Assembly: GCA_963823665.1 (NCBI GenBank)
Contig: CAWGMQ010000004.1
Location: 1,344,001 to 1,408,000 of the forward strand
DNA length: 64,000 bases
Origin: an uncultured Planctomycetota bacterium
Lineage (GTDB): Bacteria; Planctomycetota; Planctomycetia; Isosphaerales; Isosphaeraceae
Direction of reading: 5' to 3'
Shown piece by piece: positions 1 through 64,000 of this stretch. The notes under the pieces are model-generated. The model did no database searches, was not told where the DNA came from, and worked only from the letters and a program-made list of their open reading frames with translations. Numbering within the stretch: position 1 is the first letter of the stretch; every line of letters starts with the position of its first letter. Both the position numbers and the translations under genes were made by a program.

Positions 1-568
1 AAACGGTGTTCCTAGGGCGAATCGCGGCGAAACATTACCACAGTTTTCAGTGGAGCACGGGACAGTTGAGACTAACCCTACACACCCTCAAACCATTTGC
101 GACCGTTCGCCGATCAGAACCCGTTCCTGTACCGGAGCGGGGGCCGTGCGACGGCGATCGGCGCCGAACCGATTCTAGTCGAGCGCGGCATCGCCTGCTA
201 CCGCGAAGGCCGCGGCAAAACCTCGATTTCAAGGCGTAAGCCCGGTGATTGGTCGAATCGTGTGCGAAACGTGTGCCCGTTCGACACATTGCTACCACAA
301 AAGGAATTTCGAATGAACGGTACTGCCGTCTACGCCGCATCGAGTTGCGGCGAAAGCAACCGGGAGCCGTGCGCTGCATTCGGTACGCGCGGTCCCTCCG
401 GCAACGGCGACCGACGACTCTTGCTTGCTGGAGCGTGATTTCTGAATCCGCAGGCAAACATACGCTGCTAACCGCCGTCCGACACATCAGTTCAGAGCGC
501 ACTGCGCCGTGCAATAGGCGCGCGGCCTGCGGTGGTAGCCTTTGCGGGCTGTAAATCAAACGAAGAGG

Positions 569-638
569 GTTGTATGGGGAAGTGCCCAAAGACACCGTCT
601 GCGTCCCCGCCCGCTGTCGTGGCACTTTCCCATACAAC
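569..638. repeat. Imperfect palindrome (18-bp arms) abutting the left end of the element
   Basis: GTTGTATGGGGAAGTGCC (569-586) versus GGCACTTTCCCATACAAC (621-638), 17/18 complementary. Confidence 0.8.
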
Positions 639-905
639 CTGTTGAACGGAACCGCGTGGACAAGCGTCCTATTATGTTATGGGGATTCAATCAGCGCCGT
701 CACCTGTCTCCGGTCGTCGCGACCACGATTAGGCGAGGGCATCGAGTCGCCGACGGCCCGGAGGGTCGGCGTGAGCACCTCTCCCCAGCACTCCCGCTCC
801 TGTATCGGACCCTCGATCCGGAATATTGACACGTCTGAAGACGGGGAATGCCCCCGCCACCACCTCGAGTGACCTCGTGCCCCGGCCCTCTGCCGCGCGT
901 GCGGC

Positions 906-2147
906 TCACGACGAATCGAAGATGACATGCGGCGCGGGCTGGCTTGCGGGCTCCTGAGCGCACTGGGGCACGGCAGGCAGTTCCTCAATGATCACCATCC
1001 GTCCCACTCGACATCTTGGACAAAGGGTCGCGCACCACGCCTCGGTCATCTCCACTCCGAGGGTGGGCGGCGCGGCCAACGACGGGGCCTCGGGAGTCGT
1101 GACCTGGGAGGATGCCGCAGCACGGAGCAACTCGCGGCAGACCGCCAGCTTCTCCCGACGGCGCCGGTTGGATAGCAGTCCGTAATGGCGAATGCGAACG
1201 AAACCCTTCGGCAGCACATGCAGAAGAAACCGTCGGAGGAACTCTATCGCATCCAGTTCCATAGTCCGCCGCTTGCCAGCGTGGGCGTAGTCTTTGTACC
1301 GGAACGTCACCCGACCACCTTTCATCCGAACCAGCCGGCGGTTGCCGATCGCCACGCGGTGCGTGTATCGGGCCAGGTACTTCAACACCTGGCCCGGGCC
1401 ACCGAACGGCGGCTTGGCGTAGACGACCCACTGGGTCTTGACCGCATCGACGAGAAGGCGGTTGAACCGATCTGCGTTGGCGAGCCGAGCCAACCACCCA
1501 CGGAACTTCAGCCCTCCCCGCTCGAAAGCCGTCCGGGGGCCCGCCAGGAACTTGCCTCGGAAGACGCGGCTCAGCACGCGGACTGGTAGGAAGAAGTTGT
1601 CGGGGCAAGCGACCCAGCGCGAGCCGTCCGGGGCGAGCTCGCCCCCAGGGACCACGCAATGCACATGGGGGTGGTGCTGGAGGTTCTGACCCCAGGTATG
1701 GAGCACGGCCAGGAAGCCGATCTCCGCCCCGAGGTGCCCAGGGTCGGCGGCGATCTGCAGCAAAGTCTCGGCGGCGGCCCGAAACAAAAGGTCGTAGACG
1801 ATCCGCCGGTTCTGCGGGGCGAGCGGGCCGAGGGCCGCCGGCAGGGTGAAGACGAGATGGAAATATTCAACGGGCAGCAACTCGGCGGCCCGGGCCTCGA
1901 CCCACCGCGCCGCCTCGGTGGATTGACACTTCGGGCAGTGGCGGTTGCGGCACGAGTTATATGCAATCTGCCAATACCCGCACCGGTCGCATGCCTCGAC
2001 GTGCCCGCCCAGGGACGCCGTGCGACAGCTCGCCAGGTCGGTCAGCGCACGGCGTTGCGCCGGGTAGAGGGTATGCCCGTACGCCTCGAGAAAGGCGTCA
2101 CCGTGAGTTCTGATGACGTCGGCGACTTCGACCCGTGGCCGGCTCAT
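906..2147 (-). CDS. IS91-family (Y2/HUH) transposase with N-terminal zinc-binding domain
   Basis: YNSCRNRHCPKC Zn motif, HTWG...HPHVH HUH motif, YLARY catalytic tyrosines, VRIRHYGLL. Confidence 0.95.
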   Translation of the reverse strand: MSRPRVEVADVIRTHGDAFLEAYGHTLYPAQRRALTDLASCRTASLGGHVEACDRCGYWQIAYNSCRNRHCPKCQSTEAARWVEARAAELLPVEYFHLVFTLPAALGPLAPQNRRIVYDLLFRAAAETLLQIAADPGHLGAEIGFLAVLHTWGQNLQHHPHVHCVVPGGELAPDGSRWVACPDNFFLPVRVLSRVFRGKFLAGPRTAFERGGLKFRGWLARLANADRFNRLLVDAVKTQWVVYAKPPFGGPGQVLKYLARYTHRVAIGNRRLVRMKGGRVTFRYKDYAHAGKRRTMELDAIEFLRRFLLHVLPKGFVRIRHYGLLSNRRRREKLAVCRELLRAAASSQVTTPEAPSLAAPPTLGVEMTEAWCATLCPRCRVGRMVIIEELPAVPQCAQEPASQPAPHVIFDSS

Positions 2148-2992
2148 GGCCGGAGCCTCAGGTCCAGCCGGTCCAATGGGCTGGACGTGGTCCGCAGCGC
2201 GTCGGGTGAGACGTGGGTGTAGATGGCGGTGGTGCGTGGGCTGTTATGGCCGAGCAGGACCTGGATGGTCCGCAGGTTGGTGCCGGCCTCGAGCAGGTGG
2301 GTGGCGAAGCTGTGCCGTAGCGCGTGGACGGTGACGTGCTTCTCCAGCCCGGAGGCCCGCCGGGCCTGGCGACAGGCCTTCATCACAGCCTGGGCGGAGA
2401 TTGGCCCAGCGGGGTCGCGTCCGGGGAACAGCCAGGTCTTGAGGCGCGCCACCTTCCAGTAGGCTCGAAGCAACTCAAGCAGCTTGGGCGAGAGCATGAC
2501 GTAGCGATCCTTGCGGCCCTTGCCCTGGCGGACCCGGAGGACCATGCGTTGGCTGTCGATGTCCTCGACCCTCAAGTTGGCGACCTCAGAAACCCGGAGC
2601 CCGGCGGCGTAAGCCGTGATCAGCAGCGCGCGGTGATTGAGCCGCACAACGGCGGCGAAGAAGCGGGTCACTTCCTCAGGGCTGAGAACGACGGGGAGAC
2701 ACTTGAGGCGCTTGGGGCAAGGGAGGTGCGCGAGCACCTCGGGCCGCGCCAGGGTGACGTTGTAGAGGAACCGCAGGGCCTGGAGGTTGAGGTTGTAGTA
2801 GGCCCAGGACTGTCGCTGCTTCTCGATCATGTCGAGCAGGTAGGCGCGGACGTCGTCCGGTCCGAGGAGTTCAGGGGACTTGCCGAAGTGCCTGGCGAAG
2901 CGTGAGACACAGTTGACATAGACGGTGATGGTGCGCGGAGCGAAGTTGCGCAGTTGCATGTCCTCGATCATTCGGCGACGGAGCGGAGTCAT
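2144..2992 (-). CDS. Tyrosine recombinase/integrase
   Basis: YAAGLRVSE, GKGRKDR, HALRHSFATHLLE, LLGH...TTAIYTHV; 4-bp overlap with the transposase. Confidence 0.95.
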   Translation of the reverse strand: MTPLRRRMIEDMQLRNFAPRTITVYVNCVSRFARHFGKSPELLGPDDVRAYLLDMIEKQRQSWAYYNLNLQALRFLYNVTLARPEVLAHLPCPKRLKCLPVVLSPEEVTRFFAAVVRLNHRALLITAYAAGLRVSEVANLRVEDIDSQRMVLRVRQGKGRKDRYVMLSPKLLELLRAYWKVARLKTWLFPGRDPAGPISAQAVMKACRQARRASGLEKHVTVHALRHSFATHLLEAGTNLRTIQVLLGHNSPRTTAIYTHVSPDALRTTSSPLDRLDLRLRP

Positions 2993-3656
2993 GGCGAGCT
3001 CCCTTACGGAGGTGAGGTGAAGAAAGAAAGGAAACTCACCTGATGATGTCTCAGCGGGAGCGGGGAGTGGAGGCGGTGGGCGCGGAGGTGGGACGATCAG
3101 GGCCAGCCGAGGCTTGCGCGTGGCGGAGGGCTGGCGAACCGGCGCGGGAAGGCGGTCGCAGGAGGAGCTACGCTTCCCGCTCTACCGCGAAGCGGTTTCG
3201 TTCAACGGACGTTTGCTTTACGCCTGGTTCGTCACGGCACCCGGATCAAGCGCCCTAGTCCTTTGGAGTACAGGAACCAGGTAAACAAATCAAAGTGAAC
3301 ATTCTCGGCGCTGCAACGAATTCCTTGACTCCACGCAGCGAACGCTGCTCGGCACGGCACGAAAATCGCTGGGTCGGTTCGCATTCAATCTGTGGCTTGC
3401 CCAAGCCTGCCATGGACGGGCTGGAGACGCGCTCGCGCTCGGTGAAATTAGCGCACCGGAACGAGCACGACCAACAGCGTGGCGCACATCGCTGCTGCCC
3501 ATACTGATGGCGGTCAGGCCTCCGGGATGAGCCCTGCGCGATGAACTGCACGCGGCTCGCGGACCACGTACTGCGGTCAACGCAAGCCAACCGAACAAGT
3601 CGGCCACTTCAACGACCAAGGCACGATGATCGCGACGCTCGCTCAGGCGACACTAG

Positions 3657-4565
3657 TCAGACCGGTCCGCGGAACCGCTGCTTGCGATGCCAGCGGAGGT
3701 GGACAGGGTCGGGACTAAGCGCTGGATCGCTCGGTAATCGAATCATCTGCCCATGATAATCGGACAGCCGCTTCTGGTCCGGACTATCTTCCGTAAAGTG
3801 ACCGAGCGCAACTCGTACGGTGTAGTTATCCGCGATCGTCCAGAGCCCGTTGTCAAACAGCCAATGGGCATTCTTGCAGAGCGCGAGCCCGTTCCGGATT
3901 TCGTTGTTTCGCGAGTCCGCGAACTGATGAATGTGCGCGGCGTCGATGATGCTACTGGCCGATACCGTCATCAGGCGGTAGCCGGTCAGCGCGCACGTGT
4001 AGTTGTACAGCGAAACCACGCGGAGCCGAAACCTGCCTTCCCGACCGCGAAGCTCGGCCTCCTCGGCGAATTGTGACGCCGACGAATTTGCGACGTCCTC
4101 TTCGGTGAGAACCGGCAACCCGAGCAGCGCGCACAGGCCCACGCGCTCCGGCGGCGTGAAATAGCCCGAGATCAGGATCTTGCGAGCCACCTCACGAAAA
4201 GACGAGTCCTTGAGGCTGGCCTCAAACTCCGGGTCAAGCTCCGCGAATTTCGCCGCATGCCGGTCTGTTGTCGGACTGCCGGTTCCATCAAGCGCCTTCC
4301 AGAAACCGTCGCTCTGAATGTGGAAAAATGGGAAGCGGATCTCGGGCTTCTGCGTGCGGCGATGGGCGACCACCCGCCAATATGTGCAGAACTGAAATGC
4401 CAGCTCCGGAGTGAGTGGCAACAACTTCTCCGGCAGAACACCCTGTTCAGCCAAGTCGATAACGACTAGCAGCAGAAGAGGCTTGTGCGGCGCAGGGTTG
4501 CCCCTCCGGTCGGTTCGAAGTTTCGCCAGCTTGGCCAGCCACTTTCGTTCAGGGTTGTCCGACAT
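3657..4565 (-). CDS. SBD-HNH endonuclease (phosphorothioate-dependent type IV restriction enzyme-like)
   Basis: N-terminal APHKPLLLL and PFFHIQSDGFW sulfur-binding-domain motifs; C-terminal CALTG..DAAHI..NGLALCKNAHWLFD HNH. Confidence 0.8.
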   Translation of the reverse strand: MSDNPERKWLAKLAKLRTDRRGNPAPHKPLLLLVVIDLAEQGVLPEKLLPLTPELAFQFCTYWRVVAHRRTQKPEIRFPFFHIQSDGFWKALDGTGSPTTDRHAAKFAELDPEFEASLKDSSFREVARKILISGYFTPPERVGLCALLGLPVLTEEDVANSSASQFAEEAELRGREGRFRLRVVSLYNYTCALTGYRLMTVSASSIIDAAHIHQFADSRNNEIRNGLALCKNAHWLFDNGLWTIADNYTVRVALGHFTEDSPDQKRLSDYHGQMIRLPSDPALSPDPVHLRWHRKQRFRGPV

Positions 4566-4837
4566 CGCCGTCTTTCGATTGATTCCCCCGGGACGCCGCT
4601 TCAGTCACGCGGGGCAGCGCCAGGCGTTGGTTTGGGATAGCGAGACACCATACTCAACTCGAAGTAGAGCGGGATCGGGGGGGCACCTTGGATCATTGCG
4701 ACCGCGAGCTTCCCCGAACCTGGCTCCATCACGACGGCGTCGCTGGGCAGCGCCTGCCTCGCCTCGGCCCTGTGGACGATGCGCCGGCGCCGGCCAATAT
4801 CCACGGGTCAGCTCTTGGCACAACCGCTTCCAACCGG

Positions 4838-5122
4838 TCAGCGATTCCTCAAGGCCACCGGATCGGAGAGCAGAGCCGCTTCAATCCACTTCTTTGCCGC
4901 GTCGACCTGATCTGGATCTGGCACGCCGCCATAGTTCGTAGCCATTGCATCGGGCTTGTACTCACGAGCGAACCCAAGCGCCCTGACGAGGATCTCATGC
5001 GGCAATGGGTTAAGGGCCAGCGCGGGATCGGCAGGGTCAACGAGGAGTAGAGACCTGACCACAAGATGGTCGGCCGTGATTGCACCGCTCTGGTACATTT
5101 CGACTAATGATGCGGTAATCAT
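4838..5122 (-). CDS. Hypothetical protein, possible immunity partner
   Basis: 94-aa ORF with ATGA overlap to the upstream ORF and an AGAGGG RBS-like site. Confidence 0.5.
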   Translation of the reverse strand: MITASLVEMYQSGAITADHLVVRSLLLVDPADPALALNPLPHEILVRALGFAREYKPDAMATNYGGVPDPDQVDAAKKWIEAALLSDPVALRNR

Positions 5123-5559
5123 CTTAGGCCCTCTCTCATACGAGTGACGAAGGCGTCAGCAACATCCCACGCTTCGTCATGAAAATTCCCGGGGCTGCCC
5201 GCTCGGGTGTGTTCGATGAACTGCTCGATAGACGTCTCGCCTTTTTGAAGGATGGGTCTGAGTCTCTCGAGCTCGTACATCTCGTGTGCGAAAACGGCGA
5301 CGATGGCTTCGTCGCTCTCCAAGATGTCAGGCCGTACCCGGAAGGGTACTTTGCCTGTCAAATCATGGACGAGATCGGACCAAGACACCGCCGATCCGGC
5401 GGATTTGGTTACCTGTGGCCCCCGCGCCGTGATTTCGGCGCCAAGCTCACCCGACTCATCGACGAAGAAAGCAACATCCTCTGAAATTTGGACTCCATTT
5501 CGCTTCGCAATCGCAACGGCTTCTGAAATCGTTCTAGTGCGACCATCTGCGTTAGGTTG
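5119..5559 (-). pseudogene. Orphan toxin-like C-terminal domain (HEMYE metallopeptidase-like motif)
   Basis: Frame is open from about 5559 (QPNADGRTRTISEAVAIAKRNGV...) after a TGA, without a clear start; contains AHEMYE and FHDEAW. Confidence 0.4.
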
Positions 5560-5794
5560 TCACTGATGTCTGGGGAATTGTCCAAAGATCATCCACGGCC
5601 CTCGACCTCGAAGCACCTGCAGATACCGGGACGCTCGGAGCCAGCCTTTGTCGCTGATGAGAACGCGGCCGCAGCAGAGAACGTGCCGAACGTTCGTCGC
5701 GCAAGGTCACTGACCACTCCTCCATTCCACCCGATCGAGGGGTCGAGTTCAACCTCAGAATGGGTTCCCGGGTTCCTCGGACACCATACATAAT

Positions 5795-6082
5795 TCACGA
5801 CAGTAATCGGGTATGGTGTCCGAGGCCGAGTTCTACGCCGCCGATGACGGAATCCTCGTCTGGAATCCCCTCGACCAGACATTCTTCAGGATCCTCGCCG
5901 GCCGCGCGAATAAGATCATCTAGAGCGCGTGCGTCGCCGGAATGGGCAATGACTCGCGCACCGTCAGGACTCCAAGCAATCCACTGCCCCGCGTAACTCA
6001 CAAGCTGGTCGGGCGGAAACGACGCTCTGTTTTGCAGATAGCACCGGCGCTTCTCGAGGTATGAGGCGATATCAAACTGCAT
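5795..6082 (-). CDS. Small DUF5678-like protein
   Basis: YAGQWIAWSPDG..VIAH motif resembles small planctomycete proteins of this type. Confidence 0.6.
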   Translation of the reverse strand: MQFDIASYLEKRRCYLQNRASFPPDQLVSYAGQWIAWSPDGARVIAHSGDARALDDLIRAAGEDPEECLVEGIPDEDSVIGGVELGLGHHTRLLS

Positions 6083-6176
6083 AAATGTCTCCGCTAGAAG
6101 GCGCGTGGGCGATCGAATCGGTCATAAAGTTCCTCGCGCTTGGCATACGGCGGCCCGCCGAAAGGCATTCCCTGCT

Positions 6177-6437
6177 TCAACCGCGCCATGAACCGCTCGC
6201 AAGCACCAGCTCCGGAATCGAGGCACCGAGGTGAATCATCGCGGCCATCGTCACCCCGGAGTGGTTATTGCTGTGCTGGCTCATCGTCCATCCCGCCGCC
6301 CGGCAGATCGACCCAAGTGCCTGGCAGCCCGCGAATCCCCCGAAGTAATGATGGTCGCACAGCAAGACGTCGATCGGCTTGAGCTCGAGCGCCGATGGAA
6401 TGTGCTCGAAACTTGTCACACACATATTCGTGCTCAT
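6177..6437 (-). pseudogene. Glucarate dehydratase/enolase-superfamily fragment
   Basis: STNMCVTSF...DHHYFGG...SQHSNNHSGVTMAAMIHLGA; internal fragment only. Confidence 0.7.
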
Positions 6438-6578
6438 CGCCGCGCCCCCCTGGACAAGTCGCGGCGGGTGCTGTCGAATTCTCGCTCGGGGACGCCCGGC
6501 CGCGTATCCTGAACCGTGCCCAACCGATTTCTCGTAAGGCACCGTCATTCCACGCTTCCGCACATCCAGAGGAGAGCA

Positions 6579-7814
6579 ATGATGTCCGAACTCAAGCGCC
6601 GGGAATTCTTGACCGGGGCAGCAGCGATTGCCGCGACCGCAACCGCTACACGCGCCGGGGCCGGACAGGCCCCGGCCGATGACAACCCGCCACGACCAGT
6701 TCGCGGCACCGCGGGGGCCCCGATCATCGGCCCGTCGAACCCTTCGCGCGAGGCCCAGAGCCCGGACAGGCTCAGTCCGCCGGCGACGGACGGCGGCACG
6801 CTGCCCACCTTGCGATGGTCGTTCGCCGATAGCCACATCAAGATGCGGGAAGGGGGCTGGTCGCGGCAGACGACGATCCGCGAGATACCCGCCTCGACGG
6901 ACCTCGCCATGGTCAACATGCGGCTCAAGGCCGGCGGCGTTCGCGAGCTGCACTGGCACAAGCCGGCTGAGTGGGCCTTCATGCTCAAAGGCCGGGCGCG
7001 GATCACCGCGATCGATCCGGACGGCCGCGCGTTTCAGGATGATGTCGGCGAAGGTGACCTCTGGAACTTCCCCTCGGGAATCCCGCACTCAATTCAGGGC
7101 CTCGAGGGCGATGGCTGCGAGTTTCTGCTCGTCTTCGACGACGGAAACTTCAGTGAAGACAGCACGTTCTCGGTCACGGACTGGCTCGCCCATACACCCC
7201 GCGAGGTTCTGGCCAAGAACTTCGGCGTGCCCGAAGGCGCCTTTGCAGGCATCCCCGAGAAGGAGCTATTCATCTTCCAGTCGAAGGTGCCCGGCCCGCT
7301 CGCGGCCGACCGCGTCAAGGGCGCAGGGCCGCTGCCGTCATCGTTCAGCTACCGGCTGCTGGCCCAGGAGCCGATCCGCACGAAGGGAGGATCGGTCCGC
7401 ATCTCGGACTCGACCACCTTCCCGGTGGCGACGACAATCGCCGCCGCGTTCGTCGAAGTCGAGCCCGGCGGCATGCGCGAGCTGCACTGGCACCCGAACG
7501 CGAACGAGGCGCAGTACTATATCTCCGGCCAGGCGCGGATGACGGTCTTCGCCGCCGATGCCACCGCGGGCACCTTCGACTACCAGCCGGGCGACGTCGG
7601 TTTCGTGCCTCGGAACATGGGCCACTACATCGAGAACACCGGCAAAACCAAACTACAGTTCCTCGAACTGTGGAGGACCGACAAGTTCGCAGACGTCTCG
7701 CTCCGGCAATTGCTGGCGTTCACGCCGTTCGAGCTGGTGCAGGCGAATCTGAAAATCGATCGCTCGGTTTTGTCAAACATCCCGACTCACAAGACGCCCG
7801 TCGTGCCGGCCTGA
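6579..7814 (+). CDS. oxdC: Oxalate decarboxylase (bicupin) with Tat signal peptide
   Basis: Two RELHWH cupin motifs, GDLWNFPSGIPHSIQG, FSEDSTF lid; N-terminal KRREFL twin-arginine motif; GGAGAG RBS. Confidence 0.9.
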   Translation: MMSELKRREFLTGAAAIAATATATRAGAGQAPADDNPPRPVRGTAGAPIIGPSNPSREAQSPDRLSPPATDGGTLPTLRWSFADSHIKMREGGWSRQTTIREIPASTDLAMVNMRLKAGGVRELHWHKPAEWAFMLKGRARITAIDPDGRAFQDDVGEGDLWNFPSGIPHSIQGLEGDGCEFLLVFDDGNFSEDSTFSVTDWLAHTPREVLAKNFGVPEGAFAGIPEKELFIFQSKVPGPLAADRVKGAGPLPSSFSYRLLAQEPIRTKGGSVRISDSTTFPVATTIAAAFVEVEPGGMRELHWHPNANEAQYYISGQARMTVFAADATAGTFDYQPGDVGFVPRNMGHYIENTGKTKLQFLELWRTDKFADVSLRQLLAFTPFELVQANLKIDRSVLSNIPTHKTPVVPA

Positions 7815-7961
7815 GAACGTTGCGCGGGCAGGCATCGCGCGGCCCGCAGTGGAGATCTCTCCGCCCCGCGTCGCGCGATGAATCACACCCCCCCGGCCGA
7901 GTTCTCGGTTTCGTGTGAAGCCGACAGCGGCCTGCTCAGCCTTCCGGAGGTGGCGATCATG

Positions 7962-8029
7962 AGCGCCAGCCAGTCCTCGACTCGCAAGCCTGGCAGTTCT
8001 CGGGCGCCCCGGCGGCCAACCCTCTCCGC
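7962..8029. repeat. 68-bp direct repeat, copy A (left flank of RiPP locus)
   Basis: 57/68 identical, ungapped, to 11321-11388. Confidence 0.85.
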
Positions 8030-8247
8030 CGAGCCCATCTATCGGCGCGACGTACGGTTGACGGATTTCGAGGCGTTCGGCGAGGACGACCTGTATGGCG
8101 AGAGCTCCTCAACCGCGAGATCGATTGCCTCGAATAACAGACCAGCGCCAACCCGCCGATCCTCCACCGCAAGGAATCCGGGTTCGCACCCGATCACCCA
8201 CTGTGCTCATGGTTGCCCGGACGCCGCTCTGGGCACGATCGTAATGG

Positions 8248-10146
8248 TCACCAATTTGGGTTCGAGGGGATCGCCAGGCTGAGATACTTGCCCTCTTCAC
8301 TCAGCATCAGCCGCGCACGACAGAATCCGTCCATTGCATCACGCACTTCCTCGGCAGAGTATTCATACTCCTCCGGCGCGCTCCGCAGTAGTCTCACGAC
8401 CTGTTCGACAGTATGCATCGTTTCAACGCATAACTCATATATTAACGCCAGTGGTCCTGAGAGGCTGTATGTGCCCCGTCGCTCCTGCCCCCAGGAGTAA
8501 TCAATCCAGAGGCAGTCGGGGGTGCGCCGATATGTCAAAGTATGTCGTTCGTCCGAAGTCCAGAGCCGTTGCCATTCAGAGATCCAGTCTTGGGTCTTTC
8601 GATGTACGTCCTCAGGGACCGTCTCGCCCATCTCGTAATCAAAGAAGTAAGCCGCTTTATCGAGATTGACGTGAGATGGATAGACGAAACGGTAGCTCGC
8701 TTCAGGCCGGACATCCCGAACCGGAAACGAGTCTCGATCAAAAAAATACGGCGAGAAACGTTCAAGCCAGATTCGGCCGGCGCCGACGGGCGGCTCGAGA
8801 TGGCGGATGCACTCGAGTACTTCAAATTGTTTCTCGTAATCCTCTCGCGTCTCACCCGGAAAGCCCCGAAGCAAATTCCAGGATGCATTGATGTTATAAT
8901 AGCGACACCATTTCAGACAACGCACGTTCTGGAGCATGGTGCAGCCCTTCCTCATCAGTGAGAGGACATGCGTGCTCATACTTTCTATTCCGGGCTGAAT
9001 GCGGCGAACGCCACCCCTGTACAGAGCCTGAATCTGGGCTTTCGTCAGATTGGCTTTGACCTCGTAGAAGAAGCGGAAGTCGGTCTTGGCAGTCTCGATT
9101 TTTGAGAAAAAATTGGTAACATATTTTACATCCACAATGTTGTCAACGGCTTCAAACGAGCTGATACGATATCTGCGCGTCTGCTCGGAGAGCTCCTCCA
9201 GCACCTTTCCAGGCGACTTTGCGCGAAAAGTCATCCCCAGACCGTTCAGGCCGCAAAAAGTGCAGTGATGTTTCTGGCCCCACCAGCAGCCGCGTGAGCT
9301 CTCGAAAGGGAGGATCCATTGCCTGCTGTACTCCCGCTCCAGGCCGAGTTGAGTCACGCGATGAAAATAGGCGTCGTAGTTGGGCGCGGGCGAGCCCTCC
9401 AGAGTGGCGACCGGGGCGGCCTGGTGCTCGAATATGAGCCCCTCGGGTGCACGTGCTACCAGGCCGGATAACGAGCCGGAAAACCCACCTGCGGATAAGG
9501 CACCCAACAATGCCGGGAATACCAGGTCTCCTTCCCCGACGACAACATAATCGATGAACGGAAAAGCTCGCGCGTACTCGGGGCCCATCTCTCCTTCCAT
9601 ATTAGCGCCGCCGAAAACGATGGTGACGCTCGGGTGTGACATCTTGATGAGCCGCGCAAGCGCCAGGCATGCCACGTTCTGCTGGAATGTGGAGCTGAAT
9701 CCCACAACTCGATAGCGGCTCCACTCGACCGCCCGGAAGCAGTCCTCGACGAACCGAGGTAAAACCTCCCGGCGCAAATCAATCAAATAGGCAGGATCGC
9801 GACCAATATCGCGGGACCATTGGGCCTCACCAGGGAATGCTTGAAAGTAACCGCCATCGTCTGACAGCTCCGGATCGCCGAACGCTGCGCGGGCGAATAA
9901 CCACTCCCCTGTCATCGGTCCTCGTTGATCAGACAACTTCTCGTACAGGTCTGGCCCGAGCAGGGCCGCAAGCTCCAGGTTGAAATAATGGGTATCGGTG
10001 GGAAACCCCGCGTTTAGAGCGATCGCATGCATCAGGCCTACTTGAATCGATGGCCTGTTTGCCTTGGCAAAGGGCATACAGATAAGCGCGACACGAAAAT
10101 CGGCCGTCGCCGGATCCGGCTCGTATACCTCGCTACGCTCGTGCAT
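8248..10146 (-). CDS. RiPP maturation cobalamin-dependent radical SAM C-methyltransferase (TIGR03975-like)
   Basis: B12-binding region (GFSSTFQQ, IVFGGAN, VGEGD), ESSRGCWWGQKHHCTFCGLN (Cx7Cx2C), FYEVKANL, IQPGIES, ERFSPYF; probable start MHERSE at 10146. Confidence 0.92.
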   Translation of the reverse strand: MHERSEVYEPDPATADFRVALICMPFAKANRPSIQVGLMHAIALNAGFPTDTHYFNLELAALLGPDLYEKLSDQRGPMTGEWLFARAAFGDPELSDDGGYFQAFPGEAQWSRDIGRDPAYLIDLRREVLPRFVEDCFRAVEWSRYRVVGFSSTFQQNVACLALARLIKMSHPSVTIVFGGANMEGEMGPEYARAFPFIDYVVVGEGDLVFPALLGALSAGGFSGSLSGLVARAPEGLIFEHQAAPVATLEGSPAPNYDAYFHRVTQLGLEREYSRQWILPFESSRGCWWGQKHHCTFCGLNGLGMTFRAKSPGKVLEELSEQTRRYRISSFEAVDNIVDVKYVTNFFSKIETAKTDFRFFYEVKANLTKAQIQALYRGGVRRIQPGIESMSTHVLSLMRKGCTMLQNVRCLKWCRYYNINASWNLLRGFPGETREDYEKQFEVLECIRHLEPPVGAGRIWLERFSPYFFDRDSFPVRDVRPEASYRFVYPSHVNLDKAAYFFDYEMGETVPEDVHRKTQDWISEWQRLWTSDERHTLTYRRTPDCLWIDYSWGQERRGTYSLSGPLALIYELCVETMHTVEQVVRLLRSAPEEYEYSAEEVRDAMDGFCRARLMLSEEGKYLSLAIPSNPNW

Positions 10147-10228
10147 GACTGGTTCCGCCTGGAATACGAATCCCGATTGAAGAGAAGGGCTCCGCGCGGT
10201 TTCAACGGGTAGAACAGGAGCGAACGAT

Positions 10229-10284
10229 GATTTTCCCCAGTCGACACGTTTCTTCCGAAACCCGAAGAAACCCCGGGGAAAATC
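10229..10284 (-). promoter_or_regulatory. Stem-loop between precursor genes and radical SAM gene
   Basis: GATTTTCCCC (10229-38) pairs with GGGGAAAATC (10275-84); inner GTTTCTTC (10248-55) pairs with GAAGAAAC (10264-71). Confidence 0.55.
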
Positions 10285-10315
10285 GCACGACTTCGGCGAA
10301 ACAACAACACGGGAA

Positions 10316-10525
10316 TTACTGGGGTTTGCCAATATGTACCGTTCCCGTTCCCGATACTGTGCCGCCGGAGATTTTCCTCAGCTCGTCATCGGAAAGACCA
10401 CGCGTGTCACTCTCTTTTTCCAGTTCCTTCTCGAGCGTCTCCTTCAGAGTCTCATGGGTTTTCTTCCCCGTCGGGGGAGACACCGGATTTGCACCGGCCG
10501 TGTCATCGATCGGTTGGTCAGCCAT
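10316..10525 (-). CDS. RiPP precursor peptide A1 (69 aa; leader ends LSDDELRKISGG; core TVSGTGTVHIGKPQ)
   Basis: AGGAGA RBS, double-glycine leader motif, directly upstream of the rSAM gene. Confidence 0.85.
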   Translation of the reverse strand: MADQPIDDTAGANPVSPPTGKKTHETLKETLEKELEKESDTRGLSDDELRKISGGTVSGTGTVHIGKPQ

Positions 10526-10742
10526 GTTCGTCTCTCCTGCTCTTTCGTCAAATGTCTCGATGAGCTCCGGTCGAATGGACCGGGCCAGCTCGTCGCAAAC
10601 GACCACGAACCGTCTTCAAGCCGCCGATTCAAACCAAGATTTGCCTCCCCGAGATGACCGGAAGTTCACGGGACACGAAGCTCGAAACCCGAGAAAACCC
10701 CGGGGAAAATCGCACGACTTCGGCGCAACGACAACACGGGAA

Positions 10743-10943
10743 TTACTGGCGAATTGCTGAGTTGGAAGGATGTGCTGTCCCAGCGGAGATTTTCCTCAGC
10801 TCCTCATCGGAAAGACCACGCGTGTCACTCTCTTTTTCCAGTTCCTTCTCGAGCGTCTCCTTCAGAGACTCATTGGTTTTCTTCCCCGTCGCGGGAGACA
10901 CCGGATTTGCACCGGCCGTGTCATCGATCGGTTGGTCAGCCAT
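10743..10943 (-). CDS. RiPP precursor peptide A2 (66 aa; leader ends LSDEELRKISAG; core TAHPSNSAIRQ)
   Basis: AGGAGA RBS; leader 50/55 identical to A1. Confidence 0.85.
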   Translation of the reverse strand: MADQPIDDTAGANPVSPATGKKTNESLKETLEKELEKESDTRGLSDEELRKISAGTAHPSNSAIRQ

Positions 10944-11320
10944 GTTCATCTCTCCTGCTCTTTCGTCAAATGTCTCGATGAGCGCCGGTCGAATGGACCG
11001 GGCCAGCTCGTCGCAAACGACCACGAACCGTCTTCAAGCCGCCGATTCAAACCAAGATTTGCCTCCCCGAGATGACCGGAAGTTCACGGGACACGACGCT
11101 TGACTCGACCGCGTTCGAAGTCTGAGCGGACCCCGAAAACCGGTCACCGAAACCGCCATGACCCAGATCGGCCCCGAGCGAATCGCGAGAGACCCCGATT
11201 GTCCTACAGTTCTTGTTACCGAAACTTCTCCCGAAATCTGACTCGGTCGCTGGAAAATTTCTCTGGGGAACGGAAGACTGAGCGTAAACCAGCTCTTTGA
11301 TAGGGTCGGGCGCGCCATCA

Positions 11321-11388
11321 AGCGCCAGCCAGTTCTCGACTTGCAAGCCTGGTACTTATCGGGCGCACGCACGGCCGGCCCTCTCCGC
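11321..11388. repeat. 68-bp direct repeat, copy B (right flank of RiPP locus)
   Basis: 57/68 identical to 7962-8029. Confidence 0.85.
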
Positions 11389-11580
11389 TGCCGTCGTGCT
11401 CGCCGGAACCGATCGATTCGCCAACAATTCAAAGTACGGGTAAAATAATGCGCCGGGTCAGGCCGCAATCGACACTTGGTTCGCCATGAACCGATTGCGA
11501 GCTCGGTCACCCATGCGTGAGGTCACACGCTCGCTGGAAAACCGTGACCGGCATTTCTTCGCATCGCAACTTCGGAAGCT

Positions 11581-11703
11581 GCCAGTGATCCGTTCGACCC
11601 GCCCGGGGCTAGCCGACGCCCCCGCAGACCTTTCCCCCCCTCGCAAAGGGGGGGCCAGGGGGGGTGAAGGGCGCCACCCGCCAGTGATCCGATCGACCCG
11701 CCC
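11581..11703. repeat. REP-like GC hairpin flanked by 24-bp direct repeats
   Basis: GCCAGTGATCCGWTCGACCCGCCC at 11581-11604 and 11680-11703 around CCCCCCCTCGCAAAGGGGGGG. Confidence 0.65.
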
Positions 11704-11764
11704 CCTACCCGACGGAGAAGTGGATTTCCTATAATCAATCGGCGACAGACCACCAGGAGACCGG

Positions 11765-12679
11765 ATGATCAGCAGCAGTTACAACCTGACCCATCTGAAA
11801 TTCCTCGAGGCTGAGAGCATCCACATCATCCGCGAGGTAGCCGCCGAGTTCGAGCGGCCGGTGATGCTCTACTCAATCGGCAAGGACTCCGCCGTCATGC
11901 TGCGGCTGGCGCAGAAGGCGTTCCACCCCGGACGGCTGCCCTTCCCGCTGCTGCACGTCGATACGACCTGGAAGTTCCGGGCGATGATCGAGTTCCGCGA
12001 TCGGTTCTGTCGCGAACAGGGCCTCGACTTGAAAGTCTGGATCAACCCGGAGGGCCGGGCCCAGAACATCAACCCGTTCGACCACGGCTCGAAAAAGCAC
12101 ACCGACATCATGAAGACGGCGGCGCTGAAGCAAGCGCTCAACCACTACCAGTTCGACGCGGCGTTCGGCGGTGCCCGTCGCGACGAGGAGAAGAGCCGGG
12201 CCAAGGAGCGCGTCTACAGCTTCCGCGACCGCCTGCACCAGTGGGACCCGAAGAACCAGCGGCCGGAGCTCTGGAATCTGTACAACAGCAAGGTGAACAA
12301 GGGCGAGAGCATCCGCGCCTTCCCGCTGAGCAACTGGACCGAGCTGGACGTCTGGCAATACGTCCACCTGGAGAACATCCCCATCGTGCCGCTCTACTTC
12401 GCTGACGTCCGCCCGGTCGTCGAGCGCGACGGCACGCTCATCATGGTGGACGACGAGCGGATGCCATTGCTGCCCGGCGAGGAGCCGATGATGAAGCGGG
12501 TGCGGTTCCGCACGCTGGGCTGCTATCCGCTCACGGGGGCGATCGAGAGCAACGCGACGACGCTGCCGGAGATCATCGAGGAGATGCTGCTGGCGAGGAA
12601 CTCCGAGCGGCAGGGCCGGGTGATCGACCACGATGAGACGGGGTCGATGGAGCAGAAGAAGCGCGAGGGGTACTTCTGA
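11765..12679 (+). CDS. cysD: Sulfate adenylyltransferase subunit 2
   Basis: [48 protein letters not shown]. Confidence 0.97.
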
Positions 12680-12680
12680 A

Positions 12681-14617
12681 ATGCAAGCTGTTGACCTGAG
12701 TCAGGAAGACATCCACACTTACCTCGCCCGCCACCAGAAGAAGGAGCTCCTGCGCTTCCTCACCTGCGGCAGCGTCGACGACGGCAAGAGCACGCTCATC
12801 GGCCGGCTGCTGCACGACACCAAGATGATCTACGAGGACCAGCTCGCCGCCGTGAAACGCGACAGTGAAAAGGTCGGCACCACCGGCGCCGGCGAGATCG
12901 ACCTCGCCCTGCTGACCGACGGCCTGAAGGCCGAGCGCGAGCAGGGAATCACCATCGACGTCGCGTATCGCTACTTCTCGACCGACCGCCGCAAATTCAT
13001 CATCGCCGACACGCCGGGCCACGAGCAGTACACGCGCAACATGGCCACCGGCGCCTCGACTGCTCAACTGGCCATCATCCTGATCGACGCCCGCCACGGC
13101 GTCATGACCCAGACCCGCCGGCACTCGTTCATCGTGTCGCTGCTGGGCATCCGGCACGTGGTCGTCGCCATCAACAAGATGGACTTGGTCGACTACTCTC
13201 GCGACGTCTTCGAGCGCATCAAGGACGACTACACCGGCTTCGTCGCCAAGCTCGAGCTGCGCGACATCACCTTCATCCCGATGTCGGCGCTCAAGGGCGA
13301 CAACGTCGCGTCCAAGAGCGACGCAATACCGTGGTATTCCGGCCCGCCGCTGCTGGATCACCTGGAGACGGTGCACATCGCCAGCGACCGCAACCTGACC
13401 GACTTGCGTTTCCCGGTGCAGTACGTCATCCGCCCCAATCTCGACTTCCGCGGCTTCGCCGGCACGGTTGCGTCCGGCGTCCTGCGCAAGGGCGACGAGG
13501 TGATGGTGCTGCCGTCGGGCAAGCGCAGCCAGGGTGAAGTCGATCGTGACGTACGACGGCGAGCTGGAAGAAGCGTTCGCGGCACAGGCCGTGACCGTGA
13601 CGCTGACCGACGAGGTGGACGTCAGCCGCGGCGACATGCTGGTGCTGCCGGACAATCCGCCGCACGTCGAGCAGCGAGATCGAGGCGATGGTGGTGTGGA
13701 TGGCCGAGCAGCCGTTCGTGCCCGGCCGGCCGTATACGCTGAAGCAAACCACGCGACAGGTGACGGCGGAGGTCGCGTCATTCCGCTACGGCGTCGACGT
13801 CAACACCCTGGAGCACCGAGCCATCGCACGGCTGGGGCTGAACGAGGTCGGGCACGTGCAGCTTAGCCTGACGCAGCCGCTGGCGTGCGACCCGTACCGC
13901 ACCAACGCCGCGACCGGGGCGTTCATCCTGATCGACCGGCTGACGAACAACACGGTCGGAGCGGGGATGATCCTGGAGACCGGAAGCGGCCGGGCTCCGG
14001 GCGACGCCTGGGCGGCGCAGCCGGCGGAGCGTCTCAAGCCGCGCGAGAGCCTGATCGCGCCGGCCGAGCGCGAGCAGCGCTTCGGCCACGTGCCGATGAC
14101 GGTGCTTCTGGTGGGGCTGACGGGGAGCGGCAAGAGCCGGATCGCGTACGGGCTCGAGCGCCGCCTGTGGGACGAGGGCCGGGCAGTGACGGTGTTGTAC
14201 GGCCAGAGCATGCGACAGGGTCTGAACCGCGACCTGGGGTTCACCGCAGACGACCGCTCGGAGAACCTGCGGCGGTCGGCCGAGGTGGCGAAATTGATGA
14301 ACGACGCGGGGGTGATCACCATCGCGGCGTTCGTGGCACCACACGAGGCGGTGCGCGAGAAGGCGAAGCAGTTGATCGGCCGGGACCGCGTGCTTGAGGT
14401 GTACTGCACGGCGCCGATGGAGGTACTGCGGGCGCGCGACCAGAGCGGCGCGTACCGATTGGCTGACGCGGGCACGATCGCGCAGATGCCGGGCGTGACT
14501 GCGGCCTTCGAGGAGCCAAAAACGCCCGACCTCGTGCTGGAGACCGACCGGATCAGCGTCGACGAGAGCGTCAACCGCATCGTCGAGTTGATGAAGTCGA
14601 GGGGATATATACTCTAG
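12681..14617 (+). CDS. cysNC: Bifunctional sulfate adenylyltransferase subunit 1/APS kinase (frameshifts near 13530 and 13680)
   Basis: [20 protein letters not shown] GTPase motifs; C-terminal GLTGSGKS and [12 protein letters not shown]; split over three frames. Confidence 0.92.
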
Positions 14618-14868
14618 CGTTCGACCGGAAAAGGTGCCAGGAACCGAAAACGGCTTTCCCGTCACACGTCATCTGGTGGATGCCAGCCCGCGAGCACCCA
14701 GTAGGTGGCCGAGTGACGCCCGGCGTCGATGTTGATCCCGGTTGACCCACGCACCATCCAGTTCGGGGCGAAGTTCCACCAGAACTCCGCGGACGGAGTA
14801 ATGACCGGTGGGGCCCGTGGGGTTGGAGGCGATGAACGAGACCACGGCCAGCAGCTCCAAACGCTGGT

Positions 14869-17800
14869 TCAAGTGTTGATGACCGTCACCGTCTCGTCCT
14901 TCTGGGTGACCGCGTCCGACGAATTGACGATGAACCAATTCTGGTATTCTGATTGCATAGGACCATCGCTGACGGTGTTGGACTGACGGTTGGAGTGCAC
15001 GGTGTTGCGATTGAGCCCGTATGTGTTCGATCCGACCGTGATCCCGTTCGTGATCTTGGAGATGCGCACTCCGTACGCGTCGGTCGAGGACCACTCGGCC
15101 AGAATCGCATCGAGGGCCGCGATATTGGCGGCGCTGTTCGCATTATAGACAGTCACGCCGGTGAGCAGGATGTCGTTGCCGTTGCCGGTGATCGTATTGG
15201 GGCCGCCGCCGCCGATCAGGATATTCTTCCCGCTGCCATCGTCCGTGAGCGTGTTCGCGCCCGGGCCGCCGATCAAGATATCATTGCCCGTTGCCGTGCT
15301 GTTCAGCGTCAAGGTGTTGGCTTTGCCCTGACTGCCGCCGCCGTAAAGGATTGCATTGCCTGCGCCGCCCGCCGTCAGGTTCGTGACTCCCGAAAAAGCG
15401 CTCGCGTCGACGATGACGGTGGGTTTGCCGCTCGAGGTGTTCGCGGTCAAGTTCGCGGTGGTCATTCCCCTCAGGGTAAGGTTCATGCCGTCGGTGGAAG
15501 AGAGCGACGTGTTGGTCAGCGTGTAGCCGGCATTCTTGGTGGCCAGCACCGTGCTCACCGTGCCTGCGCTCGGGGCCGTCAGCGTAGCCGCGCCTGTAAA
15601 ACCGCTCACGTCGAAGCTGTTTATCCTCCCCTTGGCATCGATTTCCCTGCCGATCGAGCCATTGAACTGGATCGTGGCCCCGTTGAAGACGTCGCCGGCC
15701 GCGAAGGTCACGGCCGCGTTCGTGAGGGTGAACGCATTGGTCTTCGACTCGCCACTGATCGTCACGCCACCGCCATTGCCGGTAAAAACGACGGTGCCTG
15801 CCGGCGTGACGCTCCACGAGGCGTTCGCGAGGGAGACCTGAAGGATGGGGCCGCTTGCTATGGGAGTTACCGTGTACGAATCGCTGCCGGTGCTGTTGAA
15901 GCCGAGCGAATCGGGAGTTGTCAGGTTCAAGCTTTGACTGTCGCCCAGCCACGGGCTGAAGTTGATGTTACCCCGCGCAGGCGACCCGCCCGGTGAAGCG
16001 GGCCCGCCACTGCTGCCCCACCAGTTGTAAGTCGCAGCGATCTGAGGGGCTCCGCCGTTGTAAATGCCGGCAAAGGTGTTGTTCGCCAGGTCGTCGTACT
16101 GGGCCGTCACGGCACTGTCGGCACCAATGTTGTCGATACCCATACCGTTGCCTGCGATTGTGCTATGGGTGATCGTCGCGGTGCCGGTTCTGACCAATAT
16201 CCCGGTGTTCCACCCGGTGACCTGACTCTGGCTCACGTTCAGCGTTCCGCCCTCGACATCGATTCCCTCAAAGCCACTAGCTTGCGCAGGACCAATGAAC
16301 TGGCAGTTGGTCAAGGTGGTGTCGCCATCGCTCGTCAGGCCGATGCCAACCGAGTAAGAAGTGGAAGGCTCGATGGTTAATCCCGAGATGTGCGCCGTGA
16401 CATCCGTCTCGACCTGGAAGACCTGTATGCTGCCGTTGATCGTGATGCTCGATCCGGCCGTGAGTCCCTGAGTGGTGATCGTCCAGAGCGGAACCTGGCT
16501 CTCCAGCTTGAGTGTGCTGCCATTGCCGGTCAGAGTGATCGTCTGCTTGCCGGTGAATACTGCCGGGTCGAAGGTGATCGCGACAGGTCCGGCGAACGAA
16601 TTTGCCAGACTGACCGCTCCGGTGAGAGTCAACTCCGCCGGTACGGTGTCGACCGGCCCGGCCGGCGATTCGACGACCAGGCTGTACTGGTAGGCGCCGA
16701 TGTCGACCGAGGCGCCTCGAGCCATCCCGCGCTGGTCGGTCGTGACGCCGCTCACAGAAGTGCCCTTGCCTATGGCCGGGCTGCCGGCCAGGAGCGCCAT
16801 CGTCTGCGTGGGCCCGCCGTACGAACCCAGCGAGTCAAGACCCGGATCTGCGACCCCGACGATGTTCCCGTTGAGTCCGTTCGTTAGCCCGCCCGATCCG
16901 CCGGTGCCGATCAGATTATAAATGCCGGCGACGCGGCTCGAGCCGGCGATGTCGCTCGGCGCGCCCGTAGGCCCAATCCGATTCCCGGCAACGATCGTGT
17001 CGGTCAGGGTCGCCGTGCCGAGATTGTACAGGCCGCCCCCCTTGGTCGCGGAATTGGCGCTCAGTGTACAGTCGATGAAACTCACCGTGCCGACGGCAGA
17101 GTTTTCCACGCCGCCGCCGTTGCCGGGAAAGGTTGAATCGGAGCCCAAGGAGTTTCCGCTCACGGTGCAGTTCGTCAGGGTCGCCTTCCCGTAGTTTGCG
17201 ATCGCGCCGCCGTTGCCGTCGTGCTCAACACCGTTTTTGCTCAGAGTGGAGTTGGTCAGTGTCAAAGTACCATTGTTGACTATCGCACCACCGCTCCCAT
17301 CGACGGCACTGTTCCCGCTGATGGTGCAGTTCGTCAAGGTCATCATACCCGCATTGCCGAGGCCGCCGGCCTGGTTTCCATAGTCCTGGGTGATGGAGCA
17401 ATTGGTCAGGTTCGCCCCACCGGCGCTGAACAGGCCGCCATCCTGGGTTGCGCCGTTTTCGGTCACGGTGCAGCCTGTCAGAATCAGCGTGCTTGTACTG
17501 AAAAGACCGCCGCCCATGTTGGCGCCGTTTGAGCTCAAGGTGCAATTGGTCAGAGTTGCCTGGGCGTAGCTTGCGATTCCGCCGCCGTTGTTGCTCGCGT
17601 TGCTTCCGGTCACGGTGCAGCCCGTCATGGTCAGCATGCCGAGGCTCGCGATGCCGCCGCCGTCCTTGGTCGCCTTGCCGCCGCTAAGCGTGCAATTGGT
17701 CAGCGTCAAGGTGCCGAAATTGAGCAAATCGCCACCCTGGTCTGCCGAGCCTCCGGTGATCGTGAGACCCGAAAGAGACGCTGTGACACCGCCGTCGACC

Positions 17801-20385
17801 TGGAATACCCGGCTGGCGGCGGCGGCCTTTATGGTTACTCCAGCCGCGGGGCCGGTGATCGTCTGAGTGCCGCTGGTGTTGCTGAGCTCGAGCTCCCCTG
17901 AAGTCAACGTGATCGTCTGAGGTGTCGCGAAAACCTTGGGGTCAAACGTCATGGTGTGACTTCCTGGCTCCAGGTCGGCCAGCCTGACCGCGGCAGCGAG
18001 GTCAAGCGCGCCGGAAGGCACGCCCGAACCCTCGAAGGGCGTATTCACGGCCAGCACGTTCGAATCGACCTGGAAAGCGCCGATGTCGACCGGGCTGTCT
18101 AGCGGGAAACCGCGCTGGTCGGTCGTGACGCCCGCGACCTTGGTGCCTTTTCCGATTGCGGGACTGCCTGGCAGCAGGGCCACAGTTTGAGTCGGCCCGC
18201 CGTAGTAGGCAAGGCTGGCGAGTCCCGGGCTGGCGACTCCGACAATGTTTCCACCAACGCCGTTTGTGAGCCCGCCCGAGCCACCGGTGCCGATCAGGTT
18301 ATAGGTGCCTGAGACGTTGATTCCGCCCCCAATGTCGCTCGGTGCTGCTGAACCATTCGTGTTGCCGGCAACGATCGTATTCGTCAGTGTGGCCGAATTG
18401 CCGGCGTTGAAGAGGCCGCCGCCACCCTTCGCGCCCCCTGAGTTGCCAGTGACCGTGCAATTCGTCAGGGACAGCGAGCCGTCGTTGTACACGCCCCCCC
18501 CGCCGTCTGCCGAATTTCCGGCGACCGTGCAGTTGATCAAGGTCGACGTGCCCGCGCTCATGTCCAAACCGCCGCCGATCCCACTCGCCGTGTTGCCGCT
18601 GAGCGTGCAACCGGTGAGCGTTGTCTTTCCGCTCATGAACAGACCGCCGCCCGCGCCCGCGTTGTTGTCGGTTACGGCACAGTTCACGAGCGTCGTCATT
18701 CCATTGCCGGCCAGACCGCCACCCTCGTTACCCGCCGAGTTGCCGCTCAATACGCAGTTGGTCAACGTCGCCGAGCCATAATTCTCGAGGCCGCCGCCCG
18801 TGCCAATGGTGGACGCCGTGTTCCCTGTAATCAAACAGTTATTCAGGGTGAGGTTCCCCGAATTGACCAGGCCGCCGCCGTCCGACCCCATCGAATTGCC
18901 TCCGGTGATCGTGAGCGCCGAAAGCGATGCCGTAACGCCCGCGTCGATCTTGAACACCTGGCTGTTGCCGCCGCCGCTTACACTCAGTGCGGCGGTCGGG
19001 CCGTTGATCGTCTGTGTGCCGTGGGTGTTGTTGAAATCAAGCGGGCCTGAAGCCAGCGTGATCGTCTGCGCCGTGGCGAAAACCGACGAGTCGAAGGTGA
19101 TCGTGTGACTGACGGGTGCCGAATTGGCCAGATTGACGGCCGCCGATAGACTGAGGTCGCCGGACGGCACGCTAGCGGTGCCGGCGGTCGTATTCACCAC
19201 CTCCGCGCCAGACAGTGTCTGGAATGCGCCGATGTCCGGGTTTTGGCTGGGCCGCAGGAAACCGCGCTGGTCGGTCGTGACGTTGAATTCCGTTATGCCA
19301 TTCCCGATCGCGGGGCTTCCCGGTTGCAGCGCGACGGTCGCGGTCGGCCCGCCGTAGAAGGCGAGCCCGGCCAAGTCTGGCGAACTCTTATTGATCTGAT
19401 CAGAACTGCCCCAGCCCGAACTACCTGCTGTATTACCGATGAAGTTGTGGCCCCCCACCGAGTCAACCGCACCGCCGGAGTAGACCGTGCCGTAGACGTC
19501 CGGCGCTCCACTTGTTCCCGTGTTGCCGGCCACGATCGTGTTCCACATGATCGGGCTTAGATTGCAGTACAACCCGCCGCCGAACGCCGCCGTGTTGCTG
19601 GTGAACGTGCAGCTCACCAGAAATGCATTATCATCATTATTGTACAGGCCCCCTCCGTAGTAGCCGTTCTTGGCGGTGTTGTCCGCGAAGGTCGAGTTGT
19701 AAGCTTGCAGGGAGAAGTTGTTGTACACGCCGCCGCCGAATTCGCCGGCCGTGTCGAAGCTGAATGTGCAGCCCGTGAGAGTTGCAATATTGTCGTTGTA
19801 CAGTCCTCCTCCGTAGTCGCTGGAGCCTGCGTTGTCGCTGCTCACCGTGCAATCGGTCAGATCGAGATCGCCGAGGTTGTAGATGCCGCCGCCATGCCCG
19901 GAGCTCGTATTGCCGCTGATGGCGCAGTCGGTCATGGTCAGCAGCGTACCGTCGTTGTACACACCGCTGTCACTGCCGTCGGTTATGGTCAGGTTCGAGA
20001 TCGCAGCGGTGACCCCGCTGTAGATCGAGAATATGGCGCCTTTGTTGTCGCCATTGATCGTCAGGCCGGAGGACGGACCAACGATGGTCACGTTCTCGGC
20101 GATGTTCAGCACTCCATTCGTGAGCACGATTGGGCTGGTTACACTCGTGGCAAAGTTGATCGTGGCTCCAGCGGGGGCCGAGGCGAGCGTGGCACGCAGC
20201 GAGCCCGGGTCGGAAGGATTGTCGCTGTTGTCGGTGACGATGTACGTCGACAGGAGCCGGCGCTCCTCGAGATCCATGAGCGCCGGCTGAACCCGGCGCC
20301 TTTGGCCACGTGACGATTGTGATCCCTTGCCGAGCGGCCAGCCTTGCTGCCCCCACCACTTGAACCCGACCGTGCTGCGACGCAT
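14869..20385 (-). CDS. Large secreted beta-helix (PMP/PbH1-like, choice-of-anchor Q-like) protein with RTX-like C-terminus
   Basis: LEERRLLS planctomycete extracellular motif; many N-x-A-x-x-GGG and TLTNCTxSGN repeats; three TTDQRG...DIGAFQ/YQ modules; GNDILIGG repeats. Confidence 0.88.
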   Translation of the reverse strand: MRRSTVGFKWWGQQGWPLGKGSQSSRGQRRRVQPALMDLEERRLLSTYIVTDNSDNPSDPGSLRATLASAPAGATINFATSVTSPIVLTNGVLNIAENVTIVGPSSGLTINGDNKGAIFSIYSGVTAAISNLTITDGSDSGVYNDGTLLTMTDCAISGNTSSGHGGGIYNLGDLDLTDCTVSSDNAGSSDYGGGLYNDNIATLTGCTFSFDTAGEFGGGVYNNFSLQAYNSTFADNTAKNGYYGGGLYNNDDNAFLVSCTFTSNTAAFGGGLYCNLSPIMWNTIVAGNTGTSGAPDVYGTVYSGGAVDSVGGHNFIGNTAGSSGWGSSDQINKSSPDLAGLAFYGGPTATVALQPGSPAIGNGITEFNVTTDQRGFLRPSQNPDIGAFQTLSGAEVVNTTAGTASVPSGDLSLSAAVNLANSAPVSHTITFDSSVFATAQTITLASGPLDFNNTHGTQTINGPTAALSVSGGGNSQVFKIDAGVTASLSALTITGGNSMGSDGGGLVNSGNLTLNNCLITGNTASTIGTGGGLENYGSATLTNCVLSGNSAGNEGGGLAGNGMTTLVNCAVTDNNAGAGGGLFMSGKTTLTGCTLSGNTASGIGGGLDMSAGTSTLINCTVAGNSADGGGGVYNDGSLSLTNCTVTGNSGGAKGGGGLFNAGNSATLTNTIVAGNTNGSAAPSDIGGGINVSGTYNLIGTGGSGGLTNGVGGNIVGVASPGLASLAYYGGPTQTVALLPGSPAIGKGTKVAGVTTDQRGFPLDSPVDIGAFQVDSNVLAVNTPFEGSGVPSGALDLAAAVRLADLEPGSHTMTFDPKVFATPQTITLTSGELELSNTSGTQTITGPAAGVTIKAAAASRVFQVDGGVTASLSGLTITGGSADQGGDLLNFGTLTLTNCTLSGGKATKDGGGIASLGMLTMTGCTVTGSNASNNGGGIASYAQATLTNCTLSSNGANMGGGLFSTSTLILTGCTVTENGATQDGGLFSAGGANLTNCSITQDYGNQAGGLGNAGMMTLTNCTISGNSAVDGSGGAIVNNGTLTLTNSTLSKNGVEHDGNGGAIANYGKATLTNCTVSGNSLGSDSTFPGNGGGVENSAVGTVSFIDCTLSANSATKGGGLYNLGTATLTDTIVAGNRIGPTGAPSDIAGSSRVAGIYNLIGTGGSGGLTNGLNGNIVGVADPGLDSLGSYGGPTQTMALLAGSPAIGKGTSVSGVTTDQRGMARGASVDIGAYQYSLVVESPAGPVDTVPAELTLTGAVSLANSFAGPVAITFDPAVFTGKQTITLTGNGSTLKLESQVPLWTITTQGLTAGSSITINGSIQVFQVETDVTAHISGLTIEPSTSYSVGIGLTSDGDTTLTNCQFIGPAQASGFEGIDVEGGTLNVSQSQVTGWNTGILVRTGTATITHSTIAGNGMGIDNIGADSAVTAQYDDLANNTFAGIYNGGAPQIAATYNWWGSSGGPASPGGSPARGNINFSPWLGDSQSLNLTTPDSLGFNSTGSDSYTVTPIASGPILQVSLANASWSVTPAGTVVFTGNGGGVTISGESKTNAFTLTNAAVTFAAGDVFNGATIQFNGSIGREIDAKGRINSFDVSGFTGAATLTAPSAGTVSTVLATKNAGYTLTNTSLSSTDGMNLTLRGMTTANLTANTSSGKPTVIVDASAFSGVTNLTAGGAGNAILYGGGSQGKANTLTLNSTATGNDILIGGPGANTLTDDGSGKNILIGGGGPNTITGNGNDILLTGVTVYNANSAANIAALDAILAEWSSTDAYGVRISKITNGITVGSNTYGLNRNTVHSNRQSNTVSDGPMQSEYQNWFIVNSSDAVTQKDETVTVINT

Positions 20386-20866
20386 GATGTACCTCGCTGT
20401 TCAACGAACGCCAAAGTTGCCGGCGCGTGCGCGTAGAGCGAACGGCACGCGCTCTCGTGCCAATCACTCCGTCGAGTGCTGGCCACCGAGCGATTCTTCG
20501 CGCTTCCACATCACAATCTGAGAACCAGGCTGCCGGAGGCTCAAAATCGCGTGAAAGAATTCTGGCAACGCGCCATCGAGCCGCCGCAAATCAAGCTCGT
20601 CAGCCCGCTTCGCGAACCAGGAACACTCATCCTCATCAGGGATTTGCGATCAGCGAACGGGCTTCATTGCGGGCCACTTTTGGTTTTGTATACACTTGAC
20701 CAAATTAGGTAAACTGCGCAATCTATATATGATTTGCCTCGGGCAGTATAATGAGTGCATGATAGCTAGTAAGGAATTGCACCTGGTTGGATCGATCCTC
20801 CACGCGGTGGGACACTGATCGCGTCGAACGCGTTCTCGGACGCCGATGCGTCCCGGAAGAACTGTC

Positions 20867-21418
20867 ATGGCGCAGCCCGACGAAGATAAGCCTCCCATCG
20901 ACAAGCTACCGGCAGCGGAATTGTTGCCGATTCTTTATGACGAGCTGCGCCGACTGGCGGCGTCGTTGACAGCCGGGCTACCGCCGGGCCGGACTCTCCA
21001 GCCGACGGCCTTGGTCCACGAGGCATATCTCCGCCTGGTCAGAGGCAAGGATCCCGGCTGGGAAGGGCGGCGACACTTTTTCGGCGCGGCCGCGCAGGCG
21101 ATGCGTGAGATTCTGATTGAACAGGCCCGCCGTAAGGCGAGCTTCAAGCACGGAGGCCAGGCTCGTCGCGTCGATCTGGCGGAAGGAATGGCGTGGATCG
21201 AGCCGCCAAGCGGCGATCTGCTCGCCCTGGACGAAGCCATCCAGCAGCTTCAGGCAGAAGATGCGCGGCTGGGAGAGATCGTTCAGCTCCGCTATTACAC
21301 CGGGCTCACCATCGAAGAAACCGCCAATGTGCTCGGCGCATCGGTAAGCACACTCAAGCGCGATTGGCGGTATGCGCGGGCCTGGCTGGCGCGGCAGCTC
21401 GGCGAAAGCCCCCCTTGA
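20867..21418 (+). CDS. ECF sigma-70 factor (planctomycete TIGR02999-like)
   Basis: LYDELRRLA, TLQPTALVHEAYLRL, HFFGAAAQAMREIL, KRDWRYARAWL. Confidence 0.93.
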   Translation: MAQPDEDKPPIDKLPAAELLPILYDELRRLAASLTAGLPPGRTLQPTALVHEAYLRLVRGKDPGWEGRRHFFGAAAQAMREILIEQARRKASFKHGGQARRVDLAEGMAWIEPPSGDLLALDEAIQQLQAEDARLGEIVQLRYYTGLTIEETANVLGASVSTLKRDWRYARAWLARQLGESPP

Positions 21419-21459
21419 GCGGAGACTCTCTCGGAATCGCGCGAGCGATCGGCGAACCC

Positions 21460-24400
21460 ATGAATGAGCCCCATCACCTGCGCGTGAGGTCCCTGTTCGC
21501 GCAAGCTGCCGACCTCGCGCCGGATGAGCGCAGTGCCTTCCTCGACGCAGCCTGTCGCGGCGAACCCGGTCTTCGCGCCGAAGTCGAAGAATTACTGGCT
21601 TATGACGCCGCTTCGGGCGGCGATCAGGATGACGACGGCTTCTTGAAAAGCCCGGTGCTTCGAGCGCCGGAGCAAGCGCCCGCCGAATCATCAACTCCGC
21701 CCGATCGAGAAGCGTCGGGGCTGCCCGTTCATATTGGCCGCTATCGCATCCTCCGTTTTCACGGCGAAGGGGGCATGGGCACGGTCTATCAAGCCGAACA
21801 GGACAACCCGCGACGCACCGTCGCCCTTAAGGTCATCAGGCCCGGAGTGATCTCACCTGACGTCGTCAAGCGGTTTCACCATGAAGCTCAGATTCTGGGC
21901 CGGCTCCAGCATGTGGGAATCGCCCAGGTCCATGAAGCGGGCGTGGACGAAAAGGGCCAACCGTTCTTCGCCATGGAATTCATCGATGGCATGCCCCTGG
22001 ACGAATACGTTCGCGCTCGCGATCTGGACGCGGCGGCGCGGCTGGAGCTTGTGGCGCTCGTGTGCGACGCGTTGCAACACGCCCACGACAAGGGGGTCGT
22101 TCATCGCGACTTGAAGCCCGGCAACATCCTGGTCGATGATTCCGGCCAGCCCAAGGTGCTCGATTTTGGCGTCGCCCACGTGACGGCGCCCGGCCTGCTT
22201 TCCACGTTCAGGCAAACCCAGACCGGCCAACTGCTAGGCACCTTGAGCTACATGAGCCCGGAACAGATCGCCGCCGATCCGTCCGCACTCGACGGCCGCT
22301 CGGATGTCTATAGCCTGGGAGTGATTCTGTTCGAGCTCCTGGCGCACCGCCTGCCTTACAACCTTGAGCAGTTGCCGATGCACGAGGTTGCACGGGTGAT
22401 CCAGCAACAAGAGCCATCGCGCTTGGGCTCGGTCGATACGCTTTACCGGGGCGACATCGAGATCATCGCGGCGAAAGCGCTCGAGAAAGACAAGACACAG
22501 CGCTACGCGACCGCAGCGCAACTGGCGTCGGACATCAGGCGCTATCTGCACGGCGAGGCGATCCTGGCCCGTCCTCCGTCGGCCCTCTATCAGCTCAGGA
22601 AGTTCGCTCGGCGCCACAAGGCGATCGTGGCGAGCCTGGCCGGCATCTTCGCGACGCTCTTGATTGGAACAGCGGTCTCGATTTTCTTTGCAGTCCGCGC
22701 CGCAGAGAATGCACGAGTCGCGAGCGAACGAGAACGCGCCGCCACCTACCAGACCTACCGGGCCCGCATCGGGGCCGCGGTGGCAGCGCTCGGGCGACAC
22801 GACGTCGCCGACGCCGCCGGCCAGCTTGAGGCGGCCCCGCAGGCGCTGCGCGGGTGGGAATGGCAACATCTGCGCTCCCGGCTCGACGATAGCACGTCCG
22901 TCGTTCGCGCGGCCCCTGGCGAGTCGCTACTCCTCGCCAATCTCGGCAAAGACATCGGGTTCGCAGCACTGACGCCGGCCGGCCTTCGCGTCACCGACCT
23001 GGAAGGCAAAGTTCTGTTTTCGCACGCGTACTCTGCGGGCAGTCGCTCGTCGAATCATCCCGCGATGCCAGCCTGGAATGGGCTCCAGCTCGTCGACTGC
23101 ACCGGCGACACCTGGGCTCGTCAACCCGTTTTGGCACAGCCACGATCCCATGATGCCGACGTCTCGCCGCTGCGGGATGCCGGGGGGTGCGTTCGAGCGC
23201 CCGTTGATGGGCCGGCTGGAGCGTATGCCTACCTGGTCGCGGGCAGCCCCGACGGAGGGCGAGTGGCCGTAGTTTGGATTGGCCCCAATCGTTGGGATTT
23301 CGGGCTTTATGAATCTCATTCGGGCAAAACTATCGCGATTTCCGCAGAAGACATCGGTGACACCTGGGACATGGCCGCAAGCCCCGACAGCTCGCGCATC
23401 GCCACCGGCGGCGAAGATGGAATCGTGCGTTTGTGGGAGACGTCGACCGGCAAGCTGACCGCCCTCTGCCGTGGGCACGCCCGCAAGGTGCTCGGCCTGG
23501 CGTTTCGCCCCGATAGCCGGCGCTTGTTGTCGGCCTCGGCGGATGGCACAGTTCGGCAATGGGACGCCGCGACAGGCCAGGAGGTGGGGCCGCCATATGA
23601 ACGCCACACGGGAGAAGTTCTCACCGCGGCCTACAGCCCCGACGGCGATTGGGTCGCCTCGGGAGGCACGGATCGGACAGTCCGCGTATGGCAAGCAGGC
23701 AGCCGCCAGGACATCACCGTCCTTGAAGGCCATACCGGCAGCGTCAGCCAGGTGGCATTCGCCAAGGATGGTCGTCGGCTGGTGTCATCGAGCAATTGGG
23801 GGAGGCAGAATTACACCGAGGATCAGACGGTGCGCGTCTGGCGAGTCGACGAAAAAGCCGGCACCTCAGTACTTGTCGGCCACACCAGCTACATTTACCC
23901 GGTGGCGTACAGCCCGGACGGGAAATGGATCGCATCGGGCGGTTGGGACCGCACCGTACGCTTGTGGGACGCGGTGACCGGGGAAGAGTGCGCGGAGCTG
24001 CCTCATGCAGGATTCGTACGCGCGCTCGCATTCGGCCCCGACAGTTCGTGGTTAGTCTCCGGGTGCACTGGGGAAAGATCGCTGCACATCTGGAACACCG
24101 CGACGGCGCAGCTCGAGAAGGACTTTCCCGGGCCAGGAGGGATGCCGATACAAGCGATCGCGGTCAGCCAGGACGGGGCTTGCATCGCCGCGGCCGACGC
24201 AGACGGCAATGCGAGGATCAGGGCAACTGCCACGGGCGTGGTCGTGCACTCGTTCCGGGTGACCTCGCGCGGCGACAAGAAAGCGCTGGCGTTTAGCCCG
24301 GACGGACAGCTTCTGGCCGGCACAGGCGCGGACATCACGCAGATTGACATACGGAATACGCGGACGGGCGAGCGATCGGCTCGGCTTGCAGGCCATACGG

Positions 24401-24966
24401 GTGCCGTTTGCGGCGTCGCGTTCGGCGCAGACGGCCGCTTGCTGGCCTCGGCGAGCAGCGATCAGACGGTGCGCCTTTGGGACGTGGCCGCGGCCAGATG
24501 CGCTCTCGTGCTGACGGGGCATACCGATCAGGTGTACTCGGTTGCGTTCCATCCGGACGGGACAAGGCTGGCGTCGGCCGGCCGCGACCGTGCTGTCTGG
24601 GTTTGGGATCTGGCGACAGGCCTGGACGTGGCCCGGCTGGACGGTCACGCAAACTACGTCTTCTCCCTGGCCTTCAGCCCAGATGGCAAGACCATCGCCT
24701 CGGGTTCTGGCGACGGCACGGTGAGGCTCTGGGACTCTGAGCCACCCGCCCCGCGCTATCGAGCCCGTCGCGAGGCGGAGGCCCTGCGCCCCGAGGCCGA
24801 CCGCCTGGTGGCGGCGCTATGGAAGGAAAACGGTTCCGATGCGGTCAAGGTTGTGGCCGCCTTGCACTCGGATCGATCGCTCAGCGATCCACTCAGAAAC
24901 GCTGCCTTACGCGCCGTGCTACGACAGTCCACCGCCAGCGCCAAAGCGGCACGCCCCGGTAGCTAG
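21460..24966 (+). CDS. Ser/Thr protein kinase with WD40 repeats
   Basis: GEGGMG, HRDLKPGN, DFG, GTLSYMSPEQ; hydrophobic segment; many GH...W[D/E] WD40 repeats. Confidence 0.93.
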   Translation: MNEPHHLRVRSLFAQAADLAPDERSAFLDAACRGEPGLRAEVEELLAYDAASGGDQDDDGFLKSPVLRAPEQAPAESSTPPDREASGLPVHIGRYRILRFHGEGGMGTVYQAEQDNPRRTVALKVIRPGVISPDVVKRFHHEAQILGRLQHVGIAQVHEAGVDEKGQPFFAMEFIDGMPLDEYVRARDLDAAARLELVALVCDALQHAHDKGVVHRDLKPGNILVDDSGQPKVLDFGVAHVTAPGLLSTFRQTQTGQLLGTLSYMSPEQIAADPSALDGRSDVYSLGVILFELLAHRLPYNLEQLPMHEVARVIQQQEPSRLGSVDTLYRGDIEIIAAKALEKDKTQRYATAAQLASDIRRYLHGEAILARPPSALYQLRKFARRHKAIVASLAGIFATLLIGTAVSIFFAVRAAENARVASERERAATYQTYRARIGAAVAALGRHDVADAAGQLEAAPQALRGWEWQHLRSRLDDSTSVVRAAPGESLLLANLGKDIGFAALTPAGLRVTDLEGKVLFSHAYSAGSRSSNHPAMPAWNGLQLVDCTGDTWARQPVLAQPRSHDADVSPLRDAGGCVRAPVDGPAGAYAYLVAGSPDGGRVAVVWIGPNRWDFGLYESHSGKTIAISAEDIGDTWDMAASPDSSRIATGGEDGIVRLWETSTGKLTALCRGHARKVLGLAFRPDSRRLLSASADGTVRQWDAATGQEVGPPYERHTGEVLTAAYSPDGDWVASGGTDRTVRVWQAGSRQDITVLEGHTGSVSQVAFAKDGRRLVSSSNWGRQNYTEDQTVRVWRVDEKAGTSVLVGHTSYIYPVAYSPDGKWIASGGWDRTVRLWDAVTGEECAELPHAGFVRALAFGPDSSWLVSGCTGERSLHIWNTATAQLEKDFPGPGGMPIQAIAVSQDGACIAAADADGNARIRATATGVVVHSFRVTSRGDKKALAFSPDGQLLAGTGADITQIDIRNTRTGERSARLAGHTGAVCGVAFGADGRLLASASSDQTVRLWDVAAARCALVLTGHTDQVYSVAFHPDGTRLASAGRDRAVWVWDLATGLDVARLDGHANYVFSLAFSPDGKTIASGSGDGTVRLWDSEPPAPRYRARREAEALRPEADRLVAALWKENGSDAVKVVAALHSDRSLSDPLRNAALRAVLRQSTASAKAARPGS

Positions 24967-25052
24967 AAACGCGCGCTTCTTGTCGCAGACGTCGTCCAGG
25001 GCGTATGAGCCGCTTCGCGGAGCGACAGGCCACACCGTGTGCTGCGCAGCGG

Positions 25053-25440
25053 CTACCCAGCTTTTTTCAGGCCTTTCTCGCGCGGCTCCAAGACGCCCGA
25101 TAGCCAGTGCATGATGTTCAGGGCCATCTGGCGGTTGTCCAGACCCGGCACGTTCATGCCGAATCGCTCGTTGCCGATGCGCTGGGCCGAGAGCTCGGCC
25201 GCTTCGCCCATGACGACCACCCGGCCCTTGCCGAAGGGGAATGCGATCCCCTGGGCCCGTCCGGCGGCGGACTTGGGATTGCCATCCTCTCCCGCGTCGA
25301 CCGCGGTATCGCCGAGCTTCAGAATGGCGACACTCCCGGCCGGCCCTTTGAGCGACTGACCGGTAAAGGTCTGGATGCGATTGATCCTTTCGGAATCGTC
25401 CCGACCCTTCATGATCGGGTGATCGCCAAGGACGTTGTTT
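25053..25440 (-). pseudogene. C-terminal fragment of a DUF4350-like protein
   Basis: HPIMKGR..TFTGQSLKGP..GKGRVVVMGEAAELSAQ..DNRQMALNIMHWLS; no N-terminus. Confidence 0.6.
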
Positions 25441-25739
25441 ACGGTGGGCCCAGCATCTCGCGGTAGGCCGTGCGCTGGGTTTCGCTCAAGACTCGCTCGA
25501 TGCGCGAGATGACTGAATCCCAGGCTTTCCTGGCTGCTTCGCGGGTCTTTTTCTTGGCCGCTTTGAATTCCTGGGTCTCGACCAGCTTCTTGATCGACTC
25601 GGGGGAGGGCGCTCCATCCTTCGGGTCGAGGACGATCGGAAGTTCGGCCGCCTTACTGATCTCGGCGTTCCCCTCTGCGGCGATCGCTCTGATCTGCTTG
25701 ATCTGGTCGTCCGTGAGTTTGAGCCGATCGATCGGATCG

Positions 25740-26035
25740 GGACCTTTTGATCTCGTCCGGCTTGCTCGTGGCGGTGGAGAGCTCGATCAGCCTGTCCAGG
25801 ACTTCGGGGAGGCGAGTGCCGGCCTGTGGTGGGATCGTCTTCTCCCGCTCCTTCATTCCCTCGTAGCCCTTCCGCAAGAGCGGTCAGGCATCGGCGTATT
25901 TCTTCTGGCCCAGCAAGGCGCCGCCGACCATTGACTGCGTGCTGAAGGTGGACCAAAGGTCGGGCTGTGCTTTCTCGCGGATGGCCAGGCATTCACGGAG
26001 GATTGGTTCGGCCTCGGTCCATTTCTTTTGCCCGA
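25740..26035 (-). pseudogene. TPR-tail fragment of a planctomycete kinase, with in-frame stop
   Basis: LGQKKWTEAEPILRECLAIRE...LLGQKKYADA*PLLRKGYEGMKERE...LDRLIEL. Confidence 0.7.
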
Positions 26036-26235
26036 GGAGGCGGGTTGGCACCCGGGGCTGCCTTCCGCGCGCCTTCGCCTGATGCATTATCGCGAAGGCC
26101 CTGCCACTTGCACGCGAGGTCGAGTAGAGCGATCATCGGTTCGATGTGTCCGAAGACATGGAGCAACCACCTCCAAGACCCGCGGACCTCTGTCATCTCT
26201 CTTTTTTCCCTGACTCGTCGCCGTGGAGAGAACTT

Positions 26236-28752
26236 ATGCCCGGTCCGAAGACTTTGATCAGGTTTTTCCTTGGCATGCTTCTTGCCTCGATAGCCCCTGC
26301 ACCCATCGGCGCTCAAACGAACGCGCCGTCGCCGGCCCGTACCGATTCCTTGGGCTACAACTTGCCCCCAGACAATATCTTGTCGGTCATGCGCTCGCCC
26401 TCCCCGCCCGTCCCCCTCGTAAGCCCAACCGATGAGACCATTCTCCTCGTCACTTGGCAGGACTATCCCTCCATCGCTCGCGTGGCTACGCCTTTCCTGC
26501 GCCTGGCTGGTGTTCGTGTCGAGCCCAAGAATCACAGCAGGCACGATACTCGCGGCGGCTACGGCATCACTCCCTGTGCCACGGGCTTTGAACTGGTTCG
26601 AGTCGCCGATGGCAAGCAAACTCCCGTCCCGCTTCCCACCGGCATGTGCCCCGGGAATCCCGTCTGGGCCGCCGACGGGAAACACTTCGCCTTCGTCAAC
26701 ATTGCTTCCGATTCCGTCCAGCTCTGGATTGGCGACGCTAGTACCGGCAGCGTGAAACAGGTTGCCGGTGTTCATCTCAACCCCACGTTCAACGAAGAAA
26801 TGCAATGGATGCCCGATCAGAAAACGCTTCTCGTCAAGCTTGTGCCTGAGTCCAACCATGGCGCATCGCAAGAGGTGAATGAGCTCTCCAGTCCGAGTAT
26901 CCAGGAAACCAGCGCGCAAAAAGGCCAGAGCAGCACCTACGAAGCTCGCGACACCCTCCGCAGCGCGCGCGACGAAAACCTTTTCGATTTCTTCGCGCTC
27001 TCGCAACTCGCTTTCGTCGATTCCGCCACCCTCACCGTCACGCCCTTCGGTAAGCCCGCCAATTTTAAATCACTCGATCCCGCCCCGGACGGACACCACA
27101 TCCTCGTGACGACCATACACAAGCCTTACTCCTATCTCGTAACCTACGATCGCTTCCCCAGCGAAGTCGAAGTTTGGGACACCTCCGACCGCTTGAACGT
27201 CACCGTTGCCACCATCGCCTCGCTTCCGATGGCCGATCGCGTTCCCATTCGCGGCGTTCCCACAGGTCCACGCCAATTCTCCTGGCGCTCCACCGAGCCC
27301 GCGACACTGATCTGGGCCGAAGCCCTCGACGGCGGCGACTGGAAGGTCAGCGTCCCCAATCGCGACAAGATTCTCCTTCAGAAAGCGCCTTTCACTTCTC
27401 CGGCTGCTGAAGTCGTGCGCACCGAACAGCGTTACGCCGGCTTCAAGTGGAGCGAGCAGCCGAGCATTGCTCTACTGGGTGAACACGACGGGAACCGCCA
27501 TTGGACCCGCACCTTTATCGTGGATGTCGACAATCCCCAGGCGAAGCCCCGGCTGCTCTGGGATTTATCCGAGGATGAGCATTACAAGAACCCCGGCTAT
27601 CCGGTTTACCGCCAGCTCTCTAACGGTGCGCGGGTCATCCGCCAGGACGCCGATTCCATCTTCCTCTCGGGGAACGGCTCCTCGCCTGACGGTGATCGCC
27701 CTTTCCTCGATCAACTCGATCTCAAAACCCTGAAAACAGACCGTCTCTTCCGCAGCGATAAGAATTGCTTCGAGCGTTTCCTCTCCTTCAACGGACCCGG
27801 TGCAAAAACCTTCCTCACCTGGCATGAATCCCCAACCGATCCCCCCAACGCCTTCACGCGCACCCTCGGCCCGTCTCGCGATGCGTCCGACGGCGAAGCC
27901 GTCTTCACTTCCACGGCCGTCGCCTTGACCCGCCTCCCGGACCCCACCCCCGAAGTACGCGCCATCAAGAAGCGCCTCGTCACCTACAAGCGCGCCGACG
28001 GTTTGGACCTGTCCTTCACCCTTTACACTCCGCCCGGCTACCAGGAGGGCGCGCGGCTCCCCACCATTCTTTATGCCTATCCGCTCGATTACGCCCAGGC
28101 CTCGGTTGCCGGCCAGGTTGTCGGCTCCCAGAAAACCTTCACCCGCTTGCGCGCTTATCGCCTTCTCTTGCTCGCCGGTTATGCCATCATTGACAACGCT
28201 TCGTTCCCGATCATCGGCGATCCCAAGAAAGCCTACGACACCTACCTCGAACAACTCGTCGCCGATGCCAAGGCCGCTGTCGATGAAGGCGTGCGCCTCG
28301 GTGTGGTCGACCCTGACCGCATCGGTGTCACCGGTCACAGCCACGGCGCCTTGATGACCGTGAATCTCATCGCTCATTCCGATCTCTTCCGCGCAGGTGT
28401 CGCCACGAGCGGCTCATACAACAAAACGCTCACGTCCTTCGGTTTCCAGAACGAGCGTCGCACCGTTTGGGAAGCCACCGACGTGTACTTGAAAGTCTCC
28501 CCGTTCTTCTACGCCCACAAATTGAAGACGCCGATTCTCATCATGCACGGCACCGAGGACGCCAACCCCGGCACCACTCCGTTGCAATCCACGATGCTCT
28601 ACGAAGCCGTTCGCGGCAACGGCGGCACCGCCCGCTTGGTGATGCTCCCCCACGAGCCGCACCGGTATACCGCCATGGAGTCCAACGAGCAGGAGGTCTA
28701 CGAGATGCTCCGCTGGTTCGACACCTACGTAAAGAACGCGCCTTCGCGCTAA
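26236..28752 (+). CDS. S9-family prolyl oligopeptidase-like exported peptidase
   Basis: Signal peptide; GHSHG nucleophile elbow, HGTEDAN (Asp), LPHEPH (His). Confidence 0.9.
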   Translation: MPGPKTLIRFFLGMLLASIAPAPIGAQTNAPSPARTDSLGYNLPPDNILSVMRSPSPPVPLVSPTDETILLVTWQDYPSIARVATPFLRLAGVRVEPKNHSRHDTRGGYGITPCATGFELVRVADGKQTPVPLPTGMCPGNPVWAADGKHFAFVNIASDSVQLWIGDASTGSVKQVAGVHLNPTFNEEMQWMPDQKTLLVKLVPESNHGASQEVNELSSPSIQETSAQKGQSSTYEARDTLRSARDENLFDFFALSQLAFVDSATLTVTPFGKPANFKSLDPAPDGHHILVTTIHKPYSYLVTYDRFPSEVEVWDTSDRLNVTVATIASLPMADRVPIRGVPTGPRQFSWRSTEPATLIWAEALDGGDWKVSVPNRDKILLQKAPFTSPAAEVVRTEQRYAGFKWSEQPSIALLGEHDGNRHWTRTFIVDVDNPQAKPRLLWDLSEDEHYKNPGYPVYRQLSNGARVIRQDADSIFLSGNGSSPDGDRPFLDQLDLKTLKTDRLFRSDKNCFERFLSFNGPGAKTFLTWHESPTDPPNAFTRTLGPSRDASDGEAVFTSTAVALTRLPDPTPEVRAIKKRLVTYKRADGLDLSFTLYTPPGYQEGARLPTILYAYPLDYAQASVAGQVVGSQKTFTRLRAYRLLLLAGYAIIDNASFPIIGDPKKAYDTYLEQLVADAKAAVDEGVRLGVVDPDRIGVTGHSHGALMTVNLIAHSDLFRAGVATSGSYNKTLTSFGFQNERRTVWEATDVYLKVSPFFYAHKLKTPILIMHGTEDANPGTTPLQSTMLYEAVRGNGGTARLVMLPHEPHRYTAMESNEQEVYEMLRWFDTYVKNAPSR

Positions 28753-28774
28753 CCCAAACGCGACTCTATTGAGC

Positions 28775-28870
28775 TGGAGCGAGGAAGAGTACCTCGTTCT
28801 GACCGACCACCGAAGCAGCCAGGTCCAGTTCACCGACGACTTTCTGGAAGTGCTGCCAATGCCCACTGAT
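28775..28870 (+). pseudogene. Uma2-family endonuclease N-terminal scrap
   Basis: Manual translation WSEEEYLVLTDHRSSQVQFTDDFLEVLPMPTD; no start or continuation. Confidence 0.55.
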
Positions 28871-28946
28871 ATTCGTCCCTTGTTTGAGGGCTTCCGAGGG
28901 TTTTCGTCAGATTGAGATCAGCGCCCTTCGGCATTGGAGCGGTTCC

Positions 28947-31900
28947 ATGAGTAGTCCTGCGCTCGTCGAATCGATTTTCTTCGCCGCGCTCGAGAAGAAA
29001 ACGACGGCAGAGCGAGCGAATTATCTGGACAAAGCCTGCGGCGCCGACCTCGCGCTTCGCCTCCGGGTGGAACGGCTGCTGGACGCCCATCCTCGAGCGG
29101 AACAATACCTGGCCCAGCCTGCCGTCGATCGCGATGCCTTCGATCCACACGACGCGGCGCTGGACTCGAAGAGTCTCGCTTCGACGAGCCGCTCCCAATC
29201 AATCCCACAGAATCCCAGCGCACGTGACGCCTTGTCCGACACGTTCGCCGACGAGCATGACGGAGGTGGGGCCGCCCCAGCCGCATCCGACGCCAGAATC
29301 GACCAAACACGGCACGGGTCCGCGCCGATTGAGCGAGCCGACTTGAACGGAGCCACCCGCGACCTGCCGCGCACGGAACCTGGTCGTGTCGGCATGGGTG
29401 TGTTCGACGAGACCGGCCAGATCAGCCTGACCGGAACCATCGGCGTCCAGGACGGTGATCGTTCACGGGTCGGGCGCTATCGGGTCATTCGTCGGCTCGG
29501 ACAGGGCGGGTTCGGCACGGTCTATCTTGCACGCGACGACGATCTCGATCGCCCGGTGGCCGTCAAGGTGCCGAACCGGGAACGAATCACTCGCGCCGAG
29601 GATGTCGAGGCGTTCCTTGTTGAAGCCCGAACCCTCGCCAAACTCGACCATCCCAACATCGTGCCGGTCTTCGATGTGGGTCGCGCGGAAGACGGGCTCT
29701 GCTTCGTGGTCTCGAAGTTCGTCGAAGGGAGCGACCTGTCGGTCAGGATGGAACAGGGGCGACCGTCCTTCCGGGATTCGGCGCACCTGGTTGCAGCCGT
29801 CGCCCTTGCCTTGCACTACGCCCACACCCGAGGGCTGGTTCATCGGGACATCAAGCCCGCCAACATCCTGATCGACGCCGCAGGCAAACCCTGCGTGGCG
29901 GACTTCGGTCTCGCCCTCAAGGATGAAGACTTCGGCAAGCGCGGGGGGATGGCTGGCACACCGGCTTACATGAGTCCCGAGCAAGCCAGGGGCGAAGGCC
30001 ACCGCGTGGATGGGAGATCGGATATCTTCAGCCTGGGTGTCGTGCTCTACCAGTTGTTGACCGCGGAGAGACCATTCGGAGGTGATTCTCTGCTCGAAAT
30101 CATCGAGTCGGTCAAGACCGCCGAGCCTCGTCGGCCCCGTCAGATCGATGACACCATCCCCAGGGAACTGGAGCGGATCAGTCTCAAAGCGCTCGCGAAG
30201 CGGGCTGCCGAGCGGTACACAACTGCCGCGGACATGGCTGAGGACTTGAGGCACTTCCTGGATCATGCGGATAGTCCCGCCGTCTCGTCAAATCCACCGC
30301 TTATCGAACTGCTCTCTCCCGGCACGGCCCAGGAACGCGCACTCCGGCCAGCCACTACCAGCACATTGGCCTCGGAACAGCGCCCGATCAAGATCATCCC
30401 CAAGGGCCTTCGCTCCTTCGACGAGCATGATGCCGACTTCTTCCTCGGACTGGTTCCAGGACCGCGCGACCGCGATGGTCTGCCGGAGAGCGTTCGCTTC
30501 TGGAAGAAACGCATCGAGTCCACCGACTCCGAGAAGACGTTCCGGGTGGGTCTGATCTATGGCCCCTCGGGTTGCGGTAAGTCGTCGCATGTCAAGGCAG
30601 GCGTGCTGCCGCGACTGGCGAGGCATGTCTTGCCGGTCTACATCGAGGCAACCCCGGAAGAGACGGAGAGCAGGCTGCTGAACGGACTGCGGAAAGTCAG
30701 CCACGACCTGCCGCCAGAGGCGGACCTGGTCGATTCCCTGGCGGAGATTCGCACGGGACGATCGCTTCCCGCCGGTCAGAAAGTCCTGCTGGTCCTGGAC
30801 CAGTTCGAGCAGTGGCTCCATGCCAGACGAGGAGCCCAGAACATGGAGCTGGTCACCGCCTTGCGGCAATGCGACGGCGAGCACGCGCAGGCGATTGTGA
30901 TGGTTCGGGATGATTTCTGGATGGCGGCAACTTCGTTCTTCGACGACCTGGAGACCGAGCTGATCCTTCGACAAAATGCCGTTGCCGTCGATCTCTTCGA
31001 GCCTCGTCATGCCCGCAGAGTGCTGAAGGCGCTAGGGACCGCCTACGGGAACTTGCCGGCGCGGACGGTCGATATTTCCCGCGACCAAAACGCTTTCCTG
31101 GATCAAGCCATCTCCGGCTTGACCCAGGACGGGAAAATCATCTCAGTGCAGTTGGCTCTCTTCGCCGAGATGGTCAAAGGGAAGCCCTGGGCCAAGACCA
31201 CGCTCACGGAGGTCGGTGGAATCCAAGGACTGGGATCAACCTTCCTGGAAGAGACCTTCAGCGGCTCGACCGCCCGTCCCGAACATCGACTCCACCAGAA
31301 TGCCGCCCAGGCGGTGCTGAAAGCCTTGGTTCCCGAGAGCGGCATAGACATCAAGCGGCAAATGAGATCCCGTCAAGAGTTGCTCGAAGCGTCCGGTTAT
31401 GCGAACCACGCCGGGGACTTCGATGAGCTGATCCATATCCTCGACCACGAGCTTCGCCTGATCACGCCCACCGACCCGGAAGGAAGTGCTTTTCGCGGAG
31501 GGCGGGGGGCGGACGACGCAGGGCCGAAGAATGAAGACGCGGCGCCGCAGGTTGACCGTGACGACTCATCCTTGCCCGGTCCGTCGTCAGTCCTCCATCC
31601 TCCGTCCTCCGCCATCCGTTGCTACCAGCTAGCGCACGATTATCTGGTTCACTCCCTGCGCGACTGGCTGACGCGCAAGCAGCGGGAAACGCGGCGCGGA
31701 CGGGCCGAGCTGCGGTTGGCGGATGGTGCAGCGGTGTGGAGTGCCCGCCCTGAGAATCGGCAACTCCCATCGCTGCTGGCGTGGCTCAACATCCGGTGGT
31801 GGACGCAGAAGAAAAACTGGACCCTGCCGCAGCGGAAGATGATGGCGAAAGCGGGCAAGTACCACGCGCTGCGGGGGATGGTGGTGGGTGTCCTGCTGGC

Positions 31901-34019
31901 CGTGGCGACGTTCACGGGCTTGGTGATCCGAGATAAGATCGACGTGCAGCGAAAGGCAACATACGCCGCAGGGCTGGTGCAACGGGTTCTCGATGCGGAG
32001 ACTGCGCAAGCGCTGGGCGTTGTGTCCGAGATGGTCGAGTATCGCAAGTGGACCGATCCGCTGCTACGTGAAGAAATCGACAAGGCGGCAGACAAATCCC
32101 GGCAGAAGCTCCACGCCAGCCTGGCACTATTGCCTGTGGACGCCACGCAGGTCGTCTATCTTCGAGGCCGGCTACTCGATGCCGAACCTCGTGACGTGCC
32201 GGTGATCCGAGACGCACTGGCCCCGCACAAGGATGATTTGCTGGACGCGCTGTGGGCGGTGGTGGAAAAGCCCGACAAGGACAAGGGATCGCAGCGGCTA
32301 CGCGCGGCGGCGGCGCTGGCGAAGTACGACCCGGTGAGCGAGAAGTGGACGAAACGCAGCCCGCTGGTGGTCAATGATCTCGTGCTGGAAAACTCGCTGC
32401 ACCTGGGTCAGTGGAGCGATGCATTCCGGCCCGTGAAGAAGTCGTTGTTTGCTCCGCTGGCCGACATCTTCCGAGATCGCAACTCGGAGCACGCGTCTGA
32501 ACGCACGCTGGCAACCAACATCCTTGCCGACTATGCGGCCGACCAGCCGCAAGTTTTGGCCGATCTGCTGATGGACGCCGACGAAAAGCAGTTCGCTGTC
32601 ATCTACCCGAAGTTCAAGGATGGTGGTGAGCAAGGAGTGCCCGTGCTGGCCGGGGAGATCGACAAGAGACTCCCGCCCGGCCTGCCCTCCTCGGACGACA
32701 AGCGGGAGAAGCTGGCGAAGCGGCAAGCGAATGCGGCGGTGGTTCTCTTGAGGATGAACCAGCCCGCAAAGGTCTGGTCGCTGCTCCAGCACAGCCCCGA
32801 TCCGCGTTTGCGGAGCTACCTGATCCATCGGCTGGCTCCGATGGGGGCGGACGCTGGCGCCATTGTGAAGCAACTCGGCACTGAATCGGACCTCACGATT
32901 CGTCGGGCGCTCTTGCTGAGTCTGGGCGAGTTCGGCGAGCAGGAATTCACGCCGGACGACCGGAAAGCCGTGCTGCCGAACTTGAAGGAGATGTACCGGA
33001 CGGCGAGCGACCCCGGCCTTCACGCGGCAGTGGAGTGGCTCCTGCGGCAGTGGAAACAAGATACGTACCTGACACAGACGAACGACGAATGGGCAAAGGA
33101 TGCCGAGAGGCGAGAAAGGAAGATCGCCGGGATCAAGGAATTGTTAGCGAAGAACAGGGAGAAGACCCCGCCACAGTGGTATGTCAACACGCAGGGCCAG
33201 ACGTTCGTCATGATCCCTGGTCCAGTGAAGTTCGTCATGGGATCGCCGCTGACGGAAGTGCGCCGCGAATTGCCGGAGGTAGAGCACAAGAAGCGCATCG
33301 GTCGCACGTTTGCCCTGGCCGCCAAGCCGGTGACGCTCGCGGAATACCGGCGGTTTGATGAAGCGTATGTTACTCGGCGAAAGGAGCTGTGGAAGCGCCA
33401 GGTACGCTCGGACGACAGTCCCGCGCTCGGGATGTCCTGGTATCAGGCGGCGGCGTACTGCAACTGGTTAAGCAAGCAGGAAGGAGTGCCCGAGAGCGAA
33501 TGGTGTTACGAGCCGGTGCAAGAGAGCGGGGCCGTGCCTTCGGGCTATAAAGAGGGCATGAAGATGGCACGGAATTATTTGCAGCGCAAAGGCTATCGGT
33601 TGCCGACGGAAGCTGAGATCGAGTATGCGACTCGCGCGGGGGCGGTGACGGCGCGCTATTACGGTGAGACAGAAGAACTACTGGAGAAATACGCGTGGTA
33701 CAACAAGAATGCGCGGGAACAGACGTGGCCGGTGGGGAGCACGAAGCCAAACGACTTGGGGATGTTCGATACTCAAGGAAATGTGTTCACGTGGTGTCAG
33801 GATCGTTTCGACAGCCATCGCCAGAACACTGGCAACGGAATGAGCGAGGACAACGAAGACGCGGTGTTAGCGGTCGCCAGTGCCGATCAACGTGTGTTGC
33901 GTGGCGGCGCCTTCGACAATGTTGCGTCCCTCTTGCGCTCCGCATACCGTAACATGAATGTCCCGGCGACTCTTTTCATCCGTTTCGGTTTTCGTTTGGC
34001 GAGGACTGTTACCCCGTAA
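28947..34019 (+). CDS. Ser/Thr kinase - STAND-like NTPase - helical region - FGE/SUMF1 domain protein
   Basis: GQGGFG/HRDIKPAN/DFG; GPSGCGKS Walker A, LVLDQFE Walker B; RLPTEAEIEYA, PNDLGMFD, RVLRGGAF, FGFR. Confidence 0.92.
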   Translation: MSSPALVESIFFAALEKKTTAERANYLDKACGADLALRLRVERLLDAHPRAEQYLAQPAVDRDAFDPHDAALDSKSLASTSRSQSIPQNPSARDALSDTFADEHDGGGAAPAASDARIDQTRHGSAPIERADLNGATRDLPRTEPGRVGMGVFDETGQISLTGTIGVQDGDRSRVGRYRVIRRLGQGGFGTVYLARDDDLDRPVAVKVPNRERITRAEDVEAFLVEARTLAKLDHPNIVPVFDVGRAEDGLCFVVSKFVEGSDLSVRMEQGRPSFRDSAHLVAAVALALHYAHTRGLVHRDIKPANILIDAAGKPCVADFGLALKDEDFGKRGGMAGTPAYMSPEQARGEGHRVDGRSDIFSLGVVLYQLLTAERPFGGDSLLEIIESVKTAEPRRPRQIDDTIPRELERISLKALAKRAAERYTTAADMAEDLRHFLDHADSPAVSSNPPLIELLSPGTAQERALRPATTSTLASEQRPIKIIPKGLRSFDEHDADFFLGLVPGPRDRDGLPESVRFWKKRIESTDSEKTFRVGLIYGPSGCGKSSHVKAGVLPRLARHVLPVYIEATPEETESRLLNGLRKVSHDLPPEADLVDSLAEIRTGRSLPAGQKVLLVLDQFEQWLHARRGAQNMELVTALRQCDGEHAQAIVMVRDDFWMAATSFFDDLETELILRQNAVAVDLFEPRHARRVLKALGTAYGNLPARTVDISRDQNAFLDQAISGLTQDGKIISVQLALFAEMVKGKPWAKTTLTEVGGIQGLGSTFLEETFSGSTARPEHRLHQNAAQAVLKALVPESGIDIKRQMRSRQELLEASGYANHAGDFDELIHILDHELRLITPTDPEGSAFRGGRGADDAGPKNEDAAPQVDRDDSSLPGPSSVLHPPSSAIRCYQLAHDYLVHSLRDWLTRKQRETRRGRAELRLADGAAVWSARPENRQLPSLLAWLNIRWWTQKKNWTLPQRKMMAKAGKYHALRGMVVGVLLAVATFTGLVIRDKIDVQRKATYAAGLVQRVLDAETAQALGVVSEMVEYRKWTDPLLREEIDKAADKSRQKLHASLALLPVDATQVVYLRGRLLDAEPRDVPVIRDALAPHKDDLLDALWAVVEKPDKDKGSQRLRAAAALAKYDPVSEKWTKRSPLVVNDLVLENSLHLGQWSDAFRPVKKSLFAPLADIFRDRNSEHASERTLATNILADYAADQPQVLADLLMDADEKQFAVIYPKFKDGGEQGVPVLAGEIDKRLPPGLPSSDDKREKLAKRQANAAVVLLRMNQPAKVWSLLQHSPDPRLRSYLIHRLAPMGADAGAIVKQLGTESDLTIRRALLLSLGEFGEQEFTPDDRKAVLPNLKEMYRTASDPGLHAAVEWLLRQWKQDTYLTQTNDEWAKDAERRERKIAGIKELLAKNREKTPPQWYVNTQGQTFVMIPGPVKFVMGSPLTEVRRELPEVEHKKRIGRTFALAAKPVTLAEYRRFDEAYVTRRKELWKRQVRSDDSPALGMSWYQAAAYCNWLSKQEGVPESEWCYEPVQESGAVPSGYKEGMKMARNYLQRKGYRLPTEAEIEYATRAGAVTARYYGETEELLEKYAWYNKNAREQTWPVGSTKPNDLGMFDTQGNVFTWCQDRFDSHRQNTGNGMSEDNEDAVLAVASADQRVLRGGAFDNVASLLRSAYRNMNVPATLFIRFGFRLARTVTP
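31495..31617. repeat. Inverted heptamer arrays in-frame inside the kinase gene
   Basis: gcggagg/gcggggg/gcggacg/acgcagg/gccgaag/aatgaag, then the complementary cctccat/cctccgt/cctccgc. Confidence 0.6.
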
Positions 34020-34067
34020 ACGCGTACCCAAGCGGGGTCGAAAACGCAGCGGATCAATACACTTAAT

Positions 34068-34111
<44 letters not shown>

Positions 34112-34426
34112 GGGCATACTTTTATGCGATGCCGCGTCGTAAGTCTTTAATCTATAGTCTGTTGGAGAAATACCCTAGCGGAATGGCGTTTTCCAGGGAA
34201 TCGAGAGTTTTCCGGAGTTTTTCAAAGTTTTACTACCGTTTCTCTGCCGCGGCAGAGAAACTCTGCGCCGCCGGGCGCGTTCTTCGCCCTCCCCCGCTGC
34301 CAACTCCGAAGGTTGCCGCGTGCCACTACCGCGATGATAATCGAGGACTCCTCCCCCGGTCAAAACAAGCCAAGACTTGTCTGGTGTCTCTCGGCCAAGC
34401 GATGCGCAGCGTGACGTTTTCCCCCC

Positions 34427-34455
34427 AGAGGATTTTAAGTACTCGTTGTCTGCCA
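34427..34455 (-). repeat. tRNA-Leu(TAA)-like scrap (D-arm/anticodon region)
   Basis: 23/29 identical to 62226-62254; minus strand reads TGGCAGAC...CTTAAAATCCTCT. Confidence 0.5.
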
Positions 34456-34732
34456 TAGACGTGGCATTGGGCTGACGTAGGAGTGGCGTTTAAGTCGTCG
34501 TCCGATCAGTCAGTTACGTCGCTTGCGTTCCGTAAATAGATTGCAGCCGCATTGGAGTCGCACGGCCAGTACTCTTACCAAATTCTTACCAAGTCGGGCC
34601 GCTCCCCATCCTACCGCCGAGGTCCCCAGGTCGACGATCCCCCCGTTTCGACGGCTGACGGCAGGGCAGCCGGTTCCGGCCTGCATCGGCGACGCGCCGC
34701 TCTCACCGATCTGCTTCCTCCCCGGCCGTGCC

Positions 34733-35194
34733 ATGGTGATCATGCAGGAGATCGCGGCCCAAGCACAACAGTTGCTGGCGGTTGGTTTGAGCCTACGGGA
34801 GGTCGCCGAGGAGCTGGGCCTCAAGCCAGACACGCTCCGCAAGACGATTCGGCAGGGACGACTGATCCGGCCTTGTCCCCAAGCACCCGGTGAGCCAATA
34901 CCCGAAAATGCACCTGGTCCACAACAACCGGCTGCCACCGACAAGTCCACGCGGGCCGCCCTTGATGCCGTAGCCGAATTGGGGACGGCGTGCACACGGC
35001 CTAACGAACGCGTCCTGGCGGCAATCGGTCTTCTCAACGGGGCATCGACCCGCTTTGAAACCTGTCGTGACGTCTTCTTTGGCGGCGTGCTGTGTGCCCT
35101 GCCGGCCTTGACGGAGAACGGGCTGTTTCGACACCTCCACGACTGTCTGGCAGAAGTACAGCCCGGGATGCCCATGCAACGAAGCAGACGCTAG
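34733..35194 (+). pseudogene. Putative transposase remnant (HTH plus partial body)
   Basis: LSLREVAEELGLKPDTLRK HTH; DKSTR..D...LGTACTR..ERVLAA; GGVLCALPAL; truncated. Confidence 0.5.
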
Positions 35195-35308
35195 CGCATC
35201 GCGGACGTCAGACATCTCGTGAGGGTGAAAACTCAATCCGTGCATTATCTCATTGCCTCTTTGTGGAGTCTGTCGGCGATTAAACCGCCTAAGCGGCAAC
35301 TCTCCCCA

Positions 35309-36707
35309 TCACGAAGACGGCCTCTCCGTGCGCTGACGCGTTAGTAGCAGGGCGAGTGTGCACGACGCCATCCGGCTCAAGCGCCCGTCGGCCCGGCTGG
35401 TAAGGGCAATGGGCACGCGCGCGCCGAGCACGATACCTGCCGGCAATGCATCGGCCAGGTACTCCAGCTGTTTCACCAGCATGTTGCCAGATTCGAGGTC
35501 CGGGACCACGAGGATGTCGGCCCGGCCGGCCACCGGCGAAATGATACCCTTGACCTTGGCCGCCGCCTCCGAAACCGCGTTGTCAAAAGCGAGCGGGCCG
35601 TCGATCACGGCCCCGGTGATCTGCTGGCGGTCGGCCATCTTGCAAAGAGCCGCTGCGTCCAGTGTGGACCGTAGCTTCGGAGTCACTGTCTCGACGGCCG
35701 AAAGGATCGCCACTTTGGGGGTTTCGATCCCAAGCATGCGCGCTAGGTCGATCGCATTTTGCACGATGTCGTGTTTGGCCTCGAGATCGGGGGCGATGTT
35801 GATGGCGGCATCCGTGAGGAAGAGGAGGCGGGGATACTCGGGGGCGTCCATCACGAATACGTGGCTCATCCGCCGGGCTGTACGGAGACCTGCGTCCTGG
35901 GCCACGACCTCGTGCATCAACTCATCGGTGTGCAAACTTCCTTTCATGAGGGCCTCGACTTTGCCGGCGTGGGCCAGGGCGACCGCCGTTGCGGCGGCCT
36001 CGTGGCTGTGCTTGGTCGGGATCAACTCATAAGGCGATAGATCGATTCCCTCGGCTATGGCGGCCGCGCGGATTTTGCCCTCCGGGCCAACGAGCAGCGG
36101 GGTTATCAAGTCGGCCTGAGCGGCATCGACGGCGCCTCGCAGCGAGTTGCCGTCGACCGGATGCACGACCGCCATGCGGATCGGCGCCAACCCCTTGGTC
36201 CGGGCGATAAGCTGCCGGAAACGGGCGCCGGGCTCATGAAGGTGGACCTCGGGGAGGAGGGCACGCGGGCGCTTGACTTTGTCGGTCGGGGCGGTGACCT
36301 GGGCAATGCCGCTGATGACGCGCTCGTCCTTCTGGTTCGTGCAGCGGCAGTCGAAAGTAACTCGGTGCGTCTCCGGGTCCTTGCCGGCGACGGTCACCGA
36401 GACGGTGACGGTGTCTCCGAGGGCGACGGGCGTCATGAATTTCAGTGTCTGGCCGACGTAGATCGTGCCCGGGCCGGGAAGCTTGGTTCCCAGCAGCGTG
36501 GAAATCGAGCGCCCCGCTCCACATGCCGTGGGCGATGATCGTGTGAAAGATGTCGCTGCGGGCGTACTCCTCGTCTACGTGGGTGGGGTTGATATTGCCT
36601 GACATGACGGCGAACAGTTTCACGTCTTCCGGCGTCAGGGTGCGGACCAAGCTGGCGGAATCGCCTACCTTGATCTCGTCGAACGTCTTGTTCTCGATGT
36701 AGTCCAT
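35309..36707 (-). CDS. Bifunctional MaoC enoyl-CoA hydratase/phosphate acetyltransferase (frameshift near 36500)
   Basis: IENKTFDEI, NPTH..IAHGMW MaoC; LMKGSLHTDEL, DGPLAFDNA, PDLESGNML, TSRAD. Confidence 0.9.
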
Positions 36708-36808
36708 GAACGCATCCTTCGATCTTGAGTTCTGCCATCGCGCTGGCTGTATGCTGCTTTCCACAGGCGTCGTTCGGTGACGGCGAATTCCCCGTCATCC
36801 GACGACGA

Positions 36809-39575
<2,767 letters not shown>

Positions 39576-39576
<1 letters not shown>

Positions 39577-42500
39577 CAGAGTTCTCCAAGCAAGGGGGGG
39601 TCCTTCATGGGCGAGGCGGTGCCGGGCCCCGGCTCGCGGCTGTGGTCCGGGGCGTAGCTGTCTCTGTCGGGTCGCGGGTCAGACGGAGCAGGCTGCCCCA
39701 CCTGGAGGGGATCCACTTCGCCAGACTCACCCTCTCGGGCGAAGCCCGGCGGGTCGTAGTGCGAGCTTTCGGGGTCGTCCGGGTAAATCGATGGCGAGCG
39801 GGCCCCTCTCCGGCCAATCACGATCGCGAAGATCGAGGGGACGACGAGCAAGGTCGCAAATGTCGACATCACGAGCCCGCCGATAACTGCCAGCCCGAGC
39901 GGTGCCTGCATCTGGCTCCCCCGCTCGAGGGCCAGCGCCATCGGCACCATGCCAACCGTCATCGCGCAGGCCGTCATCAAGATTGCTCGCAAACGTTCGC
40001 GAGCTCCAGCGACGGCCGCCTCGGTTGCGGACGCGCCTCCCTTCCAGTGGTCGTTCATGAACGCCACGAGCATCACCGAGTTAGACACCGAGACGCCCAG
40101 GCTCATGATCGAGCCCATAAACGACTCGATATTGAGTCCGGTGTTGGTCACGTAGAGTATGGTCGCGATCCCCGCGAGTACTCCCGGTACGGCGCTGATC
40201 GAGATCAGCCCCAGGCGCGGCGACTGGAAATAGGCGGTCAAGAGTACGAGGATGACCAACACGGCGACCGCCAAGCCGATCCCGAGCGCCCGGAACATCT
40301 CGATCATTGGCGGGAGCTGGCCCAGAGGCTCGACACGCACACCTGTGGGCGGTTCCCCGGCGGCGCCGATCGCCTTCGCGACCTGGCGCGAGGCCCGGCC
40401 CATGTCCTCACCCTCGACGTTCGCTGTCAGGGTAAGGTAGCGCTGCGACATGTCACGGTCGTATTCGCCGGGGCGGACGCCCTGTCGGACCGTCGCCACG
40501 TCGCGGATCATCAGGTTCACCAGAGGATTCACCGATGCGATAGGCAACGACTCGACGTTTTCTGGCCTGATCATCTTTGTGGGCGGCATCAGCACTTCCA
40601 CGAGGTAGTCAAAGCCCGTATTCACGTCGATCCAGTAGTTGAGATCAGTAAAGCGTGTCGACGATGTCGCCATGACGAGTGCCTTGCGGACGTCGTCGAC
40701 TGTGACATCGCTCAACCCCGCCTTCTCGCGGTCGATGGCGACCTCGACGGTGGGGTAGTCGAGAGTCTGCTCGAACTGCACGTCGCGAAGGAAGGGGATC
40801 CGTTTCATCTCGCTGGCGATCTTTTCCGCGTGCTTCCGGACGTCATCCAGATCGGTGCCGACGAGTTGAACCGCAATCGGCGTGGATGAGCCGAAGCTCA
40901 TGACCTGAGTCACGATATCGCCCGGCGCGAAGCCGAAGGTCGACTTCTTGGCTTGCTCCAGCGCCTTCGCCCTGGGCAATCCGCCCTGCTCCAGTCGAGC
41001 GGCGAGCCACGGAATCACCCGCTCGGGCAGTACCTTGCGGAGTTGCTCGCGAAACTCGGCGAGCTTGATCCCGCTGTCCTCTTCAAGCGCGACGCGCAGC
41101 TGGCCATCGTCAGGCCCGCGCATGAAGAGCACCATGTTGTCGATGCCAAAGTTCGGGGCGACCTGGCCGACGAAGCCCAATGTGATCGCGATGTTCTCGG
41201 GCTTTGCCTCGCGCTCGATCTCCTCGAGGCACTTCACTGCCATCTGTCGGGTCAACTCAAAGTTCGAGCCAGGCGGCGGCCGGAACCGGAGGACGAACTC
41301 GCCCGAATCCACCTGCGGGAACAACTCGGTGCCGACCTGCGACCCGAGCAACCAGAGGGTCAGTGCGCACGCCACGAGATATCCCGGAACCACCCACCAG
41401 CGCAGGCGCACAAACCGGTTTACGGCCTCGCCATAAGCCTTCGCCATCCGATCGAACAGGCCGCGATTCTCCGCGCCATGCCTCTTCTCCTTGAGCAGGT
41501 AGACGCACAAGATCGGTACGAACATGATCGAGAGCAGGTACGACGAGATCATGGCGAACCCGACCGCCAGGGTCAGCGGCATGAAGAGCGACCGGAGCGG
41601 GTCTTCCAAGATGAATGCCGGCACGAATACGGATAGGATGCACAAGAGCGCCAGCAGAATCGGGACGGCCGTGGCGTTGCTTGCGCAACACCGCCCTGGC
41701 GATTTTCGGCGTCGTCGCCATCTGCACGTGCAAGTTCTCGATCGTCACCGTCGACATATCGACGAGAATGCCGATCGACAGCGCCATGCCGCCCAGCGAC
41801 ATGATGTTAATCGTGTTGCCCGTGAGCCAGAGTCCGACGAAGGACCCCAGGAGCGCGAGCGGGATGTTGGCCACGACGACGATCACGCTCCTCCAGTCGC
41901 GGAGGAACAAGAGGATCATCAAGCCGGTCAAGCCCGCGCCAATCGCCCCCTCGGTGGCGACACTCTCGATCGCGGCCAACACGGTAGGTGACTCATCGAA
42001 CTCGAAGCTGATCTTAACCTTGTCCCTGTATTCTCTGGGGATGACGCTATGGAACAAACTCATCGACTTGCGGGTGTCCGCCACGACGGTCAACGTCGAT
42101 CCGGTGTCTTTCTTGATGATCGGCAGATAGACCGACTTCTTGCCGTTGACCAAAGCGTAGCCGTAAGTGACGTCGGTATCGTCCTGTATGGTTGCCACGT
42201 CGCGGATGTAGACGTTTCGCCCTAGTCTGAGCGGAATATCGCCCAAATGCTTGATGTCGACGACCGTCGCGTTGTTGGCGACAACCGGCATTGAGTCCTG
42301 GACATAGAGGTTGCCGTAAGGAATGATCGTGTTCCCCTTTGCCAGAGCATCGACGACCTGTTGCGGTGTCAGGTTGTAGTCGCGGAGCTTCTGGGGATCG
42401 ATGCGTATGACAATCGACCGCATGTTGGGACCGAACGGCGAGATGGCAACCGTGCCGGGGACGTACTTCTGCACCTGGGGACGGATGAGGTTCTGCGCCC

Positions 42501-42966
42501 AATCTCCCAGTTGGCCGAGCGAGGCTTCCGTGCTCTCCAGAACAAGGTAGCCAACCGGAACGCTGCCGGCGTCCATCCGCATGATCATCGGCGGCAATGT
42601 CCCCTTCGGCATCCACGACATCGCCCGGTCGGACATTGCCACGACCTGGGCCATCGCCTGCCCCATGTCGGTGCCGGGGAAAAACGAGAGCTCGCACAGG
42701 GCGACCTGCTGGATGTTCCGCGATTTGATGTCCCGGATGCCGTCGACGTACTGGAAATAGAGCTCGAGCTGGTTGACGATCAATCCCTCCATCTGGTCGG
42801 GACCCATGCCGATGTAGTCGAGAAAGACGTAGATCTTCGGCACGTTGAGCGAGGGGAAAATGTCCACTCGCATCTTGTTGTATGCCAGGGCGCCACCGCT
42901 GATCAGCGCCACGACCAGCATTAAAGTCGTTACTGGTCGCCGCATGGCGAAGATCGTTATGCCCAT
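39576..42966 (-). CDS. RND efflux permease, AcrB/CusA family (frameshift near 41680)
   Basis: RRPV, VDIFP, INIMSLGGMALSIGILVD, ERLRAILMT, APLGLAVIGGL. Confidence 0.9.
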
Positions 42967-43075
42967 GGGTCTCATCCTCTTCGTGGAACCGGGCCTAAAT
43001 TAACCTGCTGACCGCGACTAGTGACGCCTCTGCGTCTGGCGCGGTCTCTCCAGACAGTACGAGCTGATCTGGTCC

Positions 43076-44069
43076 TTAGCGAGCCAGATCGGTGAGCAAT
43101 GCGATCAGCGCCGCCGGGATTGCCTTGCGCTCGGTCGAGGTTTGTTCGAACGGGGTCAGAACAAGCTGGCCCTGGATCTCACCCACCATCTTGTGCGATT
43201 GACCCTGTTCCAGAGCATCGACTGCGAAGGCCCCCGTTCGACTGGCCAGGATCCGATCCCGGACGGCCGGAGCCCCTCCGCGCTGGAGGTGACCGAGAAC
43301 CAGCAATCGCGTGTCGAAAGTCGCTCCTCGCTCGTTCATCTCCCGTCCGATCCGATGCACGCCGCCTTCGATCGCGCCCTCGGCCACGATGACGATCCAT
43401 GAGGTTTTGCCGCAACGCTGCTCCTCTTGCAGCCGCTTGAGGACTTCGTCGACCTGGAATGGGACCTCGGGAATCAGTGCGGCATCGGCTCCGGTCGCCA
43501 GCGCGGTGTGCATGGCGATCTGGCCGCTATTTCGGCCCATCACCTCGACGAGGAACAGGCGTTCGGTTGCGTCGGCGGTGTCGCGGAGCTTGTCCACGGC
43601 GTGCGCGGCGGTGCTGACCGCGCTCGTGAAGCCGATGCTGACGTCGGTGCCCGAGAGGTCGTTGTCGATGGTTCCGGGACAGCCGATGACCGCGCCATTC
43701 CAGAAGCGGGCCAGGTCGAGGCATCCCCGGAACGTGCCGTCGCCGCCGATTGCGACCAGACTGTCGATCCCATGTCGTCGCAGAACTGTCGTCGCGGCGC
43801 GCAGACCTTCCTCCGTCCTGAACCGCTCGCAGCGGCTGGTATGCAGGATCGTGCCCCCACGATGGATGATATTCGAGACGCTGCGCAGATGCATCTGGTG
43901 ATCTTTCCGGTGGAACGAATAGTAGAAGTCTTCGTCGAGCAGGCCCTTGTAGCCTCGCCGGATTCCCATCACCTCGATGTCCGCGTGGAAGTGCGGTCCG
44001 CACCACAGCACGAATACAGGCATTCATGCCGGGAGCGTCACCGCCACTCGTGAATAATCCGATACGCAA
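43076..44069 (-). CDS. pfkA: ATP-dependent 6-phosphofructokinase (frameshift near 5' end)
   Basis: TSGGDAPGMNA, IGGDGT, PGTIDND, VEVMGR, LGHLQRGG. Confidence 0.92.
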
Positions 44070-44082
44070 GGGTTGAGACTCC

Positions 44083-44307
44083 TCACCGACAGCTCATGAA
44101 ACGTAGGAATCCGTTCCGCAGTGGCTCTCCTCCAAATTCGGCCAGCTCTGGGGTTAGCTGCTGTGCGTCCATCGCCCGCACCCCCGGCAGTCTCCAGTCT
44201 GCGATGGCCGCCGCCGCGCGCGGTCCGGCGGAGTCATCGGGGCGAAGAGAGCTACCGTAGCCGATGACGATGATCTCTTTAGACGTCGATCTACTTGGGA
44301 TTGCCAT
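44083..44307 (-). pseudogene. hoxW: Truncated [NiFe]-hydrogenase maturation protease
   Basis: VIGYGSSLRPDDSAG and QQLTPELAE, then similarity stops; only 74 aa. Confidence 0.75.
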
Positions 44308-44311
44308 AGTC

Positions 44312-45736
44312 TCAATTCCTCCATAAGTCGTCGTGGACGGTCCCATCCGGGCCGACGAGCCGCACGTGCAGGCGCATCATACCGACAGCGTGGGTCGAAC
44401 AGCTCAGGCAGGGGTCGAATGCGCGGATACCCGCCTCGAGGCGGTTCAGGACGCCCTCCGGGATCGCGGCGCCCTTGACGAAATGCTGCGCGATCTGGGC
44501 CATGGTCCGGTTCATTGCCAGGTTGTTCTGGCCCGTGGCGATGATCAAGTTGACTTTCTGGATTAGCCCATTATCGTCCACGTGGTAATGGTGGAAGAGG
44601 GTGCCGCGGGGCGCCTCGCTCACGCCGACGCCCTCGGGCATGTTGATCCCGGCGTGGGCCCGGAGCCGTTCCGATAGGAGGTCCGGGTCGTCCAGCAGAC
44701 ACTCGATGGACTCAACCGCAGCCAGGATCTCGATAAGGCGTGCGTAGTGGTACCAGAACGATGAGTTCACCGTGCGGCCGCCCCGCTGGCGATACTCCTC
44801 AAGCTCGGCGTCGGCGAGCGGTACCCCGATCCGCGTACACACGTTGAGCCTCGCCAGCGGACCGACGCGGTAGATCCCCTCCGGGTACCCGAGCGGGAGG
44901 TAGTATGGCGATTTCAAGTAGGAGTCGGGCTGGACCGATTCACCGATGAAGTCGCGGTAGCGGGCCGCTTCGAATCCGTCGGCGACGATGTGGCCCTGGG
45001 AGTCGGTGACGCGAATCCGGCCGTCGTAGTGCTCCCACGACCCGTCGGGACCGATCAAGCCCATGAAGAGGGTCGGGAAGTTGCCGAAAGTCTCGGACTC
45101 TTCGCGAAAGCGAACCAGCAGATCCTTGAAGCGGACCAAGGCGGCCTGCACGGTCGCCTTTGCCTCGGGGACGCGGGCGCGGATCAACTCGCGGTGCTCC
45201 GCGGTCAGGGGCTCGCGCACACCGCCAGGCACAGACCAGGCTGCGTGGATTTTTCTGCCCCCCAGAGCCTCGATGATCTCCTGGCCAAACTGCCGCAGTC
45301 GGATTCCGCCGCGAGCCAGCTCGGGTTCGGCCTCAATGAGACCGAAGATGTTCCGATGGGCCGGGTCGCTGTCCATCCCCAGCACGAGGTCCGGTGCACT
45401 GAGATGGAAGAAGCTCAGCGCGTGGGACTGCACGATCTGGGCCAAGTTCATCAGTCGCCGGAGCTTGGCGGCCGCCGGCGGGATGGTTACAGACAGGAGC
45501 GCATCCCCGGCCTTGGATGAGGCGATGAGATGGCTCACCGGACAGATCCCACAGATGCGCGATGTGATCCCCGGCATTTCCCAGAACGGACGCCCCGCAC
45601 AAAAAGCCTCGAAACCGCGGAACTCAGCAACGTGGAACCGCGCGTCGGCGACGTGGCCCTGGTCGTCAAGTTGAATCGTGATTTTGGCGTGCCCCTCGAT
45701 CCGTGTAACGGGGTCGATTACGATTCGCTGCGTCAT
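44312..45736 (-). CDS. hoxH: Bidirectional [NiFe]-hydrogenase large subunit (group 3d)
   Basis: [21 protein letters not shown] (L1), [17 protein letters not shown] (L2) plus C-terminal extension. Confidence 0.95.
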
Positions 45737-45786
45737 GGGCTTGCCTTCGATCTCCGCGCTTGAGCTCTGAACAGGACGTTTCGGTT

Positions 45787-46329
45787 TCAGCCAAACTTGA
45801 TCTCTCGACCATTGAGGTGGGGGATTGCTCCTGCAATCAGTTGTTCCAACACGGCCCGGATCGTCGAAGCGGGCGGAGGACAGCCGGGGATGTAGAAGTC
45901 CACAGCCACGACGGCGTGAACTGGCGTGACCTGGTCCAGCAAAACCGGCAGGATGCCCGGCTCTTTGGGAATCGCCGCGTGGAGGTCGCCGTTCTCCTTG
46001 TAGACTCGCGTGAGGACGGGTAAGGCGGAACCCAGTCGGTTGCGCAGGGCTGTGACGTTGCCCGTCACGGCGCAATCGCCGAGGGAGATTAGCATGCGGG
46101 TCCGCTCGCGCACCCGGTGGACAAAAGCCAGATGCTCCTCGTTGGCAACAGCCCCCTCGACCAGCACCGCATCAACACCCTCGGGATAGACCTTGGCGTC
46201 GATGAACGGGGAGAAAACGAGGTCGACCTTGCCGGCGAGATCGATGAGGAACTCGTCAAGGTCGAGGAACGACATGTGACAGCCCGAGCAGCCACCGAGC
46301 CACACCGTGGCAAGCCTCAAACGATTCAT
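45787..46329 (-). CDS. hoxY: Hydrogenase small subunit
   Basis: [24 protein letters not shown]. Confidence 0.93.
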
Positions 46330-47033
46330 TGTTTTCTCTCCCGCGCCTCGATCAGGAAGGCGAGCTTGGACCGATCGTGCTCCAGCTCCGCGACGGTGTC
46401 TCCCCGGTGGAACAGAGCGCCGGTGGGGCAGGCCATCACACACTTGCCGCATGACGTGCATGTGGATGACTCGCCCCAGGGCTGGTTCATGTCGGTGATG
46501 ACGCGAGAGAGGGTCCCGCGGCCGGCGACGTCCCAGGTATGTGCGCCCTCAATCTCGTCGCAGGCGCGCACACAGCGCGTGCAGAGAATGCAGCGATTGT
46601 GGTCCACCCCGAACCGCTCGTGGCTGAGGTCCACCTGGCAATCTGGGTTCAGGTAATCAAGCTCCACATGGTCCATACCGACGGCGATGGCCAGGTCCTG
46701 AAGCTCGCAGTCGCCGTTCGCAACGCAGACCGAACAGACGTGGTTGCGTTCGGCGAAGAGAAGCTCCACGATCGTGCGCCGGTAGTGGCGGAGCCGATCT
46801 GTGTCAGTCTGAACGACCATGTCTTCGACGACCTTCGTCACGCAAGCCGGCTGGAGGCGGCCCTTCTCACTGATCTCGACGAGGCAGAGCCGGCAAGCGG
46901 CGACGTCGGTGAGTCCGTCAAAGTGACAGAGGGTCGGGATCGCAATCCCGGCGTCGTGCGCGGCCTCAAGGATGGTCTCGCCCTCTCGCGCGCTGACCAG
47001 CTTACCGTCGATTGTGAGCGTCCTTACTGCCAT
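46326..47033 (-). CDS. hoxU: Diaphorase Fe-S subunit
   Basis: [40 protein letters not shown]. Confidence 0.93.
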
Positions 47034-47079
47034 AATTGTCACCTCGATGGTGGTATCCCGCGCATGGAATCGATTGCCG

Positions 47080-48717
47080 TCACGTCCCAGTCACCGATTG
47101 ATTGCGGCTTCGAGATGCCTCAACGGACCCATCCTTGATGAGGGCCAGGTACTCATGTCGGAAATAGCGCAACGTGCTCAGGACAGGGTTTGGCGCCGTC
47201 TGGCCCAGGCCACAAAGGCTCGTATGCTTGACCACGTCACAGAGGGACTCCAGCCGGGCCAGGTCGGTGCGTGTCGCGTTTCCCGCGAGGATTCGCGCGA
47301 GGATCTGATCCATCTGCACAGTGCCGGCGCGGCAGGGGATGCACTTACCGCACGATTCGTCCCGGCAGAATCCCATGAAGAACTTCGCCATTCCGACCAT
47401 GCTGGTGTCCTGGTCCATGACGATCATGCCACCGGAGCCCATGATCGACCCAACCTTCTGAAGTGATTCGTAATCCACTGGCGTGTCGAGCGCGTCGGCC
47501 GGGATGCACCCGCCCGACGCCCCTCCGGTCTGGACAGCCTTGATCGTGCCGCCACCCGAGGCACCCCCGCCGATCTCCTCGACGATGAAGCGCAGGGTGG
47601 TGCCCATGGGCACTTCCACCAGCCCGGAGTTGCGTACCTTACCGGTCAGGGCGAAGACTTTCGTTCCCTTGCTCCCGGCTGTGCCGATGTTGGCGAACCA
47701 CTCCGAGCCGTTGCGGAGGATGGCCGGGACGTTGGCGAACGTCTCGACGTTGTTGATCAGCGTGGGATCGCCCTCGAGCCCCACCTCAGCCGGGTACGGC
47801 GGGCGCGGATGCGGCGTGCCTCGCCGGCCTTCGATCGAGGCGAGCAGCGCCGTCTCCTCGCCACAGACATAGGCCCCTGCGCCGATCCGCAGGTCGATCC
47901 GAAAATTGAACCGCGACTCGAAGATCTGGCTCCCCAGCAGCCCCAGCTTCCGGGCCTGTCTGATGGCGACGTCAAGCCGTTCGATGGCTAGCGGATACTC
48001 ACCTCGCACATAAATGTATCCCTGGTCCGCACCGACGGCATGTGCCGCGATGGCCATGCCCTCCAGGACTCGGTGCGGGTCGCTCTCCAGGATGCTACGG
48101 TCCATGAACGCACCCGGGTCGCCCTCATCGGCGTTGCAGACGACAAACTTCGGGCCTGGTGGCATCTTGGCGACCGTTGCCCATTTCACTCCGGTCGGAT
48201 AGCCCGCGCCGCCGCGGCCACGCAGGCCGCTCTGAGTGATGAGGTTGATAATATCCGAGGGCGTGATCTCGTGCACGGCATGGTACAGGGACTGGTAGCC
48301 GCCGGCCGCGATGTACGTCTCGATCCGCTCGGGCTCGACGATACCGCAGTTCTCCAGCACGACGGGACGCTGCTTGGTGAAGAAAGGGCTCTGAAGGTCT
48401 GCTCGCGGCGCTTCGGCCGTGCCCCCGTTTATTGCCCGGACGATCGACGGAGCATGGACCGGCGCCACCTGCTCATAGATTACTCCCTCGGGATCGACCC
48501 GGACCAGCGGACCGGCGCAGCAAAGGCGCATACAACCCACAGGGCAGACGTCGACGCGATCGTGCAGCGCAGCCTCAGTCACCGCCGAATCGAGCCCTTG
48601 CCGCACGGCGTCGGCGCCCGACGAGAGGCAACCGGCGGCCGTGCAAATGCGGACCTGGACGGGTCGTCGCCGCGCCGACTCACTCTGCGCGATCTGGTGG
48701 AGGTCATTCAGGTCCAC
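47080..48717 (-). CDS. hoxF: Diaphorase NADH/FMN-binding subunit
   Basis: [42 protein letters not shown]. Confidence 0.93.
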
Positions 48718-49219
48718 GGCTCAACCATCCTTTCACGCGGTCACTTACCATATCCGGGTCCTGTTTCCCACACACCTTGCCGTCGAAGACCACGACCGGC
48801 GCGATCCCGCAGGCGCCCAAGCAACGTGCCGTCTCCAGCGAGAGTCGACCATCTGCCAGCGCGTCCCCGGGGTGGATTCCGGTCGCGTGTTCGATGGCCG
48901 ACAGTAACTCGGCGCCTCCGTTGACATAACAGGCCGTACCCAGGCAGACCGTACACTGGTGCTTCCCCTTCGGCTTGAATCTGAATAAATGATAGAAGCT
49001 CGCCACGCCGTAAACGCGGCTCGGAGGAAGGGTCAGTCCGCGAGCGATATAGAACAGGATGTCATGATCGAGGTGACCGAAAAGTTCCTGCGCCGTGTGA
49101 AGCACCTCGATCAGCGCGTCGGGCCTGTGATGGTGGCGCTTCATCGACGTGTCGATCAAATGGAATCGCTCGTCGCCGCTCGGATGCGCGTCGGCTGCCG
49201 CCGTTGTCGTCTCAGTCAT
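48704..49219 (-). CDS. hoxE: Diaphorase 2Fe-2S subunit
   Basis: [27 protein letters not shown]. Confidence 0.92.
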
Positions 49220-49256
49220 TGTTGACTCCGTCCTCGCTCCAAGGTCCCACGGATCT

Positions 49257-50270
49257 TCAGGTCGTGGCCTCCGTCCCGGTGAAGTTGACCAGTGTCTTGA
49301 TGTAGTTGGCGCGCTCGAAGGCACCAGGGTCCGGAGCGTTGATCGCACTCAGACTCCCTTTCATCTGGGCGACGGAGGCGTATTCTTTTTCCACCATCCA
49401 GGCGCGGATGCCGTCGAGCAGGGTCCGGACATGGTTCGGGCCATGGTGGTAAAGAGCGGAGGCGATCATCGTCACGTCGGCGCCGGCCAGGAGGAGCTTG
49501 ATCGCATCAAGGGCCGTGTGAACGCCCGTCGTTGCCGCGAACGAGGTCTCAAAGTGGGGGCGGAGGATGGCGATCCACCGGAGCGGCAAGCGCAGTTCGC
49601 TGCTGGTGCTCAGGATCAGGTTCGGAGTCACGCGGAGCGTCTCCAGGTCGATATCCGGTTGGAGGAAGCGGTTGAACAGGACCAGGCCGTTCGCGCCGGC
49701 CCGGGTGAGCCGGAGCGTCATGTTGGGTAACGAGCTGAAGAAAGGCCCCAACTTGACGGCGATAGGGATCGTGACGACCTCGCGAACCGCCTCGACAAGA
49801 TCGACGTAGCGCGATTCGACGTCGTTGCCGGTCTGAAACGGGTCCGTGACGACGTGATAGATATTCAGTTCGAGGGCATCGGCACCGGCCTCCTGGATCA
49901 GCTTGCCGTAGCGAACCCACCCCCCCTTCGAAGTGCCGTTCAAGCTGCCGATCACCGGAATCGACAGCGACCGCTTGGCCTCCTCGATGTGGTGGAGATA
50001 GGCGTCCGGCCCGGTGTTGTAGTTGTCCAGCTCGGGGAAGTACGAAAGAGCCTCGGGGAAACTCTCCGCGCCGTGCTCGTAGAAGCGGTAGGTTGCCATC
50101 TCGTCATGCTCGATCTGCTCCTCGAACAATGAGGGCATCACCGCCGCGGCGGCGCCGGCGTCCTCGAACCTGCGCAACGTGTCCAGTTTCCCGGTCAGAG
50201 AGCAAGCCGAGATTACCAGCGGGTTCGCCAGCGTCAGACCAAGGTATCGGGTTGTCAGGTCAACGTTCAT
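49257..50270 (-). CDS. Dihydroorotate dehydrogenase-like flavoprotein
   Basis: LTTRYLGLTLANP, PSLFEEQI, ALELNIY, VLFNRF, FERANY; overlaps the nifJ stop. Confidence 0.85.
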   Translation of the reverse strand: MNVDLTTRYLGLTLANPLVISACSLTGKLDTLRRFEDAGAAAAVMPSLFEEQIEHDEMATYRFYEHGAESFPEALSYFPELDNYNTGPDAYLHHIEEAKRSLSIPVIGSLNGTSKGGWVRYGKLIQEAGADALELNIYHVVTDPFQTGNDVESRYVDLVEAVREVVTIPIAVKLGPFFSSLPNMTLRLTRAGANGLVLFNRFLQPDIDLETLRVTPNLILSTSSELRLPLRWIAILRPHFETSFAATTGVHTALDAIKLLLAGADVTMIASALYHHGPNHVRTLLDGIRAWMVEKEYASVAQMKGSLSAINAPDPGAFERANYIKTLVNFTGTEATT

Positions 50271-53200
50271 GATTGTACCTCTTCCATCCGGCCGGGAGCG
50301 GTGCGCTCGACGCCCGCCATCTGTTCGTAGAAATGCCAGCGCTCGTCGATGTCGCGCTGCGCCAAGCTCAGGAGTTGTTCGGCCCGTTCGGGATTGGACC
50401 GAGTCAGCATGGCGAAACGGGCCTCCTTCATGGCGAACTCCTTGAATGGAAGGTTCGGCTTGTGGCTGTCGAGGTGGAACGGATGGCTCCCCGCGCTGGC
50501 GAGACGCGGGTCGTAGTGGTAGAGGGGCCAGTAGCCGCTGGCCGCTGCCTCCTTCTGGTGGCTCATCGACGTGGACATCTCGATGCCATGTGCGATGCAG
50601 TGACTGTAAGCGATGATCAACGACGGTCCGGTGTAGGAATCGGCCTGCTGGAAGGCGTGGAGGGTCTGCAAGGGGTTGGCCCCCATCGCGATTTGGGCGA
50701 CGTAAACGTTGCCATAGTCCACGGCGATCATGCCGAGGTCTTTCTTGGCGATGGCTTTGCCCTGGGCGGCAAACTTGGCCACCGCGGCGCGCGGAGTGGC
50801 CTTGGACGCCTGGCCGCCTGTGTTCGAGTAAACCTCGGTGTCGAGCACCAGCACGTTCACGTTCCGCCCCGACGCAAGAACGTGGTCCAGCCCGCCGAAC
50901 CCAATGTCATACGCCCAGCCGTCGCCACCGACGATCCAGACGCTCCGCCGCACAAGCGTATCGACCACCGTCAGGAGTGCCTTAGCCTCGGCGTCCGCGA
51001 TGGTGGATAGCCGTTCCTTGAGCTGAGCCACGCGCCGGCGTTGTTCGCGGATCTCCTCCTCGGTCTCCTGATGCGCATCCAGGATCGAAGCGACCATGTC
51101 CTCGCCCAATTGGGGGGCCAGCTCTCCTAAAAGGTGGCGCGCAAGTTCCTCCTGCTGGTTGACGGCCAGGCGCATCCCCAGGCCGAATTCGGCATTGTCC
51201 TCGAACAGCGAGTTGGACCAGGCGGGCCCGCGGCCCCCCTCATTCTTTGCCCAGGGGGTGGTCGGGAGGTTGGCCCCATAGATCGAAGAGCACCCGGTGG
51301 CATTGGCGACGATCAAGCGATCGCCATAGAGCTGGGTCAGGAGCTTCAAATACGGCGTCTCGCCGCACCCGGCGCAGGCGCCCGAGAATTCGAACAGCGG
51401 CTGGAGCAACTGCGAGCCCTTGACCGTATCGGCCTTCACCTGCTTCCGGTCGATTTCCGGAATCTTCGTGAAGAACTGGAAGTTCGGCCTCTCGCGCCCG
51501 AGGTGATCCTCCGACTTGATCTCCATGTTGATCGCCTTGTGCCGTGCGACCTCCTTGCTGACGGCCGGACAAACGTCAACACAGACACCGCAGCCGGTGC
51601 AGTCGTCCGGGGCGACCTGGATCGTCATGAGGTGATCGGGAAGGTCCGTGCCGGTCCAGGGCCGCGAGCGAAAGCCTGGCGGCGCTCCGTCCAAGGCCGA
51701 AGGCGCGTAGACTTTGCTCCGGATCACGGCGTGCGGACAGACCATCGCACAGAGGCCGCACTCGATGCAGACATCCGGGTCCCAGATCGGGATCTGCTGG
51801 GCGATGCTGCGCTTCTCGAACCGGGAAGTGCCCGTCGGGAAAGTACCATCGGGCGGCAAGGCGCTGACGGGGAGCAGGTCGCCCTTGCCGGCTATGATCA
51901 GGGCCGTGACACGCTGGACGAAATCGGGCGCGTCGTCGGGCACGACCGGCAGCCGACGCCGGTCCCCGGCGACATACCTCGGGAATCGCGACCTCATGCA
52001 GCGACGCGAGGGCGTCGTCTACAGCAGCGAAGTTCCGGCGCAGCACCGCCTGGCCGCGCTTGCCGTACGCTTTTTCAATCGACTCCTTGATCTCGTTGAT
52101 CGCATGGTCGCCAGGCAAGAGGGTCGTCAGTGAGAAGAAGCATGTCTGCATCACCGTGTTGATTCGCGGCCCGAGCCCCGCCTCGCTGGCCACACGGTAG
52201 GCGTCCACCACGAAGAACCGCAGTCTCTTCTTGATGATCTGTTCCTGGACTTCGACCGGGAGCTTCTCCCAGACCTCCGCCGGCCCGAAGTGGCTATTGA
52301 GCAGGAACGTGGCGCTCGGCTCGGCGTGCTCCAGCACGTCGATCCGATCCAGGAAGCCGAACTGATGGCATGCCACGAAGTTGGCCCGGCTGATCAAATA
52401 CGGTGAATTAATCGGCTGCGAGCTGAAGCGAAGGTGCGAGACGGTGATCGAGCCCGACTTCTTCGAGTCGTAGACGAAGTATCCCTGCGCGTGCAGCGGG
52501 GTCTTCTCGCCGACGATCTTGACCGAGTGCTTGTTCGCGCCGACGGTGCCGTCGCTGCCGAGTCCGTAGAAGAGCGCACGAAGTCCGTCTTCGTGTTCGG
52601 TGCAAAAGTCTTCGTGCCCTTTGAGATTCAGACTCAGGTGCGTTACATCGTCGTTGATCCCCACCGTGAAGTGCAGCTTGGGGTCCGGTCGACCGAGCTC
52701 GTCGAAGACCGCCGCGGCCATGGCCGGTGTGAATTCTTTGGACGAGAGGCCGTACCGGCCTCCGATCACTCGCGGAATCGGTCCCGCTCCCTTGGCCCGA
52801 CTGCTCCAACTCTCGGCCAGGGCGGTCACGACGTCGAGATAAAGCGGCTCGCCCAGACTTCCCGGCTCCTTGGTGCGGTCCAGGGCCGCGATGATCCGGG
52901 TCGTTGGCGGCAGTGTTGCGATAAATGCATCGGCGGAGAACGGACGGTACAGCCGAACCTTGAGCAACCCCACCCTCTCGCCGCGGGCGACGAGAGTTCG
53001 GACTGCTTCCTCCGCCGCGCCGACGGCGGAGCCGAGAATCACGGCCACCCTCTCGGCGTCGGGCGAGCCCACATAGTCGAAGAGATGGTATTGCCGCCCG
53101 ATCCGACCGGCGAAACGATCCATGGTTTGCTGCACGACATTTGGCACCGCCTCGTAAAACATGTTCACCGCCTCGCGGGCTTGGAAGAACACGTCCGGGT

Positions 53201-53864
53201 TCTGTGCCGATCCGCGAAGTACGGGCCGATCCGGCGACAAGGCCCGATCGCGATGGGCTTGCACATGGTCGTCGTCCATCATCGCCCGCACATCGTCCGC
53301 GGTAAGCTGATCGATCTTGTTGATCTCGTGCGACGTCCGAAAGCCGTCGATGACGTGGAGAAAGGGTACGCGCGCCGCGAGGGTGGCGGCCTGCGCGATC
53401 AGAGCGAAGTCCTGTGCTTCCTGTACCGAGGTTGCAAAGAGCATCGCCCAGCCCGTCGAGCGCGTCGCCATCACGTCGCTATGGTCGCAGAAGATGGACA
53501 GGGCGTGCGTCGCCACCGACCGGGCGGCGATGTGGAAGACCGTGGACGTCAGCTCGCCGGCGATCTTGAACATGTTGGGTATCATTAGCAGCAGGCCCTG
53601 CGAGGCGGTGAACGTCGTCGTGAGCGCTCCGGCCTGCAGCGCCCCGTGCACGGCACCCGCCGCGCCCCCTTCGCTCTGCATCTCGATGACTTCGGGCACC
53701 GTGCCGAAAAGGTTCTTCTTACCCGCGGCAGACCAGGCGTCGGCCAGCTCTCCCATCGGCGAGGCCGGGGTGATCGGATAGATCGCGATCACTTCGTTTG
53801 TCAGGTGGGCGACGAAGGCAGCCGCCTCGTTGCCGTCGAGCGTGATCCAACGTGGTTGATGCAT
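50267..53864 (-). CDS. nifJ: Pyruvate:ferredoxin (flavodoxin) oxidoreductase (frameshift near 51975)
   Basis: IYPITPAS, MQSEGGAAG, GSDGTVGANK, two ferredoxin motifs, GACAGCGE, GGDGWAYDIG. Confidence 0.95.
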
Positions 53865-53974
53865 GATGCAGCCTCTCGATTCAAACGGGCCGGACTTGAC
53901 TGAGGTCGGAAGAGCCAACCAAGTCGTAGCCGTCTATTTCTCTTTCGGCCTCAGCGGCCCAGCTCTCCATCCGG

Positions 53975-55149
53975 TTAGCGGTCCAACAGGACCGCCACGC
54001 CAGGAAGCTGCATGCCCTCCAGAAACTCCAGGCAGGCCCCGCCGCCGGTGGAGATGTGCGTGATCCGTGCCTCGACCCCCGCCTTCTTGACAGCCGCGAT
54101 GGTATCGCCGCCTCCGATGAGCGTGCACGCCTCGGGCATTTCGGCCAGGGCCCGCGCGACGGCCAGTGTGCCCTCCGCGAACGGTGCCATCTCAAAGACA
54201 CCCATGGGCCCGTTCCACACGACGGTTCGCGCGCGCGCAGGCGTTCCCGGAATGCGGTCACGGTCTTCGGGCCGATGTCCATCGCCTTCCAGCCGGAAGG
54301 CACTTCGGCGACATCGACGACCCGCCGCTGCACCCCTGCCTCCGCGCCGATCGTGACCACCAGATCTTGCGGGAGGAACAGTTTGTCCCTCCCCTTCTGG
54401 AGTAATTCCCTGGCCGCGTCGAGCTTGCTCTCTTCGACCAGGGATTGCCCCATTTCTTTCCCCTCGGCTTTGAGGAAAGTGTTGGCCATTCCTCCGCCGA
54501 TCAAGAGTCCATCAGCCCTGCCCAGCAGGCTCTTGACGACGCCGATCTTGTCGGAGACCTTGGCCCCGCCCAGTATGGCGAGAAACGGCCGAGCCGGACT
54601 GGTCAAGACACGCCCCAGCACATCAAGTTCACGCTCCATCAGGAGCCCCGCGACCGCCGGAAGGTACCTGGCAACTCCAACCGTCGATGCATGAGCGCGG
54701 TGAGCGGAGCCAAAGGCGTCGTTGACGAACAGGTCGGCCAGGGACGCCAATTGTTGAGCGAAGTGCGGATCATTGGCTTCTTCTCCCGGATGGAAGCGAA
54801 GATTCTCCAGCAGAACAGCGTCTTTCCGGGGCATCGCCTTGACAATTGCCGTGACGTTCGGCCCGACACAGTCGGGGATGAGACGCACAGTCCTGTTGAG
54901 CAGCTCGCTGAGGCGGGCCGCCGCCGGGCCCAGGCTCAGAGCCGGAGTCGGCTTCCCTTTTGGGCGGCCGAGGTGCGAACAAAGAATGACCCTGGCGTCC
55001 TTGTCGATCAGGTATTGGATCGTCGGCAGCGACGCTCGGATGCGGGTATCATCGGTCACGACACCTTTGTCCAGCGGCACGTTGAAGTCGACGCGGACGA
55101 GAACCCGCTTGCCGGCTGGGTCGATATCCCGAACGGTTTTCTTATTCAT
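53975..55149 (-). CDS. pgk: Phosphoglycerate kinase (frameshift near 54232)
   Basis: [40 protein letters not shown]. Confidence 0.95.
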
Positions 55150-55186
55150 GAGATCAGATCCCTGGTGTTCCCTTTGGCCGGCTATT

Positions 55187-57676
55187 TTATACGCTCGCGG
55201 CACGCGCTCCTTTTTTCCCCGCCACTGCTTTGACTGGTGTGGGTGCTGGGCTCGGATGCTCACGCAACTGTTTTTCCATGTCCAGCACGGCGCCGGTCGT
55301 CTTCAATACCGTGTCGGGATTCAGCGAAATGCTGTCGATGCCGCACGAAACCAGGAAGCGGGCGAACTCCGGGTAGTCGCTCGGCGCCTGCCCGCAGATG
55401 CCGATTTTTCGGCCGCACGCACGCGTCCTGCGAATGACGTCCTCAATGAAGCGCATGACGGCCGGGTTCCGCTCGTCAAAGAGGTGGGCGACGATCGCCG
55501 AGTCGCGGTCCACACCCAAGACGAGCTGGGTCAGGTCGTTCGAGCCGATCGAGAAGCCGTCGAAGATCTCGGCGAAGTCTTCGGCGAGAATGACGTTGCT
55601 GGGTATCTCGCACATGACGTAGACCTCGAGCCCGTTTTCGCCGCGCTTCAGCCCGTGCTTGGCCATCTCGGCGCACGACGCGCTGGCCCTCCTCGACGGT
55701 CCGGCAGAAGGGGACCATGAGCTTGACATTGGTCAGCCCCATCTCGTCGCGAACCTTTTTCATCGCGCGACATTCCAGCGCGAAACCGTCGCGGTAGCGC
55801 GGGTCGTAGTAGCGCGAGGCGCCGCGGAAGCCCAGCATCGGGTTCTCCTCCGTCGGCTCGTAGGGCCGGCCGCCAACCAGGTTGGCGTACTCGTTGGTCT
55901 TGAAATCGCTCAGGCGGACGATGACATCCTTGGGATAGAACGCCGCGCCGATCATCGCGACGCCCTGCGGCGAGCTTGTCCACGAAGAACTGGGGCTTGT
56001 CGTCGTAGCCCGCCGTCAGGCGATCGATCTCGGCCCGCACGGCGGTGTCGTCCAGGTGGTGATAGTCGAGCAAGGCCATCGGATGAACCTTGATGTAGGT
56101 GGATATGATGAATTCCTCGCGGGCAAGGCCGACGCCGTCGTTGGGGACAAACGAGAGCCGGAACGCCTGCTTCGGGATTGCCCACGTTCATCATGATCTT
56201 CGTCTTCGGGCGCTCCAGCTTTCGTAGGTCCTGACGCTCGACGTCGAAGTCAAGCAGGCCTTCGTAGACGAAGCCGGTGTCGCCCTCGGCGCCGGAGACC
56301 GTGACCTCCTGGCCGTCGTGGAGCAGCTCGGTGCCTCGCTCGGTCCCGACGACGGCGGGCAGGCCGAGTTCGCGGCTCACGATGGCCGCGTGGCAGGTCC
56401 GGCCGCCACGATTCGTGACGATGGCCGCCGCCTTCTTCATGGTCGGTTCCCAGTCGGGATCGGTCTTGTCGGTGACGAGCACATCGCCGTCGCGGAACTG
56501 ATGCAGGTCCTGCACGCGTTTGATCACGCGCACGGGTCCCCGGCCGATCTTCTCGCCGACGCTCCGGCCGCTGACGAGCACCGGGCCCTTGGACCGCAGC
56601 TTGTAGACCTCGATCGCTGTCCGGCCGTTTCTGCGACTGGACGGTCTCGGGACGTGCCTGGACGATGAACAGCTCGCCGGTTCGTCCGTCCTTGGCCCAT
56701 TCCATGTCCATCGGCGTGGGCTGCCCGCGCTTGGCGCTGTAGTGGTCCTCGATCAGGCAGGCCCAGCCGGCCAGTTGCAGGATCTCGTCGTCGCTGATGG
56801 CGAAGCGGTCGCGGTCCTCGGGCGGCACCGGGACGTTCTTGGTCATCTTGCCGCCGCCAACGTCGTAGATCAGCTTGAATTCCTTGGTGCCGATCAGCTT
56901 CTGGAGGATCGGCCGGAAACCTTGCTTCATCGTCGGCTTGAAGACGTAATACTCGTCGGGATTGACCGACCCCTGAACCACGTTCTCGCCCAGGCCATAC
57001 GCGGCGTTGATCAACACGGCGTCACGGAACCCGGTTTCGGTATCGATCGAAAACATCACGCCGGAGACGGCCAGGTCCGACCGCACCATGCGCTGGACGC
57101 CGATCGACAGACCGACCTTGAAGTGGTCGAACCCCTTGTCCACGCGGTAGGAAATGGCCCGATCGGTGTAAAGCGAGGCGAAGCAGCGCTTGCAGGTCTC
57201 GAGCAGGGCCTGGCTGCCCTGGACGTTCAGGTAGGTTTCCTGCTGCCCGGCGAAGCTGGCGTCGGGCAGGTCTTCGGCGGTGGCGCTGCTGCGCACGGCG
57301 ACGTCGAGCGGCTGGGAGGTCCCCTCCGAGAGCTTCTCATAGGAGGTGTCATGGCTTGCTGCAGGTCTTGGGGCAGGTCAGCCTCGAGGATCAGGTCGCG
57401 AGCCTGACGGCCTCGCTGACGGAGATTCTCGATGTCGCGCGTGTCCAAGCCCTGGAGAACTTCCCGCAGTCGGCGGTCAACCCCGGTCTCGCGCAAGAAA
57501 TAGCGGTAGGCGTCGGCCGTAACGGCAAAGCCGTTGGGCACCTTCACACCCTTGGGAGTCAACTCGCGGTACATTTCGCCCAGCGAGGCGTTCTTTCCGC
57601 CGACGAGCGCGACATCACCGATGCCGATCTCGTCGAACCATCGAATGTGTGGATTGGATACCCGTTTGCTAATCAT
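55187..57676 (-). CDS. ppsA: Phosphoenolpyruvate synthase (several frameshifts)
   Basis: [45 protein letters not shown]; spread over about six ORFs. Confidence 0.93.
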
Positions 57677-57774
57677 CGTTCGTGCTCCTTGATCGATTGG
57701 AAGTGGCTGGCCGCCCTTAGTTGGAAGCCAACTGCGTTGGCAATGTCCACCTGGCGGCGGCTCGAATCCGGCAT
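57673..57774 (-). pseudogene. HPr phosphocarrier N-terminal scrap
   Basis: RRQVDIANAVGFQLRAASHF resembles the N-x-x-GLH-x-R-x-A motif with His replaced by Gln; 33 aa. Confidence 0.45.
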
Positions 57775-57929
57775 GACTGGCTCTCCTCGCGGATTGCCGC
57801 CTCGCGGGGCCAAACCACAATGGTGAAGTAGATACCGGCCATCCTTAACCATCCGTCGCTGCCAACGATTCGAGGTCGTGAAGCATCCTCGTTGGCTCTT
57901 CTGTTCGTCTAAATCGGCCATCGTTCTGC

Positions 57930-58104
57930 CTTTCAAGTCCCACGCTCAAGGCAATCAGCTCTTTCTCCCGCACCGACAGGCGCCTTCCTTCATGATGAGC
58001 TGGTGGAATCCTGCGAACCCCCGCGCAAGGTCGGGCATCTCCTGCTGCATCTTCTGGCGATCGGCATGCCACCCATCGAAAAACGTGGCTACTTCACTTG
58101 CCAT
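57930..58104 (-). pseudogene. Carboxymuconolactone decarboxylase/AhpD-like fragment
   Basis: EMPDLARGFAGFHQLIMKEG(shift)LSVREKELIALSVG; GAGGGAGG RBS; truncated before CxxC. Confidence 0.6.
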
Positions 58105-58177
58105 AATTTGCCTCCCTCGAATCGTGCTCCTTCTGAATTACTTCCCAACGTATCACGGGCCGGGACGATGCTCGGCT

Positions 58178-59190
58178 CTAAGTGGGTGTCCCCATCCGCC
58201 GCAGCAAGTCAACACAGCGCGAGGAATAACCCCACTCATTGTCATACCACCCGATGACCTTGATGAGGCGGCCGTCGATCGCTTGCGTCCAGCTTCCATC
58301 CAGAACGCAGGAGTGGGGGTTCCGGATCACGTCCGAGGACACGAGGGGATCTTCCGTGTATTGAAGGAAGCCGCGCAGCGACCCCTCGGCGGCCTTGCGG
58401 AAGGCCGCGTTGAGAGCTTCTCGGGTCACGGATTTCCGCAAAGTCACCGTCAGGTCGGTGAGGCTCCCGCAGGCGATGGGCACGCGCAGGGCGAAGCCGG
58501 TCAGCTTGCCCTTCAGGTCGGGAATGATCTCGCCCACGAGTTTGGCGGCTCCGGTGGTCGTGGGGATGATATTCAGCGCGGCCGCGCGGGCCCGCCGCGG
58601 ATCTTTGTGCAGACCATCCACCAAATGTTGGCTGCTGGTGTAGGCGTGCGTGGTTACCATTAGCCCCTCGATAATGCCAAACTGCTCGTGAAGCACCTTC
58701 GCCATCGGGGCAACGCAGTTCGTCGTGCACGACGCGTTACTCACCAATCGCATGGATGGCTTCAGGAGGGCGTCATTAACGCCAAAGACGATGGTGGCGT
58801 CGATCGGTTGATCGCCTTTGACCGGAGCGCTGAGCAAGACCTTGGCGCGCCGGCCGCCAAATGCTTTTCCATTCCCTCGCGGGATCGGAACGCTCCGCTC
58901 GCTTCGAAGACGACATCGACCGCGGCCTCCTTCCACGGAAGCCGCGCCGGGTCACTCACTCTGGTGACACGGATTGTCCGGCCGTTGATGATCAGGTTGT
59001 CTCCGTCAACAGCCACGTCGCCTGGAAACGGGCCGTAAACCGTGTCGTACTTAAGCAGATTGACCAATGCGTGCGGCTCGGCCAGATCGTTGATGAGCGA
59101 GACGTCGAACTCCTCGGGCCGCGAGAGGAGAAGGCGGCACGTGAGCCGGCCGATCCTGCCGAAGCCATTGATTCCCACTCGAATCGACAT
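58178..59190 (-). CDS. gap: Glyceraldehyde-3-phosphate dehydrogenase (frameshift near 58850)
   Basis: [37 protein letters not shown]. Confidence 0.96.
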
Positions 59191-59253
59191 CGCAAGCCTC
59201 CCTTTCTCAAGACTCAGCGAATGACAAATCGCAACACAGACGCTGTCGCCTGA

Positions 59254-59505
59254 CTAGCTCACGGGGTCGGCGATCTCGGCGTCGGTCCGGGCATTAATCC
59301 CGTAGAGCTTGACCGTGATCTCGTCGGCAATGCCCTTGACGCCCCGAACCCTCTCGACGGCCCATTTCTCGGCGTAGGTTCCTACCATGCCGTTCAGCGT
59401 CACTACCCCGCTCGCGGCCGAAACGCCGATCTGGGCCGCCGTGGCGCATGGCTCCCATTTGATCTCATCCATGACGTCCTTCTGCAATCGGGCGGCTGTC
59501 TTCAT
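59254..59505 (-). pseudogene. BON/OsmY-domain protein, truncated
   Basis: LQKDVMDEIKWEP, GVVTLNG, RVRGVKGIADEI; stops at the start of the second BON domain. Confidence 0.7.
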
Positions 59506-59620
59506 CGTCAACGCCTCTCGGTAAACGTTGGGTCATCATCCCCGGATAACGTTTCCGGTTCGTACTTCGCTTGCTGCATATCGAAAGAGCGGGCCAGCCG
59601 ATTGCTCTTCCGCCCGACGG

Positions 59621-59847
59621 TCATGCGACACCCGTTGGCAAACCAACGGGGGTCGCGGCATGGACCTTCCCGAGCACCTCGAACGCGAGCGGGACGGTCG
59701 TGACGGCGCCAACCAGCACGAGCGTCCACCCGACGGCCTTGCGTTGGCTCTCGGGCAGGCGGTCCGCCAGCAGAAGGCCGAGCCCGACGCCGACCGCGTG
59801 CCGACGAGCAGCGCGAGTTCAGGCAGGGTCAGTGAGAGGTCTCTCAT
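59621..59847 (-). CDS. Small membrane protein (frameshifted)
   Basis: LTLPELALLVGTR / LGLLLADRLPESQRKAVGWTLVLVGAVTTVPL. Confidence 0.55.
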
Positions 59848-59954
59848 CGCGGTAATATCCTCGGTTCAGATGATTCAGAAATACTCGTTATCACCTCTGG
59901 CGAAGGTTCCGGCCGGAGAGCGACCGGAGCTCCCGTCAGACGGACCCTGTTGAG

Positions 59955-60491
59955 TCAAGGGCCGACGGTAGCGAGTTGTTCGCCATGGATCGTCGACGAA
60001 TTCGCCTCAGTCTGATCCAGAAGATCCTTGGCGCGTCTCACTTCATCGGCCGTTCCGTGGGCGACCAGGAGGAGCTTGCCGTTCTTCACCTGGGTCTCGT
60101 ATTGCAGGACACTGTTTTTCGGGATGCCGATGCTGTACAGACCTGCTCCAAGTGCGGTGAGTCCCCCCGTCATGACGGCACCTTCGAGTGCGCCGACGAT
60201 CCACATGACGAGCGGCCCCGCCACAAGCACCTGACCGATGCCAGGCACCCAGAAGAACGCGGAGCCGAACAGCAATCCCCAGAAGCCGCCCCAGAAGGCT
60301 CCGATCTTGCCCCAGTATTTCATGCGGTCGCCAGTGTTGTAGTAGCCGACGACGTTCTCTTCCGTGTGGTAATCCTTACCGACTATCGACAGCTTCTTCA
60401 TGTCGAAGCCGCTCTTTTGAAGCTCGCGGATGGCGTCCTCGGCCCGGTCGTGGGAGTCGAAGGTGGCGACGACAGAGTTCGTGTTGAACAT
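59955..60491 (-). CDS. General stress protein (YflT/DUF1269-like membrane protein)
   Basis: AEDAIRELQKSGFD..LSIVGKD, glycine-zipper helices, YSIGIP. Confidence 0.8.
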   Translation of the reverse strand: MFNTNSVVATFDSHDRAEDAIRELQKSGFDMKKLSIVGKDYHTEENVVGYYNTGDRMKYWGKIGAFWGGFWGLLFGSAFFWVPGIGQVLVAGPLVMWIVGALEGAVMTGGLTALGAGLYSIGIPKNSVLQYETQVKNGKLLLVAHGTADEVRRAKDLLDQTEANSSTIHGEQLATVGP

Positions 60492-60556
60492 CTTGTGGTT
60501 CCTCCAGTGAGATTTCGTTGCAGAATGAATGAAATCACAGAAGCTGCGGCTTGCGC

Positions 60557-60844
60557 TCAGCGCTCCTTTCGGCCGGCGATTTCGAGTTCGTTCCTGATGA
60601 TCGCATGACCGAATACTCGTCGGACCGCTTCCTGGGCGAGTTGTTTCTGGTGGTAGCTGGCGACGCGCCCCTCGAGGATCACAACACTGTCCCGAACGGA
60701 CACTCCGAGTCGTTCAAGGCTGGATAACCGGTTCGCCTCAGTTCCTGTGTCAGACCCTCGGTGAGGCAGGTACACTCGGTCTTCCGTGCCAGGTTTTGCG
60801 CCGGACACGGTTCGGGATCGTCCTTCCGTTCGACGTTCGTACAA
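60557..60844 (-). CDS. Single BON-domain protein
   Basis: VVILEGRVASYHQKQLAQEAV..IRNELEI; start uncertain. Confidence 0.65.
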   Translation of the reverse strand: MYERRTEGRSRTVSGAKPGTEDRVYLPHRGSDTGTEANRLSSLERLGVSVRDSVVILEGRVASYHQKQLAQEAVRRVFGHAIIRNELEIAGRKER

Positions 60845-60999
60845 GGGTTAAACAGCATTCGGGGCAATCCTGTCAGAGAAACGCGTGTTGTTGCGACGGT
60901 CAAGGGCACTGTTAGATCAACTCGGTTTCGGATGCGACTCCTTGCTCGGTGCCTTGACATCCCTCCAACAATTCCATCAGTGACATCGGGTGGGCCGAC

Positions 61000-61371
61000 C
61001 TACTGGCGCAAAGCCTCGTGAATCCACGCGGTGGCCACGTCGGCCTTGCTCTCATCGAAGTACCGGACCTTGGCGGTGGTGAACGGCTTGCAGAAGACCG
61101 CCATCCCCGCTTCCCACCGATTCTCGCCTATCAGAGCCAACCGCTCGATGTCAGCGAAATGGTGGAGGTCGAACTTGACATCCTCCCACGCAGCCCCCAT
61201 TGTCCAGCCGTGGAAGCCGTGCATCCGGACCAACATCCGGACCTTGCCGTGGGCCTTGACCGCCCGCTCTACCTCCGGGATGAAGTTCGCGTAGTCTTCC
61301 CTCGTGAGCTTGCCGCTCAAGTTCAGGATCAGAATCTTCCCGCCCGCTTCCTCCTGCAATTCGACGGACAT
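61000..61371 (-). CDS. STAS/SEC14 (SpoIIAA-like) domain protein
   Basis: SGKLTREDY, GKVRML, FHGWT..AAWED, ERLALIG, VRYFD. Confidence 0.85.
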   Translation of the reverse strand: MSVELQEEAGGKILILNLSGKLTREDYANFIPEVERAVKAHGKVRMLVRMHGFHGWTMGAAWEDVKFDLHHFADIERLALIGENRWEAGMAVFCKPFTTAKVRYFDESKADVATAWIHEALRQ

Positions 61372-61820
61372 GGGATGTCTCGTTGTAATTGTTGACTTGC
61401 AATCCATCATGGCAGCCTTGGCCACTTACTGCGCACCGGTTGGTTTCGGCATGACCATCGAACTCGTCCTCAATTGAAGGACTGTTTGGGATATCCTCAA
61501 GAAACAGAATCTCCGCATTCCCGATGGCCAAAAAAAAACCGACGTGCTCGATCGCCACTGTCGGGCGTTCGAGCGCGTCGGGTTACTCTCTGACTGACCC
61601 CCCGGCGCAGCCAGGTTGTCTTTCAGCAAGTCATCCAGCGATTCCGATGTGTTCAGTATCGCGCCTCAGAGCGACGAACGCAAGAGTTTTTCTCGTCGAG
61701 TCTGGCATTATCCATCTCAGGCAGCCCGCGAGACGATAACGCGGTGCTCCGTCGCGACCTCCCGCTGAACGACCTTGCAGATTTTTCGACAGGGAAAAGG
61801 ACCACGCGCTTGCGGACGTC

Positions 61821-62050
61821 ATGAATACGCAGGGGGAAATTGAAGCCGTCATTTGTGAAGGGACGCGGCTCTTCGAGCGGGAATATATCGGCCGTGGCCT
61901 CAAAGACACCCGCGCCCACCTTATCGCGGATTGTATCGTGGTTCGCCTTCAGGTAGTTCTGACCGCGGCCGAACAGCATCTGGTCAAGACATATCCGGCC
62001 GAGAAGGGGAGGGACCTGCTCAAGCAGGTGCGGACCCATCCGATCGAAAC
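61821..62050 (+). pseudogene. DUF2294 (MpsC-like) protein, truncated
   Basis: TQGEIEAVI..FEREYIGRG..VLTAAEQHL..GRDLLKQVR, then similarity is lost. Confidence 0.7.
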
Positions 62051-62184
62051 GGTTCCGGGTTCCCGGACACGCTACCTAATTCCATTCAACGTCAACGAAA
62101 CGGCCAATGCCACCCCAATGCGACGCCGGGCGTGTTACCAAATCCGTTTAGCAAGTACCGCCCCACTATTCGTCGTAAGTTCAA

Positions 62185-62260
62185 TTCCGGCGGCGGGATT
62201 CGAACCCACACCCTGGTTCCCCAGGAGAAGATTTTAAGTCCTCAGCGTCTGGCATCGCCA
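62185..62260 (-). pseudogene. Degenerate tRNA-Leu(TAA)
   Basis: Anticodon arm GAGGA-CTTAAAA-TCTTC, long variable arm CCTGG-GGAA-CCAGG, T-arm GTGGG-TTCGAAT-CCCGC; 5' acceptor strand and D-arm damaged. Confidence 0.7.
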
Positions 62261-62666
62261 GAAAGGACGGGGCGCCCAGTTGCCCGGAATCGAGCCAGCT
62301 CCCGGTTGCTGGCGCCCTCTCCGTGAATCAATTCCCACCACCCGTCCCCACAATTGGATCTTGAATACTTGAAGAACGAGCGACCGTCTGGTGAAACGCC
62401 GGCCGTCGACGGATAAAGTGCCACGTCTCCGTCGATCTGATCAGTGTCTGGATCGGGGATTGGCTTCCAGCGCCGGACTAACCCGTCCAAACCCGCGGAG
62501 TACAAATGGACGCGGACTCCAGTAAACGCCGCGACGAACCCGGAGCAGGACACTCGGGCCTGAGGGTGATCCCTCGCCCCGCTTGGCGCTAGGGCGCTTT
62601 GGCCATTCGCAGGCGCTCCGCTCGCCGATCGGAAAGCCACAAACCATCGTCGCCATTAGATTTAGA

Positions 62667-62739
62667 TGGGCGATACAGGACTCGAACCTGTGACCCCCTG
62701 CGTGTAAAGCAGGTGCTCTAACCGCTGAGCTAATCGCCC
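62667..62739 (-). tRNA. tRNA-Val(TAC)
   Basis: GGGCGATTAGCTCAGCGGTTAGAGCACCTGCTTTACACGCAGGGGGTCACAGGTTCGAGTCCTGTATCGCCCA; full cloverleaf, CCA not encoded. Confidence 0.97.
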
Positions 62740-62824
62740 TGGAGAGTGATGCGAATTTGCTGACTTCCCAGGCCGGTGATCGTCCTTCCGGAAACCCAAC
62801 TATAACCCAAAACGAATTTCGACG

Positions 62825-63846
62825 TCACTGCTGGGCGGGCGCCTCGTTCAGCGAGCGCCCGGGCTCGCCCGGAGAGTGAGCTTGCGTCGCTGAAGTTGAT
62901 GAGCCCGCAGTCGCCGGGGGAGCAAGTTGCTTCCCATCGTCGCCCGGTGACACACGGCGAACGGAAACCACCTTCCATCCCGAATCGATCGCTTCGAGTC
63001 TGAACCGGATGAGCGTGAGGCTCAGACGCGTCGGCGGATCGCCGGAGGACGCCAGGCGGTCGGTGGCCGTGGCGTTCACCTCGGCGTGTTCGAGTATGAA
63101 CGGGCCGTCAGCCTTCAATGTATGAAAAGATCGCTTCAGCAGTGCCGCCCAGTCGTTCGGGGCCACGCTTACCTCCATAGCCAGCGACTTCGCATCGTCC
63201 GGCAGCGGAGGTTTCGCCTCCAGAATGAGCATTCTGTATGTGGGGAGGAGTTTCTTGTTCGAAAGGGCGCCTGCCGCGAGCTGCGTGAACACCTTGCCGA
63301 GTTGCTCGGCGCTATCAAAGAGATCGTTCGGGTCGCCACTCTGCATTTTTTTGTAAAGCCCGGATTTCTCGGCTTCGTCCTTGGCCTCGTGCAGCAGCAT
63401 CAAGCAAGTTGGCCGCTGCGCCCAGCTCGTTTTTCGTCTTGAACCGGCCTGCGATGCCGTCGTAGTCAAAGTCGCGCTCGATGCGCGCATGCAACTTACC
63501 CAGGGGTGCGAACGAGCCTTTGAGCAGTCGCTCGCCGGCGGGATTCCGGGTGACTGTTCCAACCGAGCGGATTGCGGGCGGCTCTTCAACAGTGCCGAGC
63601 CTCTTGATCGTGTCAGAATCCTGCGTCGACATGGCCTTCAAGTAGTCGGCAGCGACAGTTTCGACCGGGTCGAGCGACCGCGGCTTGACGCGAGGCCAGG
63701 CGACCATCACTCCCACGGCTGCGACCGCCGCAACCCCTACGACCGCAAAAACAAAAAATGGCCACACTGGCGCGCGTTTCCCTGGCGCGACCGGAAGGGA
63801 CAAAAGTCGACGAGGTTTCGCGAGGCTCAGGTATCGGTCTGCTCAT
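62825..63846 (-). CDS. Hypothetical membrane-anchored protein (frameshifted)
   Basis: Three consecutive frames give a coherent protein with a TM segment VWPFFVFAVVGVAAVAAVGVMVAW. Confidence 0.55.
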
Positions 63847-64000
63847 GTCAGGGTCGCTCCCGAGAAGTCGTTCGATCGCGTACGGGCTCCCTGGCTTCGA
63901 GCGCCTTGGCAACGCGCGCCAAGGTCGGGATCAAATGTTGCTCGATCAACTCATTCGTGCGCCAGGCGGATTCGGCCCCGTCGGCAAGGACATTCACGAT

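Follow-up and report, generated by a model that had tools for sequence, protein, structure and literature searches.

The question raised by this locus is whether two small precursor genes and a single radical SAM gene can make up a complete RiPP system. The locus is located in a window of 64,000 nucleotides, the whole stretch of DNA that was analysed, from an uncultured planctomycete. A sequence-only reading had taken these genes to be a probably undescribed planctomycete class of short, linear, C-methylated peptides made by one tailoring enzyme.

The modifying enzyme is encoded at 8248..10146 on the minus strand. The gene is intact and its 632 aa product is a putative B12-dependent radical SAM C-methyltransferase, with a B12-binding domain, a radical SAM domain, and the Cx7Cx2C motif CWWGQKHHCTFC. 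It scored 633.8 bits on TIGR03975 (cut-off 281.85, profile positions 1-606) and is a PoyC-type member of that family. The predicted fold resembles TsrM, TokK, OxsB, and CysS, and no close solved structure was found. A predicted complex of the enzyme with precursor 2 scored 0.43, with contact agreement of at least 43% and a partner pLDDT of at least 45, and the best of three controls scored 0.00. Passes at 0.60 or lower were given by 18 of 157 solved complexes and by both of the 2 mismatches, out of 215, that passed, and at this level the prediction tentatively suggests that the enzyme binds precursor 2.

Precursor 1 (66 aa, 10743..10943, minus strand) and precursor 2 (69 aa, 10316..10525, minus strand) each have AGGAGA 7 nt 5' of the ATG. 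Translation of the ORFs gives a leader of 55 aa in both, ending in LSD(D/E)ELRKIS(A/G)G. Precursor 1 possesses the leader helix of the family that is described below (leader profile match 1e-20), LSDEELRKISAG, and the core TAHPSNSAIRQ. Precursor 2 possesses the same family helix, the canonical double-glycine motif LSDDELRKISGG, and the core TVSGTGTVHIGKPQ. The ORFs, leaders, and cores of the sequence-only reading agree with these translations, and its radical SAM gene with Cx7Cx2C is confirmed by the domains and the TIGR03975 score.

Both precursor genes are contained in a tandem duplication (10256..11074) with a unit of 418-427 nt, which takes in DNA on their flanks as well. The units are near-identical outside of the core-coding part (300 nt at 97% and 67 nt at 94%). 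Because the genes are a tandem duplication, the identity of the two leaders is no sign of selection. Better evidence that the precursors are coding is found in the cores, since the diverged core-coding stretches remain in frame in four DNA copies, two from the window and two from a congener. These stretches are 36, 45, 36, and 42 nt and are strongly diverged, and their flanks are about 90% alike. The view that these genes are RiPP precursors is supported. A metagenome scan for precursor 1 returned 594 pattern matches, of which none were confirmed, and a promoter and terminator scan placed none at the operon ends, with counts close to chance. The tandem duplication had been overlooked in the earlier reading, as had a gene deletion at 10186|10187.

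The leader had been judged to be neither NHLP nor Nif11, and this was borne out. No NCBIfam model of these two kinds matched either precursor at E<=1, no Pfam model matched, and no NHLP/Nif11 leader over cut-off was found in the window's genome. The leaders had also been assigned to the double-glycine type. Double-glycine (PCAT/C39) leaders are described, in the available part of PMC6363468, as having L(-12)-x3-E(-8)-L(-7) and cut sites named GG, GA, or GS. The spacing of Leu(-12), Glu(-8), Leu(-7), and Ile(-4) is exact in both precursors, and precursor 2 scored 14.2 bits on TIGR01847 (cut-off 15.7). The assignment holds for precursor 2, which has Gly-Gly at the cut site. Precursor 1 has Ala-Gly, which is outside of the sites named in that part of the source, and the transporter is unlinked. 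In addition, the motif was present in 5/5 copies of the window-lineage type and in 0/36 other family precursors, and from the sequences it appears to be a lineage-specific addition.

The cassette is flanked by cysD and an oxalate decarboxylase gene. A 68-nt imperfect direct repeat (84%) has one copy in the downstream flank (7962..8029, plus strand), which was not found at the congener's equivalent place, and a second in the upstream flank (11321..11388, plus strand). The assembly contains indel-type splits in the cysN/C, RND, and PFOR genes. The window had been said to have no peptidase, transporter, epimerase, or YcaO gene. No C39 peptidase, epimerase, or YcaO was seen among the best five families per protein for the 41 window ORFs. 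However, the window does contain an S9 peptidase gene at 26146-28752 and, at 38113-42975, an RND efflux system, both 15-30 kb from the cassette and apparently unlinked. Processing had been expected to act in trans, and the search for a C39 peptidase ABC transporter found two fused TIGR03796/TIGR03797 (NHLP-type C39 exporter) genes over cut-off on another contig of the genome, one of them with TIGR03794. The congener (G001) has one such gene over cut-off, G062 and G820 have none, and G063 has one below cut-off. The distribution in these five sampled genomes agrees with the export signal having been grafted on in the window's genus.

The closest B12 enzyme found (94%) is encoded at locus L014, whose sequence is that of the congeneric genome G001. 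The congener's cassette occupies the same position, with cysD on one side and the oxalate decarboxylase gene on the other, contains two precursors, and has 89-95% DNA identity to that of the window. In addition, a radical SAM/SPASM gene separates its precursor 2 from its B12 gene. The alignment of the window with L014 ends at 6668 and resumes at 7961. The missing 1292 nt (L014:6669-7960) contain the congener's whole radical SAM/SPASM gene, and the junction in the window is at 10186..10187. The best models for the congener's SPASM protein are FxsB (about 301-302 bits, cut-off 370) and YhhB (277 bits, cut-off 445). Its gene has a 1-nt shift near the end, due perhaps to decay or to an error in sequencing. 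The same junction, in the window's letters, is spanned by a 166-nt contig (depth 5.8) of a public run, X1; the run may be the window's own sample, though separately assembled, and this one contig is the support for the junction. Because the run's contigs on the intact locus are short and patchy, the uncovered parts of that locus are uninformative. No other SPASM copy was found in the window's genome, which is 91.9% complete, in a search with a positive control; the best score there on the FxsB model was 35 bits, versus 302 in G001. The one-enzyme state of the window is a loss of the radical SAM/SPASM gene by deletion.

The direction of this change can be read from the relatives. A quick tree built from 47 B12 enzymes places that of the window inside a clade of 10 rows (SH-aLRT 94). 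There are eight other loci in this clade, and with L105 cut off, seven are scorable, two of which (L015 and L106) are near-identical. A SPASM gene is directly upstream of the B12 gene in 7/7 of these loci, all with sufficient upstream DNA, and the SPASM proteins of six other clade loci have 57-67% identity to that of the congener. G1229, which belongs to the window's family but to a different genus, was found later and is absent from the tree. It also possesses the SPASM gene, which brings the count to 8/8 scorable close loci, and therefore loss is the simplest polarity. Lone B12 copies do occur, since neither a precursor nor a partner was found within 8 kb for the B12 gene of L019, in the sister clade. 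G820 has a precursor and a SPASM gene and no B12 gene nearby.

The leader was found to belong to an unannotated family. A profile built from 10 precursors was searched against 1.84 billion representatives and matched 39 clusters at 50% identity. The shared helix is K-K-x-x-x-x-L-K-x-x-L-x-x-E-L-x-K-E, followed by T-x-G, and the tails mostly contain [IVGT]-H-[GA]-[ST]. The tail counts exclude three long proteins (681-1694 aa) and a frameshifted form of 184 aa from the 39 matches, and they group P0005 with the window-lineage copies and P0040 with the HExxH type. The 33 database precursors were judged from their sequences. Outside of the window lineage and the HExxH type, His is present in 34/36 tails, and about 19 would be expected at the His frequency of the leaders. 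The commonest triad is H-G-S (13), followed by H-G-T (4). The pattern [IVGT]H[GA], which was picked after viewing the data, was found in 14/20 tails outside of the matched stretch, and 10,000 shuffles gave a mean of 2.1 and at most 8; this set of tails consists of the matches that end before the core, which limits profile bias. His motifs accompany the SPASM loci and are absent where SPASM is absent. In a scan of 156 fetched B12 loci, the leader was present at 10/11 wider-clade loci with more than 2.5 kb upstream and at 0/91 other B12 loci.

The intact relatives resemble triceptide clusters. According to the available parts of PMC11499958 and PMC11002830, triceptide synthases join an aromatic ring to the C-beta two residues on, with His joined to Ala, Lys, or Arg. 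HaaB acts on HAA, HtkB on HTK, YhhB on HNR, and MscB/FxsB on FxS. As far as these sources go, the intact relatives share SPASM proteins with FxsB/YhhB as best models, His-X-X precursors, and in some cases an aKG-HExxH protein. They differ in scores below both cut-offs, in the H-G-S/H-G-T triads, and in the linked TIGR03975 methyltransferase and DUF483-like protein. By this likeness, the intact relatives may work like triceptide clusters. The window itself was rejected as a triceptide cluster, with its SPASM gene deleted and a best genome score of 35 bits. No description of the leader family, or of a triceptide with a TIGR03975 methyltransferase, was found in the open-access literature; the triceptide survey of Sugiyama et al. 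(2022) may list the SPASM subfamily. The available parts of PMC13469106, PMC12931638, PMC12912966, and 10.1101/2022.04.01.486688 do not describe the leader family.

It is quite likely that the locus is a deletion-derived remnant of a modular RiPP family with probable His-cyclophane and beta-methylation chemistry. The usual cluster would consist of a short precursor (helical leader and [IVGT]-H-[GA]-[ST] tail), an FxsB/YhhB-like SPASM protein, and a TIGR03975 enzyme. A DUF483-like protein would often be added, and in some cases an aKG-HExxH hydroxylase. The SPASM protein would join His to the C-beta of residue +2 to form a three-residue cyclophane. The B12 enzyme would take the C-beta hydrogen with a 5'-deoxyadenosyl radical and add a methyl group from methylcobalamin on Val, Ile, Thr, or Pro. 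Intact loci could then give His cyclophanes with a beta-methyl on flanking Val, Ile, or Thr. In the window's planctomycete genus, the precursor appears to have gained a double-glycine export motif and to have been duplicated. The SPASM gene, whose deletion is itself observed, would have been removed cleanly afterwards in the window's lineage. The window would make at most linear beta-methylated peptides, which could possibly be cut and exported in trans by one of the two NHLP-type C39 transporters. A working reduced system and silent decay are about evenly matched.

Complete decay is a serious possibility, if somewhat on the doubtful side. If the locus is a dead remnant, its first and defining step has been lost, the B12 enzyme would need a cyclised substrate, no product would be made, and the cores would be drifting. 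The SPASM partner is indeed lost, and neither window core keeps the family His motif, while the congener's precursor 2 retains S-G-H-V-K. The H-I-G of core 2 is without a C-beta at +2 and does not fit the aromatic-X-X motif. The H-P-S of core 1 formally fits it, and its His is not kept in the copy of the congener or of P0006. The DUF483-like partner was unmatched in the window's genome (G000) and in the congener in a search that was run without a positive control, and the leader has a dN/dS of only 0.49 (110 codons). However, the B12 gene is whole even though several other genes of the assembly are split, and it has a short end branch in the quick tree. Its dN/dS versus the congener is 0.17 (0.13 for cysD), a value that cannot place selection before or after the deletion. 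The deletion also spared the start region of this gene, the four diverged core stretches are all in frame, and the predicted complex hints at binding between enzyme and precursor.

The chemistry of the parent family could also be different. The SPASM protein may be an epimerase or another cross-linker in place of a cyclophane synthase, or the B12 enzyme may not be a C-beta methylase; we consider this unlikely. The SPASM proteins of the intact relatives (7 copies) scored 277-319 bits, and because this is under the cut-offs of FxsB (TIGR04269, 370) and YhhB (NF041707, 445), the cyclophane reaction is assigned by likeness. The sister clade (5 rows, support 99) shares the leader and the B12 enzyme and has His-free tails, and in four of its rows an aKG-HExxH protein and an aldo-keto reductase accompany the B12 enzyme. 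The lack of a close solved structure for the B12 enzyme also leaves room for another reaction. Against this, the top NCBIfam models of every SPASM copy are cyclophane synthases, and the His motifs track the presence of SPASM. PoyB/PoyC and the bottromycin methyltransferases, all with Cx7Cx2C, are described as C-beta methylases in the available parts of PMC11285071 and PMC5682303, and the Cx7Cx2C enzyme MpcB is described in the same way (bioRxiv 10.1101/2024.01.23.576971). At E<=1e-120, the SPASM subfamily comprises 768 protein clusters, and Edaphobacter aggregans and Acidicapsa dinghuensis are among the named sources of its members.

It is very unlikely that the locus represents a planctomycete-typical class of linear C-methylated peptides that stands on its own and had one enzyme from the start, and as a class this is largely refuted. 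Some precedent exists in the clavusporins (mpc), which are defined by a lone Cx7Cx2C B12 enzyme, though with a DUF5825 partner. Like the window, they have a short Cys-free core and one such enzyme, MpcB, which beta-methylates Val/Ile/Thr/Pro in a leader-dependent manner (bioRxiv 10.1101/2024.01.23.576971). Val, Ile, Thr, and Pro are present in the window cores and C39 exporters are present in the genome, and by analogy the clavusporins would be the nearest known model for a product of the window's own genes. The mpc cluster is actinobacterial and has its own S9 peptidase, an MFS transporter, the required DUF5825 protein MpcC, and Arg cleavage sites. The window's cassette lacks those genes and has another leader and a double-glycine motif. 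An mpc-type cluster was rejected, with cysD and oxalate decarboxylase as flanks, no MFS/S9 upstream, and no DUF5825 downstream. A DUF5825 search matched 0/5 genomes, and its control was silent too. Proteusins were also compared. As described in the available parts of PMC11285071 and PMC5682303, PoyB/PoyC share Cx7Cx2C and the B12 domain with the window's enzyme, as well as C-beta methylation (which for the window would follow by analogy) and trans-acting NHLP-type exporters in the genome. By the same sources, the window differs in having no NHLP/Nif11 leader, no epimerase, and cores of 11-14 aa versus about 49. A proteusin was rejected, as neither precursor matched an NHLP/Nif11 model.

The distribution of the family also argues against a one-enzyme class. 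One tailoring enzyme is not a class trait, with the SPASM gene deleted here and kept by the congener and by 8/8 scorable close loci. Neither is the family confined to planctomycetes, since 1/401 sampled Planctomycetota genomes match, this being the window's own, and Acidobacteriota, Pseudomonadota, and Actinomycetota also have members. Of 401 genomes from the class of G062, 3 match, one of them unpublished (G845), and 3/121 of the window's family have the window's B12 clade. The leader family is patchily distributed. The cassette has a GC content of 55-57%, below the 61-69% of neighbouring genes, which fits acquisition from outside. That the missing gene is an artefact of the window's assembly is hardly credible, in spite of the indel-type splits in cysN/C, RND, and PFOR, because the separately assembled X1 contig bears the same joint with the window's letters.

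Beyond the deletion-derived remnant, a wider and rather improbable reading can be given. The leader would mark an undescribed, widespread RiPP family of soil bacteria that makes His-to-Ser/Thr cyclophanes with B12 beta-methylation, and the window would be a living offshoot making new linear methylated peptides. The family would be built from modules (SPASM only; SPASM and B12; HExxH, B12, and reductase; all of these with the DUF483-like protein), and the DUF483-like protein would itself carry a leader copy. The window would have grafted on the double-glycine signal, duplicated the precursor, deleted the cyclase, and replaced the cores. If true, a switch between RiPP classes would be seen here while still under way.

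What appeared to be a new minimal class of two precursors and one enzyme is corrected to a deletion derivative. The window is a natural knock-out of an uncharacterised and apparently unnamed family. Of greater value as a lead is the parent family, in which an unassigned subfamily of cyclophane-synthase-like enzymes is paired with a PoyC-type methyltransferase. It offers small soluble substrates for B12 enzymes without a close solved structure. Since SPASM-only, B12-only, and combined loci occur naturally, it can be tested directly which of the two radical steps comes first and whether each proceeds without the other.

On both sides of the cassette, the window carries a 68-nt direct repeat (84% identity; 7962-8029 and 11321-11388), which was not seen at the corresponding places in the congener. 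An IS91-family transposase with a tyrosine recombinase is present at 906-2992. It is followed at 3657-4565 by an HNH nuclease that resembles phosphorothioate-DNA restriction enzymes, with a score below the cut-off. Three genes of the window, cysN/C (12633-14617), an RND permease (39576-42975), and pyruvate:ferredoxin oxidoreductase (50267-53918), are each broken across two frames. These splits are probably sequencing indels. In the congener, cysN/C is unbroken.

The window's own genome possesses two NHLP-type exporters on contig 3 (L180:7482-14314 and L181:9071-14419), each with ABC1 and ABC2 fused in a single frame. No NHLP precursor above the cut-off was found in this genome, and no double-glycine-like small ORF was found within the 20-kb stretches around the two exporters.

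Related B12-dependent enzymes can have other partners. In L102, L103, and L104, related B12 enzymes (62%) adjoin short NHLP-like precursors ending ELSDAELEQATGG; these enzymes fall outside the window's clade. In L023 and L026, DarW/DarE-like rSAM/SPASM genes are located directly after TIGR03975 enzyme genes. From sequence, these two loci represent a putative second pairing of a methylase with a cross-linker, the DarW/DarE-like scores being below the cut-off.

The precursor leader is also found in a larger protein. At six loci, a DUF483-like protein of 350-380 aa is encoded after the B12 gene, and its N-terminus is a copy of the precursor leader helix (L015:9854-10957, L105:4138-5274, L106:7716-8819, L107:5288-6343, L111:3372-4469, and L216:9190-10239). 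A tandem pair of TIGR03975 genes (L105:155-4016) is placed before one of these.

Other module combinations are represented in the precursor family. The sister cassette (L016, L017, L018, L027, and L160) has the leader of the window family, a precursor tail ending ISSSVGQ(S/N)ISF, and, as enzymes, an aKG-HExxH protein, a TIGR03975 enzyme, and an aldo-keto reductase. Its hosts include Pseudonocardia, Duganella, and Sphingomonadales, among others. The most complete cluster seen, L216, belongs to another genus of the window's family (G1229). It contains a halogenase-like gene, aKG-HExxH, the precursor, the FxsB/YhhB-like radical SAM/SPASM gene, the B12 gene, and the DUF483-like gene. Its precursor is without the double-glycine motif, and VHGSI is read in a shifted frame. 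In genome G820, a family precursor and the SPASM gene are present (L195:5989-7801), and the B12 gene is absent from the 16 kb fetched. Over this stretch, with SPASM and without the B12 gene, the locus is the arrangement of the window mirrored.
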